A DNA stretch of 64,000 bases, taken from NCBI GenBank assembly GCA_963701965.1, contig OY969695.1, forward strand, positions 4,416,001 through 4,480,000, in the 5' to 3' direction. The notes under the pieces were generated by a model. The model made no database searches. It saw nothing but the letters and a program-made list of their open reading frames with translations, and was not told the DNA's origin. The position numbers and the translations under genes were made by a program. Position 1 is the first letter of the stretch. Each line of letters starts with the position of its first letter. Source of the DNA: an uncultured Gemmatimonadales bacterium (GTDB lineage Bacteria > Gemmatimonadota > Gemmatimonadetes > Gemmatimonadales > Gemmatimonadaceae). Shown here piece by piece: positions 1 through 64,000 of this stretch.

Positions 1-926
1 AACATCGCGTCCAAACGCCCGAAGCACGCCGTGAGATCCTCGTGCGCGTACGTCGGCAGATCCCGCGGATGGATGGTATTCGAGAACGTCGTGAGCGCCC
101 CGGTCAGCGCCAGCATCGCCGCGTACAATTCCGCCGGGTGCCCGCGCCGCACTTCCTGGATATGCCGCAGCGCGGGAAAATGCGTGTTGATCGTGTACAG
201 GAGCCAAAAGCTCGCCACGTCCGAGATACTGAATTCGGCGAGACTCTGGTTTTTCTGGCGCCGGGCGCCGGCCAGCGTCGTACTCTTTGCCCCGAGGATC
301 TCCACCACGCGCGCCAGGATCATCGCCAGATGCTCGCTGGCGGCGATGTCGAGGACCGGCGGCACGAAATGCGGATCGAGCGTGATCTCCCCGGTCGCCG
401 ACTTGCGCAGGCGCGCGAGCGGCAGCACCAGGTTCCCTTCCGACGACTCCCCCTCGACGAGAAACCGCAGGTTCTTGCGGGCCACCTGAATGGGCTTCTC
501 CGCCAGTCCCGTATTCTCGTCCCGCCGCAGGACGACCTCCGGCCGGAACCGGGTGAAGCCGTCGCCCAATGATCCCGAGACGTTGTGGCCCCCGGGCCGA
601 TACTCGGGAACGGCCAGCGACACCAGCATGGTGTCCCGATCCTGCTCCCACAGTCCTTCCAGCGGTTTCGGCGGGGGTGGCGCGTCGGCGCCGGGCACAT
701 CGAACGGCAGGCCGTCGGGAAACGTCCCTGTCGCCTCCGTGATCGAGAACACCCCGGCGGCCAGCGCCTCGCGATCGATCTGCAGCCGCTGGAAGCCCCA
801 CGGGCTGAACGTGAGCGTGTTCAGCCGAAAGTCGATCAGATCCTCGTAGTACCGATCCTGGATCTGCAAGTGCTGTGGACTGAGCACCAGGCCTTTCGTC
901 CACAGCACAGGCTGCATTTGTCTCAT
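1..926 (-). CDS. tssK: T6SS baseplate subunit TssK (runs off the left edge)
   Basis: Not in the ORF track. Manual translation from the ATG at 926 gives MRQMQPVLWTKGLVLSPQHLQIQDRYYE...PWGF...FPDGLPFD...GHPAELY, the TssK/ImpJ signature; the frame is open to position 1. Confidence 0.93.
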   Translation of the reverse strand, partial: MRQMQPVLWTKGLVLSPQHLQIQDRYYEDLIDFRLNTLTFSPWGFQRLQIDREALAAGVFSITEATGTFPDGLPFDVPGADAPPPPKPLEGLWEQDRDTMLVSLAVPEYRPGGHNVSGSLGDGFTRFRPEVVLRRDENTGLAEKPIQVARKNLRFLVEGESSEGNLVLPLARLRKSATGEITLDPHFVPPVLDIAASEHLAMILARVVEILGAKSTTLAGARRQKNQSLAEFSISDVASFWLLYTINTHFPALRHIQEVRRGHPAELYAAMLALTGALTTFSNTIHPRDLPTYAHEDLTACFGRLDAM

Positions 927-973
927 GGTGAGCCCGGGCAGCAATATTGAACGCCAATGGTTCGCCATAGTCT

Positions 974-2446
974 ATGACCAGCCCTCGGCCGCTGCCACGC
1001 CTCGATGGCGCCGAGCTCTCCGCGCTGCGCGACGGCCTGCTGGCCGCGGACTATACGGTGCCGTGCGTCGCCGAGCGCACCGGCTCGGACAATATTTACG
1101 AAGCGTGGAGCCGTCGGGTGGCCATTGGCGGCACAGCGCTCGTGAACGACAGTGTCGACGCCCTGATCCGGCTGTATCTCGAAGGGCGGCCGCTCGCCGC
1201 ATCGACCGGTCGCGCCCTGCTCGGCGAACGGCTCCGGCGCCAACTCGAAGCCTGCGGCCTCCTCCAGGTCGACGGCGATCAATACCGGCCGACGACGCTC
1301 CTCTACCCTACGGAAGCGTTGTACCTGGCGTCGGATCTTCCCGGGTTCGACGGCGCGCCGTTGCCCGTCGACGCGGTCTATCCGGCGATCACCCCCAACA
1401 CGCGGGCGTTCGTCGCGGGGCTCCCGACGACCCCTTGCGACCGGTTTCTCGAGCTCTGCGCCGGCACCGGGATCGCCGCGTTGCTCGCGGCGCCGCGCGC
1501 CTCCCATGCGTGGGCAGCCGATTTGACCGATCGGGCGACCCATTTCGCCCGCTTCAACGCCCAGCTCAACGGGTTGCCTAACGTCACGGCCGTCGCCGGC
1601 GATCTCTACCAACCGGTGGCCGGCGCCACATTCGACCGCATCGCGGCCCATCCGCCGTATGTGCCCAGCAGCGACAACGCCGTGATCTACCGCGATGGCG
1701 GCGCCGACGGCGAGTTCATCACGCGCGGCGTGATCGCCGGTCTCCCGTCGCACCTCGCTCCGGGCGGCGTGTGCTACTGTACGTGCGTGGCGACCGACCG
1801 GACCGACGCGCCACTGGAGACGCGGCTCCGGCAGTGGATCGGTCCGGTGGCGGACGCGTTCGATGTCGTGCTGGCCGTCATGCGGACGTCCGTGCCGTCG
1901 GAGCGCGTGTCGGAGTACGTGTCCGAAGGCATCATTGATTCCGCGGAGGCCGAACGCCGCATCGCGCCGTTGGAGGCGTTGGGCATCGAGCGCCAGGTCT
2001 ACGTCTCGATGGCCATTCGGCGCCACGCCGGTGGACGGCCGCCCGCGACCGTGCGTCGCGCCCTCGGGAAACGCGTGACCCCCGCGATGCTCCACCGGTT
2101 GGTGTACTGGGAATCGGCCATGGCCGATCCCGATCAACTCCTCACGCTCATGGGGATGCGGTTCCGCGTGGCGCCGGATACGGGCCGTCACACGGTAGAA
2201 TCGTGGGCCGATGGTCAGTGGCGGCCCGCGTCGCGGCAGCTCGCGCGGGAACGGCCGTTCACCGTCCGTGCCGATTACGATCCGGCGGTTGCCACGTTGT
2301 TGGGGCACATGGACGGCGCGCGGACGGTCCACGAACATTGGGAGGCAATGACCCGCGATGGGGCGGTGCCGGGCGACCTCGATGCATGGCGTTTTGCCAG
2401 TGTCGTGCGCTCGCTCGCGTCATCTGGCATCATTGTCAACACTTGA
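974..2446 (+). CDS. Class I SAM-dependent methyltransferase (HemK/MTS-like) with N- and C-terminal accessory domains
   Basis: Motif I LELCAGTGIAAL, motif IV variant AHPPY, YRDGGADGE; C-terminal winged-helix-like segment DGARTVHE...LASSGII. Confidence 0.85.
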   Translation: MTSPRPLPRLDGAELSALRDGLLAADYTVPCVAERTGSDNIYEAWSRRVAIGGTALVNDSVDALIRLYLEGRPLAASTGRALLGERLRRQLEACGLLQVDGDQYRPTTLLYPTEALYLASDLPGFDGAPLPVDAVYPAITPNTRAFVAGLPTTPCDRFLELCAGTGIAALLAAPRASHAWAADLTDRATHFARFNAQLNGLPNVTAVAGDLYQPVAGATFDRIAAHPPYVPSSDNAVIYRDGGADGEFITRGVIAGLPSHLAPGGVCYCTCVATDRTDAPLETRLRQWIGPVADAFDVVLAVMRTSVPSERVSEYVSEGIIDSAEAERRIAPLEALGIERQVYVSMAIRRHAGGRPPATVRRALGKRVTPAMLHRLVYWESAMADPDQLLTLMGMRFRVAPDTGRHTVESWADGQWRPASRQLARERPFTVRADYDPAVATLLGHMDGARTVHEHWEAMTRDGAVPGDLDAWRFASVVRSLASSGIIVNT

Positions 2447-2458
2447 CACCCCATTTGC

Positions 2459-2487
2459 TTGACACACGGGTCGATCGGCCGTAGCGT
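2459..2487 (+). promoter_or_regulatory. Sigma70-like promoter of the tssB operon
   Basis: TTGACA-N17-TAGCGT ending 40 nt upstream of the tssB ATG; an AGGAG ribosome-binding site precedes the ATG. Confidence 0.6.
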
Positions 2488-2527
2488 GCCGGTCTGGCCC
2501 CGACCTCGACCCTGACAGGAGCGCGGC

Positions 2528-3049
2528 ATGGCGAAGGAGAGTACACAAAAGAAGCTCGAACGCGTGCGGCCCCCTCGCGTCAACATCACGTACGACGTGG
2601 AGTTGGGTGGCGCCATCGAGATGAAGGAGCTCCCCTTTGTCATGGGGGTGCTGGGCGATTTCACGGGGCAGCCCCAGGAGCCGCTCGCCCGGCTACAGGA
2701 TCGCAAGTTTGTCGATGTCACGCTCGACAACTTCGACGACGTCCTGTCGAGCATGAAGCCGCACCTCGCCTACGCCGTCGAGAACAAGCTGACGGGTGAG
2801 CCGAATGCCGGGAAGATCGGCGTCGATCTCACGTTCAAGAGTCTCGATGATTTCTCGCCGGAGGCGGTGGCGCGGCAAGTCGGCCCGCTACGCGAGCTCC
2901 TCGAGCTGCGGCAGAAGCTGGCGGATCTGCGCGGTTCGTTACAAGGCAACGTGAAGTTGGACGAGATTCTCCAATCCACTCTGGGCGACACAGAGAAAAT
3001 GAATCAGCTCAAAGCCGAGCTCGGTACGGGAGGCGGTGATGGCCAGTAA
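2528..3049 (+). CDS. tssB: T6SS contractile sheath small subunit TssB
   Basis: STQKKLERVRPPRVNITYDVE...KELPFVMGVLGDF...FKSLDDFSPEAVARQV. Confidence 0.97.
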   Translation: MAKESTQKKLERVRPPRVNITYDVELGGAIEMKELPFVMGVLGDFTGQPQEPLARLQDRKFVDVTLDNFDDVLSSMKPHLAYAVENKLTGEPNAGKIGVDLTFKSLDDFSPEAVARQVGPLRELLELRQKLADLRGSLQGNVKLDEILQSTLGDTEKMNQLKAELGTGGGDGQ

Positions 3050-4533
3050 GGCGCAAGCGGAGGCGACGGCCGCTCAAGCCGAGGCGGCTCCGGCCGCCGA
3101 AGTCAGTCTCCTCGATCAGATCGTCGACAAGGGGCGGATGGGCCGCGACGCCGAGTCGAAGGCCCGCGGCAAGGACATCGATCAAGCAGTTCGTCGGCGA
3201 GGTGCTGCAGGGCCACATGACCATCTCCCCCGACACGGAGGTCATGCTCAACGCCCGCATCGCCCAGATCGACCGGCTGCTGTCGACGCAGCTCAACGAA
3301 GTGATGCACGCCCCGGAATTTCAGAAGCTGGAATCCAGCTGGCGGGGGCTGCACTACCTCCTGCAAAACACCGAGACGAGCGAGCAGCTCAAGATCAAGA
3401 TTTTCAACGTCTCCAAGAAGGACCTCCTCAAGGACTTCCAGCGCGCCACCGATTTCGACCAGAGCGCGTTGTTCAAGAAGGTCTACGAGGAGGAGTTCGG
3501 CATCTTCGGTGGCGCGCCATTCGGTGCCCTGGTGGGCGACTACGAGTTTGGGCGCACGGGTCCGGACATTGAGCTGCTGGAGAAGATCTCGAACGTCGCC
3601 GCCGCCGCGCACGCGCCATTCCTGACGGCCGCCGGCGCCGAGATGCTCAACCTCGAGGACTTCACCAAGCTCGATCAGCCGCGCGACATCGCCAAGATCT
3701 TCGATTCCGGCGAATACGCCCGGTGGAAGACGTTCCGCGCCAGTGACGATGCGCGGTACGTCGCGCTGACGATGCCCCGCATGTTGCTCCGCGAGCCGTT
3801 CGGCTCCAAGACGGTCCCGGTCGAGGCCTTTGGGTACGAGGAAGAGGTCGACGGCACGGACCACAACAAGTACCTGTGGGGCAACGCCGCTTGGGCGCTC
3901 GCCACGCGCGTGACCAATGCGTTCCAGTCCTATGGGTGGTGCGCCACGATCCGCGGCGTCGAGAGTGGCGGGTTGGTCGAGGGCCTCCCGGTCCATTCGT
4001 TCAAGACCGACGCCGGCGACGTGGCCATGAAGTGTCCGACCGAGATGCCGATCACCGACCGCCGCGAGAAGGAGTTGGCGGACCAAGGATTCGTTCCGCT
4101 GGTGCACTGCAAGGGCACGGCAAACGCCGCGTTCTTCAGCGTGCAGTCGGCGCAGAAGGCGAAGGTGTACAATACCGATGCAGCGACGGCCAACGCCCGC
4201 ATCTCGGCCCAGCTGCCGTACATCTTCGCGGTGTCCCGCTTCGCGCACTACCTGAAGGCGATGATGCGCGACAAGATCGGCGGCTATATGTCTCGTGGTG
4301 AGGTGCAGTCGTTCCTTAGCAACTGGATATCGAACTACGTGGTGGCCAACGACGACGCCCCAATGTCGGTGAAGGCCAAGAGACCGCTGAAGGAAGCCAG
4401 CATCGAAGTGCAGGAAGTGCCGGGCAAGCCCGGAGTCTACCGGGCCGTGACGTTCCTCCGCCCGCACTTCCAGCTCGACGAGCTGAGCGTCTCGATGCGC
4501 CTCGTCGCGGAATTGCCCGCGGCCGCGAAGTAG
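3039..4533 (+). CDS. tssC: T6SS contractile sheath large subunit TssC (one +1 frameshift near 3180, probably a sequencing error)
   Basis: The N-terminus (SLLDQIV...ARGKDI) is in the 3039 frame. Removing one base at about 3180 continues into IKQFVGEVLQG...FQKLESSWRGL...LRPHFQLDELSVSMRLV. Confidence 0.95.
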
Positions 4534-4591
4534 GTCCACCGCCCACGGCAGCGCCATCAATCACGCAGCACGAGCGAGAGGTCAGACGAAC

Positions 4592-5083
4592 ATGGCATTT
4601 GACGCGTATCTCAAACTGGTTGGCATCACCGGCGAAGCAACACGCGCGGGCTTCGAAGGTTGGATCGAAGTCGAGTCGTTCAGCTTCGGCGCCGCCAACC
4701 CGGTCAGCATCGGCACCGCCAGCACCGGCGCTGGTGCCGGCAAGGTGTCACTCAGCTCCTTCAACATCATGAAGATGACGGACTCGTCGAGTCCGACCCT
4801 CTTCCAGAAGTGCTGTGCGGGTCAACACTTCGCGACGGGCAACCTGGTGCTGAACAAGGCCGGCGGCGCCGCGGCCGTGAAGTTCCTGCAGTACGACTTC
4901 ACCGAGGTGTTCGTCGACAGCATCCAGTGGTCGGGTGCGTCGGGCGGCGGCGAGACGCCGTCGGAGTCCATCTCGTTCGCCTTCTCGTCGGTGAACGTGA
5001 CGTATACGCCGCAGAAGGTGGATGGCACTCCGGCAGCCGCCGTGGTGGCCGGGTGGAACATCAAGGCCAACGCCAAGCTCTGA
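4592..5083 (+). CDS. hcp: T6SS tube protein Hcp (TssD)
   Basis: DAYLKLVGITGEA...GWIEVESFSFG...DSSSPTLF...PSESISFAF...GWNIKAN. Confidence 0.96.
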   Translation: MAFDAYLKLVGITGEATRAGFEGWIEVESFSFGAANPVSIGTASTGAGAGKVSLSSFNIMKMTDSSSPTLFQKCCAGQHFATGNLVLNKAGGAAAVKFLQYDFTEVFVDSIQWSGASGGGETPSESISFAFSSVNVTYTPQKVDGTPAAAVVAGWNIKANAKL

Positions 5084-5093
5084 GCGAGACGCT

Positions 5094-5795
5094 ATGAAGG
5101 CCCGTGAGCTGCTGAAAGAGGCGCGGCTCACAGACGCGATCGAGTCGCTGGGCGTCGAGTTGCGGGAAGACCCGACCGACGCCCAGCGGCGCAGTTTGTT
5201 GTTCGAGCTGCTGGCATTTGCCGGCGATCTGAACCGCGCCGAGAAGCAACTGGATATCCTGGGGCAACGCGGTCCCGACGCCGGGATGGGGGCGCTGCTG
5301 TACCGGGCCGCCATCCATGCCGAGCGGACCAGGACCGACATGTTCCGGAAGGGCGAGACGCCGGCGCCGGGGAAGGGACCGGGCATCGCCGGCGCGTTGA
5401 ACGGCAACCCGTTCACGTCCATCCGCGACGCGGATCCCCGCATTGGGGATCGGCTCGAGGTGTTCGCCGCCGGCCAGTATATGTGGATTCCGTTCGAGCA
5501 TCTGGCGTCGGTGCGCATCGCGCCGCCGCGCCGGCTGCGCGACACGCTGTGGACGCCGGCCACGGTGCGTACGGGGCCGGGCTTCAAGGGCACCGAATTG
5601 GGCGAAGTATTGCTTCCCGTCCTGGCGCCGCTGTCGGCGGACAGCGACGACGACGCCGTGCGGTTGGGGCGGGTGACCGAGTGGGTCGCGGGTGACGCGG
5701 GCCTCGATGTCCCCATCGGGCAGAAGCTGTTGTTGATCGGCGATGAGGAAGTGCCCATCCTCGAAGTGCGTGAGTTGACGATCACGCCGGCGTAG
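5094..5795 (+). CDS. tagJ: T6SS accessory protein TagJ/ImpE (SciE)
   Basis: LFELLAFAGDLNRAEKQL...DADPRIGDRLEVF...YMWIPF...LRDTLW...RLGRVTEW...GQKLL. Confidence 0.9.
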   Translation: MKARELLKEARLTDAIESLGVELREDPTDAQRRSLLFELLAFAGDLNRAEKQLDILGQRGPDAGMGALLYRAAIHAERTRTDMFRKGETPAPGKGPGIAGALNGNPFTSIRDADPRIGDRLEVFAAGQYMWIPFEHLASVRIAPPRRLRDTLWTPATVRTGPGFKGTELGEVLLPVLAPLSADSDDDAVRLGRVTEWVAGDAGLDVPIGQKLLLIGDEEVPILEVRELTITPA

Positions 5796-5803
5796 GCGGT
5801 CTC

Positions 5804-7585
5804 GTGCCCCTTCCGGCCGCCGATCTGCTGGCCCCAATCCCCGGTGACGCTCCAGCCGGCGCCGACCTCCGCTACGCGCCCGTGTATGCGACGCTGACGG
5901 AGGCCCGGCGCGAGGACGACGACGCCCCGCAGGGGGATTGGAAGCGCGCGCGCAAAGTCGCCGAGTACGACGTCGTGGTGAAAGTCGCGACGGACGCGCT
6001 GGCGACCAAGTCGAAAGACCTCATGATCGCCGCGTGGCTCACCGAAGCCCTGACGCGCCGCGAAGGGTTCGCGGGTTTGGCCTACGGGCTCGATCTCATG
6101 CGCGGGCTCATCGACCGGTACTGGGAGCAGCTGTATCCGTCGATCGACGAAGGCGACCTGGCGATGCGCGCCAAGCCGCTCAATTGGTGCGGCGCCAACC
6201 TCGATACCAGCGCCAAGCGCGTCGCGCTGGCCCGCGGCGATGGTTTGGATTTCCTCGCGTACGGCGTCTCCCGGGCGCTGGGCTACGAGGCGGCGTGCGG
6301 CGGCGACCCGACGAAACTGGCCGTGCGCAAGCGGGAGATCGACGCCGGCAAGGTCCCGCCTGAAGACTTCGACAAAGCCGTCGAGGCCACGCCCAAAGCG
6401 TGGTACAAGCAGGTCGTCGCCGATCTGCGCCGCGCCACCGCCGCACTCGAGGCGCTGGATACCGACGCCACCGCCAAGTTCGGCGACGATGCGCCGAGTC
6501 TCAACAAACTGAAGGACGGCCTGGAGCAGGTCGCCCATCTCGCCGCGCAATTTCTCGAGAAGAAACTCCTCACGGACCCGGACCCTCCGGAAGCCGTCGC
6601 CGAGACCCCCGCCGCATCGGAGTCCACTGCCGCGAACGCGCCGGCTGCCGGCGGCGTGCCGCGGGGGCTCTCGCTGGAACCGGCGGATCTGGCGGACGCC
6701 ACGGCGCGCGTCGTCGGCGCGGCGCGATGGATGCGCAAGGCCGATCCCGGCAACCCGGCGTCGTATCTCATGCTGCGCGGCCTCCGGTGGGGTGAGCTGC
6801 GGGCGACAGGGAAGACGCCGAACCCGAAACTGCTCGAGGCGCCCAGCTCCGAGACCCGCGTCAAGCTCAAAACGCTCATGCTCGACGCGGCGTGGGACCA
6901 ACTGCTCGACGCGGGCGAGCAGGTGATGGGCACGCCGGCGGGCCGCGGGTGGCTCGACCTCCAGCGATACGTGCTGACGGCCTGCACGGGCCTGGGCGGG
7001 ACGTACGAGGCGCCGGGGACCGCCATCCGTGGCGCGTTGCGCGCGTTGCTCTCCGACATTCCCGAGCTGCCGTCGATGTCCCTGATGGACGATCTCCCGA
7101 CGGCGAATCACGAGACCCGGGCGTGGCTGCGCGAGCTGGTCGGCAGCGCCGAAGGCGCGCCGGCAAGCGACGGCGATGCCCCGACTCCCCTGCCGACGTT
7201 GTCCGTTGGCGCGGTCGACGCCAGTGTCCGTTCCGAGATCCAGGCGGGCCGCCCGGAGCGGGCGATCGACATCCTGATGCGGGAGTTGGATCGCGAGACC
7301 AGCCGGCGCGGCCGGTTTTTGCGGCAGACGCAGATGGCCCGCGTCATGGTCGACGCCGGTCTCGAGAACGTGGCCAAGCCGATTCTGGAGCAGATTCTCG
7401 TCGAGATCGAGTCCCACAAGCTGGAGGAGTGGGAGTCCGGCGAGCTCGTCGCCCAGCCGCTCGTCGCGTTGTATCGCGTGTTGGAGAAGACCGGCGGGGA
7501 CGCCTCGGCCAAGCAGAGTCTCTACCTGCGCATCTGCAAGCTGGACGCCCGTCAGGCGTTGGCGTTCGCCGGCCAGAAATCGTGA
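5804..7585 (+). CDS. tssA: T6SS TssA (ImpA N-terminal domain)
   Basis: LLAPIPGDAPAGADLRY...SKDLMIAAWLTEA...YWEQLYP; GRGWLDLQRY; C-terminal LEEWE motif. Confidence 0.92.
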   Translation: MPLPAADLLAPIPGDAPAGADLRYAPVYATLTEARREDDDAPQGDWKRARKVAEYDVVVKVATDALATKSKDLMIAAWLTEALTRREGFAGLAYGLDLMRGLIDRYWEQLYPSIDEGDLAMRAKPLNWCGANLDTSAKRVALARGDGLDFLAYGVSRALGYEAACGGDPTKLAVRKREIDAGKVPPEDFDKAVEATPKAWYKQVVADLRRATAALEALDTDATAKFGDDAPSLNKLKDGLEQVAHLAAQFLEKKLLTDPDPPEAVAETPAASESTAANAPAAGGVPRGLSLEPADLADATARVVGAARWMRKADPGNPASYLMLRGLRWGELRATGKTPNPKLLEAPSSETRVKLKTLMLDAAWDQLLDAGEQVMGTPAGRGWLDLQRYVLTACTGLGGTYEAPGTAIRGALRALLSDIPELPSMSLMDDLPTANHETRAWLRELVGSAEGAPASDGDAPTPLPTLSVGAVDASVRSEIQAGRPERAIDILMRELDRETSRRGRFLRQTQMARVMVDAGLENVAKPILEQILVEIESHKLEEWESGELVAQPLVALYRVLEKTGGDASAKQSLYLRICKLDARQALAFAGQKS

Positions 7586-8100
7586 CCCGCAAGACCGACG
7601 CCGAGCGCGCCGTCCGCCCGTCAGTCCTCGATCGGCTGATGGACAACGATCCGGCGGCCGGCGTCGACGCGCCGATCTCGTGGGGACAGTCCGTGCGCCA
7701 GCTCAAGGCGTCGCTGTGTCGCGATCTCGAGTGGCTGCTCAACTCGCGGCGGTCCCTCATCGAGATTCCCGAGGCATACGAGCACCTGCGCGCGTCGCTG
7801 CTCAACTACGGCTTGGTCGACGTGACGTCCCTCACGCGCGACGACCCGCAGACCCGCTCCCGCATCATCCGCGAAGTCGAGCGCGCGATCACCACGTTCG
7901 AGCCCCGGCTCGCAGCCGTCAAAGTCTCGCTGGCCTCGGACGGCAATCCCGACGGTCCCGCCGGCGGGCCGCGGCGCGAGCTGCGGTTCGTGGTCGAGGG
8001 ACTGCTGCGCATCGATCCGCAGCCGGAGCAAGTCGTCTTCGACACCGTGCTCGAAGTCACCAGTGGAGACTATCAGGTCCGGAGCAGCGGCGGTGCGTGA
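7582..8100 (+). CDS. tssE: T6SS baseplate TssE (gp25-like)
   Basis: GTG start overlapping the tssA stop; PSVLDRL...RDLEWLLNSR...SLLNYGL...AITTFEPRL...VVFDTVLE. Confidence 0.93.
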   Translation: MTRKTDAERAVRPSVLDRLMDNDPAAGVDAPISWGQSVRQLKASLCRDLEWLLNSRRSLIEIPEAYEHLRASLLNYGLVDVTSLTRDDPQTRSRIIREVERAITTFEPRLAAVKVSLASDGNPDGPAGGPRRELRFVVEGLLRIDPQPEQVVFDTVLEVTSGDYQVRSSGGA

Positions 8101-9940
8101 CGATCTTCTGGCCTACTACGAGCGCGAGTTGGCGTTTCTGCGGCGCATGGGGGCCGAATTCGCGACCTCCTATCCCAAGATCGCGTCCCGCCTCCAGCTC
8201 GAGCCCACCAAGTGCGAGGATCCGCACGTCGAGCGGCTGCTCGAGGCGTTCGCGTTCCTGGCGGCGCGCGTGCACCTCAAGGTCGACGACGACTTTCCCG
8301 AGATCAGCGAGGCGCTGCTCGACGTCGTCTACCCGCACTACGTGCGGCCCATCCCCTCGATGTCGCTGGTGCAGTTTCATCTCGATCCGGAAAAGGGCAA
8401 GCTGGCCAACGGGTACGTGATTCCCCGCGAGACGCCGCTCCTGTCCAAGGCGGTCGCGCGGATCCAGTGCCGGTTTCGCACCGTGACGCCGACCACGGTC
8501 TGGCCGCTGACGGTCGCCAGCGCGAAATGGTCGACGCCCGACCGCCTGCAGCCCGCGGTCCGCGCCCCCGACGCGGTGGCGGCGCTCCGCGTGGAGCTGC
8601 GCTGTCTGCCCGACATCACGTTCGCGAATCTGGAGCTGGAAACGCTGCGCCTGCATATCGATGGCGAGCGCAATCTCGTGTACACGCTCTACGAGCTGCT
8701 GTCCAACAACTGCCTGCGCATTCTGCTGCGCGATCCCCGGCCCGGCGGCGAGCGGCGCACCATCGCGTTGCCGGCGTCGGCGCTCACGCCCGCGGGATTC
8801 GGGCCCGAGGAGTCGATGCTGCCGGCCCCGCGCCGGGCCTTCGCGGGCTATCAGCTCTTGCAAGAGTATTTCACGTTTCCGGAGAAGTTCCTCTTCTTCG
8901 ACCTCTCCGGGTTCGCTGCCGCCCGCGCCGCGGGATTCGGCGATCGCATGGAAGTCGTCTTCTTGCTCTCGCCGTTCGAGCGGGGCGACCGCCGGCCGAT
9001 GCTCGAAGGCGGCGTGAACGAGCACACGATCCGCCTGGGCTGCGCGCCGGTCGTCAACTTGTTTCCGCAGACGTCCGAGCCAATCCAGCTCACGGAACGC
9101 CGACACGAATACGAGATCGATCCGGACGCCCGGCGCCGCCAGACGACCGAGGTCTTTTCCGTCGAGGATGTCGTCGGCCTCTCGTCCGGGTCCTCCGAAC
9201 CGGTGCGCTTTCAGCCGTTCTACTCGCACCGGCACGGCGTGGATACCGACGCGCCGCCGCGCTTCTACAGCGCCGTCCGCCGACCCAGCGCCTGGCGGCC
9301 GGACGGCGGGTCGGACGTGTTTCTGTCGTTCGTCGATCTCGGCGGATCGCCGTCCACGCCATCGACCAATGCGGTCTCCACCCGACTGTTGTGCTTCAAC
9401 GCGGATCTGCCGGGGCGGTTGCCATTCGGCGACGACAGCAGTGGGGGCGATTTCGAGATGCGCGGCGGCGGCCCGATCCAGCGGGTCGCCTGCCTCATCA
9501 AGCCGACGTCGGTGGTCCAGCCGCCCCTGGGACGCCCGCTCCTGTGGCGGCTCATCTCGATGTTGTCGCTCAACTATCTATCGCTCACGGACGACGGCGT
9601 CGACTCGCTGCGCGAGTTGCTCCGCCTGCACAACATGGGCGACAGCGCCGCCATGGAAAAGCAGATTCAGGGCTTGCTCGCCGTCCGCGGCGCGACGGCG
9701 TACTCCCGCGTGGCGTCGGAGCACGGATTGAGCTTCGCGCGCGGGCGGCGCGTGGAGATCGATCTCGACGAGGAGCAGTTCACGGGGGGCGGCGCCTACC
9801 TCTTCGCGGCGGTGTTGGAGCGGTTTCTCGGCCTCTACGCGTCGATGAACAGCTTCTGCGCCCTGACGGCGCGCACGCAACAACGCCGCGACCCGATGCG
9901 CGTCTGGCCGCCGCGCGCGGGCTGGCGGAGTCTCCTGTGA
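8093..9940 (+). CDS. tssF: T6SS baseplate TssF
   Basis: LLAYYERELAFLR...DPHVERLLEAFAFLAAR...YQLLQEYFTFPEKFLF...LWRLISMLSLNYLSL. Confidence 0.97.
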   Translation: MRDDLLAYYERELAFLRRMGAEFATSYPKIASRLQLEPTKCEDPHVERLLEAFAFLAARVHLKVDDDFPEISEALLDVVYPHYVRPIPSMSLVQFHLDPEKGKLANGYVIPRETPLLSKAVARIQCRFRTVTPTTVWPLTVASAKWSTPDRLQPAVRAPDAVAALRVELRCLPDITFANLELETLRLHIDGERNLVYTLYELLSNNCLRILLRDPRPGGERRTIALPASALTPAGFGPEESMLPAPRRAFAGYQLLQEYFTFPEKFLFFDLSGFAAARAAGFGDRMEVVFLLSPFERGDRRPMLEGGVNEHTIRLGCAPVVNLFPQTSEPIQLTERRHEYEIDPDARRRQTTEVFSVEDVVGLSSGSSEPVRFQPFYSHRHGVDTDAPPRFYSAVRRPSAWRPDGGSDVFLSFVDLGGSPSTPSTNAVSTRLLCFNADLPGRLPFGDDSSGGDFEMRGGGPIQRVACLIKPTSVVQPPLGRPLLWRLISMLSLNYLSLTDDGVDSLRELLRLHNMGDSAAMEKQIQGLLAVRGATAYSRVASEHGLSFARGRRVEIDLDEEQFTGGGAYLFAAVLERFLGLYASMNSFCALTARTQQRRDPMRVWPPRAGWRSLL

Positions 9941-10956
9941 CGCGCGTCGGAGCCCCGCCGCTCGAAGTGCTCGCCGAGTCGCCGACGGCGTTCGAGTTCT
10001 TCCAGGCGGTGCGCCTCCTCATGGCCGCCGCGCCCGATCGCGCCGCTATCGGCGAATTCGGCGATCCGGCGGAGGAAGCGGTGCGGTTTACCGTGAATCC
10101 GGAGCTGGGATTCCCGGCCAGCGAGATCGCCGGCCTCGATATGCAGGAGAGCCCCCGGCGTCTCGCCGTGAACTTCATGGGCCTCACGGGGCCCCTCGGG
10201 GTCCTGCCGCTCAACTACTCGATGCACTTGGCCGAGCGCGTCCGGCAGCGGGACACGGCGATGCGGGACTTTCTGGACATCTTCAACCACCGCATGATCT
10301 CGCTGTTCTATCGCGCGTGGGAGAAGAGCCGGTTCGTCATCGGATACGGACGCCATCAACAGGATGGCCTGACGCGCCATCTGCTGGACTTGGTGGGCCT
10401 GGGCACGCCGGGACTCCAACGGCGGATGCCGGTGCACGACGAGGCGCTCCTGTACTACGCCGGCGCGCTCACGCCGCGCACCCGACCGGCGGCGGCGCTC
10501 GAGGGCATGCTGGCCGATTATTTCGGGGTGCCGGTCGCCGTCGAGCAGTTCGTCGGGGCCTGGTACGCGCTCGAAGGTTCCGCCTACTGCGTCCTGGGCG
10601 ATGAAGATGACGCCGGCGCGCTCGGCGGCGCCGTCATCGGTGAAGAGGTGTGGGACGCCCAGGCGCGGATCCGCGTCCGCATGGGTCCCCTCACCCGGAA
10701 ACAGTATGACGATCTGCTCCCCGCCGGTCGCGGCTGGAAGACGCTGGTAACGCTGGCGCGCTTCTTCGTCGGCGACCAGCTCGACGTCGACGTCCAACTC
10801 GTCCTGGCGCGCGACGAAGTCCGTCCTTGCGCGCTGGGCGCCGAGGACGCCGACGCGTTGCCCCTCGGATGGACCACGTGGCTGACGTCGGCGCCCATGA
10901 CCCGCGACCCCGACGACACTCTGCTCACCCTCTCCGCAGCACAGGAGGCCGCATGA
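9937..10956 (+). CDS. tssG: T6SS baseplate TssG
   Basis: FEFFQAVRLL...FMGLTGPLGVLP...DFLDIFNHRMISLFYRAWEK...LGWTTWL. Confidence 0.95.
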   Translation: MTRVGAPPLEVLAESPTAFEFFQAVRLLMAAAPDRAAIGEFGDPAEEAVRFTVNPELGFPASEIAGLDMQESPRRLAVNFMGLTGPLGVLPLNYSMHLAERVRQRDTAMRDFLDIFNHRMISLFYRAWEKSRFVIGYGRHQQDGLTRHLLDLVGLGTPGLQRRMPVHDEALLYYAGALTPRTRPAAALEGMLADYFGVPVAVEQFVGAWYALEGSAYCVLGDEDDAGALGGAVIGEEVWDAQARIRVRMGPLTRKQYDDLLPAGRGWKTLVTLARFFVGDQLDVDVQLVLARDEVRPCALGAEDADALPLGWTTWLTSAPMTRDPDDTLLTLSAAQEAA

Positions 10957-13631
10957 CCGTCGATTTGCGAGCCCTCATCGGCAAGCTCAATCCCGCCACC
11001 CGCGGCGCCCTCGAGGCCTCGGCTGGCCTCTGCTTGTCCCGCACGCACTACGACGTGGAGCTCGAGCACTATCTGCTCAAACTCCTCGATCGGAGCGACG
11101 GCGACTTCGTCGCCATCGCCAAGCACTACGAGATCGACCGGTCCAAGCTGGCCAAAGACTTGGCCGCGGGACTCGACAAGCTGAAATCCGGCAACGCACG
11201 CACGCCCAGCCTGAGCCCCTCGCTGGTCAAGGCCTTCACGGACGGCTGGACGCTGGGGTCGATCGAGTACGGCGCCACCAAGGTGCGCACGGGGCACACG
11301 ATCCTCGCCATCGCATCCTCCGACGAGCTGTCGCGGATGGCCCGCGATATCAGCCGCGAGCTGACCAAGATCAAGGCCGCGGATCTCCAACACGAATTCG
11401 CGAATGTGGTGGCCACCTCTTCGGAGGATGGCGGTGCCGCCGCGGCCAGCGACGACGGGTCGCCCGCGGAGCGGACGCGCGGCGGGTCGGGGCAGTCGCC
11501 GAATCTCGACCAGTTCACGATCGACCTGACCGAGAAAGCCCGCGCCGGGAAGATCGATCCGGTGCTGGGCCGCGATACCGAGGTGCGCCAGGTCGTCGAT
11601 ATCCTCACGCGGCGCCGCCAGAACAATCCGATCCTCGTGGGTGAGGCGGGCGTCGGCAAGACCGCGGTCGTCGAGGGCTTCGCCGTGCGCATCGCCGCGG
11701 GGGATGTGCCGCCGCCGCTTCGCGGCGTGACGCTGCGGACGCTCGACTTGGCCTTGCTCCAGGCGGGCGCGGGGGTCAAGGGCGAGTTCGAGAATCGCCT
11801 CAAGGGCTTGATCGAGGAAGTCAAGAACAGCGAGTCGCCGATCATCCTGTTCATCGACGAAGCGCACACCATGATTGGCGCCGGCGGCCAGGCGGGACAG
11901 AACGACGCGGCCAACCTGCTCAAGCCCGCGCTGGCTCGCGGCGAGCTGCGCACGATCGGCGCCACGACGTGGTCGGAGTACAAGAAGTACTTCGAGAAGG
12001 ATCCGGCGCTCTCGCGCCGGTTCCAGGTCGTGAAGGTCGACGAGCCGACCGAGGATGTCTGCAAGCTCATGATGCGGGGCGTCGGTCCGGCTCTCGAAAA
12101 GCACCACAAGGTCCGCATTCTCGACGCCGGTCTGGACGCCGCCGTGCGCCTGTCGCACCGCTATCTGCCCGACCGGCAACTGCCCGACAAGGCGGTGAGC
12201 GTGCTGGACACGGCCTGCGCGCGTCTGGCGCTGGAACAGAGCGCGACGCCGGCGGCCGTCGAAGACCTCGGCCGCCAGCTCGACGACGTCGCCGTGCAAA
12301 CGCGCATTCTCGAGCGCGAAGGCGCCACGGGCGCCGATGTCGCCGAGCGGCTGGCGGCGCTCGCCTCCCGGCGTGGGCAGCTGGAAAAAGAACGCGAAGC
12401 CGCCACGGCGCGCTGGAAGCGCGAGGTCGAGCTGGTCAAACAGCTTCTCGTCATCCGGGAGCGATTGGAGGCGGGGGCGACCGGCGGCGCACCCGCGGGC
12501 GATGGTGATCGGAAAGAACTGGCCCGGCTCGACGCCGAGCTGGAGACGCTCCAGGGCGAGGCGCCGCTGGTACGGGTCTGCGTGGACGCCGGCATCGTGG
12601 GCGACGTCATCTCGGGATGGACCGGGATTCCGGTCGGGAAGATGCTGCGGGACGACCTCGCCGCCGTGCTGGCCTTGGAAGGTCAGTTGGGAAGTCGCGT
12701 GATCGGTCAGAATCACGCCCTGGAGGTCATGAGCAAACGCGTGCGTACGTCGAAGGCCGGGATCGAGGACCCCAACAAACCGGTCGGCGTGTTCATGCTC
12801 GTGGGCCCCAGTGGCGTCGGCAAGACCGAGACGGCCCTCGCGCTCTCCGACCTCCTGTACGGCGGAGAGCGGAACCTGATCACGATCAACATGTCGGAGT
12901 TCCAGGAGCCGCACACCGTGTCGACCCTCAAGGGGTCGCCTCCCGGATACGTCGGCTACGGGGAGGGCGGGGTGCTCACCGAGGCCGTCCGCCGGCGCCC
13001 CTATTCAGTCGTTTTGCTCGACGAGGTCGAAAAAGCGCACCCGGACGTGCTGGAGCTGTTCTTCCAGGTCTTCGACAAGGGCCAGATGGAGGATGGTGAG
13101 GGTCGAAACATAGACTTCAAGAACACCATCATCATCCTGACCACGAACGCCGGGACCGAGACGATCATGAAGCTCTGCGCTGATCCCGAGACCATGCCGT
13201 CCATGGACGGTTTGGCCAAGGCGCTCAAACCCGAGTTGGACAAGGTGTTCAAGCCGGCGTTCCTCGGGCGCATGGTGATCGTGCCGTATTTCCCCATCCG
13301 CGACGAGGCCCTGGCCCGCATCATCCGGCTCAAGCTCGGCAAGATCGAGCGCCGGCTGGCCGAAGTGCACCGGGTGACGCTCAAGTGGGGCGACGATCTG
13401 GTGGCCACGGTGGCGAGCCGCTGCACGGAGGTCGAAAGCGGGGCCCGCAACGTCGACAACATTCTGACCAACGGGCTGCTGCCGGAAGTCTCGCGCATCC
13501 TGTTGGAGTCGATGGTTGGTGGCGATCGTCTCACGGCGGTCCGCATCGGCATCGGAGACAATGGGGCGTTCACGTATCACCCCGAGCGCGCGCCGGATGA
13601 TGCCGGCCGCCTCGCCTCCCTTCCGGCCTGA
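10953..13631 (+). CDS. tssH: T6SS AAA+ ATPase TssH/ClpV
   Basis: Two AAA+ modules (GEAGVGKT, GPSGVGKT), ClpV N-terminus LRALIGKLN...SRTHYDVELEH, KGSPPGYVGYGEGG. Confidence 0.97.
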   Translation: MTVDLRALIGKLNPATRGALEASAGLCLSRTHYDVELEHYLLKLLDRSDGDFVAIAKHYEIDRSKLAKDLAAGLDKLKSGNARTPSLSPSLVKAFTDGWTLGSIEYGATKVRTGHTILAIASSDELSRMARDISRELTKIKAADLQHEFANVVATSSEDGGAAAASDDGSPAERTRGGSGQSPNLDQFTIDLTEKARAGKIDPVLGRDTEVRQVVDILTRRRQNNPILVGEAGVGKTAVVEGFAVRIAAGDVPPPLRGVTLRTLDLALLQAGAGVKGEFENRLKGLIEEVKNSESPIILFIDEAHTMIGAGGQAGQNDAANLLKPALARGELRTIGATTWSEYKKYFEKDPALSRRFQVVKVDEPTEDVCKLMMRGVGPALEKHHKVRILDAGLDAAVRLSHRYLPDRQLPDKAVSVLDTACARLALEQSATPAAVEDLGRQLDDVAVQTRILEREGATGADVAERLAALASRRGQLEKEREAATARWKREVELVKQLLVIRERLEAGATGGAPAGDGDRKELARLDAELETLQGEAPLVRVCVDAGIVGDVISGWTGIPVGKMLRDDLAAVLALEGQLGSRVIGQNHALEVMSKRVRTSKAGIEDPNKPVGVFMLVGPSGVGKTETALALSDLLYGGERNLITINMSEFQEPHTVSTLKGSPPGYVGYGEGGVLTEAVRRRPYSVVLLDEVEKAHPDVLELFFQVFDKGQMEDGEGRNIDFKNTIIILTTNAGTETIMKLCADPETMPSMDGLAKALKPELDKVFKPAFLGRMVIVPYFPIRDEALARIIRLKLGKIERRLAEVHRVTLKWGDDLVATVASRCTEVESGARNVDNILTNGLLPEVSRILLESMVGGDRLTAVRIGIGDNGAFTYHPERAPDDAGRLASLPA

Positions 13632-13639
13632 GCGTTCGC

Positions 13640-15661
13640 ATGTCCGACATGACACAGAGCGGCCCCATGAAAGTCTCGACCTCGCTCGGCGGCGATGCGC
13701 TGCTGCTGAGCCGATTCGAGGGCGTGGAGGAGATCTCGACTCCGTTCGTGTTCACGGTCGACCTGCTGTCCGAGCAGGGGAAGGATATCAGCATCACCAG
13801 CATGCTCATGAAGCCCCTCGTGTTGGAGTTGGACACCGGGAGCGGCATGCGGTACATCCACGGCATCATCCGGCGTTTCATCCAACAAGACATCGACCCC
13901 CGCGGGCTGTACCGGTATCGGGCGGAGATCGTGCCCTCGCTGTGGTTCCTCTCGATGATCACGGATTGCCGCATCTATCAGCAGATGACGGCGCTCGACA
14001 TCGTCGAGGATGTGCTCAAGCGGAACGGCGTGACCGCGATCTCCGTCAAGACGAACAAGAGCTACACCACGCGGGACTACTGCGTCCAGTATCGCGAGAC
14101 CGATCTCCAGTTCGTGAGCCGGCTCATGGAGGAGGAAGGGATCTTCTACTTCTTCGAGCACAGCGACTCCGCGCACACGATGGTGATCGGCGATGATGGC
14201 AGCGCGTTCAAGCCGACGCCGGGACCGCAGACGATCAGCGCGGCCAGCAAGCGGGCGGGGGGGGTGTCCTACGAGGATGCCGTTCGCGGCATCCAGTGGA
14301 ATGGCCACGCGTGGACGGGCAACGTCACGCTGCGGGACATGAATTACCTCGATAGTCCCATCGCGCCCATGGAAACGACCGTGAGCGGCCGCACCGCCGA
14401 TCGGAATCTCTTCGACTATCCGGGCAAGTTCCTGGATCCGAGTGCCGGTCAGAAGTTGGCCGACGTGCGGATCCAATCCATTGAGGCCGGGCAGGCGCTG
14501 CTCGAGGCCACGAGCACGTGCCGGGGCTTCACGTCGGGGAGTCAGTTCACGTTGGCCGACCACTTCCGGGACTACAACGGCGCCTGGACGCTCGTGCGCG
14601 TACACCACAGTGGCGCGGTGGGATATGGGGCGGATTCGGCGATGGGCGCCTCGTACATGAACGAGTTCACGGCGATCGCCAAAGAGGCCGTCTATCGGGC
14701 GGCGCAAACCACCCCGCGGCCGATCATTGCCGGGACGCAGACGGCCCTCGTCGTCGGCGCCAGCGGCAGTGAGATCGACACCGACAAGTACGGACGGGTG
14801 AAAGTCCAGTTCCATTGGGATCGCCTGGGCCAGAAAAACGAAAGCAGTTCCTGTTGGGTGCGCGTGGCCAGCATCTGGGCCGGCAAGCAATGGGGCGCGG
14901 TGCACCTCCCGCGCGTCGGCCAAGAAGTCGTCGTCGCCTTTGAAGAAGGGGATCCCGATCGACCGATCATCATCGGCAGCGTGTACAACGCCGAGATGAT
15001 GCCGCCGTACGATCTGCCGGCCAACAAGACGCAGAGTGGCATCAAGTCGCGCAGCACGACCAATGGCGGCACCGCCGACTTCAACGAGTTCCGCTTCGAG
15101 GACAAGAAGGGGAGCGAGCAGATCCTGCTCCACGCCCAGAAGGACCTCGCCGTCGAAATCGAGAATAGTCGCAGCGAATCGATCGGCAATGCCGAGACGA
15201 AGGTCATCGACAAGGGCGACTACACGGAAACGCTCAAGCAGGGCAATTACAGCCTCGACGTCAAGCAGGGTAATCACTCGACGGCGATCGACACCGGCGA
15301 TTGTTCGCTCGCGGTCAAGCTGGGGAAATACGCCGTTGACGTGAAGTCGGGCGACGTGACCATCTCGCTCGACCAGGGGAACATGACGACGGCCTTGGAG
15401 ATGGGAAACTCGTCGCTGCAGTGCAAACTCGGGAACATCTCGATCAAGACCGACCTCGGTCAGATCTCGCTGGAAGCAATGCAAGGCATCGAGCTCAAGG
15501 TCGGCGCCAACAGCATCAAGATCGATCAGACGGGCGTCACGATCTCGGGTATGATGGTCAAGATCGACGGACAGGTGCAAACGCAGGTCTCGGGGCTGAT
15601 GGCGCAGGTGAGTGGATCGGCGATGACGCAGATCTCCGGTGGCATCACCATGATCGGATAA
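13640..15661 (+). CDS. vgrG: T6SS spike protein VgrG (TssI) with gp5-like beta-helix repeats and no effector extension
   Basis: YCVQYRETDLQFVSRLMEEEGIFYFFEH; DKYGRVKVQFHWDR; PRVGQEVVVAFEEGDPDRP; ends GGITMIG. Confidence 0.97.
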   Translation: MSDMTQSGPMKVSTSLGGDALLLSRFEGVEEISTPFVFTVDLLSEQGKDISITSMLMKPLVLELDTGSGMRYIHGIIRRFIQQDIDPRGLYRYRAEIVPSLWFLSMITDCRIYQQMTALDIVEDVLKRNGVTAISVKTNKSYTTRDYCVQYRETDLQFVSRLMEEEGIFYFFEHSDSAHTMVIGDDGSAFKPTPGPQTISAASKRAGGVSYEDAVRGIQWNGHAWTGNVTLRDMNYLDSPIAPMETTVSGRTADRNLFDYPGKFLDPSAGQKLADVRIQSIEAGQALLEATSTCRGFTSGSQFTLADHFRDYNGAWTLVRVHHSGAVGYGADSAMGASYMNEFTAIAKEAVYRAAQTTPRPIIAGTQTALVVGASGSEIDTDKYGRVKVQFHWDRLGQKNESSSCWVRVASIWAGKQWGAVHLPRVGQEVVVAFEEGDPDRPIIIGSVYNAEMMPPYDLPANKTQSGIKSRSTTNGGTADFNEFRFEDKKGSEQILLHAQKDLAVEIENSRSESIGNAETKVIDKGDYTETLKQGNYSLDVKQGNHSTAIDTGDCSLAVKLGKYAVDVKSGDVTISLDQGNMTTALEMGNSSLQCKLGNISIKTDLGQISLEAMQGIELKVGANSIKIDQTGVTISGMMVKIDGQVQTQVSGLMAQVSGSAMTQISGGITMIG

Positions 15662-15664
15662 CCG

Positions 15665-16258
15665 ATGACCGCGACCAAGACGGCGGCACCGCCGCCACCG
15701 ATGCCGGCCAATGTGGCCAGGGCCGCCCAGCTGGGAGACGACGCCGCGAAAGCGCTCCGTCCGGGTCTCGGTTCCCGCGAGTACGTCGCGGCGCTCCTCG
15801 CCGCGTCGCTTTTTCGCGATGCCGTGCGCTTCGTCGCGTTCGCGCTGCCGCGACGCGAAGCGGTGTGGTGGGCGTTGCTGTGCGCGCGCGAAGCCGCGGG
15901 CGACGCCCCGCCGCCCGCGGTGCGGGCCGCCCTCGACGCGACGGACACGTGGGTGCGCCATCCGGGCGACGAACAGCGTCGCGCGGCGATGGCCGCCGCC
16001 AAAACCGCGGAATTCTCGACATCGGCCGGATGCGCGGGCCTGGCCGCCTTTCTGAGCGGCGGAAGCCTGTCCGTGCCGGGACAACCGGATGTGCCGCCCG
16101 GGCCGTTCGAGTGCGCCAAGGCCGCGTTTGGGGCCGTGGCGGTGGCGGCGATCGGCACCGACGCCAAGACGGCGAACGACCGATATCGCCGCTATGTCGA
16201 GCAGGGTCTGCACATCGGCGAAGGCGCGGGTGCGTGGCACCCCGGTGGGAAGGTCTAG
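15665..16258 (+). CDS. DUF6931-like (Imm5-like) protein found between vgrG and PAAR
   Basis: DAVRFVAFALPRREAVWWA...WVRHPGDEQRRAA...AAFLSGGSL; position directly after vgrG. Confidence 0.8.
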   Translation: MTATKTAAPPPPMPANVARAAQLGDDAAKALRPGLGSREYVAALLAASLFRDAVRFVAFALPRREAVWWALLCAREAAGDAPPPAVRAALDATDTWVRHPGDEQRRAAMAAAKTAEFSTSAGCAGLAAFLSGGSLSVPGQPDVPPGPFECAKAAFGAVAVAAIGTDAKTANDRYRRYVEQGLHIGEGAGAWHPGGKV

Positions 16259-16548
16259 TGGGACTACCGGCCGCCCGCCTCACCGACATGCACGTGTGCG
16301 CCATGGTGACAGGCATCGTGCCGCACGTCGGCGGCCCCGTTGTTGGCCCGGGATGTCCGACGGTCTTGATCGGCGGGCTGCCCGCCGCGCGGGTCGGCGA
16401 CATGGCCGTGTGCGTCGGACCGCCGGACGTGATCGCGATGGGCGCCTTCACGGTGCTCATCGGCGGAATGCCCGCCGCCCAGATGGGCAGCCTCACGGCC
16501 CACGGCGGCACCATCGTGCTGGGATGCCCCACGGTGTTGGTCGGATGA
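16258..16548 (+). CDS. PAAR-repeat spike tip protein, 96 aa, no toxin extension
   Basis: GTG start; PAARLTDMHVC...PHVGGP...PAARVGD...PAAQMG...TAHGG. Confidence 0.95.
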   Translation: MGLPAARLTDMHVCAMVTGIVPHVGGPVVGPGCPTVLIGGLPAARVGDMAVCVGPPDVIAMGAFTVLIGGMPAAQMGSLTAHGGTIVLGCPTVLVG

Positions 16549-16615
16549 CTGTTGCCCGTTCTGCCGCAGTGATGCAATCGTAGGCTCGTCCATTCACCAT
16601 CGCCGAGGGATTCCC

Positions 16616-18574
16616 TTGCGCGTCTTGATCCTGAGATCGACCGGACTCCTGGTTGCCTCAGCACTGGTCGCCTGTTCCAGCGATTCCCATTCGACCAACC
16701 CTGGTCGGATGGCCATTACGCCGGACACGGCGGCACTGTTTCTCGGAGACTCGCTCCAGCTGACCGTGGCGAGCGCGCCGGGCTTCATTACATGGAGCTC
16801 CAGCGACAGCACGGTCGTCTCCGTCCTCCACGGCATGCTCACGGCGTTGAGCCGGGGCCACGCGACCATTTCCGCGCTCTCGGGGTCGTCGACCGCCTCG
16901 GCGTCGGTCGACGTCACGCTGCCGCCCACCATTGCGCTGGCCACGACCAGCGTCACGTTCGAGGCGCCGACCGGCGCCGCCGCGCCACCCGCGCAGAACG
17001 TCGGCGTCGCCAACGGCGGTGATGGACCGCTCACCAATCTTTCGGTGGGCCTCATTACCTACAGCCCTGGTGCCGCCGGCTGGCTGACCGCCACGCTGCC
17101 GTCGTCGGCCACCGCGCCCACCACCCTGACCGTGCAACCGACGACGGCCAAGCTGGCCGCGGGCACGTACTCGGCGACCGTCCCGGTCCTCTCGCCGGAA
17201 GCGACGAACTCGCCGCGGTCGCTCACGGTCACTTACGTCATCGATCCGCCGTCGATCATCGTCCTGTCGCGGAGCTCCGTCGCCATCGCCGCCCAGGCCA
17301 ACGGCGCGCTGCCATCGGTCCAGACGGTCAGCATCACGAATAACGGCGGCGGCTCGGTCCAAGGCCTGGCGCCAGGAACGATCACGTACTCGGCAGGTGC
17401 GACCGGGTGGCTCACCGCGACTCTGACGTCAACCGTCGCGCCGTCCACCCTGAGTCTGACGGCGACGACCACGGCGCTGGCGGTCGGCACCTACACCGCC
17501 ACCGTGCCGCTCACCTCGACGACGGCGGGTGTGAGCCCGCTGTCGCTGACCGTGACGTACAGCGTCACGTCCACCGCGGCACCGGCCGCGATCGCCCTCT
17601 CGTCGTCGACGGCGTCGTTCACCGCCAACACCGGCGGCGTGCTACCGGCGGCGCAACCGGTCTCCGTGTCCAACAGCGGCGGCGGCGCGTTGACGGGCCT
17701 GACGGCCAGTATCACCTACGGCGCCGGTGCGTCGGGCTGGCTCGGGGCCACGCTCAACAGCACGAGCGCGCCGGCCACATTGAGCGTGCGACCGTCGACG
17801 GTCCTCGCGGCCGGGACGTACACGGCCACTGTGAGCGTCGCATCGGCGACGGCGTCCAACACGCCGCAGAATGTCGGCGTCACCTACACGGTCACGACGG
17901 CGCCAATCATCACGGTGTCGGCCACCTCGGCGTCCTTCCTGTCGCAACAGGCGAACGTCGATCCGGCGAATCAGATCATCAATGTCTCGAACACGGGCGG
18001 GGGATCCCTGACCGGCCTTTCGACGGCGATCGTCTACAAGGGCGCCAACACGGGATGGCTCACCGCGACGGTGGCGGGCACCGCGCCGCTCAATCCGTCG
18101 ACGACGCCGCTCACGCTGCAAGTCACGACGGGAACGATCGTGCCCAGCACCGACACCGCGACGGTCACGCTCTCGTCGACGGTGTCTGGAGTGGCCCCGA
18201 AGGCCGTGACCGTGGTCTTCCTGCGACAGGCGACCCTGACGAACGACGTCATCCCGCAGGTGTTCGCGGGGGCCGGCGGCTGCACGTCGTGCCACTCCGG
18301 CAGCACGCCCGCGGATGGCCTCGACTTGTCGACGCCGAGCTCGGCGTTCGCCGGTCTCGTGGGCGCCACGCCGACGGCGACGGTGTCGCCGCCGATTCAG
18401 TTCCGTGTCGCGGCGGGTGACTCGACGAATAGTTGGCTCAATCTCGAGCTCAAAGGTCAAGCGGGTTCCGCCAACATGCCGTTCGGCTGCTCCACCGCCG
18501 GGACGCCGCCGTGCATTTCCTCCGCTCTGCAGAAACTCGTCGCGACGTGGATCCAACAAGGGGCGATTCAATGA
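16616..18574 (+). CDS. Lipoprotein: Ig-like (Big_2) domain, four BACON-like repeats, C-terminal c-type cytochrome domain
   Basis: Lipobox LVAC; WSSSDSTVVSV...GHATISA; four ~105-aa repeats with N.GGG/GWL.ATL/GTY.ATV; CTSCH...MP...WIQQGA. Confidence 0.8.
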   Translation: MRVLILRSTGLLVASALVACSSDSHSTNPGRMAITPDTAALFLGDSLQLTVASAPGFITWSSSDSTVVSVLHGMLTALSRGHATISALSGSSTASASVDVTLPPTIALATTSVTFEAPTGAAAPPAQNVGVANGGDGPLTNLSVGLITYSPGAAGWLTATLPSSATAPTTLTVQPTTAKLAAGTYSATVPVLSPEATNSPRSLTVTYVIDPPSIIVLSRSSVAIAAQANGALPSVQTVSITNNGGGSVQGLAPGTITYSAGATGWLTATLTSTVAPSTLSLTATTTALAVGTYTATVPLTSTTAGVSPLSLTVTYSVTSTAAPAAIALSSSTASFTANTGGVLPAAQPVSVSNSGGGALTGLTASITYGAGASGWLGATLNSTSAPATLSVRPSTVLAAGTYTATVSVASATASNTPQNVGVTYTVTTAPIITVSATSASFLSQQANVDPANQIINVSNTGGGSLTGLSTAIVYKGANTGWLTATVAGTAPLNPSTTPLTLQVTTGTIVPSTDTATVTLSSTVSGVAPKAVTVVFLRQATLTNDVIPQVFAGAGGCTSCHSGSTPADGLDLSTPSSAFAGLVGATPTATVSPPIQFRVAAGDSTNSWLNLELKGQAGSANMPFGCSTAGTPPCISSALQKLVATWIQQGAIQ

Positions 18575-19863
18575 TGCGTGCGTGGCCACGGTCCGCGATG
18601 GTCGCCGTCGTCCTCTTGGCGACTCGGTTGCCGGCGCAAGAGCCGAACATGAAGACGGATATCCGCAATCTGTTCCACTTCGGCACGTGCTCGGAGCTGA
18701 TCTGTCTCAGCTTGTCCGCGGGCCCACACGGGTCGCACTTCAACCCGGATGCCGATGCCAGCGGCCAGGAGTTGATCGACTTCCTGGATCAAGCGATCAC
18801 GACCAGCATCGGCGACGTGCCGATCGGCGGCACCAGCAGCGGCGCGGTCTTCTCGTTCGACGCGAACGGCGTCCCGATCGCCTCGTCGGGCTCGACCGGG
18901 CCGATATTCGGCGAACGCGCGCAGACGCTGGGGCGCGGGCACCTCGTCGTCGGTGTCAACGGCACCAGTGAGAATTTCGCGGCGATTCGCGGCGTGCCGC
19001 TGAGCGACATGTCCCTGGCCCTCACGCACCAGAACAACGATCCGCTCAGCGGCAACAAGCTGGGCGATCCGACGTTCGAATACGACTATATCCAGATCAA
19101 CACGTCGATGCGCCTGTCGCTGCAGACGTACGCGGCGTACATCACGTACGGCTTGGCGAACCACGTGGACTTGAGCGTGGCCGTGCCGCTCGTGCACCTG
19201 ACGTTCAACGGCACGAGTATCGCGAGGATCGTCACCAGCAACCCGGGCCCGGCCGATCACTACTTCAAGGGCACTGCGACGAACCCGCAGCTCGTGGATA
19301 CCACGCACAGCTCGGGCAACGTCACGGGCGTCGGCGACATGTCTATACGCCTCAAGGCCAATCTCTACCAGTCGGCCGGGGCCGGGTTCTCGCTGCTCGC
19401 CGACCTCCGTCTGCCGACGGGCGACCAGAACAACCTCCTGGGCACCGGGACGATCTCCTGGCGAGCCCTGGCGATCGCCTCTACGCGCTGGGGATTCGTT
19501 GAGCCCCACATCAATGTCGGATATGAGTATCAGAATGCGATTACCGAGACGGGAGCCGCGTTGACGACCGTCGGGCTCGATGCCCGGTTGGCGTCGCCGA
19601 TCACGTTCGCGGGCGAGGTCATCGGCCGCTGGGCCGTGGGTCCCAACGTGCCGTTGCCGGGGCCGGCGTCGTATATAGATGGTAGTGTCGTCCAGCGAAC
19701 GACGTTTCCGAATCAGCGCGACAACAATCTCGATGGGGCGGTGGGTCTCAAAATCGGCGTCGGGGCGGGGTTCACCTTGCTCGGCAATACGATCTTCCCG
19801 ATTCAGGACAACGGAGTCAAGTCGAACCTGATTTGGACTGTCGGACTCGAACGGAGCTTTTAA
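18571..19863 (+). CDS. Outer-membrane beta-barrel protein (SphA/MetA-pathway 'transporter'-like)
   Basis: Signal peptide, alternating amphipathic strands, GVGDMSIRLK, LPTGDQNNLLGTG, C-terminal Phe (LERSF); ATG overlaps the upstream TGA. Confidence 0.72.
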   Translation: MMRAWPRSAMVAVVLLATRLPAQEPNMKTDIRNLFHFGTCSELICLSLSAGPHGSHFNPDADASGQELIDFLDQAITTSIGDVPIGGTSSGAVFSFDANGVPIASSGSTGPIFGERAQTLGRGHLVVGVNGTSENFAAIRGVPLSDMSLALTHQNNDPLSGNKLGDPTFEYDYIQINTSMRLSLQTYAAYITYGLANHVDLSVAVPLVHLTFNGTSIARIVTSNPGPADHYFKGTATNPQLVDTTHSSGNVTGVGDMSIRLKANLYQSAGAGFSLLADLRLPTGDQNNLLGTGTISWRALAIASTRWGFVEPHINVGYEYQNAITETGAALTTVGLDARLASPITFAGEVIGRWAVGPNVPLPGPASYIDGSVVQRTTFPNQRDNNLDGAVGLKIGVGAGFTLLGNTIFPIQDNGVKSNLIWTVGLERSF

Positions 19864-19873
19864 TCTTCAGTCT

Positions 19874-22438
19874 GTGAACGCGACGCGCACTCTTCCCGCT
19901 ACCGCCTCCCTCCTCGACGCTGTCCGGGAGGCATCGGCATCGCGGTACGATGTGCTCGGGGAGCTGGGGCCGAGCGCGCGCAGTGTCATGGCCTACCTGG
20001 CGCAATTGCGCGCGGACGGGTCGCTCGGGATCCTGTTGCTGGAACGCGATCCGACGGCACCGGTCGGCGAGGATCGCTATGGGCTGACCGAGGCTCTGGA
20101 ACTGGACGACCGGGTGCCGACGCTCGGTCTCACCTGCGATGCCTGCCAGGCGCCGCTGGGCACGTGGGCCGCACGGTGCGGCGTATGTGGCGGCGACGTG
20201 GTGGGGACGCCCGACGATCCGACGGCGATCGCGACGCTGGCGGCGGGCCGCTACACGCTCCTGGGCTCGATGCGCCGCCCCGGGGGGGGCGCGGTCTATT
20301 TTGCCCGCGAACGCGAACGCGAACGCGAACGCGAACGCGAACGCGAACGCGACGCGCTCGTCGCGCTCCGCCTGATGCCGAGCGGCGAGACGGCGGCGCC
20401 CTACACGCTGGCGGTCACGCCGATCGATCCGGCGCGCGCGCCGCTCCTGCCGACACCCCCGGCGGCGCCGCGGACGCCGGACGTCACGGGGACCACCCGG
20501 CGCGTGCGCCCCACGGTGACCGCCCCGGCGACGAGCACGCGGGTGTGCGCCCAGTGCGGGGTCGAGTATCCGGCCGAGCAGCGATTCTGCCCGACGGATG
20601 GCTCGCCGCTCCGGGCGAAGACCGGCGGGTCGGGCCTCATCGGCGAGATCGTTGCCGACCGGTACCACGTCGTCCGGGCCCTCGGCGAAGGGGGGATGGG
20701 ACAGGTGTATCTCGCCGAACAGGTCAAGATGCGCCGCATGTGCGCCCTCAAGGTGATGCGGCCGGCGCTGGCCACCGATGCGGACGCGGTACGCCGCTTT
20801 GGCGCCGAGGCGGAAAACGCCAGCCGGATCGCGCATCCCAACGTCGCGGCGATCTACGATTTCGGTGAGACGACCGAGGGGCTCGTCTATCTGGCGATGG
20901 AGTTCGTCGACGGCGAGCCGCTGGCCGCGATCCTGGCGCGCGAGCGGACGCTGGCCCCGGGCCGCGCCGCGGCCCTGTCGCGCCAGGTCGCCGACGCATT
21001 GAGCGCCGCGCACGAGCTCGGGATCGTGCATCGCGATCTCAAGCCGGACAATGTCATGATCACGCGGGCCAAGGACGGCTCCGAGCGCGTGAAGGTGGTC
21101 GACTTTGGCATCGCCAAAGCGATGGCCGACGGACGCACGCAGATGACGCGGACCGGTTTCGTCCTGGGCACGCCGGCGTACATGAGTCCGGAGCAGATCT
21201 CCGGCGATGCGCTCGATGGCCGCACGGATCTCTATAGCCTGGGCTGCATGCTGTTCGAGATGCTGACCGGGCGCGCCGCGTTCAGTGGACCGTCGGGCGA
21301 GATCGTCCTGCACCGCCGGTTGACCGAGCCGGCCCCGCGCCCCCGGTCGATCAATCCGGACGTGCCGAAAGCGCTCGACCTGCTGGTGACCAAAGCGCTC
21401 GCCCGTCAGGCGAACGACCGCTATCAGTCCGCGGTCGAGATCAGCGCCGCGCTGGCCGAGTGCGACACCGGTGACGACGGCGCGGCGTCGATCGGAGCCC
21501 GCCTCTTTGGATGGGGCGCGCGGCCGTCGGCCGGTGGCACGCGCACGACGATCGTCGTCGGCCCCAAGGGCGCGACGACCGTGGTGCGCAGCAGCCCCAC
21601 GACGCGTGCGGTGTCCCCGAGTCGCGCCCGACCCTCCTCCCGGCGCCCCGCGCTCTGGGCCGGCGGCCTCGTCGTCCTCGTGGCCGCCGCGGCGGCCGTC
21701 GGCGTCCGGTATTTCAACCGCGCGCCGGCGCCGGTCGCGGCCGCGACACCGGCCCCGGCACCGACCGTGGCCGCCCCGTCGCCACCGACCGCTCCAGTCA
21801 CGGCCGCCGTACAGAGCGACACGTTGACCACGGCCGCCCAGACGGCGGGGACTACCGCGGAAAAGCCGGTCAAGTCGACGACCACGCTCAAGGCGCCGCC
21901 GGGTCCAAAACCCAAGCCCGCCGTCGCCACGCCGGCCGTGTCGGCGGTCCCGCCCGCGTCGTCGACGGCGACCGCTGTGGCGCCACCGCCGGTACCGGTG
22001 CCGACGCCGACTCCGGTCGCCGTGACGCCGGCACCGGCTCCCGCGACGCCCCCTCCCGCCGCGACGCCGGCGCCCGCGGCGGCTCCCGCCACGGACGTCG
22101 CGGCCGACGCGCAGCGGGCGAACGACGTGCTATCGGGCTACGTCAGCGCGCTCAACGCCAAGGACGTCGCCGGTATGAAGCAGCGCTATCCGACGATGCC
22201 GGGCGCCCTGGAGAACGGTCTCCGGCAGTTGATCGCGAACGCCACGGATTTCTCGGCGGCGCTGACCGACTACCCGTCCGCGGCCGTGCACGGGGATGTG
22301 GCCGACGCCGACTTCGGCTACCTGATGAATTTCTATCTCCCGTCCCAGGGTGCCGGACACACGAAGCTGCGCTACCACGCGGTCATGGCCCGGGACGCGT
22401 CCGGCTGGCACATCAAGTCCCTCACCGCGCTGCACTAG
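19874..22438 (+). CDS. Hanks-type Ser/Thr kinase with N-terminal zinc ribbons, a TM helix, a Pro/Thr/Ala linker and a C-terminal NTF2-like domain
   Basis: GEGGMGQVY, ALKVM, HRDLKPDN, DFG, GTPAYMSPEQ; CxxC pairs; TM segment LWAGGLVVLVAAAAAVGV. Confidence 0.9.
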   Translation: MNATRTLPATASLLDAVREASASRYDVLGELGPSARSVMAYLAQLRADGSLGILLLERDPTAPVGEDRYGLTEALELDDRVPTLGLTCDACQAPLGTWAARCGVCGGDVVGTPDDPTAIATLAAGRYTLLGSMRRPGGGAVYFARERERERERERERERDALVALRLMPSGETAAPYTLAVTPIDPARAPLLPTPPAAPRTPDVTGTTRRVRPTVTAPATSTRVCAQCGVEYPAEQRFCPTDGSPLRAKTGGSGLIGEIVADRYHVVRALGEGGMGQVYLAEQVKMRRMCALKVMRPALATDADAVRRFGAEAENASRIAHPNVAAIYDFGETTEGLVYLAMEFVDGEPLAAILARERTLAPGRAAALSRQVADALSAAHELGIVHRDLKPDNVMITRAKDGSERVKVVDFGIAKAMADGRTQMTRTGFVLGTPAYMSPEQISGDALDGRTDLYSLGCMLFEMLTGRAAFSGPSGEIVLHRRLTEPAPRPRSINPDVPKALDLLVTKALARQANDRYQSAVEISAALAECDTGDDGAASIGARLFGWGARPSAGGTRTTIVVGPKGATTVVRSSPTTRAVSPSRARPSSRRPALWAGGLVVLVAAAAAVGVRYFNRAPAPVAAATPAPAPTVAAPSPPTAPVTAAVQSDTLTTAAQTAGTTAEKPVKSTTTLKAPPGPKPKPAVATPAVSAVPPASSTATAVAPPPVPVPTPTPVAVTPAPAPATPPPAATPAPAAAPATDVAADAQRANDVLSGYVSALNAKDVAGMKQRYPTMPGALENGLRQLIANATDFSAALTDYPSAAVHGDVADADFGYLMNFYLPSQGAGHTKLRYHAVMARDASGWHIKSLTALH
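20306..20347 (+). repeat. (CGCGAA)7 simple sequence repeat encoding poly-(Arg-Glu)
   Basis: Seven perfect hexamer units followed by CGCGAC, read directly from the sequence. Confidence 0.97.
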
Positions 22439-24171
22439 CGCACGGTCACCCGGACCGTCGCCTCGCGTCCCGCCGCGCTGGCGCGGACATTGGCCGTGCC
22501 GGCGCCCCGGGCCGATAGCTCCCCGGTCGCCGGATCGATGGCGGCAATGACCGGGTTGTCCACGCTCCACGCCAGTCCGATGTTCGCCACCGGGCGGTGG
22601 TTCACGTCGTAACCCGCCCCGGCCAACTTGTACCGTCCGCCGACGCGCAGCGTCGGCGGTGGCTCGATCTGGATCCATCGCACGCCGTGCGCCGCCGCCG
22701 GGGCCACCGGGGGCGCGACGACGGGAACCAGCGCTGGCGGGGCCTCGGGCGGCGCGGGCCGTGACTGCCACCACTCGAACCCGCCCACGGCGCCCGCGCC
22801 GAGAACGGCGACCACCGCGACCACGGCGAGCCAGGGGCTCCGCTTCCCCGACGGCACCGGGGCGGCCACCGGCGGCGGCACGACGGGCACCGGCACCGGC
22901 GCCGGCACGACGGCGGCGGGCGGCGTGGTGAAGCCCGGAGGCCGGGTAACCGTCAGCGAGATCGCCGCCCGCGCCTCGCCGGCGGCCGCGCGCACGATGA
23001 CCGATCCCGGCGCGATCGCCCGCGCCAAACCTTGGCTCTCGACGCGCACAATGTCGGGCGCATCGGACGTCCAGGTCACGCTGGGCGCCGGAATCTCCGC
23101 ACCGCGCGCGCTCCACGCGGTGAGCTTGAGCGGCACCGTGTCCCCGACGCCGATCTCGCCAGGCGCGGTAATGGCGAGCCGGCTGGCCGCCACGGCCGTC
23201 GTGCGCGCGCCGCCGCGGGGGATGGGACTGGGCACGCCCTTCACGATGGCGGTGTCGAGTCCCGCGGTCGCCCACTGCGCCAGTTGGACGCGCGCCGGGT
23301 CGTCGTCACTGAGCTCCCGCGCCCCCGCCGCCGCTAGCGCCGCCGACATCGTGGGCCACCGCTCGGCGGCCGTCTTCGCCAACATGCGCCGCACCGCGGC
23401 GTCGAGGTCATCGGGGCAGTCCGGGCGCCGCTCGACGATCGGCGCCGGCGGCCGGTCCGTGTGCGCCTGCATGATCGCCAGCGCCGACCCGGTGAACGGC
23501 ACCGATCCCGTGAGCATCTCGTAGGCGACGACGCCGAGCGCGTATTGGTCCGAGGACCAGGTGACCTCGACGCCCCGGCACTGCTCGGGACTCATGTAGA
23601 TCGGCGTGCCCACGGCCGCGCCAGTCTGCGTGTGGGTCTGCGACTCGGCGACCTTGGCGATGCCGAAGTCCGTCACCATGGCCTCGCCGGTCGCGTCGAT
23701 CATGATGTTCGCCGGCTTGATGTCCCGGTGGATCACCTGCTGCCGGTGCGCGTACGTGAGGGCGCTGCCCACCTGGCAGAGGATGTGTCGCGCGATCGCC
23801 AGCGGCATGGTCCCCTGCGCCGCCAGGATCTCGGCCAACGGGCGGCCCACGACGAACTTCATGACGAAACAGTGCAGGTCGCCGATCTCCCGCACCGCAT
23901 GGATCGTGATGATGTTCGGATGACTCAAGTTGGCGACGGTGACCGCTTCCTGTCGAAACCGCTGCACCATGCTGGCGTCGGGCAGGAGCCCGGGCGACAT
24001 GACCTTGATCGCCACCCGCCGGTCGAGGGCCGGTTCATAGCCCAGGAAGACGGCGGCCATGCCGCCGCGTCCCAACTCGCGTTCGATGATGTAATCGCCC
24101 GCGAGCGCGTCGTTCAGCCGGTCCGCGATCGTCGACCAGCTCGAATCATTTCCGGGGATCGAGGCCGTCAC
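22435..24171 (-). CDS. Hanks-type Ser/Thr kinase with two Ig-like (Big_2) domains flanking a TM helix
   Basis: [46 protein letters not shown] and [12 protein letters not shown]g motifs. Confidence 0.92.
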
Positions 24172-24251
24172 GGGTCAACGATACGCCATCAACTCACCAA
24201 CGCAACAGCGACTCCCCGTATCCCGAGCCCCGGCCACGTCGTCCAGCGTTA

Positions 24252-25946
24252 GTGGAAGTGGATACCGAAGTCGAGGAGCGCCCGGCCGAGGCGCGTCCAC
24301 CCGAGGTCGATACCCTCGAGGGGATCGAGTTTCTGCAGATTCACGGCGGACTGGAGCGCCGTGGCCTCCGTCTCCGGACGAAGGTCATCCTCTGCGTCGT
24401 CGTCGCCTTCATCCCCATCTTCCTGACGCTGTCGTACTGGTTCCTGCCCCGGGAATTCTGGACGGTGCAGCTCATGGAATCGGCCGAGAGCGCGCGTACG
24501 GTGGCGGCCATGGTCGTCCGCCGTCCCACGCCGGAGACGGTCAACGACGCGTTCAGCACCGCCGTGGGCCGCCTGTTGTACCTGGGCGTGGTGGACGCCG
24601 ACGGACATGTGTTGTTCAACCGCTCCGAGCGCGACCGGCTCGTCGCCCCGTTGGAAGTCTTGCGGGCGCCAAGTCTGGAGGGCCACCGGATGCACGACCG
24701 GGAACTGTGGGTCGTGCGGCCGACGCGCGGCGGCGAGCGCGTGGTCCTCGCCTGGTCGCTCGACTCGGCCAGCGCCGCGTGGATGCGCATGCGCCGGATC
24801 TTCACGTTCGCTACGGTCCTGGCGATTGCCGTAGCGGCCTGCCTGGCCCTGGTCATATCCCGTCCCGTCACGCGGCCTTTGGAGTCGGTGACGGTCTCCC
24901 TCGACGCCCTGACGCGCCAGCCCGACTGGAACCTGCGCACCCGGGTCGCGGTGCGTACGCGCGATGAGATTGGCGACCTGGCCGTGTGCGTCAACCGTTT
25001 CATCGCCACGTTGGCGCGGCTGGTGTCGAGCACGCGCGACGCCGCCGAGAGCGTCGTGCGCAAGACCGAGGAACTGAGCGCGTCGACGGAGGAGCTCACG
25101 GCCTCCGGCGAGCAGCTCGCCGCGACCGTCAGTCAGGTAGCCGCCGACGCGGCGGCCCAGGCTGATGCCGCGGCGCGGACGCGGGAGGAAGCCGCGGCGG
25201 CCGGACAAGCCGCCGAGGCAGTCATGGAACGGGTGGGCGAAGCCAATGCCATCACCAGCGACACGCTCGCGGCGGCGCAGGCCGGTTTGAGCGGTGTCGC
25301 CGAGGCCGACGCGGCCATTGAACGGATCGTCGAGGCGGCCGCCACGGTGCGGCAGAGTTTCGCCGAAGTGGAGCAGCGCTTGCGGGCCATCGCCGGCGCC
25401 ACCGCGGGGATCGCCGGGATCGCGCAGACGACGAACCTGATCGCGCTCAACGCGGCGATCGAAGCGTCGCGCGCCGGCGAGCACGGGCGAGGATTCGCCG
25501 TCGTCGCCGACGAGGTGCGCAAACTCGCCCGCGCGTCCGGCACGCTGGTCGCCCAGATCCAGGCTGAGGTGGGGCGGATCCAACAGAGCACCCGGGCGAC
25601 GGGCGCGGATTTGTCACGAGCCAATGACGAAGTGCTCGCCGGCCGCAAGGTCATCGGCGCCACGGGCACCGCGATCCGGGACTCGGTGGCCCGCGTCGAA
25701 GCGGCGGCGGCGCTCGTGCGCGGCGTCGCCGTGCTCGCCGCGCAGCAGCGCGATGCGGTGCGCCGGATCGAAGCGCGGGCGGCCGAGGTGGCGGCGCTCT
25801 CCAGCAACCAAGCCTCCGCGGCCCATCAAATGGCGGCGTCGACTGCCGCTCAAGCCGGCGTCATTGGCGAAGCCGCGACCCAACTCGGGCTGCTGCGGAA
25901 CGTCGCCACCGAGGCCGTGGCCTCGGTGCACCGATTTCACATCTAG
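24252..25946 (+). CDS. Methyl-accepting chemotaxis protein
   Basis: Two TM helices, HAMP (TRDEIGDLA), signalling hairpin [37 protein letters not shown]. Confidence 0.93.
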
Positions 25947-25976
25947 CGTCGCGTAATACCGATTAAGTTTTGCCGC

Positions 25977-26915
25977 GTGTCCGCGGCTATCGAAACCAGC
26001 GCCCTCCGAAAGGTCTATCCGGGCGACGTCATTGCGCTCCACGGTCTCGATCTCCACGTCGGCGAGGGCGAGTTCTTCGGCCTCCTCGGCCCCAACGGCG
26101 CCGGGAAGACGACGACGATCGGGATCCTGACGACGCGCGTCCGCGCGACGGCGGGGCGCGCCATCGTCGCGGGGGCCGATGCGCTGGCGGACCCGGTGGG
26201 CGTGCGCGAACGCATCGGCGTCGTGCCCCAACGGCCCAACCCGGACCGCAGCCTCAACACGTTCGAGAATCTCCTTTTTCACGCGGCCTATTTCGGGATC
26301 CCGCGCGCGCCGGCGACCGCCCGCGCCATGGCCCTGCTCGACCGGCTGGGGATTGGCGACAAGGCGTTGGCCAAGGTCGACGCGCTCTCGGGGGGGCAGC
26401 AGCAGCGGCTGATGATCGCCCGGGCGCTCATCCACGAGCCGCGCGTGCTCTTCCTCGACGAGCCCACGGTAGGTCTCGATCCCCAGGCCCGGCTCGCGCT
26501 CTGGGAGATCCTGCGCGAGCTGCATGGCGAGGGACGCACGATCGTGATGACGACGCACTACATGCGGGAGGCGGAGGAACTGTGCGAGCGCGTGGCCATC
26601 ATCGATCATGGGCAGTTGCTGGCGATCGACAAGCCCGCGGACCTGATCGCCCGCGCGCCGGGCGGCACCCTCGTCGAGCTGACGCTCAATGGCGATGCCG
26701 GGGTCGCCGCCGGCCGGGCCCGCGCCGTCCCCGGCGTGGCGTCGGTCGATGCCCCGGGCGTGCTCTTGCGCGCGTTCAGCGATCGGGGCGGGCAGATCAT
26801 CCCGGCCTTGATCGCGGCCGCCGAGGAGGCCGGGCGGACGGTGCAGAACATCTCCCTGTCACCGCCCAACCTGGAGACCTTGTTCATCTCTCTGACGGGG
26901 CGGAAACTCGATTGA
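25977..26915 (+). CDS. ABC-2 type exporter ATP-binding subunit
   Basis: GPNGAGKTT, LSGGQ, FLDEPTVGLDP, TTHYM. Confidence 0.95.
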   Translation: MSAAIETSALRKVYPGDVIALHGLDLHVGEGEFFGLLGPNGAGKTTTIGILTTRVRATAGRAIVAGADALADPVGVRERIGVVPQRPNPDRSLNTFENLLFHAAYFGIPRAPATARAMALLDRLGIGDKALAKVDALSGGQQQRLMIARALIHEPRVLFLDEPTVGLDPQARLALWEILRELHGEGRTIVMTTHYMREAEELCERVAIIDHGQLLAIDKPADLIARAPGGTLVELTLNGDAGVAAGRARAVPGVASVDAPGVLLRAFSDRGGQIIPALIAAAEEAGRTVQNISLSPPNLETLFISLTGRKLD

Positions 26916-27700
26916 CACGGAGCACGGTCACTTCAACCACGGTCTTCCTGGCGTTACTGCGCCGTGACGTCCGGGTCGCGCGCCGCGAGCTGCCGTTTTT
27001 CCTCCTGCGCACCATCATGCAGCCGCTCATGTTCATCATCGTGTTCGGCTACCTGCTGCCCCGCATGGGATTCGTCCGCGGCACGTACACGACGGCGTTG
27101 CTGCCGGGCGTCCTCGCGCTCAGTCTGGCCTTATCCGCCATCCAATCCGTCGCGCTTCCAATGGTGCAGGATTTCGGCTGGTCCAAGGAGATCGAAGATC
27201 GCCTGCTGGCGCCGATCCCAGTGCCGCTGGTCGCCGTCGAAAAGATCGTGGTCGGCATCCTGCAGGGACTGGTCGCCGCCCTGGTCGTCCTGCCGGCGGC
27301 GCGCCTCATCATGGGACCGATTCCCGGGTTCACGCTGTCGCACTTCGGCGAGGTCATGGCCGTGACCCTGGTGGGCGCGGCGACGTTCTCGGCGCTGGGA
27401 TTGCTCATCGGCTCGACGATCAGCGCCCAGCAGATCGGCTTGATGTTCAGCATTCTGATCGCTCCAATGATTTTCTTCGGCTGTACCTACTATCCCTGGC
27501 GAGGGCTCGATGCCGTGCCCGCGGTCAAGTACATCGTGCTGATCAATCCTCTCGTGTACGTCTCCGAGGGCATGCGCGCATCGTTGACGCCCGATGTGCC
27601 GCACATGCCGTTGGGCATCGTACTGGTGGCGTTGCTCGTGCTGCTCGTGGCATTCTGGTTGGTGGCGGTGCGCAGCTTCCTCCGACGGGCGATCGGCTGA
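26912..27700 (+). CDS. ABC-2 type exporter permease
   Basis: About six TM helices, EIEDRLLAP, INPLVYVSEGMR; start is approximate (TTG overlapping the ATPase stop). Confidence 0.88.
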   Translation: MTRSTVTSTTVFLALLRRDVRVARRELPFFLLRTIMQPLMFIIVFGYLLPRMGFVRGTYTTALLPGVLALSLALSAIQSVALPMVQDFGWSKEIEDRLLAPIPVPLVAVEKIVVGILQGLVAALVVLPAARLIMGPIPGFTLSHFGEVMAVTLVGAATFSALGLLIGSTISAQQIGLMFSILIAPMIFFGCTYYPWRGLDAVPAVKYIVLINPLVYVSEGMRASLTPDVPHMPLGIVLVALLVLLVAFWLVAVRSFLRRAIG

Positions 27701-29622
27701 TGACGAAACCCTGGACGATCGAATCGGCGCGCGAGGTCTACAACATCGAGGGCTGGGGCGCCGGCTACTTCGACGTCAACGCCAAAGGGCACGTTGTGGT
27801 CCGCGCCGACCGGTCCCACCCCAACCACGAGCTGGACTTGTTCGAGCTGGGGCGCGACCTGCAGGAGCAGGGCGTGGGAATGCCGGTCCTCCTCCGCTTC
27901 TCCGACGTGCTCAAATCGCGCATCGAGGCGGTCGGCGCGGCGTTCGAGAACGCCATGCGGGAGTTCGACTACCGCGGCGGGTACACCACGGTCTACCCGA
28001 TCAAGGTCAACCAGATCCGCCGCGTCGTCGAGGAGATCGTGCAGTTCGGCGCGCCCTACGGTGTGGGTCTGGAGTGCGGGTCCAAGCCCGAGCTCCAAGC
28101 CGTACTGGCGCTGTCCGAGGCCGCCGATCACACGATCGTGTGCAATGGGTACAAGGACAAAGAGTTCATGCGCCTGGCCCTCATCGGTCAGAAGCTGGGC
28201 CACGAGGTCTTCATCGTCATCGAGCAACTGAGCGAGATCAATGTGCTCTTGCAGGCGGCCGACGAATTGGGCGTGATCCCGACGGCCGGGGTGCGCATCA
28301 AGTTGGCGTCAGCCGGATTCGGGCGGTGGGCCCAGAGCGGGGGAGAGAAGTCCAAGTTCGGGCTCACGACATCGCAGCTGGTGCGGGCCGTCGACATGCT
28401 GCGGGAACGGGGGCGACTGGACGTGCTCAAGCTCCTGCACTTCCACATCGGCAGCCAGATCTCGGACATCCGGTACATCAAGGCGGCGCTGCAGGAGGTC
28501 GTGCGGTACTACGCCGAACTGCGAGCAATGGGCGTCGACATCACGCACGTCGACGTTGGCGGCGGACTCGGCATCGACTACGACGGGACAAATTCGACGG
28601 CCCAGGGCAGCGTCAACTACAACGTGCAGGAATACGCCAACGACGTGATCTACATCCTGGGCGAGGCCTGTCGGGAACAGGACCTCCCGATGCCGCACGT
28701 CATCAGCGAGTCCGGCCGGGCGTTGACGGCGCATCATGCGCTGCTCTTGATCAACGTCATCGACGTCGAGTCCCAGGCCGAGCCCGAGTTGCCGGCGATC
28801 ACCGACGATGACCACGCGCTCCTCCACGACATGCTGGCCGACTACGAGGAAGTGAGCCGACCAAAAGTGCGCCACCGCCGCGTCATCGAGGCGTATCATG
28901 ATGCCCTGTTCGACCGCGGACGGGCCCAGGATCTGTTTCAGAGCGGAGTGCTCGCGCTCCGCGGCCGCGCGGCGGCCGAGCAGATCTATCTTCGCATCGT
29001 CAACGCGGTCGCCCGGCGGGCGCTGGAGAGTCCCGACGATTACGCGGACATCCTGAGCGACGTGGAGAGCGCGCTCGTCGACCGGTACTTCTGCAACTTC
29101 TCGTTGTTCCAGTCCGTGCCCGACAACTGGGCGATTGACCAGCTCTTCCCCATCATGCCCATTCATCGGTTGGAGGAGGAGCCGACGCGCCGGGGTACGC
29201 TGCAGGATGTGACCTGCGACTCGGACGGGAAGATCGACCGGTTCGTGGGCGGCAATGGCAAGTCGGGGCGGCCCAGTCTCGAGCTGCACGCCCTGCGGAC
29301 GGGCGAGGAGTACATCCTCGGGATCTTCTTGACGGGCGCCTATCAGGAGATCCTGGGCGATCTCCACAATTTGTTCGGCGATACCAACGCCGCGCACATC
29401 CGCTTGTCGCCCGGTGGACGCGGATACGAGATCACCGATCTCGTGCGCGGGAACACCGTCACCGACGTACTCAATTACGTAGAATACGGCGCCGGCAATC
29501 TCTTGACGACGTTTCGTCGCAAGGTCGCCGGCGCCGATAATCTCTCACGTCAGGAAGCGAACGGGTTTATCGCCGAGTATGTCGCCGGCCTGGAAGGGTA
29601 CACGTATTTGGAAGGAGAATAA
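27700..29622 (+). CDS. speA: Biosynthetic arginine decarboxylase
   Basis: YPIKVNQ (PLP lysine), HFHIGSQI, DVGGGLGIDYDG, ESGRA, TCDSDG, GAYQEILGDLHNLFG. Confidence 0.97.
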   Translation: MTKPWTIESAREVYNIEGWGAGYFDVNAKGHVVVRADRSHPNHELDLFELGRDLQEQGVGMPVLLRFSDVLKSRIEAVGAAFENAMREFDYRGGYTTVYPIKVNQIRRVVEEIVQFGAPYGVGLECGSKPELQAVLALSEAADHTIVCNGYKDKEFMRLALIGQKLGHEVFIVIEQLSEINVLLQAADELGVIPTAGVRIKLASAGFGRWAQSGGEKSKFGLTTSQLVRAVDMLRERGRLDVLKLLHFHIGSQISDIRYIKAALQEVVRYYAELRAMGVDITHVDVGGGLGIDYDGTNSTAQGSVNYNVQEYANDVIYILGEACREQDLPMPHVISESGRALTAHHALLLINVIDVESQAEPELPAITDDDHALLHDMLADYEEVSRPKVRHRRVIEAYHDALFDRGRAQDLFQSGVLALRGRAAAEQIYLRIVNAVARRALESPDDYADILSDVESALVDRYFCNFSLFQSVPDNWAIDQLFPIMPIHRLEEEPTRRGTLQDVTCDSDGKIDRFVGGNGKSGRPSLELHALRTGEEYILGIFLTGAYQEILGDLHNLFGDTNAAHIRLSPGGRGYEITDLVRGNTVTDVLNYVEYGAGNLLTTFRRKVAGADNLSRQEANGFIAEYVAGLEGYTYLEGE

Positions 29623-29628
29623 GACTCC

Positions 29629-30246
29629 CTACTTGGCGGCGAACCGCTTCGAGACTTCCGCCCAATTGACGACGTTCCAGAACGCCGCGACGTAGTCGGG
29701 GCGGCGGTTCTGGTACTTGAGATAGTACGCGTGTTCCCACACGTCGAGGCCGAGGAGGATGTCGCCCGGCTTCATGCCGTCCATGATGGGGTTGTCCTGA
29801 TTCGGCGAGCTGGAGATCGCCAGCTTGGCGCCGGAGCGCGTCAGCCACGCCCAGCCTGATCCGAACCGCCCCGCGGCGGCGGCGGCGAACTGCTCCTTGA
29901 ACTTGGCGAAGTCGCCGAAGCTGGACTTGATCGCGTCACTGAGCGGGCCGGAAGGCTCGCCGCCCTTTTTGCTGGGGTCCAGCCAGAGCCAGAACTGCGA
30001 GTGGTTCCAGTGGCCGCCGCCGTTATTGCGCACCGCGGTACGGACGGCCTCGGGCACCGTGTTGATTCCGGCCAGCAGCTGTTCCAACGTCTTGTCCTTC
30101 AACTCGGGCGCTTTGTCGACGGCCGCGTTGAGATTGGTGACGTAGGCCGCGTGATGCTTGTCGTGGTGGATCTCCATCGTCTTGGCATCAATGTGCGGCT
30201 CCAGCGCGTCGAAGCCGTAGGGCAACGGTGGCAGCGTGAACGCCAT
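29629..30246 (-). CDS. sodA: Fe/Mn superoxide dismutase, likely Mn-type
   Basis: LPPLPY...HHDKHH...NNGGGHWNH...DVWEHAYY. Confidence 0.93.
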
Positions 30247-30247
30247 G

Positions 30248-30907
30248 TCAGATCTCCGGTGTTCGTAGTGAAGATGTCGAGGTGGCGCGGGCCCGTCGTT
30301 GCCGCCACCACCCGATGATCCCCGGCAGGATCGACAGGAAGATAACCGCCAGGATGACGACCTCGATGTGCTTGGCGACGCCAGGCACGCGCGAGCCCAG
30401 GAAGTAGCCGAGCAGCAACATGCTCCAAATCCAGGCCGTGCCACCCAGGATGCTGTACGTCAAGAACACGCGATAATCCATCATGGCGACCCCGGCTACG
30501 AGCGGCGCGAATGTCCGGATGATGGGCATGAATCGCGCGAGGACGATCGTTTTGGGGCCGTTTTTCACGTAAAACTCGTGCGCCCGCTCGACGTGGCGGC
30601 GCCGGAAGAAGAGCGACTCCTCCCGGGTGAAAATGCGCGGGCCCGTCATGCGCCCGATCCAGTAATTCGTGTTGTCGCCGACAATGGCCGCGACGTTCAG
30701 CAGGGCGCCGAGGGCGTAGACGTTGAGCGGTAATCCCTGCGAGGCGAGGAGTCCAGCGGTGACCAACACCGAGTCGCCCGGCAGAAAGAATCCGAAGAAC
30801 AACCCCGTCTCCACAAAAACAATTGCCGCCATCCCGCCATAGCCCGCCCACGCGACGAGCGCGGGAAGGTCTCTCAAGCGATGGAAGAGGTCGTTCAAGG
30901 AGGGCAT
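30248..30907 (-). CDS. DedA/VTT family membrane protein
   Basis: [24 protein letters not shown]...GDNTNYWIG...[13 protein letters not shown]. Confidence 0.93.
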
Positions 30908-30967
30908 ATCCCAAGCTACCACGCGCCCCTCGCCTGCGCCCGTCACGGAGGCGTGATATGTTCCGTG

Positions 30968-31798
30968 ATGCTCGGTTCGGTCCTCGACCGGGTCGCGATC
31001 GTGCTCTACGAGCCGCAAGACCCTGTCAACATTGCCGCGACCGTGCGGGCGATGAAGAACATGGGAGTGTGCGATCTCCGGCTCGTCCGCCCCGTGACGT
31101 ACGATCCCCATCGGATCGAGGGCGTGGCCCACGACACCGCCGACCTGGTCGAGCGCATCCGGCACTATGACGATCTCGACGCCGCGTTGGCCGACTGCGT
31201 GCGCATCGCCGCCTTCACGCGGCGGCGGCGCGCCGCCAAGCGTTCGGCCGCCGACGTGCGGGACACCGCGCGGATCTTGCTCGACGCCCTGGAGCCGAGC
31301 CACGGCACGGTCGCCGCGCTCTTTGGTCGCGAGGACAGCGGCCTTCCCAATGAGGCCGTCGACCGGGCCCACCTCGTGGCCACGATTCCCACGACCGAGC
31401 ATGCCTCGCTCAACCTCGCGCAGGCCGTGCTCATCGCGCTGTACGAGTTGCACTTGGCGGCCGTGGCCCGTGGCGCGGCGACGCGGACGCTCGCGCCCCC
31501 GAAGCACGATGCCCCTCCCGCCACCGCCGCCGAGTTCGAGATGCTGTTCGCCGATGGCCAGCGGGCCTTGGCCCTGATCGACTTCTTCAAGACCCGGCAT
31601 CCCGAGCACGTCCTGCGGTCGCTCCGCTCGCTGGTGCACCGGGCCGCCCCGGATTCGCGCGAGATCGCGCTCCTGCGCGCCGCGGCGATCGAGGTGGCAC
31701 GCACGTTTGCGCGGGAAAACCGCCCGGAATCCAGCGGCGCCCTGACTTGCATTCGCGCGTCGGCCGGCGCATCATATCCGTCGTTGCGTGCCTTGTGA
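30968..31798 (+). CDS. SPOUT RNA methyltransferase, TrmH/TrmJ family
   Basis: EPQDPVNIAATVRAMKNMG...LFGREDSGL...SLNLAQAV. Confidence 0.9.
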   Translation: MLGSVLDRVAIVLYEPQDPVNIAATVRAMKNMGVCDLRLVRPVTYDPHRIEGVAHDTADLVERIRHYDDLDAALADCVRIAAFTRRRRAAKRSAADVRDTARILLDALEPSHGTVAALFGREDSGLPNEAVDRAHLVATIPTTEHASLNLAQAVLIALYELHLAAVARGAATRTLAPPKHDAPPATAAEFEMLFADGQRALALIDFFKTRHPEHVLRSLRSLVHRAAPDSREIALLRAAAIEVARTFARENRPESSGALTCIRASAGASYPSLRAL

Positions 31799-31810
31799 AA
31801 AACTTCACAA
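31793..31810. promoter_or_regulatory. Rex-type operator upstream of the alternative complex III operon
   Basis: TTGTGAA-AAAC-TTCACAA matches the Rex consensus TTGTGAA-N4-TTCACAA exactly and ends 20 nt before the actA ATG. Confidence 0.75.
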
Positions 31811-31830
31811 AGACTTGGGCGACGATATAG

Positions 31831-32616
31831 ATGACGACGGGTCGGAAGTCGTGGGCGGCAGTACCGGGTTTTATCGCGATCGCTGCGATCGCCGCGGTGT
31901 TGTCCGCGTATCAAGGCGCGACGTCGCAGGACACCGTGATCACGCACGATCCCGGTTCGCCGGGCTGGGGCTACCACGCCGGGTCATCCGCACAGGGTTA
32001 CAGCCCCGTTCAACCCATCCGCTTTCCCCATCCCAAGCACGTCAAGCTGCTGGGGATGAACTGCGTCTACTGTCACTTCTCGGCCAACAAGGCGGTCGAC
32101 GTGGGGATGCCCGCGGTCGGCACGTGCATGGGCTGTCATCTCGTGGTGGCCACGCAGAAGCCCGAGATCAAGAAGCTGACGGAATACTGGAACAAGAAAG
32201 AGCCCGTGCCGTGGGTGCGCATCCACAAGGTCCCCGAGTACGTGCACTTCCCGCACATGCGGCACGTCAACGCCGGCGTCACCTGCCAGACGTGCCATGG
32301 ACAGGTGCAGGAGATGTATCAGGTCTACCAGTACGCGTCGCTCAACATGGGCTGGTGCGTCAACTGCCACGTGAACGGCTATAGCCCGGCCGAGGGCGAC
32401 AAGGCCGCCGGCTCGGCCGTGGCGTTGGGGCCCAAGGGCGCGTCGTCGCAGGCCAACCTGACGACGAACACCGCGGCCGGCACGGCGCTGTACGAAGCCG
32501 TCGCCGCGATCGACTCCGCGTCCAAGCCGGTCACCGTGGCCATGCGGAACATCGGACCGTCGCTCAGTGAGCCGCGCCACCGCGCGCGCTACGACTGCGG
32601 CGTCTGTCACTACTAG
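31831..32616 (+). CDS. actA: Alternative complex III pentaheme cytochrome c subunit ActA
   Basis: Five CxxCH motifs; QPIRFPHPKH, WVRIHKVPEYVHFPH, LNMGWCVNCH. Confidence 0.88.
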   Translation: MTTGRKSWAAVPGFIAIAAIAAVLSAYQGATSQDTVITHDPGSPGWGYHAGSSAQGYSPVQPIRFPHPKHVKLLGMNCVYCHFSANKAVDVGMPAVGTCMGCHLVVATQKPEIKKLTEYWNKKEPVPWVRIHKVPEYVHFPHMRHVNAGVTCQTCHGQVQEMYQVYQYASLNMGWCVNCHVNGYSPAEGDKAAGSAVALGPKGASSQANLTTNTAAGTALYEAVAAIDSASKPVTVAMRNIGPSLSEPRHRARYDCGVCHY

Positions 32617-32630
32617 AGTCCAACGCCATC

Positions 32631-35628
32631 ATGACCGTCAAACGCCGCGAGTTCCTGAAGGTGGTGGGCGCCGGCGCCGCCGCCACCACCGCCGTCGGCT
32701 GCGGCACCGATCACGTGCAGCGGCTGATTCCCTACCTGGTCTCGCCGGACGAGACGGTGCCGGGCGTCTCGACGTTCTATGCGACCGCGTGCCGCGAGTG
32801 CGCCGCGGGGTGCGGGGTCATCGCCGCGACGCGCGATGGCCGGGTGATCAAGTTGGAAGGGAATCCGGCGCATCCCGTGAGCAAGGGCGCCATCTGCGCC
32901 CGTGGGCAGGCGTCCTTGCAGGGGCTCTATAACCCGGATCGGTTCAAGTCTCCCATGGTGCGGCAGGGGGACACGCTGGTACCGACGACCTGGGACAACG
33001 CGCTCAAGATCCTGTCGCAGAAGGTGGCCGACGTGCGCGCCCAGGCGCAGAACGTCGTGTTTCTGGCCGAGCACGAGACCGGCTCGTTTCCCGGCTTTCT
33101 CGACGCGTGGCTCGCGGCGCACGGCATGCCGGCCCATATCGGCATCGACACCGATGCCCCCGCCGCCGTGGTCGCGGCCAACCGTCAGAGCTACGGCGTC
33201 GCCTGGCCGTCGCTCGACTTCAGCGCCGCGAAGCTCGTCGTCTCGTTCGGGGCCGACTTCCTGGAGACATGGGGCGCCAGTGTGCCCCAGCAGTTGGCGT
33301 GGGCCGACGCCCGGGGCAAGCTGGCGGATGCTCCGAAGTTCATCTACGTCGGGCCGCGGCGTTCCCTCACGGGGCTCAATGCGGACGAGTGGATTCCGGT
33401 CAAGGCCGGCAGTGAGCTGATCGTCGCCAACGCGGTCCTCGCGCACTTGGGGCACGCGACGGGTGTCACGATCGATCAGGCGGCCACGGCCGCCGGTGTT
33501 CCGGCCACGGCGGTGCAGGCGCTGGCGGATGCGATTGGCGGCACGAAGCCCAGCCTCGTGCTCGCCGGGACGCATGGACCGGACGCGCAGGAAGTCGCGC
33601 TGGCCGTGAACGCCATCAATCAGGCGGCCGGCAACGTCGGCCAGACGGTGAAGCCGGCGGCGCCGCTGGCGTTGTTCGATCGCGGGCACGCGTTCGGCGA
33701 TCTGCATGCGGTGGCCGAGCGGATGCAATCGGGCACGGTGCCCCTCCTGTTCATCCGCGGCCTCAACCCCGCGTATGCGACGCCCAAGTCCCTGGGCTTC
33801 GCCGCCGCGATGGCGAAAGTCCCGTACAAGATCGGGTTCTCGAGCTATCCGGACGAGACGATGGAGCTGTGCGATCTCGTGTTGCCGGATCACCATCCGC
33901 TCGAGAGCTGGGGCGATGTCGAGTCGTCCGTCGGCACCGTCACGCTGCAGCAGCCGGGGATGGATCCGGTGTTCGACACGAAGCCGACGGCGGACGTGCT
34001 CATCGCCGCCGCGTCGCCGAAGATGCCGGTCGACAGCTACCGGAGTTGGTTGATCAGCCGGTTCCCGGGCGGAGCGGTCGCCTTCACCAACGCGCTCTCG
34101 GCCGGCAGCATCCCCGGCACCGTCGCCCCGCAAGCGGCGAAGCCCGTCGCCGCGAAGCAGACGGCTACCGCGGCCGCCGCGGCAGCCAAGCCAGCATCGG
34201 CGGGCGAGGGCGAGTACGACCTCATTGTATACCTGTCACCGACCGTGGGTGATGGCAGTGGGGCCAACAAGCCGTGGTTGCAGGAGCTGCCGGACCCCGT
34301 CACCAAGATCGGTGTGGCAATCCGTCGTCGAGATTCACCCTGAGACGGCCCGCAAGCTGGGCGTGGCGAACGGCGACCGCATCACGCTGCAGACGGAGCA
34401 CGGCACGATCATCTCGCCGGTTTACATGTTCATGGGCGTGCGGCCGGACAGCGTGGCGCTGGCGCTCGGGCGTGGGCACACCGCCTACGGGCGCTACGCG
34501 AAGGGCTGCGGGGTCAATGCGCTGGACCTGATCCCGGCGGCGCAGGACAACGCCGGTGGGATGGTGCTCACCGCGACGCGGTGCCGCGTGACGGTGGAGG
34601 GGTCGAACGCTCTGCTCGTTTCGACCGAGGGGTCGGCGCGCCAACACGGTCGCGGCATCGCGCGGACGATCCTGGCGGCCGACCTGGCCAAGCCGAAGGA
34701 AGAGACCGAAGAGAAGATGCCGGGCGATGCCTCACACGAGTTCCTGCCCGGACTCCGCGCGCCGGTCGCCGCCGACGCGCAGGGTGACTATGCGGATCCC
34801 AAGTCCAAGGAAAATGGGATCTACGGTCCCGACCACTGGGCGGGGATGACCAAACGCCGCTGGGCGATGACCGTCGATCTCGCGCGTTGCACCGGATGTT
34901 CGGCCTGCGTCACCGCGTGCTATGCCGAGAACAACATCCCGACCGTCGGCGGCTACTGGCAGGGGCCGGTGTTCATGCCGGACCGCGTCGGGTTCGGCGC
35001 GAACATCACGCGCGGTCGCGAGATGGCGTGGATCCGTCTCGAGCGCTACTACGAAGGCGCCGAGCACGGCGACGGGCAGTTCGATCCGACGTTCGAGACG
35101 CGGTTCGTCCCGATGATGTGCCAGCATTGCGGGAACGCGCCGTGCGAGCCTGTCTGTCCCGTGTATGCGACGTACCACGCCCCCGACGGCCTCAACGTGC
35201 AGGTCTACAACCGGTGCGTGGGCACGCGCTACTGCTCCAACAACTGCCCCTACAAGGTGCGGTACTTCAACTGGTTCGGATACGGCGAGACCAACCGGTC
35301 GCAGTACGCGTTCCCCGAGCCGCTCAACTGGCAGCTCAACCCCGACGTCACGGTGCGGGGCAAGGGCGTCATGGAGAAGTGCACGTTCTGCATCCAGCGC
35401 GTGCGCAACTCGGAGAACCGGGCGCGGTTGGAAGGGCGCTCGCTCCGCGCCGATGAGTTCACGACGGCCTGCGCGCAGGGTTGCCCGTCGCGCGCCATCA
35501 CCTTCGGCGACGCCGCGGATCCGGCGTGGTCGGTGAACAAGCACGTCGACGATCCCCGCGGTTACCACGTGTTCGAGGAATTGAACACCTTCTCGGCCGT
35601 CGTCTATCTCAAGAAGGTGACTCTGTAA
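32631..35628 (+). CDS. actB: Alternative complex III ActB (molybdopterin-oxidoreductase-like plus Fe-S domain); +1 frameshift near 34311
   Basis: Tat motif KRREFLK; NKPWLQELPDPVTKI joins VWQSVVEIHP after removing one G; Fe-S motifs CTGCSAC, CQHCGNAPCEPVCP, CVGTRYCSNNCP, KCTFC. Confidence 0.88.
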
Positions 35629-37022
35629 TGGCCACGACTGTCGCTCCGCCCCGAACGGAGACGAAGGCGCCGTACGACAACATTCCCAGTGCCGCGATCC
35701 GTCTGCCGGCGGTCACGAGCTACGAGCAGGTCGACGACGACGTCATTGCGACGCTCCAGCCGACGTGGGCGTGGTTCGGGTCCGTGCTGGTGGCGATGAC
35801 CTGCTTGGGCATCGGGATCACGGCCTGGATGTATCAGACGTACCAAGGGATGGGCGTCGCGGGATACAACCCCCCGGTCATGTGGGGGGTCTACATTGTG
35901 TCGTTCGTCTTCTGGGTCGGTATCGGCCACGCCGGCACACTGATCTCGGCGATTTTGTACCTCTTCCGCGCGGGATTCCGCACGTCGATTTATCGCGCGT
36001 CGGAAGCCATGACGGTGTTCGCGGTCATGACGGCCGGGTTGTTCCCGATCCTCCACCTGGGACGGTGGTGGAAGGCGTTCTGGCTGATCCCGTACCCGAA
36101 CTGGCGCTGGATCTGGCCGAACTTCAAGAGTCCGCTGGTGTGGGACGTGTTCGCGATTTCCACGTACCTGACGGTGTCGGCCACGTTCTTCTACATTGGA
36201 CTGATCCCGGACATTGCCGTGCTCCGCGATCGCGAAACAAACCCGATCCGCAAAGCGGTCTTCAGCCAACTCTCGCTGGGATGGCGGAATTCCGACCGGG
36301 AATGGCGGCATTTCGCGCGCGCCTATCTCTTCCTCGCCGCATTCGCCACGCCGCTCGTCCTCTCCGTGCACTCGGTCGTGTCGTTCGACTTCGCCATGGC
36401 CAACACGCCGGGCTGGCACGCCACGATCTTCCCGCCGTACTTCGTGGCCGGAGCCATTTTCTCCGGCATCGGAATGGTGTTCACGATCATCATCCCGCTC
36501 CGCAAGTATTTCAATCTCAAGCGCTACATCACGCTGAACGACCTCGACGCGGCCGCCAAGCTGTGCTTGTTCACGTCGATGGTCGTGGGGTGCGCCTACC
36601 TGACCGAGTTCTTCATGGGCTGGGTCGGAGGGAGCAACGCCGAGCAGGAGTTCTGGTGGAACCGCGTGTTCGGGCAGTGGTGGTGGGCGGCGTGGATCAT
36701 GTTGATCTGCAACTGCGTGCTGCCGCACTCGCTGTGGTCCCAGAAGCTCCGCCGCAACACGACGTGGCTCTTCATCCTGTCGTTGTTCATCAACCTCGGC
36801 ATGTGGTTCGAGCGATTCGTGATCATCGAGCCGTCCCTGTCCCACGAGTTCGAGCCGTGGCAGTGGAGTAGTTACGTGCCGACGATCATCGACTATGCGA
36901 TCCTGATCGGCAGCTTCGGTTGGTTCTTCATGTGGTTCCTGTTGTTCATCAAGCAGTTCCCGATCCTGGCGATCGCCGAGGTCAAGGAGGTCCTGCCGAT
37001 GCCGCGGCGGAGGAACCACTGA
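35628..37022 (+). CDS. actC: Alternative complex III quinol-binding subunit ActC (NrfD/PsrC family)
   Basis: FVFWVGIGHAGTLISAIL, PNFKSPLVWDVFAISTY, LVLSVHSVVSFDFA, GMWFERF. Confidence 0.93.
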   Translation: MATTVAPPRTETKAPYDNIPSAAIRLPAVTSYEQVDDDVIATLQPTWAWFGSVLVAMTCLGIGITAWMYQTYQGMGVAGYNPPVMWGVYIVSFVFWVGIGHAGTLISAILYLFRAGFRTSIYRASEAMTVFAVMTAGLFPILHLGRWWKAFWLIPYPNWRWIWPNFKSPLVWDVFAISTYLTVSATFFYIGLIPDIAVLRDRETNPIRKAVFSQLSLGWRNSDREWRHFARAYLFLAAFATPLVLSVHSVVSFDFAMANTPGWHATIFPPYFVAGAIFSGIGMVFTIIIPLRKYFNLKRYITLNDLDAAAKLCLFTSMVVGCAYLTEFFMGWVGGSNAEQEFWWNRVFGQWWWAAWIMLICNCVLPHSLWSQKLRRNTTWLFILSLFINLGMWFERFVIIEPSLSHEFEPWQWSSYVPTIIDYAILIGSFGWFFMWFLLFIKQFPILAIAEVKEVLPMPRRRNH

Positions 37023-37522
37023 TGCGTGGTGTACTGGGCCGGTTTCGCGACGTCGATGGGGCGGTCGAGGCGATCGAGGACATGAAGGGGCAACGCGTTG
37101 GCGATGTCGAGGTGTTCATGCCGACGCTGAACCACGAGATCGAGGACGCGGTGGGCGGGCCCGAGAGCCCGGTGCGCCGCTTCACGCTGATCGGCGGCTT
37201 TCTCGGGGCGACGTTCGGATACTGGGTCGCGGTGTGGACGTCGGACTATTGGCCGCTGGTGATCGGCGGCAAAGCGATCGCCACGTGGATTCCGTTCACG
37301 ATCATCGCGTTCGAGTTGATGGTGCTCATCGGCTCGCTGGCGACGGTCGCCGGCCTGTTCATCAACTCGCGCCTGCCGCACCTGACGGCGACGGTGGGGT
37401 ACGACCCGCGCTTCAGCCAAGGCGACTTCGGCATTTTCGTCGAGTGCCCGCCGGAGCGGGCGCGCGCGGTCGAGGACGCCCTGCGCCGGCACGGCGCGGT
37501 GGAGGTGCGCAGTGAGCGCTAG
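37022..37522 (+). CDS. actD: Alternative complex III ActD (DUF3341)
   Basis: WPLVIGGK...FTIIAFELMVL...YDPRFSQGDFGI. Confidence 0.88.
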   Translation: MRGVLGRFRDVDGAVEAIEDMKGQRVGDVEVFMPTLNHEIEDAVGGPESPVRRFTLIGGFLGATFGYWVAVWTSDYWPLVIGGKAIATWIPFTIIAFELMVLIGSLATVAGLFINSRLPHLTATVGYDPRFSQGDFGIFVECPPERARAVEDALRRHGAVEVRSER

Positions 37523-38227
37523 CGCCCGCCGACTGGGTGTCCGCCGGCTGGCCGCGCTGGCGATGGCCGCCACTGCGCCACGGGATGCTCCTGGTTCACG
37601 GCCTTCGTCCAGCAGCCCAAGATCGACCCGTGGGACATCCTGGGCAGCATCAAGACGCCGCAGCGCGGGAACCCGCAGACCTCCGTTCCGATCACGGGGA
37701 CGTTCGTCTCGGGCTTCCAAGTCTCGTACAGTCCGCTGCCGGGCACGATCGACTCCATGTCGTCGATCAAGAATCCGGTGACTCCGTCGGCCGCGTCGCT
37801 GGTGAACGGTCGCAAGGAATTCCAGATCAATTGCGCGGTGTGTCACGGGGACGCGGGCAAGGGCGACTCGCCCAATGCCAAGTTCGGAATCGTCAGCATC
37901 AACCTCACCACGGATCACGCGAAGGGTCTGACCGATGGCTACATCTTCGGCATGATCCGGAACGGCCGGGGGCTCATGCCGCCCTACAACCGGATCGAGG
38001 AGATGGATCGCTGGGACGTCGTCAATTACGTGCGCGGCCTGCAGGGCAAGCTCGACGCTCCGGTCCCGACCGGCCCGGTCGGATATCCGGGACAGACGGG
38101 CAATGCGCTGCCCGGGTATACGCTCACCGCACCGACGACGCAGTCGCCGTTTTACGGGGCGAACGGTCCGTCGTTCCCGGATAGCCTCCACGCCATTCAA
38201 GCGCAGGTCCCGGGGAAAGCCCCATGA
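37512..38227 (+). CDS. actE: Alternative complex III monoheme cytochrome c lipoprotein ActE; frameshift near 37573
   Basis: Signal peptide in the 37512 frame; the lipobox ATGC and QPKIDPW...CAVCHG...GRGLMPPY...DRWDVVNYVR lie in the shifted frame. Confidence 0.82.
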
Positions 38228-39544
38228 GCGCCCATTCGACTGCGGGGCCGTCGCGCGCCGACGTGTTGGCGATCGCCCAGCGCCCGGCACCGGCCGGCGC
38301 GCGCACGGCGGCCCTGGCCGCCACGGCGATCGGCGCGCTGGTCTTCATCGCGGCTCTCTTCGTCGACCCCGATCGGGCGTGGCGGGCGTTCCATTACAAC
38401 TGGTATTTCTTCGCCGCCATCTCCTCGGCGGCCGTGACCTGGGCGGCGGTTCAGCGCATCACGACGGCGCGCTGGTCGCGCCCCGTCGTGCGCTTCATGG
38501 AGGGGTACGTCGCGTTCCTGCCGGTCGCGTTCGTGTTCTTGTTGTTGATCTTGTTCGCCGGCAGCAAGCACATCTTCCCGTGGACGCACACGGCGCCGCC
38601 GAACGTCGAGCGGAAGCTGTATTTGCAACCGGCGTTCTTCATTCTGCGTGACATCGCCTGCTTCGGGATCCTGACCGGCCTCAGCCTGTGGTTCATCTAT
38701 CTGTCGGTGCGGCTGGACATCGGGGTGATTCCCGAGGCCGGCGCGGCGTGGGCCAAGGGTCTGCGCGAACGCATGCGGCGTGGGTTCGGCGAGGAACGGC
38801 GCGAGCTGCACACGACGCATTCGCGGCAGGGCGTGATCGGCGTGTTCATGGTGATCTGCTACGCGTACTTCTGGTCGGTCCTGACGTGGGAATGTCGATG
38901 ACGCTGGACATGCACTTCACCAGCACGTTGTACGGCTGGTGGAGCTTCATGACGGCCTGGCTCGGCGCCATCATGTCGATTTCGCTCCTCACGATCTGGT
39001 GGCGGAAATCCCTGGGCGCTGAGAGCTGATTGGGACGAAGCACTTTCACGATCTCGGCAAGCTGTGCTTCGCGTTCACCGCGTTCTGGGGCTATCTGACG
39101 TTCGGCCAGTACCTGGTGATCTGGTATGGGAACATGGGCGAGGAGACGCACTTCATGCGGCTGCGCCTGATCCAGCCGTGGGTGGGTCTCACCACGACGG
39201 CGGCCGCGCTCGCGTTCCTCCCGTTCTTCGGACTCATGAGCAAGGCGGCGAAGGTGTATCTGCCGACCTTCATCCTGTTCATCGCCTCGAGCCTGATGGG
39301 CACGTACCTGCAGCGGTACGCCGAGGTCTATCCGTCACTCTACGGGGTGCCGGCGCATCTCCCGTTCGGCATCTGGGAGATCGGGATCGGCCTTCTGTAT
39401 CTCGGGACGTGGGGCCTGAGCTACCTGGCGTTCATGGAGGCGTTCCCGAAGATGCGCATCGTGCTGCAGACGTCGCCGTACCGCGACGAGGTGCAGATCC
39501 CGGTGGATCCGCGGACTATGGAGCCGCTTCCGGCGCACGAGTAG
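38224..39544 (+). CDS. actF: Alternative complex III membrane subunit ActF; two frameshifts near 38892 and 39024
   Basis: ARWSRPVVR; SMTLDMHFTSTLYG; HFHDLGKLCFAFTAFWGYLTFGQYLVIWYGNMGEE, split over three frames. Confidence 0.82.
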
Positions 39545-39983
39545 TCAGCAGGCGTTCGAGCACGGGTTGCGCGACGGCGCCGGTCTGGCGCGCGACTTCT
39601 TTCCCGTGCTCGAACACGATCACGGTCGGGATCCCGCGAATGTTGAACTGCATGGCGGTGTTGGGCGCCAGGTCGGTGTTGAGCTTGCCCACCAGAGCCT
39701 GCCCCTGGTACTTGGCGGCCACGGCATCGACGCCCGGGGCCATCTGCTTGCAGGGGCCGCACCAGTCGGCGTAGAAATCGACCAGCACGGGCACTTCGCT
39801 GCCCTCGATCGTGCGGCTGAACGTGTCGTCATTCAGGGGCACCGGACGGTCGAGCAGGAGCGGCTTGGCGCATTTGCCGCATTTTGGCCGGTCGGCGGCG
39901 CGCGCCGCGTCGACGCGGTTCCAGGTCTCGCAGAACGGGCAGCGGAGCGTGACGTGTTTCGCGGTATCGATCGACGTGGTCAT
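39516..39983 (-). CDS. trxC: Thioredoxin TrxC with N-terminal zinc-binding domain
   Basis: CPFC...NRV...CGKC, then DFYADWCGPC and IRGIPT. Confidence 0.92.
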   Translation of the reverse strand: MTTSIDTAKHVTLRCPFCETWNRVDAARAADRPKCGKCAKPLLLDRPVPLNDDTFSRTIEGSEVPVLVDFYADWCGPCKQMAPGVDAVAAKYQGQALVGKLNTDLAPNTAMQFNIRGIPTVIVFEHGKEVARQTGAVAQPVLERLLTTRAPEAAP

Positions 39984-40024
39984 GGCGACTCCTCCTCACG
40001 TATATTAACCGCGACGTACGTTTG

Positions 40025-40097
40025 GGGGCGGTAGCTCAGTTGGGAGAGCACCTGGTTTGCAACCAGGGGGTCAGGGGTTCGAGCCCCCTCCGCTCCA
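40025..40097 (+). tRNA. tRNA-Ala(TGC), CCA not encoded
   Basis: Acceptor stem GGGGCGG/CCGCTCC with G3:U70, D arm AGCTCAGTTGGGAGAGC, anticodon arm CCTGG-TTTGCAA-CCAGG, T loop GTTCGAG. Confidence 0.97.
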
Positions 40098-40115
40098 TGA
40101 ACTTAGGTTTTCGGG

Positions 40116-40139
40116 GGCCTGTTTGTGGGCCCGTTTCTC
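40116..40139 (+). repeat. Tandem 12-bp repeat near the left att site (putative integrase arm-type sites)
   Basis: GGCCTGTTTGTG followed by GGCCCGTTTCTC; same unit as 45191-45214. Confidence 0.65.
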
Positions 40140-40147
40140 TCGGAAAG

Positions 40148-40310
40148 TCAGGCGCGATCGATCACGGCTACGTCGCGCACTTTCCTCGCCTCGCTGCGGT
40201 ACGGGTGCCAGAGCCCACCGTCCAACTCCGGCAATCCCGCTCGACGTTCTGCCTTCACCAGTAGTTTGGTGAACGAGTCGCGGTCCATCGGCACATCGGG
40301 ATCGCTATCC
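40148..40310 (-). pseudogene. Tyrosine recombinase/integrase catalytic-domain remnant
   Basis: PMDRDSFTKLLVKAERRAGLPELDGGLWHPYR contains an H-x-x-R box II-like motif, sits next to the att site, and lacks the rest of the enzyme. Confidence 0.65.
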
Positions 40311-40382
40311 GGGTCGGATGGAGGACAAGACGCGATGGACGATATCGTGGAACGGACTGTTGGGAGGTCCCACACCACGATG

Positions 40383-40416
40383 CAAAAATGGCCCTGGTCA
40401 GCTCGACCAGGGCCAT
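40383..40416 (-). terminator. Rho-independent terminator after the susD-like gene
   Basis: 12-bp stem ATGGCCCTGGTC/GACCAGGGCCAT with a 5-nt loop, followed by a T-run on the minus strand. Confidence 0.8.
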
Positions 40417-40445
40417 CCGGAGCCTAGCTGAGTGCTACGGGTAAA

Positions 40446-41930
40446 CTACGGACAGGTGTACGCGGTATTTTGATGCCGGACATTGGCATCCGCGAGCGGG
40501 AACGGCTCCACCGTGGCGTGGGTGTCGGGACCTTGTTTCGCAATGTGGTCCCAGGTGGTGTCGGCGACGGCTGCCATACCGTAGTCCCGAATCGCGGACA
40601 CGCGGTCACCATTTGGCTCGCCCATGGTCGACGCACGCAGCTCGTGCAGGATCTGATCGCGCACCGCCGTGTACGTGGCCGGATGAACGTCCGGCAACCC
40701 TGCGACCGCCGAGCGGACGGTGTTGATCGCCGTCACCGCTCCGGGGACATCGTTCAAGCCGAGCCGGATCTGCGCTTCGATCAGGTTTAGTTCCTCATTC
40801 CGGATCATCGGCATCGGGCTGTTCGGGGTCTGATACATACCGAACGTGTACTTCGAGGCCACGCCTGGCGAGTACGGCGTGCCCGCGATCGTGTCCGAGT
40901 TCTGGATGACCTTCGCCAGACGCTGGTCACCCGGTTCGATATCGGCAATCGCTTCCTTGAGGATATAGGTCGTCGTCAAATAGCTACCCTGAAATCCGTT
41001 GGGGACGTCGCCAGATGTGCCCGAGAATATCTCGTAGACGGCCAACCCTTCAGAGAAATCGCCCGGGGCCGGTGCCTTGAGCGCTCCGGGGTTGTACAAC
41101 GCCAATGCATGCAGCGCGCTGTCCGCGCGGTTCAACGCGGTGGCGTCGGGCGATCCTGGTGAGCCAAGTGTCGGAGGTGTGCCACCCGGCGACCTGGCGA
41201 CCGCGTATGCCAACTCGAGGTTGGCTCTTGCCGCCAACGCCCGATTGAATGCCGCGAACGACCCCGAAGTCGTGCTCGGGCTTGCCTGAGCGCTGACGGC
41301 GGCGAATCCGCTGGGCAGCGGCATCGGGAACCCGGCCGACTGATCGACGTTGAGCTGCGTCAGGCCGGAGTCGAGCAGTGCGACGATCGCCCTCCACGCG
41401 TCGCGCGAGCACAAAATCGGCGCCGGCGTGTTGGGGTCGCTGAGCGGCGCATTGAAGGGCAACCCGAGGGTGTCTTTCGTGTCTTCGGCCATCATGTATG
41501 AGTACGCTTCGATCGTGTATACGACCCCTTTCCACTTGGCTATGTCGGCCGCGGAGTAGGCCGGAGCCGCATTGGGCAGACCCTGCAGTAAGAGCTGCGA
41601 TTGGCGAACGGCGGTGAACCAGGGCGTCCAGTTCGTCGTGCCATAGAACCTCGAGTTCGAGATATCAACACCGTCGCCGCCCCACATCGTGATGAACTCG
41701 TTGTCCGTCGTCGTGAAGTTTATCGCATCCCGCGAGAAGCTCGAGAGCATCATCACCTGATTGCTCAGGGTGGCCCGGGTCAGGGACAGCACGCCGTTGA
41801 ACAGCTCATTGTACGATTCGTGGTCGGTTCCGGGCTTGACTTGGTTGAGGTTCGATACCGGATCCGTATTGCACGCGCCGGCGCCGAAGACCATCAAGCC
41901 GGCCATGATCAGGAGAGAATATTTTTTCAT
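40446..41930 (-). CDS. RagB/SusD-like nutrient-binding lipoprotein
   Basis: Lipobox AGAC; PMIRNEELNLIEAQIRLG...AINTVR...ILHELR; directly downstream of the SusC-like gene. Confidence 0.85.
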   Translation of the reverse strand: MKKYSLLIMAGLMVFGAGACNTDPVSNLNQVKPGTDHESYNELFNGVLSLTRATLSNQVMMLSSFSRDAINFTTTDNEFITMWGGDGVDISNSRFYGTTNWTPWFTAVRQSQLLLQGLPNAAPAYSAADIAKWKGVVYTIEAYSYMMAEDTKDTLGLPFNAPLSDPNTPAPILCSRDAWRAIVALLDSGLTQLNVDQSAGFPMPLPSGFAAVSAQASPSTTSGSFAAFNRALAARANLELAYAVARSPGGTPPTLGSPGSPDATALNRADSALHALALYNPGALKAPAPGDFSEGLAVYEIFSGTSGDVPNGFQGSYLTTTYILKEAIADIEPGDQRLAKVIQNSDTIAGTPYSPGVASKYTFGMYQTPNSPMPMIRNEELNLIEAQIRLGLNDVPGAVTAINTVRSAVAGLPDVHPATYTAVRDQILHELRASTMGEPNGDRVSAIRDYGMAAVADTTWDHIAKQGPDTHATVEPFPLADANVRHQNTAYTCP

Positions 41931-41932
41931 GG

Positions 41933-44900
41933 TCAGAGCCCCAGGTCGACGCCGAAGAAGATGCTTCTCGAGGGTGGATACGGGGTCACGTCCTGACCGC
42001 GTCCGACCGCGAGCGTTCCAAAGTTCGAGACTTCCGGATCGAGGCCCGTGTAGGGATAGCTCCAGAAGAGATTGCGCCCCGACACGTCGATCCGCATGGT
42101 GCGCACTCGGCCCTGTCCGACGGCCCTGACCCAGCGATCCGGCACGTCAAAGCTCACGCGTATCTCGCGCAATTTGACGAACCGCGCCGACTCGACGTAC
42201 GGCGTGAGATTGTGCTTGGTCGCCTCGAGACGAGCGGCCGACGCGGCGGAATCCGCGAGCAGGAACAGCGGGCCGTCAAAGTACGCGTTCGTGAGGTTCG
42301 CGACGGTGCCGCCGACATACCAGTCGAGGACGCCGTTCACGTGGAACCGCCCAAACGAGATCTGCTCGTTGAAGCTCATGACATCGGCCGGCGTGGCGTC
42401 ACCGACTTGTACGTTCAGGCTGTCCTTGCCGACGAGCTTCGTGTTGACGATTTGCGAAATCGACCGGCCGACCGCAATGATGTTCGTGCCGAACGAGCCA
42501 CCGAACTGGTTCGCCGTGTTGAACGGCGTGTTGTTATTGGGCAGCGCATCGACGCGGCTGTAGTTCCGGTAGAACGTCGCATTCGAGATCCAGGTCAGGC
42601 CCTTCGGGTTCGCGATCGGCGAGAACTGGAGCGAGAGCTCGAATGCCTTGATTGTGGAACCGACCACCGTTCACGATGTCCTGCGAGATACCCGAGGAGG
42701 CGGCTGGACGTTCGAACAACACGAGGTCCGAGACCTGTTTGTTGTACACCGTTCCAGAGAACTGGGCCCGCGAATGGAACATCGTAATGTCGAGTCCCGC
42801 CTCGGTTTCAGCGCTCTGCTCGGGCCTGAGATTCGGATCGTTCAAGTTGATCGTCCCGGTGAGCAAGTTCAGTCCGCAAACCAGCGCGTGGGACTGATAG
42901 AGCGTCGGCTGGCAGCTCGCGTCGTTCGGGTAGTTGAACCCGTACGTCGGCGCCGTGCCGGACCGCCCGTAGGCCGAGCGCAGCTTGAACTCATCGATGA
43001 ACTTCGCGAACGTCGGCAGGATCAGGGAGCCGGCGAACTTCGGATAGAGATAGTAGCGCGAGAAGCCGCCGTTGTTCGAGTTGCGATCCGCGGTCACGCC
43101 GGCTGTCAGGGACAGTCGGTTCGAGAGCGTGAGGACCTGCTCTTGCGCGTACAGCGACATCGTCTTCACATCGGTCTTGACTTCGGACGAGCTCTGAACG
43201 ATGGCAGCGGTCGGCGTGACGATCCCCGTCGGCAAGTCCTGGCCGACGAGGTTCGGGTTGTCGAGCGTGCGCCGATCCTGCGATTCACCGATCGATGTCG
43301 TCGCGTCGAGGAACGACAGCCCGGTGAAATGGTGCACCAGGTTCACCGAGTAGTTGTAATACGTGTTGTTCGATGTGTTGACGTTCGACGTGCCGGGCAG
43401 CGACACCTTTGACTCGATCTCCAAGGTCGGCGGCGCGAAGTTGAGGTCGCGCTCGTCGGCAACATCGACACCGGCGATCAGGGAGACTTTGAGATCGTTC
43501 GCGCCGTTGTGGAACAGCTGGTACGACAGCGTCCCGCCACCAATGAAGCGATTGACGTTGGCCGGCGTCTGCATCTCCGCCGCATCGGCGAATGGGTTCG
43601 CGAAAGCGAACGGGTTGTTGACCCACTGGCCGCCCTGCATGGCATTCATGTTGAAGAACTGTGGCGTGACCGAGAAGACGTTGTACGGGCTCACGCCGAC
43701 GTTGTCGTTCCCGGTGATCCCGCGGGTCGTGACCGAGTGCTGGTAGTAGAGATTCGTCGAAACGGTCAGCGCCGGCGAGAACGTCTGCGTCAGGTTGGTC
43801 CGGATCGCCTGCTTGTTGTATCCGGTGCCTTGCATGATGCCATTGTCGTATTGATCGTGCAGGGACGCGAAGTAGTTGGTGTTGTTCGTCGCGCCGCGCA
43901 CGGAGAGGTTACCCTGGCCGGACAGCTGGCCGCCTCCGAAGAGCTGGTTCTGAAAGTTCTGATTGCCGCCGTACATGCTGCGCGGCAAATCGGTCGAGCT
44001 GCCGAAGTCGTTCTTGTACCAAGCATTCGCGCTGGCGTACGTCGGGAATTGCCGCATATCCAGAGTTTTGGCGGCAAAGGAGGTACCCGCCTGACCGGAG
44101 AGATCCCATTGCGGCGCGCCGATCGTGCCTTTCTTCGTCGTGATCACGACCACGCCCGAAGCCGCTTTGCCACCGTAGATCGCGGCCGCCGATGCGCCTT
44201 TCAGCACCTCGATCGACTCGACGTCATTCGGGTTCAAGTCGGCGATGCGGTTCGGGCTGTTGTCCTGGTTCGATTGCATGACCCCGGCGCTCGCCGCGGT
44301 GATCGCGTTCGCGCCGCTGTTGATCGTCTCGTTGTTCACGATCACGCCGTCGACGACGTACAGTGGCTCAGCGATCGAGTTGATCGAGGTGATGCCGCGG
44401 ATCTGGACCTGCATGCCGCCGCCTGGCGCGCCGCCGTTATTCTGCTGAATCACGGCGCCCGCGATCTTGCCCTGCAGGGCGTTCTCGATCGTCGGCGCCG
44501 GGACGCTCGAGATCTGATCCGCGTTGAGCACCGCGACGTCGTTCGCCGAGTTCCTCGACGAGATCGTCGTGGCCACGCCAGTGATGACTTCGGCGTCGAG
44601 CTTGAGGACGTCGCGGTTGAGCGAGATCGTCACATTATTCTGATCGGCCGCGACCGCGACAGTCGTGCCCGTGTAGCCGATCCGTCGGACCGTCAGGGTG
44701 AGCGGCCCATCCGGGGCGCGCAGCGTGAAGGTGCCGCTGTCCGAGGTGGCTGCCCCGTACGTACTGTTGGCGATGCGTACCGTCGCCGCGGGAATCGGCG
44801 CCTTGCTGTCAGCTTCGAGAACGTGCCCCGTGATGCGCCGCAACGTGCCTTGGCTCTCGGCTCGGCCCCACGCCACGCCCGAGCACAGCGCCGCGAGGCC

Positions 44901-44948
44901 GAGCGTGACCATGGCTCGCCGCACGCCTCCGACATCGAGTATCGTCAT
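41933..44948 (-). CDS. SusC/RagA-like TonB-dependent receptor; frameshift near 42645
   Basis: N-terminal carboxypeptidase-regulatory-like domain, PLYVVDGV, DLNPNDVESIEVLKGASAAAIYG, LRPEQSAETEAG, YTGLDPEVS...YPPSRS. Confidence 0.9.
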
Positions 44949-45190
44949 GCAACTACCCCCTGGAAATGGGAATGGACGGTCAAACTGGGCGAATACTGGG
45001 ATCGGTGGTCACAGCGGCAAGATCCAATTTCACACATGGGGAACAGACCATTAACACTTCGGCCACGGATTCAGAATGATTGCAAAACGATAGGAGAATG
45101 GCTGCTACCCGCCGCCTTGTCGACGCGGAGACGCTAAACCTTGAACTGCCCGAAGGGGTGTTGGCGGTGGTGGCCATAGGCCAAAAGGTT

Positions 45191-45214
45191 GGCCCGTTTC
45201 TCGGCCCGTTTCTC
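45191..45214 (+). repeat. Perfect tandem 12-bp repeat near the right att site (putative integrase arm-type sites)
   Basis: GGCCCGTTTCTC twice, about 100 bp inside the right att copy. Confidence 0.7.
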
Positions 45215-45312
45215 CCGGCAAACTCCGTCATCCAAGACTGGGAACCACGGCGCCGATGCCCGGTGTCCGTCTGAACGCCGTCAAGTTGCCGGACTTTCGC
45301 TACCCCTCAGCT

Positions 45313-45358
45313 TGGTTTGCAACCAGGGGGTCAGGGGTTCGAGCCCCCTCCGCTCCAT
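45313..45358 (+). repeat. Right att site: duplicated 3' half of tRNA-Ala
   Basis: TGGTTTGCAACCAGGGGGTCAGGGGTTCGAGCCCCCTCCGCTCCAT is identical to 40053-40098; the 5' half of the tRNA is absent. Confidence 0.92.
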
Positions 45359-45920
45359 CACAAATAGGTGAGCCACCAGTCATGCCGGTGTTGCTTGAGT
45401 CTCGCAAACCACAGGCATGCCGGGTAGAGCATCAGCAGGACCGCGACCCAGACCGCGTATACGGCCCAGAGCGGATACCCGTAGCCCGCCGGAAAAAGCG
45501 CGCTCGGACTTCCCATGGATGGGGGCGCGATCAGCAGGAATGACTGGGCGCCGTAGCGCGCGAGGTTCATCCCCCATCGCGATGACGTGCGCCAAGGCCA
45601 TGTGGGCCACGTAAAAGAAGAACGGCACCCGCCCGAAAACCATCAGCGGATTGGTGAAGGAGAAGCGCAATCGGTCGAGCCACGCCAGCGCGAGCATCGC
45701 CGGACCGAGCGTCATCAACAGAAAGTCCAGTGACGGCGGATACTTGGTGACATTGAGAAACGACAGCGCCGTGAAGACTGGCGATGGTTGGTGGCTCCAC
45801 GGATCAGGATCGCCGTAGGCGTTGACGGCGCGGAGCACCACGAATGCCGCGACCAGCGTCAGCCCCAGACGGGTCAGAAAGCGGCGGCGGCGATCCGCAT
45901 CCCAATCGAACACGGTGCCG
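45358..45920 (-). pseudogene. 5'-truncated DUF1624/HGSNAT-like membrane protein; also frameshifted near 45572
   Basis: YGDPDPW...SFLNVTKYPPSLDFLLMTLGP...FGRVPFFFY...[13 protein letters not shown]...WLTYL matches only the C-terminal half of the 58411-59655 protein. Confidence 0.8.
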
Positions 45921-45944
45921 CCCGAGGCGGGTAGGTCCAGCGGC

Positions 45945-47843
45945 TTAGTGTGAACCGCTCGTGGCGCGGGAGAGCGCGTAGGCCGAGTTGATCAACGCCA
46001 CGTGCGTGAACGCCTGCGGAAAATTGCCCAGCATCTCGCCCGACCGCGTGTCGTACTGCTCCGCATAGAGCCCAAGATCGTTGCCGGTCGCGAGCAGGCG
46101 CTCGAACAGCCGCGTGGCGTCGGCCACCCGGCCCTGCCGCACCAAGACGTCGACGAGCCAGAAGCTGCACATGAGGAACACACCCTCAGGTCCGCCGACC
46201 CCGTCGTCGGTGCACTGCGTGCGGTAGCGACGCACGAAGCCATCGACCGTCAGGTCTTGCTCGATCGCCGCGACGGTGGCCAGCATGATCGGGTCGTTGG
46301 CGTCGACGAAGCCGACGAGCGGCAGCATGAGGAGACTGGCATCGAGCTCCGTCGAGTCGAACGTCTGCACGAAGCAGCGACGCGCCGGATCGATCCCCCG
46401 CGCGTAGATCGCTTCGTGAATCGCGTCCCGCGCCGCCGTCCACCGCGCGATGGACCCGTGATGCCCCAACTCCTCCGCCAGCCGGATCCCCCGGTCGAGG
46501 GCGGACCAACACATCACCTTGGAGTACACGAAGTGCTGCGGCTCGCCGCGCACTTCCCACACGCCGCGGTCGGTTTCGCCCCAGGCCGAGGCGGCGGTAT
46601 CGATCAGACTCCGAAGAAAGTGCCAGGTATCGGGGCCGATAGGATCACCCGCGCGATGCGAGAACCAGAACGCCGCGACGAACTCCCCGAAGACGTCGAG
46701 CTGTCGCTGCTGGGCGGCGCCATTGCCGACGCGGACCGGCGCCGAGCCCCGATACCCGGGCAGATGTCCGAGCTCCATCTCCGGTACCCGGCGTTCGCCG
46801 TAGCAGCCGTAGAGCACCTGCATGTCGTCGGCGCTGCCCGCCGCCGCCCGCGCCAGAAACCGCCGGAAGCCGGCGGCTACCTCGTCATGCCCCGTCTCGT
46901 ACAGCGCGACGAGCGTGAACGCGGCATCTCGCACCCAACAGTACCGATAGTCCCAGTTGCGCTGCCCGCCGATGCCCTCTGGCAACGATGTCGTCGGCGC
47001 CGCCACGATCGCGCCGGTTGGCGCGGTGGTCAGCGCCTTGAGGACGAGGGCCGAGCGCTCGATGGCGGCGGCGTAAGGGCCCGTGTCCGGGGTGCCCTTG
47101 GCGACCCAGGCGCGCCACCAGGCGACCGTGTCGTCAAGGCGCCGGGACACATCCTCGACACTCGTGCTCCGCAGGTCGATATCGTGCGCCGGCCGCCACA
47201 CCGCGGAGACGAAATGCCGATCACCGGACGCGATGCGCGTCGTCCCGGTCAACGCGAACGCCTTGCGATCGACTTCCAGGGGCAGATCGGTGGAGATGAG
47301 GAGCGCCTCGTCCCCTCCAACGGCGCTGAAAAATGGCTGATGATCCCGGTCCGCCTGCTCGTCCTCCGCGCGATGCTGGGACTCTCCCACCAGACTCCCG
47401 TCCCGGGTGTGCCGGTGCAACCAGGGGCGCAGCGTGCCGTAGTCGAAACGCGGCGCCAGCACGACGTCCAGGTCGACGGTGCCGCGCACGCCGTCGATGA
47501 CTCTCATGAGCTGCCGCAACGGCCGCAGCCGCCCGCCGGCCCGCATGGCGAGCGCATCCGTAACCCGGACGACCCCGTCCGCTGTCTCGAACTCGGTCTG
47601 GAGCACCATCGTGCCCGCCAGGTACGTTCGGCGCGTGGTGAACGACCCGCTCGGCGTGATGGAGAAGAATCCCCCGCGCTCCGCATCGAGAATCCGATTG
47701 AAGATCGATCCCGCGTCGAACCGCCGCGGGCAGGCCCAATCGATCGACCCGGCCCGACTGACGAGCGCGGCGCCGTGGCAATCCCCAATGAACGCGTAGT
47801 CGCCGATCGGCGGATACTCCCACATAGGGCCGACGGGTTGCAC
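45945..47843 (-). CDS. Glycoside hydrolase family 15 (trehalase/glucoamylase-like)
   Basis: IGDYAFIGDCHGAALV...AAPTTSLPE...RNWDYRYCWVRD...GVWEVRG...LGNFPQAFTH. Confidence 0.93.
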   Translation of the reverse strand: MQPVGPMWEYPPIGDYAFIGDCHGAALVSRAGSIDWACPRRFDAGSIFNRILDAERGGFFSITPSGSFTTRRTYLAGTMVLQTEFETADGVVRVTDALAMRAGGRLRPLRQLMRVIDGVRGTVDLDVVLAPRFDYGTLRPWLHRHTRDGSLVGESQHRAEDEQADRDHQPFFSAVGGDEALLISTDLPLEVDRKAFALTGTTRIASGDRHFVSAVWRPAHDIDLRSTSVEDVSRRLDDTVAWWRAWVAKGTPDTGPYAAAIERSALVLKALTTAPTGAIVAAPTTSLPEGIGGQRNWDYRYCWVRDAAFTLVALYETGHDEVAAGFRRFLARAAAGSADDMQVLYGCYGERRVPEMELGHLPGYRGSAPVRVGNGAAQQRQLDVFGEFVAAFWFSHRAGDPIGPDTWHFLRSLIDTAASAWGETDRGVWEVRGEPQHFVYSKVMCWSALDRGIRLAEELGHHGSIARWTAARDAIHEAIYARGIDPARRCFVQTFDSTELDASLLMLPLVGFVDANDPIMLATVAAIEQDLTVDGFVRRYRTQCTDDGVGGPEGVFLMCSFWLVDVLVRQGRVADATRLFERLLATGNDLGLYAEQYDTRSGEMLGNFPQAFTHVALINSAYALSRATSGSH

Positions 47844-47968
47844 AACTCACGCCGCTGGGCGTCGTGATGGTGCGATTCAGGGCTGCGCGCCGAGTTCCCG
47901 CCAACTTGCGGGCCCAATCAACGGGGCCCACATTGCGGCACACTTTCGCCATGATGGGGTCGCAGACG

Positions 47969-48211
47969 ATGTCCGAAGAGGAGTTGAGAGCAGAGCTCGA
48001 ACGCTTGCGTGCCGAAAACGCGTCGCTACAGCGACGCGGCGCAGCCGGCGTGTCCCTCAAGGTCAGTGAGAAGGGCGGCGTGTCAGTCTATGGCCTTGGC
48101 CGCTTTCCGATCACGCTGTATAAGGAACAGTGGGTCCGATTGCTGGACATGGCGGACGAGATCCGGTCCTTCATTACCGAGCACCAAGCGCGACTCAAGA
48201 GCAAGGGATAA
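47969..48211 (+). CDS. Small conserved hypothetical protein (coiled coil plus KVSEKGGVSVYGLGRFPITLYKEQW domain)
   Basis: 80-aa ORF with an N-terminal heptad coil and a compact basic/aromatic C-terminal motif. Confidence 0.75.
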   Translation: MSEEELRAELERLRAENASLQRRGAAGVSLKVSEKGGVSVYGLGRFPITLYKEQWVRLLDMADEIRSFITEHQARLKSKG

Positions 48212-48225
48212 CCCCCTTCGCCAGC

Positions 48226-48750
48226 TCAGGACTGCCGCGCCGTGGGTGGGAGCACGCCGTTCAGCCGCAGGTAGATCGCCATCTGGCTGTAATGGTCGGC
48301 CCAGTCCTCCGTCCTCTCCGACATGAGCGCGGCCCGCGTCCACTGAACCCCAAAAGCTGATGCCGGTCCGCTCAGCTTCGAATCATCGAGATGGGCGGCC
48401 ACTTGTTGGCAGAGCGCGAAGCTCTCGCGGAGGCGGGCAATGAGCTTGGCCTTGTCATCCGTCGGCGCGAGGGTGGCGCGCTTTGGCGCTTGGACGCCCC
48501 CGATCGGCGCGCACGCCTCGTCGTTATCGCCAGCGACGTGTAACACCACCTCGCCAAACGTCATCTGCGCGGGGGTGGGTTTGAAGGCGTACTTCTCCGC
48601 CGGCATTGCCTCGGCCGAGGCCACCACGTTCTTCTCCAGGCGGCCGAGGGTGCGACGGAAGGCGTCGGACACGGGCGCCGACGACTGGGCACTGGCGAGA
48701 GCTGGCAAAGTCACACTGGCGAGAAAGACGACACTACTGACGATGCGCAT
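48226..48750 (-). CDS. Secreted DinB-family protein
   Basis: Signal peptide; AEAMPAEKYAFKPTPAQMTFGEVVLHVA...DHYSQMAIYLRLNGVLPP. Confidence 0.88.
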   Translation of the reverse strand: MRIVSSVVFLASVTLPALASAQSSAPVSDAFRRTLGRLEKNVVASAEAMPAEKYAFKPTPAQMTFGEVVLHVAGDNDEACAPIGGVQAPKRATLAPTDDKAKLIARLRESFALCQQVAAHLDDSKLSGPASAFGVQWTRAALMSERTEDWADHYSQMAIYLRLNGVLPPTARQS

Positions 48751-48844
48751 GGAGTTGCTCGCGTTGGGATGGAAGACAATTTGCACCGGGAAACCCGGCG
48801 TGTCTATTCTGAAACCGGGCGCGGCCCATTGCGTAGGACGAGCC

Positions 48845-50743
48845 ATGCCTCTGATACGATCGCTCTGCCTCCTGCTGTGCCTTGCCGCCACAGCCCACGC
48901 CCAGGACTCCGATTCGGCGTTCGTGCGCGCCCAGTATACGAAGTTCGAGTACCAGATCCCCATGCGCGACGGCGTGAACCTGTTCACCATTGTGTACGTC
49001 CCCAAGGACGCGTCCGACGGGAACCGCTACCCGATCCTATTGCAGCGGACGCCGTATAGCGTAGCGCCGTATGGACCCGACAAGTACCGGAATTTCGTGT
49101 CCCCGAACCCGTTCCTGATGCGGGACAAGTACATCGTCGCCTACCAGGACATGCGCGGCCGGTATATGTCGGAGGGGAAGTTCGAGATGGTCCGTCCACT
49201 CCTGGCCGATTCGGTCAAGGCGCGGAATCCCAAGGCGACGGACGAGGCGTCCGACACGTATGACACGATCGCCTGGCTCCTGGCCCATATTCCCAGCAAC
49301 AACGGGCGCGTCGGCCAGTGGGGCATCAGCTTCCCCGGCGGCCTCGCGTCCATGGGCGCGGTCTCGCGGCACCCGGCGTTGGTCGCCTCGTCGCCGCAGG
49401 CCCCGGTGACCGATAGTTATTTCGAGGATTTTCACCACAACGGCGCCCTGACTCAAGGGTACTTCTACGCCTACCCGATCTTCGGCGTCGATCGGCCCGG
49501 CCCGACATCGGAAGACTGGTGGCTGCCGCACATGGTGCAGGACGGCCTGCCGGACGACTACGCGTTTCAGCTCGCGCTCGGACCGCTCAAGACCACCACG
49601 GCGAAGTACTACCCAAACGACCGGCTGTGGCGCGATGTGATCATCGCGCATCCGAACTACGACACCTACTGGCAATCGCGCGCCGTGCCGCCGCGGTTGA
49701 CGGGCATTCACCACGCGGTGATGGTGGTGGGGGGTTGGTTCGACGCCGAAAATCTCTACGGTGCGCTCAAGACGTATAAGACGATCAAGGCGCAGGATCC
49801 CGACGCCAAAGTCTCGATCGTCATGGGCCCATTTCGCCACGGCGGGTGGGAGGCGCACCACGTCGTGCACACCGTGCATGGCGACATCTACTTCGGCGAT
49901 TCGCTGGAGACCAAGTTCCAGCGGGACGTGGAGGCGCCGTTCTTCCACGCCAATCTCAAAGGCGACGGAAAGACCGACCTCCCCGAAGCCCTGATGTTCG
50001 ACACGGGCCGCAAGAACTGGCGCAGCTTCTCGCGCTGGCCCGCGCCGGACGCGACCGCCCGCCGGTACTATTTCCAGACCGATGGCGCGCTCACGTCGCG
50101 CGCGCCGACGGCGGCCCACGCCCGCCTCTCGTACGTCAGCGATCCGGCCAAGCCGGTGCCCAGCCGGTGCATCGTGCCGACTATCGAGGAATTCACGATG
50201 TACCAGTACATGAGCGACGACCAGCGCTGCGATCGCTCGCGCGAAGACGTCCTGACGTTCGAGACCGGGCCGTTGACCCAGGATGTGACGCTCGGCGGCG
50301 AGATTTGGGCGCGGCTGCAGGTCAGCACGACCGGCACCGACGCCGACTACGTCGTGAAGCTGATCGACGTCTATCCGCCCAATGAGCCCGACAGCCCCTA
50401 CGAGCCGAACAGCAATATCCACTACGGCGGCTACGAGCAGCTCGTCCGCGGCGAGATCATGCGGGCCCGCTACCGGAAGTCTTTTGTCACGCCTGAGCCC
50501 ATGAAGCCGGGCGAGATCACGCCCGTCTCGTTCCGCCTGCAGGACGTGCTGCACACCTTCCGCGCCGGGCACCGCATCATGGTCCAGGTGCAGAGCAGCT
50601 GGTTCCCGGCGTTCGACCGGAACCCGCAGCACTACGTCCCGAGCATCTACCAAGCCGGCGCATCGGACTTCGTGAAAGCCACCCAGTCCCTGTGGATGGA
50701 TCGTCAGGAGCCGAGTTATCTCGAGGTGCAGGTCGTGCCGTAG
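48845..50743 (+). CDS. CocE/NonD family serine hydrolase (amino acid ester hydrolase / glutaryl-7-ACA acylase-like)
   Basis: IPMRDGV...RTPY...QDMRGRYMSEG...WGISFPG...GGWFDAE...HTFRAGHRIMVQVQSSWFP. Confidence 0.93.
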   Translation: MPLIRSLCLLLCLAATAHAQDSDSAFVRAQYTKFEYQIPMRDGVNLFTIVYVPKDASDGNRYPILLQRTPYSVAPYGPDKYRNFVSPNPFLMRDKYIVAYQDMRGRYMSEGKFEMVRPLLADSVKARNPKATDEASDTYDTIAWLLAHIPSNNGRVGQWGISFPGGLASMGAVSRHPALVASSPQAPVTDSYFEDFHHNGALTQGYFYAYPIFGVDRPGPTSEDWWLPHMVQDGLPDDYAFQLALGPLKTTTAKYYPNDRLWRDVIIAHPNYDTYWQSRAVPPRLTGIHHAVMVVGGWFDAENLYGALKTYKTIKAQDPDAKVSIVMGPFRHGGWEAHHVVHTVHGDIYFGDSLETKFQRDVEAPFFHANLKGDGKTDLPEALMFDTGRKNWRSFSRWPAPDATARRYYFQTDGALTSRAPTAAHARLSYVSDPAKPVPSRCIVPTIEEFTMYQYMSDDQRCDRSREDVLTFETGPLTQDVTLGGEIWARLQVSTTGTDADYVVKLIDVYPPNEPDSPYEPNSNIHYGGYEQLVRGEIMRARYRKSFVTPEPMKPGEITPVSFRLQDVLHTFRAGHRIMVQVQSSWFPAFDRNPQHYVPSIYQAGASDFVKATQSLWMDRQEPSYLEVQVVP

Positions 50744-50821
50744 AAAGAGCGTATTGGTTTGCTGCAAACGGGCCGACTTGGTGTTAATCGCAACCGTACC
50801 CGCTCGGTAGATTCGGCGCTT

Positions 50822-51619
50822 ATGCGACGAGCCCTTATAGCGATGCTCTGCGTGACCAGTGGCATCGCTCGAGCCCAGGGGCGTCCGTTCACGTTCACGG
50901 TGGCGTTCCCGGATGCCGCCGCGCAGCGAATCACGGCGCGCTACGACGCAGGGTACGGGGAAGGCACGTTCGAGCCCCTGGCGGGTGATCGTGTCGAGCA
51001 GGATCTGGAGCTCGACGTGCCGATCGCGAATCGGGTGCTCATCCTGGCGAGCACCGGGCTCGCGCTCAACGGTCCGAGCGCTACCCGCGGCCTTGGTCAA
51101 GTGGAAGCGATGGTGGACGCGCTGCGGTTCTGGGGATGGCACCTCGCGGCGAGCGCCGGCGCCCGACGGGAGTTCGATGGCAGTACCATGGCGCTCAGTC
51201 GGGTCAGTCTCAGTCGATCGGCATCGACCTGGTCGTTCGCCGCGAATGCGATGGTCGGCAAGACGGTCGCTGGCGCCGACGAGGCCAAGCACGACGACGC
51301 CGATCTGTACGCGTCGCTCGGGGCCACGGCGCGCGTGGCGCCGTTCCTCGATCTCGGGGTCGAAACAGTCGCGTCGGACATCGAAGGCTTCTGGGACACG
51401 CACGAGGCGGAAGGCGGAGCGACCGTGTTCGCGGGGCCCCTCGTGTCATTGCGCCTGCCCGGCGGACTGGCCCGGCTGACGGTGAGTGGGGGACCGATTC
51501 TGCGCACGACCGGCAACGGCGTGCCGGCATACGTTGGTCTGTCCTCGGCCGAGGGCCTGGCGCCCACGGTGCGGCGGACCGGGTATCTGTTGCGCACGGC
51601 GGTGAGCCTCGCACTCTGA
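50822..51619 (+). CDS. Secreted hypothetical protein, probable outer-membrane beta-barrel
   Basis: Signal peptide ending ARAQ; alternating hydrophobic strands; DIEGFWDTHEAEGGA. Confidence 0.55.
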   Translation: MRRALIAMLCVTSGIARAQGRPFTFTVAFPDAAAQRITARYDAGYGEGTFEPLAGDRVEQDLELDVPIANRVLILASTGLALNGPSATRGLGQVEAMVDALRFWGWHLAASAGARREFDGSTMALSRVSLSRSASTWSFAANAMVGKTVAGADEAKHDDADLYASLGATARVAPFLDLGVETVASDIEGFWDTHEAEGGATVFAGPLVSLRLPGGLARLTVSGGPILRTTGNGVPAYVGLSSAEGLAPTVRRTGYLLRTAVSLAL

Positions 51620-51634
51620 CGCGGGGACGTGCCG

Positions 51635-53087
51635 TCATCCGCATCGCCGTGGCGCCGCCTCTGACGTCGAACACCAGACGACGCCAGACTTGATGACGGT
51701 CTTCCCGCCCAGCAGGTTCGTCGGTTGGTCGAGTGGACTGCGGTCGAACAGGATCAGATCGGCGCGTTTCCCGACCTCGACGGCGCCCGCGGCGGATGCT
51801 TGGCCGACCTCCTCGGCGCCATTGAGGGTCGCGATCGTGAAGACCGCGGTCATCGGGATCCCAGCGTCGTGTAGCAGCAGCATCTCGGAGAGGGCCGCCT
51901 TGCCCGGATCCGGGGTATCCGTGCCAAGGTTGAGCCGCACGCCGGCCGCATGGAACCGGCGCACGTAACTCGCCATGATCCGATACCCCTCGACCGCGCG
52001 ACGCCGCTGGGCGTCATCGAAGCCCGAGACGTTCTCGAACCGGGAACGGATTGCCGACTGAAAGTACGTGAGACCGAGACGCTGGGCCTCGAGATGCAGC
52101 GTCGGTGTCAAGCTCGCATGGAGCGCGCGAAACCGGTCGATCAAAGCGATGACGCAGGGGTTCTCCGGTCCCAGATAGCGCCAGTACGCGGGATCGATGA
52201 GAAAGCCGATGCCCGGTCGCGTCCACCACGGCGGATCTCCGTGGACGCCCATCAGGTCGGGAAGCTGACGTTCAACGGCATCGTTTTCCGCGGCGCTCAG
52301 GACGGAGGGGGGAATCGTGATGATGTGCTCGAATCGCCGGAGGCCCAGATCGAGCGCCTCACCGACGCTCACGGTCCCATCGCCAACGTGCCCATCGGGA
52401 TGCATCCCGAGCGCGAGCGCGGTCGCGAGCGCCCCGTCGAACGCCGGTCGCTCGAGGCGCCAATAGAGCTTGATGTCGCGAATGCCCAGCGAGTAGTACC
52501 GGCGGACCTGAGCGGCAGCCGCCGCGGAGTCGGCGAGCGCGATCTGAAACAGCGGAGGAACGCGACCTGGCTCCGGTGATATGAGCTGCGCGCCGACCGG
52601 ATAGAAATCCGGCGCGTCCGCGGAGCGCCGCATCCACGCCAGGAGCATCGGCATATCGCGCTCTTCACTGCCGGCGTCACGCACGCTGGTAACACCGTAG
52701 GGCAGGTAGGTCGCGGCGTATCGCCGCCGATACGCGGCGATCGAATCCGGAGCCATCACGAGAATGCGTGATGTAGCCGTTCGTCGGCGTCACCGAGTCG
52801 CCCAGAACCATCCCCGAGTGGCTGTGCACGTCGAACAAGCCGGGAGTCAAGACGCGTCCCGCACCCGCGATCGCGCGACGGGCGATGATCCCGCTATCCG
52901 TTCCGGCCGGGAGAATCGCCCCAATCACTCCGTCGGCGATCAGCACCGTGCGGTGCGGCAGCAGTCGTCCGGACCGGACATCGAGAACGGTCACGTCGCG
53001 GATCGCGAGATCGACCCGCCGTGTCGGTCCCGGCTGCGCGGCGATCACCGCGCAGAGCACGATCGCTCTTAGGACGCGACCTATCAT
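51635..53087 (-). CDS. Secreted metal-dependent amidohydrolase; frameshift near 52763
   Basis: PGLFDVHSH in the upstream frame; YGVTSVRDAG, IKLY, GHV, FEH, LGTD, GKRADLILFD in the downstream frame. Confidence 0.85.
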
Positions 53088-53148
53088 AGCAACCGACGGT
53101 GACACGAAGTACCGCGATTGGCAAGACGCGAACGAAGATCCGGGATGC

Positions 53149-53187
53149 AAAAATCGCGGTCGAGCCCACCATGGGGCTCGACCGCGA
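53149..53187 (-). terminator. Rho-independent terminator after groEL
   Basis: 14-bp stem TCGCGGTCGAGCCC/GGGCTCGACCGCGA followed by TTTTT on the minus strand. Confidence 0.8.
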
Positions 53188-53210
53188 CGCGGAGCAGAAC
53201 GTTCAGCCGG

Positions 53211-55286
<2,076 letters not shown>

Positions 55287-55329
55287 TGAGGGGTCAGATC
55301 GCCCCATCGGCCCTCGTCAGGAGCGTTTT

Positions 55330-55617
55330 ATGGAAGCCCCTCTGCGCGAAATCACGTTCAGCCAGACACACCGACGCACGCACAAGCGTCGGAGCGTCGT
55401 CGTGTCCCAGTTCGATGATGCGCAGCCGCACGTGCTGCCCGCCGGCCTGGCGTGGCACTACACGGTGCAGACTGGCAGTGACGGACCGTGGTCGGCTTCG
55501 TATCGCGTCAAGATCGCGCTCGATGCGTCGGATGATGATGTGATCCGGACGGTGGTCCGCGATCTCGCGAGCCTGGGCTGGGACCGCGATCCGGCCGTTG
55601 CGTCGGTCGCCCAGTGA
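55330..55617 (+). CDS. Hypothetical protein (95 aa)
   Basis: ORF with an AGGAG ribosome-binding site downstream of a good promoter; stop overlaps the next start. Confidence 0.6.
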   Translation: MEAPLREITFSQTHRRTHKRRSVVVSQFDDAQPHVLPAGLAWHYTVQTGSDGPWSASYRVKIALDASDDDVIRTVVRDLASLGWDRDPAVASVAQ

Positions 55618-55880
55618 CGCCTGTTCGGGAGTTCGACTTCGAGGAAGACGCGCGCCGGTATACGTGCCGCATCGAGCGTCGGAACGCGATGGCGGAAGCG
55701 TGGTGGTGGTTTGGGGTGTCAGGCGATAAGCAGCGGTATGCGCCGTTTCGGGCGGTCGCTGGCGATACGCAATACGCGATTCAGTCGCGGATCTCGCTGT
55801 ACTACCGCGAGCTCATGGCCCGCCGCGCGATGCCGGCGGTCCCGTGGCACCGGCGCGGTCGGCCGGCTAGTCAGACCTAG
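55614..55880 (+). CDS. Hypothetical protein with an AWWWF...QRYAPFRA motif (paralog of 59796-60161)
   Basis: Clear end-to-end similarity to the 59796 ORF. Confidence 0.75.
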   Translation: MTPVREFDFEEDARRYTCRIERRNAMAEAWWWFGVSGDKQRYAPFRAVAGDTQYAIQSRISLYYRELMARRAMPAVPWHRRGRPASQT

Positions 55881-55890
55881 TTCGGCCGAG

Positions 55891-56880
55891 TCAGGGGGTC
55901 AGGTGGATCATGTCTGACACCGATTGGCCGGCGACACGGAGCGCCAGTCGCAAGTCGGTGAGGTTCTCGATCACTTTGACCCCCGCTCCTCTCAGCTCCG
56001 AGGCGATCGTGAGCGCGCCGGCTCCGCCGACGAGCAGCGGCACACGGGCCGCGAGTTGGACACGCAACGCCCGTAGTTCCTGAATCAACTGGTCGTGGCC
56101 GCCCGTGCCCGGCACGGTGACGCTCACCGCCCGGGCCGACGTGCTGGCGGCGGCCACGGCAATCTCGCTCACGGGTACGCCCGGCCCGAGATACGTCACC
56201 CGCCAGCTTTCAATGGCGGCCACCGCGGTCGCCATCACGGCCTCGATCTCGTGGCGGTCGCCCACGGGCGTCGCCACGAGCAAGTTCGGGGCGTCGCCCG
56301 AGACGATGAGGATGGGCACGATCCCTTCGATGACCCGGCGCAGGGCGACGAGCGCCAGGTGCTCGGCGCCCGGGGCGAGCTGCCCGGCGTCGCGTTCGTC
56401 GCCGATCTGGCGCAGCAGCGGTGTGGCCACGCTCTCGAGGAAGGTGCCCGCGCCAACCAGGGCGGCGGATCGCCTCAGCACGCGTTCCAGTCCGGACGCG
56501 TCGAGCGCACGCGCGCGGGCGCGCGCCGCGGCGACGTCATCGGCGGTCGCACCAGTCAGGCGCGCGCCCCGCGCTCCACCGTCGGTGTCGAGTCGCCGGC
56601 GCGCTTCCTCATCATCGCGCACCAGGCGCGTCAATTCCTTCGTGGGCAGCCTGGCAACCTGTGAAATACCGCGGCCGGCGGCAGTCGCCAACGCCATGAG
56701 CCGCAGGCGCTCGATGTCGGCGTCAGAGTACAGCCGCCGGCCACCCTCGGCCCGCACGGGCTCGATGGCGCGATAGCGCCGCTCCCAGACTCGAAGCACA
56801 TGCGGTGTCAGGCCGGTCCGCTCCGCGGCCACACCAATGGGATGATGATCGAGCTCCAGATCTCCATCGCTGTCTATCAT
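55891..56880 (-). CDS. MerR-family regulator with a cobalamin-binding-like domain (CarH/LitR-like)
   Basis: HPIGVAAERTGLTPHVLRVWERRY...RRLYSDADIERL; AEH and DRHEIE motifs; Rossmann segment YLGPGVP...LVGGAG. Confidence 0.88.
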   Translation of the reverse strand: MIDSDGDLELDHHPIGVAAERTGLTPHVLRVWERRYRAIEPVRAEGGRRLYSDADIERLRLMALATAAGRGISQVARLPTKELTRLVRDDEEARRRLDTDGGARGARLTGATADDVAAARARARALDASGLERVLRRSAALVGAGTFLESVATPLLRQIGDERDAGQLAPGAEHLALVALRRVIEGIVPILIVSGDAPNLLVATPVGDRHEIEAVMATAVAAIESWRVTYLGPGVPVSEIAVAAASTSARAVSVTVPGTGGHDQLIQELRALRVQLAARVPLLVGGAGALTIASELRGAGVKVIENLTDLRLALRVAGQSVSDMIHLTP

Positions 56881-56916
56881 GTGTCAATGGTATAACATTG
56901 ACATAGGCTAGTCAAC
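56871..56916 (-). promoter_or_regulatory. Probable leaderless promoter and autoregulatory operator of the CarH-like gene
   Basis: Minus strand TTGACT-N17-TACCAT-N6-ATG; 11-bp-spaced TTGACA/TAGACA repeats; 23/33 identity to 55231-55263. Confidence 0.6.
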
Positions 56917-56957
56917 GCGGTATGCAGAGCGGCTAGTCGCGCCAATGCGCTACCCGA

Positions 56958-57641
56958 TCAGGGCGCCTCCGTGGGAGCCGCCGTTCCGTCCGACCAACTG
57001 GAGACCGAGATGACGAACGTGGTAATGGGATCGGGGGAGTCTTGGTGTATGTACACCGGAGATCCCGGGAGCCCGGCGCCCCACTCCATATGGTCCTTTT
57101 CCGGGAACCAGAACATCACATGCGGATCCGCATTGCCGTGGGCGCGACCGAAGTACTGCTGCTTGGAGAGCATGTAGCACATGGAGCCGGGATCCGGGAG
57201 CGGCAACGCCTTCGTGTCGTACGCCGTCTCGAGACTATCGAACATCTGCTGCTTGGAGAGGCCCGCGAATGCCAATGCGGTCGCCCGGATCGTCAGCGGC
57301 AGATGCGATCGCGCCGCCGGAGGATTGAGGCAGAGGGGTAGCCGCACCTTCGTGTGGAGAAACTCGGGGTCGTCGAAAGGGAGCATCCACGATCGTTCCA
57401 CGACACAGGCGAAGCCGTTCGTACCTTTGACCGCCGTCTCATAGCCCCGGGATCCGAGGACCAGGACATCCGCGTTCCGCGAGATGGACGGTGGGGCGGC
57501 GCTCCGCGCCAGGGCAATCTCCGCGTTGCGCTCCATCAGGTACTGATCGCGCGGAGCCGCGTGCGCCAGCAGCGGCTCGGAGCGCTGGGCCCGCGCCGCT
57601 CCTGCGGCCGCCAACACCAACGCCAACGTGAGGGTTCGCAT
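56958..57641 (-). CDS. Secreted conserved hypothetical protein
   Basis: Signal peptide; EIALARSAAPPSIS...YETAVKGTNGFACVVERSW...MCYMLSKQQY...PHVMF. Confidence 0.8.
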   Translation of the reverse strand: MRTLTLALVLAAAGAARAQRSEPLLAHAAPRDQYLMERNAEIALARSAAPPSISRNADVLVLGSRGYETAVKGTNGFACVVERSWMLPFDDPEFLHTKVRLPLCLNPPAARSHLPLTIRATALAFAGLSKQQMFDSLETAYDTKALPLPDPGSMCYMLSKQQYFGRAHGNADPHVMFWFPEKDHMEWGAGLPGSPVYIHQDSPDPITTFVISVSSWSDGTAAPTEAP

Positions 57642-57694
57642 GGCGATTCTCCTGACCGTATGCCGGGTTGTTTGGGGTTCGCGCTCGACGACGC

Positions 57695-57718
57695 TTGCAG
57701 TATGCAACCGGTTGCATA
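57695..57718. promoter_or_regulatory. Putative HxlR operator
   Basis: TTGCA-N4-GCAA (TTGCAGTATGCAA) plus a perfect 18-bp palindrome TATGCAACCGGTTGCATA; related site at 58314-58326. Confidence 0.55.
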
Positions 57719-57770
57719 GTGAGGCAAGAGGCAACGCCCAAGGGTCGAGTGTTTGGCCTGCGGGCCCGAG

Positions 57771-58289
57771 TCAGCGCCGACGTGCCGCGCGCTGACTGGC
57801 GACCGTCTTCTCGTACGCGGCTTGGAGCTCGGCGAAAACCGAACGTCGTGGCGCGGGCGCGCCAAGATGGATGCCGCGCAGCTCGACCATGAAGGCGTCC
57901 CACATGCGTGGTCCGCCCTCCTCGAGGAGTTGCGCCCGTATCGCCAGTGCCTCGCTGACCGGCGCGTGTCGTCGTCCCCACGCGCCCATGTGGGCCAAGA
58001 GCGGCACAAGCTGAATGGCCGGCTCCGTCAAGCTGTAAATCGCCCTCTGCTTGTGCGCGGGATCGTCGCGCCGCGACAGGAGCCGGGCGGCCCCGAGGCG
58101 CTTGAGCCGATCGGCCAGGATATTGGACGCAATCCCTTCTTCTGATTGCGTGAGCAGCTCGCGGTAGTGCCGGCGATTGCCGAACATGATGTCGCGAATG
58201 ACGATCAAGCTCCAGCGGTCGCCCAGAATCTCGAGCGTGAGATTGATCGGACACCCGGAGCGACCCGCAAAAACGCCTTTATGTTCCAT
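57771..58289 (-). CDS. HxlR-family winged-helix transcriptional regulator
   Basis: RSGCPINLTLEILGDRWSLIVIRDIMFG...EGIASNILADRLKRL...YSLTE. Confidence 0.92.
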   Translation of the reverse strand: MEHKGVFAGRSGCPINLTLEILGDRWSLIVIRDIMFGNRRHYRELLTQSEEGIASNILADRLKRLGAARLLSRRDDPAHKQRAIYSLTEPAIQLVPLLAHMGAWGRRHAPVSEALAIRAQLLEEGGPRMWDAFMVELRGIHLGAPAPRRSVFAELQAAYEKTVASQRAARRR

Positions 58290-58410
58290 CCAGCGGAAGA
58301 TTATCCATACCAGTTGCAACCCGCAATCGGTATGATAGCGTGCGGCCGCCACCATCAGACTCGGAGCCGCCCGGTTCGCCGCACGGTATGCACGTCTTGT
58401 CGCTTCGCGC

Positions 58411-59655
58411 GTGCGCCGCGGTCACTGGCTCCGTATGCTAGGCGCCATGACGACCCTGGCGATGCCGGAGACGGAACGCCACGGAGCGAATACCGGGCCG
58501 ATCGCGTCGACGCGCCAACGCCTCGACTCGGTCGATCTCCTCCGTGGCCTGATGATGATAGTCATGGCGCTGGATCACACGCGCGATTTCTTCGGGATGG
58601 CCGTCGACCCTACCGATATCGCGCACACGACGGTCCCGCTCTTCTTGACGCGTTGGGTCACGCATTTCTGCGCGCCAGTGTTCTTTCTGCTCACCGGGGT
58701 CGGCGCCGCGCTCTCGCTCCGTCGCCAATCCAAACGCGAGCTGTCGCGATTTCTGCTCACGCGTGGTCTGTGGTTGATCGTCCTCGAGCTCACGCTGTTC
58801 CGGTGCCTCGGGTTCCAGTTCAACTTCGACTACCAGATGACGTTGCTGAACGTGCTGTGGCCACTCGGCTGGTCGATGGTCCTGCTGTCGGCCCTCGTCT
58901 ATCTCCCGACCTCAGCGGTCACGGCCATCGGTCTCGTGATGATCGCCGGCCACAATGCGCTCGACTCGATCCACTCGTCGAATCCGCTGTGGACCCTGTT
59001 GCACTCCCCGGGTTTTCTCATCAAGACGCCCCACCACGCGGTGTTCGTCCTCTACGTGCTGATTCCCTGGGTCGGTGTCACCGCTGTGGGCTACGGTCTG
59101 GGCCACGTGTTCGCGTGGCCGGCGCCCCGGCGGCGATCCTTTCTTCTGGGCGCCGGTCTCTCCCTGACGGCCGCCTTCGTCGTCCTCCGGGTAATCCAGC
59201 AGTATGGCGATCCGTCACCGTGGACACCGCAGCCATCGGCGGCCTTCACGCTGCTCTCGTTCCTGAACACCAACAAATACCCACCGTCGCTGCTCTACCT
59301 GCTGATGACCCTCGGCCCCGCGCTCGTGCTTCTGTGGGCCTTCGACGGCCGCACGCCCCGTGTGTTGCGCCCCGCGCTGACCTTCGGCCGGGTCCCATTG
59401 TTCTATTATCTGCTGCACGTGCCGCTGATTCATCTCCTGGCCATCCTCGCGTGCTACGCGCGGTACGGCCAGGTGCACTGGATGTTCGAGGCCAGCACCG
59501 ACAATTATCCCATCGCCACGCCGCCGGGCTGGGGATACTCTCTGCCGATCATCTACGCGATCTGGGCGTTGGTCATCGCGGCGCTCTATCCGCTGTGCCG
59601 GTGGTTCGCCGGAGTGAAGCAACGCCGCAACGACCCTTGGCTCAGCTATCTCTGA
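58411..59655 (+). CDS. DUF1624/HGSNAT-like membrane acyltransferase-family protein (start uncertain)
   Basis: RLDSVDLLRGLMMIVMALDHTRDFF...TRWVTHFCAPVF...KYPPSLLYLLMTLGP. Confidence 0.88.
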   Translation: MRRGHWLRMLGAMTTLAMPETERHGANTGPIASTRQRLDSVDLLRGLMMIVMALDHTRDFFGMAVDPTDIAHTTVPLFLTRWVTHFCAPVFFLLTGVGAALSLRRQSKRELSRFLLTRGLWLIVLELTLFRCLGFQFNFDYQMTLLNVLWPLGWSMVLLSALVYLPTSAVTAIGLVMIAGHNALDSIHSSNPLWTLLHSPGFLIKTPHHAVFVLYVLIPWVGVTAVGYGLGHVFAWPAPRRRSFLLGAGLSLTAAFVVLRVIQQYGDPSPWTPQPSAAFTLLSFLNTNKYPPSLLYLLMTLGPALVLLWAFDGRTPRVLRPALTFGRVPLFYYLLHVPLIHLLAILACYARYGQVHWMFEASTDNYPIATPPGWGYSLPIIYAIWALVIAALYPLCRWFAGVKQRRNDPWLSYL

Positions 59656-59795
59656 GCGGGCGCGGTACGGCGTGATCGAAGGCGCGGCCGCGCACGTTGG
59701 CGCCGCCGCGGCGCAATGAACGTGCGGCGAGTTGGCGGATCGGGCGACATCAGGCGATATTTCTGGGGCAAGTCTCACCCAGGCAGAGGATCGCG

Positions 59796-60161
59796 ATGCT
59801 CGTTCGAGAGCTTGATTTCGAGGAAGGCGGCCGCAAGTACACCTGTCGTCTGGAGAAGGGACGGGCCGGGCGGCCTGAAGCCTGGTGGTGGTTTGGGGTG
59901 TCGGGCGATGCGCAGCGCTATGCGCCGTTCCGGGCCGAGACGAGTGATACGAAGGATGCGATTCGCTTGCGCATCACGGCATACTACGGCGACCTCCTGG
60001 CGCGCCGCGCCATGCCCGCCGTGCCGCGCTACCAGCGCGGTCCTCGCCCCGCGAGCCCCGCGCCGCTCAACGGCGCCAGCGTGGTCGAGGCGCCCAGTGG
60101 CGACGTGATCGCCGAGGTTGGCGAAGAGGGCGTCGTCGAGACGGGCTCCGGCCAGGACTGA
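59796..60161 (+). CDS. Hypothetical protein with an AWWWF...QRYAPFRA motif and an acidic tail (paralog of 55614-55880)
   Basis: VRELDFEEGGRKYTCR...AWWWFGVSGDAQRYAPFRA...YYGDLLARRAMPAVP. Confidence 0.75.
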   Translation: MLVRELDFEEGGRKYTCRLEKGRAGRPEAWWWFGVSGDAQRYAPFRAETSDTKDAIRLRITAYYGDLLARRAMPAVPRYQRGPRPASPAPLNGASVVEAPSGDVIAEVGEEGVVETGSGQD

Positions 60162-60185
60162 GCCCCACGCCGGCTCCATACTAGC

Positions 60186-60602
60186 ATGGTGTCGGCGCTT
60201 TTCGTCGCGTTCTGCCTCGGCCTCGTGGCCGGGCTCCGGTCGCTCATGGCGCCCGCGGTCTTGCTGCTCGCCCGCCACGTCCGGGTGGCGGGCGCCATCC
60301 TCGCCGTGCTCGCCGCGGCTGAGCTGATCGCCGATACGTCGCCCATGACGCCGGCGCGTACCGCGCCCGGGCCGTTGGTCGCGCGCATCTTGAGCGGCGC
60401 GTTCTGCGGCTGGTTCGTGGTCTCGGGATCGATCGGCATCCAAGTCGCGGGCGTCGTCGCCGGCGTGCTCGGCGCCCTCGTCGGCACGTATGGCGGTTAC
60501 GTCGCCCGCCTCGCCGCGATCGAACGGATCGGTGCCATCCCCGCGGCGCTGGCCGAGGATATCGTCGCGATCGGTCTCGCGCTGTTTGCCGTGACGCACT
60601 GA
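60186..60602 (+). CDS. DUF4126-like small membrane protein
   Basis: GLVAGLRSLMAPA...ELIADTSPMTPART...AALAEDIVAI. Confidence 0.8.
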   Translation: MVSALFVAFCLGLVAGLRSLMAPAVLLLARHVRVAGAILAVLAAAELIADTSPMTPARTAPGPLVARILSGAFCGWFVVSGSIGIQVAGVVAGVLGALVGTYGGYVARLAAIERIGAIPAALAEDIVAIGLALFAVTH

Positions 60603-60617
60603 CCGTCAAATAGGATC

Positions 60618-62729
60618 ATGACGCCACTGGCTTTGCTGGTCGCGTTTGCGATGCTCACGGCGCCCGACTCGGACCTCGCGCGCTCCGTCACGATCTACCG
60701 CGATGCCTGGGGCGTGCCGCACGTCTTCGGCGCGACCAACGCCAGCACGGCGTTCGGACTTGGGTACGCGCAGGCCGAAGACAATTTTCTCCGCATCGAA
60801 GCGAACTATATCGCGGCCCTGGGCCGGAACGCCGAGGTGTTCGGGGAGCCATACGTCGAGGAAGATCGCCTCACGCGGACGCTCGACATCCCCGCGCTGG
60901 CGCGCGCGGAATACGGTCGATTGGATGCGGAGATGCGCGCGATCTGCGACGGATTCGCGGCTGGCGTGAACTACTATCTGGCGCGCCATCCCGAAACCCA
61001 CCCGCGGCTCCTGGCCCACGTCGAGCCGTGGTACGCGCTCGCGTTTATACGGTACAACTACTACGTGGCCGGATTCGTGCGCGACCGGAAGTTGGGCGTG
61101 CCATTCCCGATCGCCGCGGGCTATTTCGATCATTTCACGCCGACGGCCAACGGATCGAACGGCTGGGTGATCGGACCGTCCAAGAGCGCGACGGGTCACG
61201 CGATGTTGCTCATCAACCCGCATCTGCCGTACTTCGGCATCGGGCAGGTGTACGAGGCGCACATCCATAGTGACGCCGGATGGGAATTCACCGGCTACAC
61301 CCGGTTCGGATTTCCACTCCTCTACGTCGGACATAACGCCGACGTCGGTTGGGTGAGCACGGACAACGCCGCGGACGTCGACAATGGGTATGTGGAACAC
61401 TTCAACGATCCCGTCCATCCGCTGGCCTACCGGTACGGCACGGGCTATCGCACGGCCACACTGCGCACCGAGGAAATCCGGGTGCGCACCGCGAGCGGTA
61501 TGGCCGTGCGCTCGATCCGCGTGCTCACGACCCACCACGGACCCGTCGTCGCGTCCCTCAACGGCAACCCGGTCGCCGTTCGCCTGGCCAAGCTCGACGC
61601 CGATGGCTGGCTGCGCGAGTGGTACGACATGTCACGCGCGCACTCGGTCGCTGAGCTCAAGCGCGCCATGGCGCCGCTCAACATGCTGTTCGGGAACGTG
61701 ATGGCGGCCGATCGCGGCGGGAATACGTGGTACCTCTATAACGGTGCGGTGCCGCAGCGCGACACCCAGTTCGACTGGACGCATCCGGTCGATGGCAGCG
61801 ACCCGCGGACGGAATGGCACGGCTTTCATCCCATCGACGCGTTGCCCCAGCTCACGAATCCCGCGACCGGTTGGATGCAGAACTGCAACTCCGCGCCATT
61901 TCTCCTGACCAGCGCGGGAAACCCCGACCCGGCGCGGTTTCCGTCCTACATGGTGCGCGAGGGTCCATCGGGGGACAACCCGCGCGCCCACGTCTCGCGC
62001 GTAATCCTCGGCTCCACGGCGCGCTTCACGTTCGACGAATGGGAACGCGCCGCCTTCGATGCCCACGTCATCACGGCGGACAGTCTCGTCCCGCTCTTGA
62101 TCGCCGATGTCCGGCGCGCTGGTGACGCGCGGTTGGACAGCGCGGTCGCGCTGCTCCAGGGTTGGGATCATCGGGCCACGACGACGTCGGTCGCCATGAC
62201 GATCTACAGCACGTGGCACCAGCTCGCGCGAACCAGCGCGCCGGCCGCCGCCCTCGGCGCCGCGCTCGACACGCTGTCGCGTGCGTTCGGGCACTGGGCA
62301 GTCGCGTGGGGCGATGCGAACCGGCTTGCCCGTCCCGACGACCGCGAGGCGCCGCCGTTCGACGGTCCGCCGTTCAGCGACACCACGTCCAGCATCGCCG
62401 TCCCCGGCGCCAACGGGTACGACGGCGTCGTGCTCACCATCAACCCGGCCGGCCGTGGCGCCCGCCACTATGCCGTCCACGGCGCCACCTACGTGTCCGT
62501 CGTCGAATTCGGCCCGACGGTGCGCGCCGAGTCCGTGCACATCTTCGGCGCCAGCGGCGATCCCCGGAGCCCGCACTACTTCGACCAGGCCGCGATGATC
62601 GCCCGCGGCGAGATGAAACCCGTGTGGTTCACCCGGGCCGAGGTCGAGGCGCATGCCGCGGCTCGATATCATCCCGGAGCGGAACGCTCGGCCGCGACGC
62701 CCGGACCGCCCACTCCGCCGACACGGTAA
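60618..62729 (+). CDS. Penicillin acylase family Ntn-hydrolase (peptidase S45)
   Basis: IYRDAWGVPHV, GYAQAED, autocatalytic site GSNGW, NPHLP, QNCN, SPHYFDQA. Confidence 0.93.
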   Translation: MTPLALLVAFAMLTAPDSDLARSVTIYRDAWGVPHVFGATNASTAFGLGYAQAEDNFLRIEANYIAALGRNAEVFGEPYVEEDRLTRTLDIPALARAEYGRLDAEMRAICDGFAAGVNYYLARHPETHPRLLAHVEPWYALAFIRYNYYVAGFVRDRKLGVPFPIAAGYFDHFTPTANGSNGWVIGPSKSATGHAMLLINPHLPYFGIGQVYEAHIHSDAGWEFTGYTRFGFPLLYVGHNADVGWVSTDNAADVDNGYVEHFNDPVHPLAYRYGTGYRTATLRTEEIRVRTASGMAVRSIRVLTTHHGPVVASLNGNPVAVRLAKLDADGWLREWYDMSRAHSVAELKRAMAPLNMLFGNVMAADRGGNTWYLYNGAVPQRDTQFDWTHPVDGSDPRTEWHGFHPIDALPQLTNPATGWMQNCNSAPFLLTSAGNPDPARFPSYMVREGPSGDNPRAHVSRVILGSTARFTFDEWERAAFDAHVITADSLVPLLIADVRRAGDARLDSAVALLQGWDHRATTTSVAMTIYSTWHQLARTSAPAAALGAALDTLSRAFGHWAVAWGDANRLARPDDREAPPFDGPPFSDTTSSIAVPGANGYDGVVLTINPAGRGARHYAVHGATYVSVVEFGPTVRAESVHIFGASGDPRSPHYFDQAAMIARGEMKPVWFTRAEVEAHAAARYHPGAERSAATPGPPTPPTR

Positions 62730-64000
62730 GCACGACGAACGCCAGCAGCGTCGCGAACACGCCGCGATAGTCGAACCGGCCCAACTGTTCGGTCAGGAGC
62801 GTCCCCAGGCCGCCGGCCCCGACGATGCCGACGAGCACCGTCCCGCGCAGACATTCTTCCCACCGATACGCCGCCAGCGTGAGCGCGCGCGGCCGGAGCG
62901 CGGGCAGCACCGCGTACAAGACGACGCGGGTGGGCCGGGCGCCGAGCGCGTCGAGCGCCGCGATGGGCGCGGGATCGAGCTCCTCGATCGCATCGGCCAG
63001 CAGGCGACCCAGTACCCCGAAGTTGAACAACGCGAGCCCGACGACCCCGGGGAGCGTGCCGGGGAACAGGACGAACAACGCGATCAGCGTCCACACGGGC
63101 GCGGAACCCGCGCGCGAGACGAGCAGGAGTGCGCGAGAGGCCGTGCGCGAGAAGCGTCCGCCGCGCGCCGCAACGACGGCCACGGCGAGGCCGGCGACGA
63201 AGGCCAATACCAGCGCCAGCACGGACATGGCGAGCGTGTCGCCAGAGAGCCGGAGCAACTCGCCTGCCGAAGCCCCGGTGAAACGGGGCGGGATCGCGTC
63301 ACGCAGATTGCCGAACAGCAGGCGATAGGTCCGCGGGCTCGCCAGCCGCGAGACATCGACGCGGAGATACCATACCGACCACACCAGGAGCCCGGCGCCG
63401 ATCACCAATGATGCGCGCACGAACCGTCCGCGGCGCACAGTGCCGCTCCAGGCATCGGAGACGCCGCACACGAGAATGAGCGCGTACAGAAAGGTCCAAA
63501 CCTCCCCGTAGCGCAGGGATTGCATGCTGAGCAAGACTTGGAACCCCAACCCGCCGGCGCCGATCATGCCCAGCACAATCGCCGCGCGGATCGCGCACTC
63601 GAACCGGTAGAACCCATACGCGATCAAGTCGGGTGCGGCCGCCGGTACCAGACCGTAGCCCAACGCGGCGACCGGCCCGGCGCCCGAGGCGCGCAGCGCG
63701 TCGAAGGTCTGGGGCGACGTGTCGTCGAGCGTCTCGCCCGTGATGCGCGCGGTAATCGCGCCATAATGGATCGCCAACGCCAAGATCGCCGTGAGCGGCG
63801 TGAGGCCGAGGCAGCTCACGAGGAGCAGGCCCCACACGACCTCGTGCAGGGATCGAGGAATCGCCAGGAGACCCCGCCAGATACCCAGCGCGGCGCGGTG
63901 CCCGCCGATCGCGCGCCACCAGACGCTGGACGAGAGCACACCACCGACAGAGCCCACGACGCACGCCGCCGCGGTGCCGACCACGGCGAACGCGATCGTC
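62629..64000 (-). CDS. PhnE/PtxC-type ABC permease with two fused permease domains (start beyond the right edge)
   Basis: RSLHEVVWGLL...YRFECAIRAAIVLGMIGAGGLG, repeated as YRWEECLRGTVLVGIVGAGGLG; the frame is open to the window end. Confidence 0.85.
   Translation of the reverse strand, partial: TIAFAVVGTAAACVVGSVGGVLSSSVWWRAIGGHRAALGIWRGLLAIPRSLHEVVWGLLLVSCLGLTPLTAILALAIHYGAITARITGETLDDTSPQTFDALRASGAGPVAALGYGLVPAAAPDLIAYGFYRFECAIRAAIVLGMIGAGGLGFQVLLSMQSLRYGEVWTFLYALILVCGVSDAWSGTVRRGRFVRASLVIGAGLLVWSVWYLRVDVSRLASPRTYRLLFGNLRDAIPPRFTGASAGELLRLSGDTLAMSVLALVLAFVAGLAVAVVAARGGRFSRTASRALLLVSRAGSAPVWTLIALFVLFPGTLPGVVGLALFNFGVLGRLLADAIEELDPAPIAALDALGARPTRVVLYAVLPALRPRALTLAAYRWEECLRGTVLVGIVGAGGLGTLLTEQLGRFDYRGVFATLLAFVVLTVSAEWAVRASRPSVPLRDDIEPRHAPRPRPG

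Follow-up and report, generated by a model that had tools for sequence, protein, structure and literature searches.

In the FecA–FecR–FecI system, an outer-membrane barrel that carries a plug passes its signal to a single-pass protein of the inner membrane by way of the periplasmic domain of the latter. How receptor-like Ser/Thr kinases perceive the exterior in bacteria with two membranes has been established in few cases. At the T6SS locus of Pseudomonas aeruginosa, in the TagQRST–PpkA–Fha1 pathway, a component in the outer membrane acts upstream of a Hanks kinase in the inner membrane (PMC13713981, PMC13584744). In Acidovorax (TssW–PpkA–Fha) and Serratia (RtkS–PpkA), an envelope protein docks on the periplasmic part of the T6SS kinase, with the inputs to T6SS kinases being swapped between lineages (PMC12607579, PMC6082577). 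FapF and COG4313, two characterized outer-membrane folds, act as transporters and not as receptors (PMC5557850, PMC4493636).

The locus described here lies in a window of 64,000 nucleotides from an uncultured Gemmatimonadales bacterium (GCA_963701965.1, contig OY969695.1, positions 4,416,001 to 4,480,000). The window harbors a T6SS cluster in which tssB, tssC, hcp, tagJ/ImpE, tssA, tssE, tssF, tssG, and clpV are recognized by Pfam and tssK from its translation; tssK2, tssL, and tssM are located to the left of the window. The cluster also contains, by Pfam and on the + strand, vgrG (13640..15661), which is the sole copy in the genome by tblastn and has no C-terminal effector extension, a DUF6931 protein (15665..16258; PF22011, E = 4e-47), and a 96-residue PAAR protein (16258..16548; PF05488) with no toxin extension. 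Four Rhs-core proteins are encoded elsewhere in the genome, unlinked to vgrG or PAAR. The four genes that follow the T6SS, encoding a lipoprotein, a barrel, and two kinases (kinA and kinB), exist as the initial annotation described. Its statement that they stand in place of toxins is correct at this locus but does not extend to a general rule, since the barrel follows effector-like genes in two other loci (L066 and G156). The 67-bp gap between PAAR and the lipoprotein (16549..16615, + strand) has no called sigma70 promoter or terminator, the scan for intrinsic terminators being a weak one (3 sites versus 4.8 expected in shuffles). The gap does have space for a promoter, which makes co-transcription no more than a candidate arrangement.

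The core of the cassette consists of the barrel and kinA. The barrel gene (18571..19863, + strand; 430 residues) shares its first 4 bp with the end of the lipoprotein gene. Its product matches PF13557 (E = 1e-6; 29 bits against a cut-off of 22) and is modeled with a FapF/COG4313/autotransporter-like fold, the Z-scores being 24.2 for FapF (Foldseek E = 4e-12), 23.4 for NalP, and 23.0 for Pput2725 (4rl8). The NalP alignment begins at model residue 64 and includes the pore helix (residues 58–81; 18742..18813, + strand), which is predicted to lie in the pore as in autotransporters. Just N-terminal to this helix are the conserved H53 and H56, which, together with H153, E170, D172, and H230, are near-invariant. 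The predicted structure is a 12-stranded barrel plugged by the helix, with a small His-rich cap outside; because the model is of moderate quality (pLDDT of 77, and below 50 for residues 86–112), the plug geometry is uncertain. Comparison of the barrel profile with PDB sequences yielded no real match, and a second barrel left of tssM has no detectable relationship to this one (probability 0.2%).

The kinA gene (19874..22438, + strand) encodes an 854-residue protein with a zinc-ribbon N-terminus, a Hanks kinase domain in which the catalytic motifs are present, a single transmembrane helix (residues 593–611), a Pro/Ala/Thr linker, and a C-terminal NTF2-like domain (22082..22435, + strand) that is predicted to be periplasmic. 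Pfam has no match to this domain; its model (pLDDT of 95) shows three helices on a curved sheet, with a TM-score of 0.78 to 3soy, and its Atlas neighbors are Cds6_C/SnoaL. It is the sole strong match in the genome, occurring on 1 of 36 kinases, the one adjoining the sole barrel. The optional second kinase gene, kinB (22435..24171, − strand; 578 residues), converges on kinA and encodes a Hanks kinase, an Ig domain matched by Big_2, a transmembrane helix (residues 447–465), and, C-terminal to the latter, a more weakly matched Ig-like domain. kinA groups with 13 of the tssM-side kinases in a clade of 42 tips (support 0.97), and the kinases of the kinB clade mostly adjoin this same barrel family.

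The NTF2-like domain, mostly fused to a Hanks kinase, closely accompanies the barrel. In a tally of full-length barrels from the genomes of 61 relatives, including the unpublished G012, it lies within 6 kb of 27 of the 28, the exception being on a 2.1-kb contig; weak partial matches (10 of 38 rows, E > 1e-20) were left out. Among GTDB loci with flanks of at least 5 kb (40 of 79 were set aside for shorter flanks), the kinase and the NTF2 domain are each found in 38 of 39, compared to a baseline of approximately 10% of genes in the present genome having a kinase within 7 kb. Distant metagenome loci, which are independent of the sequences behind the NTF2 profile, contain the domain in 23 of 23 cases with flanks of at least 3.5 kb and in 61 of 79 overall, 56 of the 79 having shorter flanks. 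All 62 NTF2 matches in these loci are C-terminal, and a transmembrane helix separates kinase and NTF2 in 28 of 32 fusions. The cytoplasmic part of the partner is variable and can be a single kinase, a double kinase with TPR, or a caspase-like domain (L301).

Distance correlations over 105 triples, from which any set missing the complete barrel, the NTF2 domain, or the kinase domain had been dropped, give rho values of 0.62 for barrel and NTF2, 0.45 for barrel and kinase, and 0.34 for NTF2 and its own kinase, although these are related sequences and a shared gene history without contact could give the same pattern. The order of the three values is kept in 200 of 200 thinned resamples. By this measure, the NTF2 domain follows the barrel more closely than it follows the kinase to which it is fused. 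The linkage is one-way, as 17 of 44 NTF2 matches lie away from a barrel, with none in the flanks of the 14 cases examined; in one family, the barrel occurs without a kinase in the three loci examined (L228–L230). No description of the barrel and NTF2-kinase pair was found in the literature, most subscription journals being outside the coverage, and this widespread gene pair is apparently undescribed.

On sequence grounds, the pair is best read as a likely general barrel-to-kinase signaling cassette across the envelope, with binding and signal putative, that is repeatedly parked at T6SS loci. With a probability of approximately 0.5, the pair would couple a receptor in the outer membrane to a Ser/Thr kinase in the inner membrane; in this genus, where it lies at the end of a T6SS cluster, it may help control T6SS assembly. 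The transport function of the characterized FapF and COG4313 folds counts against a receptor role. Alternatively, the barrel could serve as a channel that takes up a hydrophobic or amphipathic molecule, or as an exporter similar to FapF, with the kinase sensing the delivered ligand in the NTF2 pocket and making no contact with the barrel. NTF2 folds often bind hydrophobic or amphipathic ligands, the closest structures to the barrel are FapF and Pput2725, and a channel would equally account for the tight gene linkage. COG4313 members are also implicated in the uptake of hydrophobic molecules (PMC4493636). However, the N-terminal part of approximately 100 residues, with its pore helix and near-invariant His, Glu, and Asp residues, contrasts with approximately 14 residues in Pput2725, and no conserved catabolic genes lie nearby. 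Since the barrel occurs in many loci without a large lipoprotein, export of the latter is not its general job. A transport role is unlikely.

The lipoprotein (16616..18574, + strand; 652 residues) has an LVAC lipobox with C20, a Pfam Big_2 domain (residues 32–98), and four Ig-like repeats of approximately 108 residues (16916..18235, + strand) that are pairwise 35–52% identical and belong to no Pfam family. The BACON label initially given to the repeats is not borne out, as Pfam has no BACON match to the whole lipoprotein (E ≤ 0.01) or to two of the repeats (E ≤ 0.1); NCBIfam gives only a weak choice-of-anchor D match below the cut-off. Profile comparison assigns the C-terminus (18218..18571, + strand) to a class I-like, monoheme c-type cytochrome domain with predicted heme binding, harboring CxxCH at 18281–18295 and a conserved Met-Pro at 18476, likely the sixth heme ligand. 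The Met-Pro is kept in at least 90% of 36 cytochrome domains, for which CxxCH and a Trp were the selection criteria. The domain shares CxxCH, the distal Met-Pro, and a WIxxGA end with those of FoxE, hydrazine synthase alpha, and PSCyt1-type proteins (its PSCyt1 score is below the cut-off); in contrast to these, it stands alone on a lipoprotein stalk built of Ig repeats.

The heme-tipped lipoprotein is optional and present in about half of the loci: a cytochrome domain lies near 41 of the 79 barrels from GTDB and in none of the 29 top-ranked loci from distant metagenomes. The proposal of redox sensing rests on this optional domain. Profile matches of the heme domain to FoxE (E = 6e-12) and hydrazine synthase alpha (E = 4e-9), as well as cytochrome c assembly genes in the genome (PF01578, three copies), are compatible with the barrel and lipoprotein forming a porin–cytochrome electron-transfer unit. 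This is the least probable of the explanations considered, as a single heme would sit at the tip of a stalk of 500–2,600 residues, the barrel is narrow and plugged, no multiheme or quinol-oxidase partner is found, and about half of the loci are without the cytochrome.

In a survey of 351 Gemmatimonadota genomes scored for the barrel and TssC, the barrel is present in 122, of which 98 are devoid of TssC, and it is absent from 13 of 37 TssC genomes. The genes are thus mostly found away from T6SS, which refutes the T6SS-specific module of the initial annotation as a family-wide role and rejects the cassette as a T6SS accessory (Tag) gene set found mainly in T6SS loci; the trans-envelope sensing part of that proposal remains the best reading of the barrel and NTF2-kinase. 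When both are present, barrel and TssC lie within 25 kb in 3 of 24 genomes and on different contigs in 17. The present layout recurs in G001, G003, and G005, a lipoprotein–kinA–barrel block directly follows tssM in G029, and T6SS genes adjoin the barrel in G006, G156, L066, L103, L109, L129, and the distant L306. T6SS-adjacent GTDB loci number 5 of 76, far above a rough chance expectation, by our own estimate, of <0.1, and barrels at a T6SS edge are found in several separate parts of the barrel tree. Linkage to a T6SS thus recurs but is the minority condition.

These recurrences favor a T6SS-dedicated, non-homologous equivalent of TagQRST–PpkA that senses redox or contact, as originally suggested, but the rarity of close barrel–TssC pairs and the optional nature of the heme lipoprotein argue against it. 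So does the absence from the T6SS locus of Fha (nine FHA matches in the genome, all >200 kb away), of a PP2C/PppA-type gene (two SpoIIE-family matches, likewise >200 kb away), and of a TagR-family FGE-sulfatase gene (three matches, all elsewhere in the genome). A TagF search gave no match here, but none in the control genomes either. Dedication to T6SS is improbable.

The T6SS type at this locus is without TssJ and without in-locus Fha or PppA. TssJ (PF12790) occurs in 1 of the 35 genomes that carry a T6SS, and the layout in that genome is a different one. A missing TssJ is compensated elsewhere by TsmK and TagV (PMC13584744). The barrel and lipoprotein could be structural substitutes that anchor TssM to the outer membrane, a role with which the cassette block after tssM in G029 is consistent. 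This is highly improbable, as most TssJ-less loci are without such a barrel nearby, and more plausible substitutes exist in a small lipoprotein encoded behind tssM, seen in 9 of 20 loci, and a CsgG-like gene, seen in 11 of the 20. Among 20 other loci of this T6SS type, an intact kinase lies within six genes of the core in 12, kinase-like matches are found in 2 more, and the barrel lies within six genes in none. Since an edge kinase is usual for the type, the signaling cassette may fill that slot here; that its output at this locus is the T6SS is a prediction with somewhat less than even odds.

In the proposed signaling mechanism, a ligand or contact at the His-rich cap would move the plug helix, the periplasmic end of which would contact the NTF2-like domain at the tip of the Pro/Ala/Thr stalk of kinA, with clustering and autophosphorylation of the kinases to follow. 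The Ig-stalk cytochrome lipoprotein, where present, may act as a co-receptor or provide a redox input, with kinB as an optional second kinase. If the output is the T6SS, the candidate substrate of the kinases is a membrane protein with Thr-containing G[ED]FTxxF repeats, encoded between the tssK genes. A tentative receptor design, not described before, is one in which the pore helix of a small autotransporter-like barrel would carry an outside signal directly to the NTF2 domain. In this design, the signal would reach a Hanks kinase or, in other cases, a caspase-like protease; the design would extend over Gemmatimonadota and more distant lineages, and T6SS clusters without TssJ and Fha would repeatedly have taken it on as a trigger. 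The pair offers a concrete, tightly linked sensing candidate, with one barrel family and one periplasmic domain, in approximately one-third of the sampled Gemmatimonadota genomes and beyond, and it brings to light a T6SS type without TssJ or in-locus Fha that would have interchangeable envelope modules at its edges.

Similar to TagQRST–PpkA–Fha1, the locus has membrane Hanks kinases (kinA and kinB) beside a T6SS. However, it is without TagR-family, Fha, and PppA-type genes, its outer part is an integral barrel, the outer domain of the kinase is NTF2-like, and the barrel–NTF2 pair is mostly found in genomes without T6SS. TssW–PpkA–Fha and RtkS–PpkA are T6SS-internal and need Fha, unlike the barrel–kinA pair. 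With FapF, COG4313 proteins (Pput2725, SphA), and autotransporter translocator domains, the barrel has in common 12 strands, an occluded pore (Z of 23–24), and a weak PF13557 match, yet identity is only 11–16%, with no sequence match to solved barrels. Its longer cap at the N-terminus and its predicted pore helix set it apart from these, and its constant neighbor is a kinase, with the lipoprotein and kinases adjoining it in the window. Compared to TonB-dependent FecA–FecR–FecI, the barrel has 12 strands instead of 22, and the signal would pass to a Hanks kinase or caspase-like domain instead of an anti-sigma factor. If the proposed reading is true, the pair would represent an equivalent of TonB-dependent cell-surface signaling in which a kinase provides the output.

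The T6SS arm from tssB to PAAR lies in the window and looks complete, and it continues to the left of the window with tssK, tssK2, tssL and tssM. PAAR ends at 16548 and, after a 67-bp gap, is followed by a 652-residue lipoprotein (16616-18574) with a lipobox, one Big_2 domain, four Ig-like repeats and a CxxCH domain. The gene for a 430-residue outer-membrane barrel (18571-19863) overlaps its stop by 4 bp and precedes kinA (19874-22438), a membrane Hanks kinase with a C-terminal NTF2-like domain; kinB (22435-24171), an Ig-bearing kinase on the opposite strand, converges with kinA. Coordinates and domain content confirm this succession of genes as described in the initial annotation. Each kinase carries the catalytic motifs and a single TM helix. 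A short run in the N-terminal part of kinA (20300-20340) encodes RERERERERERERD; a protein at locus L001 (L001:1245-2798) combines a kinA-like N-terminus and a zinc ribbon with a Pro-rich linker and terminal Sel1 repeats, without a kinase domain. A methyltransferase (974-2446; MTS-like, with weak DUF7059/DUF7782 matches) sits between tssK and tssB, as in many T6SS loci of this type, including the distant L306.

The more general finding is a cassette of barrel, NTF2-like domain and kinase. It appears undescribed so far: literature searches at the level of listings gave no description of the barrel with an NTF2-kinase, and the excerpted text of a review of T6SS accessory factors (PMC13584744) mentions neither Gemmatimonad, cytochrome nor beta-barrel. 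The 79 best GTDB relatives of the barrel are all labelled as Gemmatimonadota, except one from an unclassified bacterium. An NTF2-domain protein is found beside 27 of 28 barrels and at 38/39 well-flanked GTDB loci (67/79 overall); by comparison, about 10% of the genome's own genes have a kinase of any sort within 7 kb. Because these barrel neighbours supplied the sequences for the NTF2 profile, its scores at those loci are circular, while the positions are not. An independent test is a metagenome scan that started from distant barrels, with Calditrichota and Zixibacteria among the members of their clusters; here the domain occurs at 23/23 well-flanked loci (61/79 overall), always C-terminal and mostly behind a TM helix.

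The cytoplasmic part of the NTF2 proteins varies, with a caspase-like domain among the variants, and one family has the barrel and lacks the kinase. At locus L301 (4370-5806), the gene immediately before the barrel joins the NTF2-like domain to a caspase-like Peptidase_C14 rather than to a kinase; L303, L304 and L310 carry genes of similar length, the domain scan covering L301. Pairwise distances correlate better between barrel and NTF2 domain (0.62) than between barrel and kinase (0.45) or between the NTF2 domain and the kinase of its own chain (0.34). This ranking survives thinning to about 59 lineages, and it recurs when Gemmatimonadota are taken alone (0.59, 0.32 and 0.15, respectively). 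Such correlations suggest that barrel and NTF2 domain are partners and do not prove it, since the sequences are kin rather than independent. Of the NTF2 matches, 17/44 have no barrel nearby. kinB falls in a 25-tip clade made up mostly of barrel neighbours, in a tree enriched for barrel loci; no other kinase of the genome under study joins it.

The cytochrome lipoprotein is an optional member, present at 41/79 GTDB barrel loci and at 16/50 and 0/29 in two metagenome sets, with lengths from about 500 to >2,600 residues. Its CxxCH domain is most probably a genuine monoheme cytochrome c: the distal Met-Pro is conserved, the domain profile matches FoxE and hydrazine synthase alpha, and the genome encodes cytochrome c assembly genes.

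The predicted barrel model (pLDDT 77) best matches FapF (Foldseek E 4e-12), and re-alignment leaves three structures near-tied: FapF (Z 24.2, rmsd 3.7, 240 aligned), the NalP translocator (Z 23.4, rmsd 3.0, 240 aligned) and Pput2725 (Z 23.0, rmsd 2.5, 235 aligned). Among described barrels it resembles FapF (PMC5557850) and COG4313 (PMC4493636). Because NalP aligns from model residue 64, helix 58-81 is placed in the pore, as in autotransporters; in that position an N-terminal cap with His53 and His56 would lie outside. Across 105 barrels these two residues and His153, Glu170, Asp172 and His230 are nearly invariant; a metal or ligand site there is a possibility.

The cassette is mostly not a T6SS module. 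A full-length barrel occurs in 26 of 61 close genomes, and 16 of these lack TssC; among 351 genomes of the phylum, the barrel occurs in 122, TssC in 37 and both in 24. In those 24, the two lie within 25 kb in three (the genome under study included), far apart on one contig in four and on different contigs in 17, the fetched barrel flanks of 12 of the latter containing no T6SS genes. T6SS genes occur within 8 kb at 8/79 GTDB barrel loci, three of them near-copies of the locus under study. The T6SS-specific reading in the initial annotation is supported only in part: adjacency recurs and a kinase slot is filled here, but most barrel genomes (98/122) lack TssC.

Where adjacency exists, it takes several forms. 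The gene order recurs in three genomes (G001, G003, G005), and in G029 a lipoprotein-kinA-barrel block lies directly behind tssM, and the lipoprotein frame extends from the tssM end. The barrel likewise has T6SS genes beside it in genomes G006 and G156, at loci L066, L103, L109 and L129, and at the 27%-identical L306. In a tree of 125 barrels, the 11 T6SS-adjacent tips occupy about five places on one branch, interspersed with non-T6SS tips. Twenty further T6SS loci were compared over the six genes next to the core: an intact kinase lies in that span at 12 of them, kinase-like matches at two more, and this barrel at none. kinA is related in the tree to tssM-side kinases of other loci, and the locus under study has no intact kinase besides kinA and kinB. 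The T6SS edge thus seems to keep a slot for a kinase. The cassette fills it here, which does not prove control.

In this T6SS type tssK is present twice and TssL gives no OmpA-type match; TssJ (PF12790) is absent from 34/35 T6SS-bearing genomes, the single carrier having a different layout. A small lipoprotein without a Pfam match directly behind tssM at 9/20 loci (L208:1626-2162 and eight more) is a candidate TssJ stand-in, absent from the genome under study. A Pro-rich G[ED]FTxxF-type repeat protein with a C-terminal TM helix lies between the tssK genes at 17/17 two-tssK loci and is a plausible kinase substrate; in the genome under study (L001:18100-19571, left of the window) it is split across two reading frames, possibly by sequence error. 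Another envelope module lies on the left side of tssM (L001:4536-12647) and consists of two Ig/RCC1-repeat lipoproteins, a CsgG-like protein and a barrel unrelated to the one studied; genes of the CsgG-like kind (11/20) and this second barrel (7/20) flank other T6SS loci more commonly than the studied barrel. The G036 locus has a gene inserted between vgrG and DUF6931 (L053:12275-13555) that matches the adenylate-cyclase-type toxin family PF03497, so this T6SS type carries effectors in some genomes. The genome under study has an orphan second hcp (G000:C1:4757353; 81% identical) with no adjoining vgrG or evident effector, and four Rhs-core proteins elsewhere.

The NTF2-like fold of the kinA C-terminus is confidently predicted (pLDDT 95). 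It is hypothesized, at a probability of roughly 0.5, that the barrel signals directly to the kinase: an outside cue would meet the barrel cap and move the plug, which would contact the NTF2-like domain on its stalk of about 120 Pro/Ala/Thr-rich residues, so that kinases cluster and phosphorylate Thr. The cytochrome lipoprotein may add an optional redox or co-receptor input. Uptake of a ligand and its delivery to the NTF2 pocket is a less likely alternative. Under direct relay and ligand uptake alike, control of the T6SS by the cassette in this genus is a tentative proposal, with the odds somewhat against it. FecA-FecR signalling offers an analogue of the barrel-kinase arrangement.

The initial annotation had named fha and pppA as genes to look for; the T6SS locus holds no FHA or PP2C-type gene, and no TagR-family gene. 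The cassette thus falls outside the TagQR/RtkS/TssW-PpkA type of pathway, yet it is proposed to work in a similar manner to TagQR-PpkA (PMC13713981), RtkS-PpkA (PMC6082577) and TssW-PpkA (PMC12607579).
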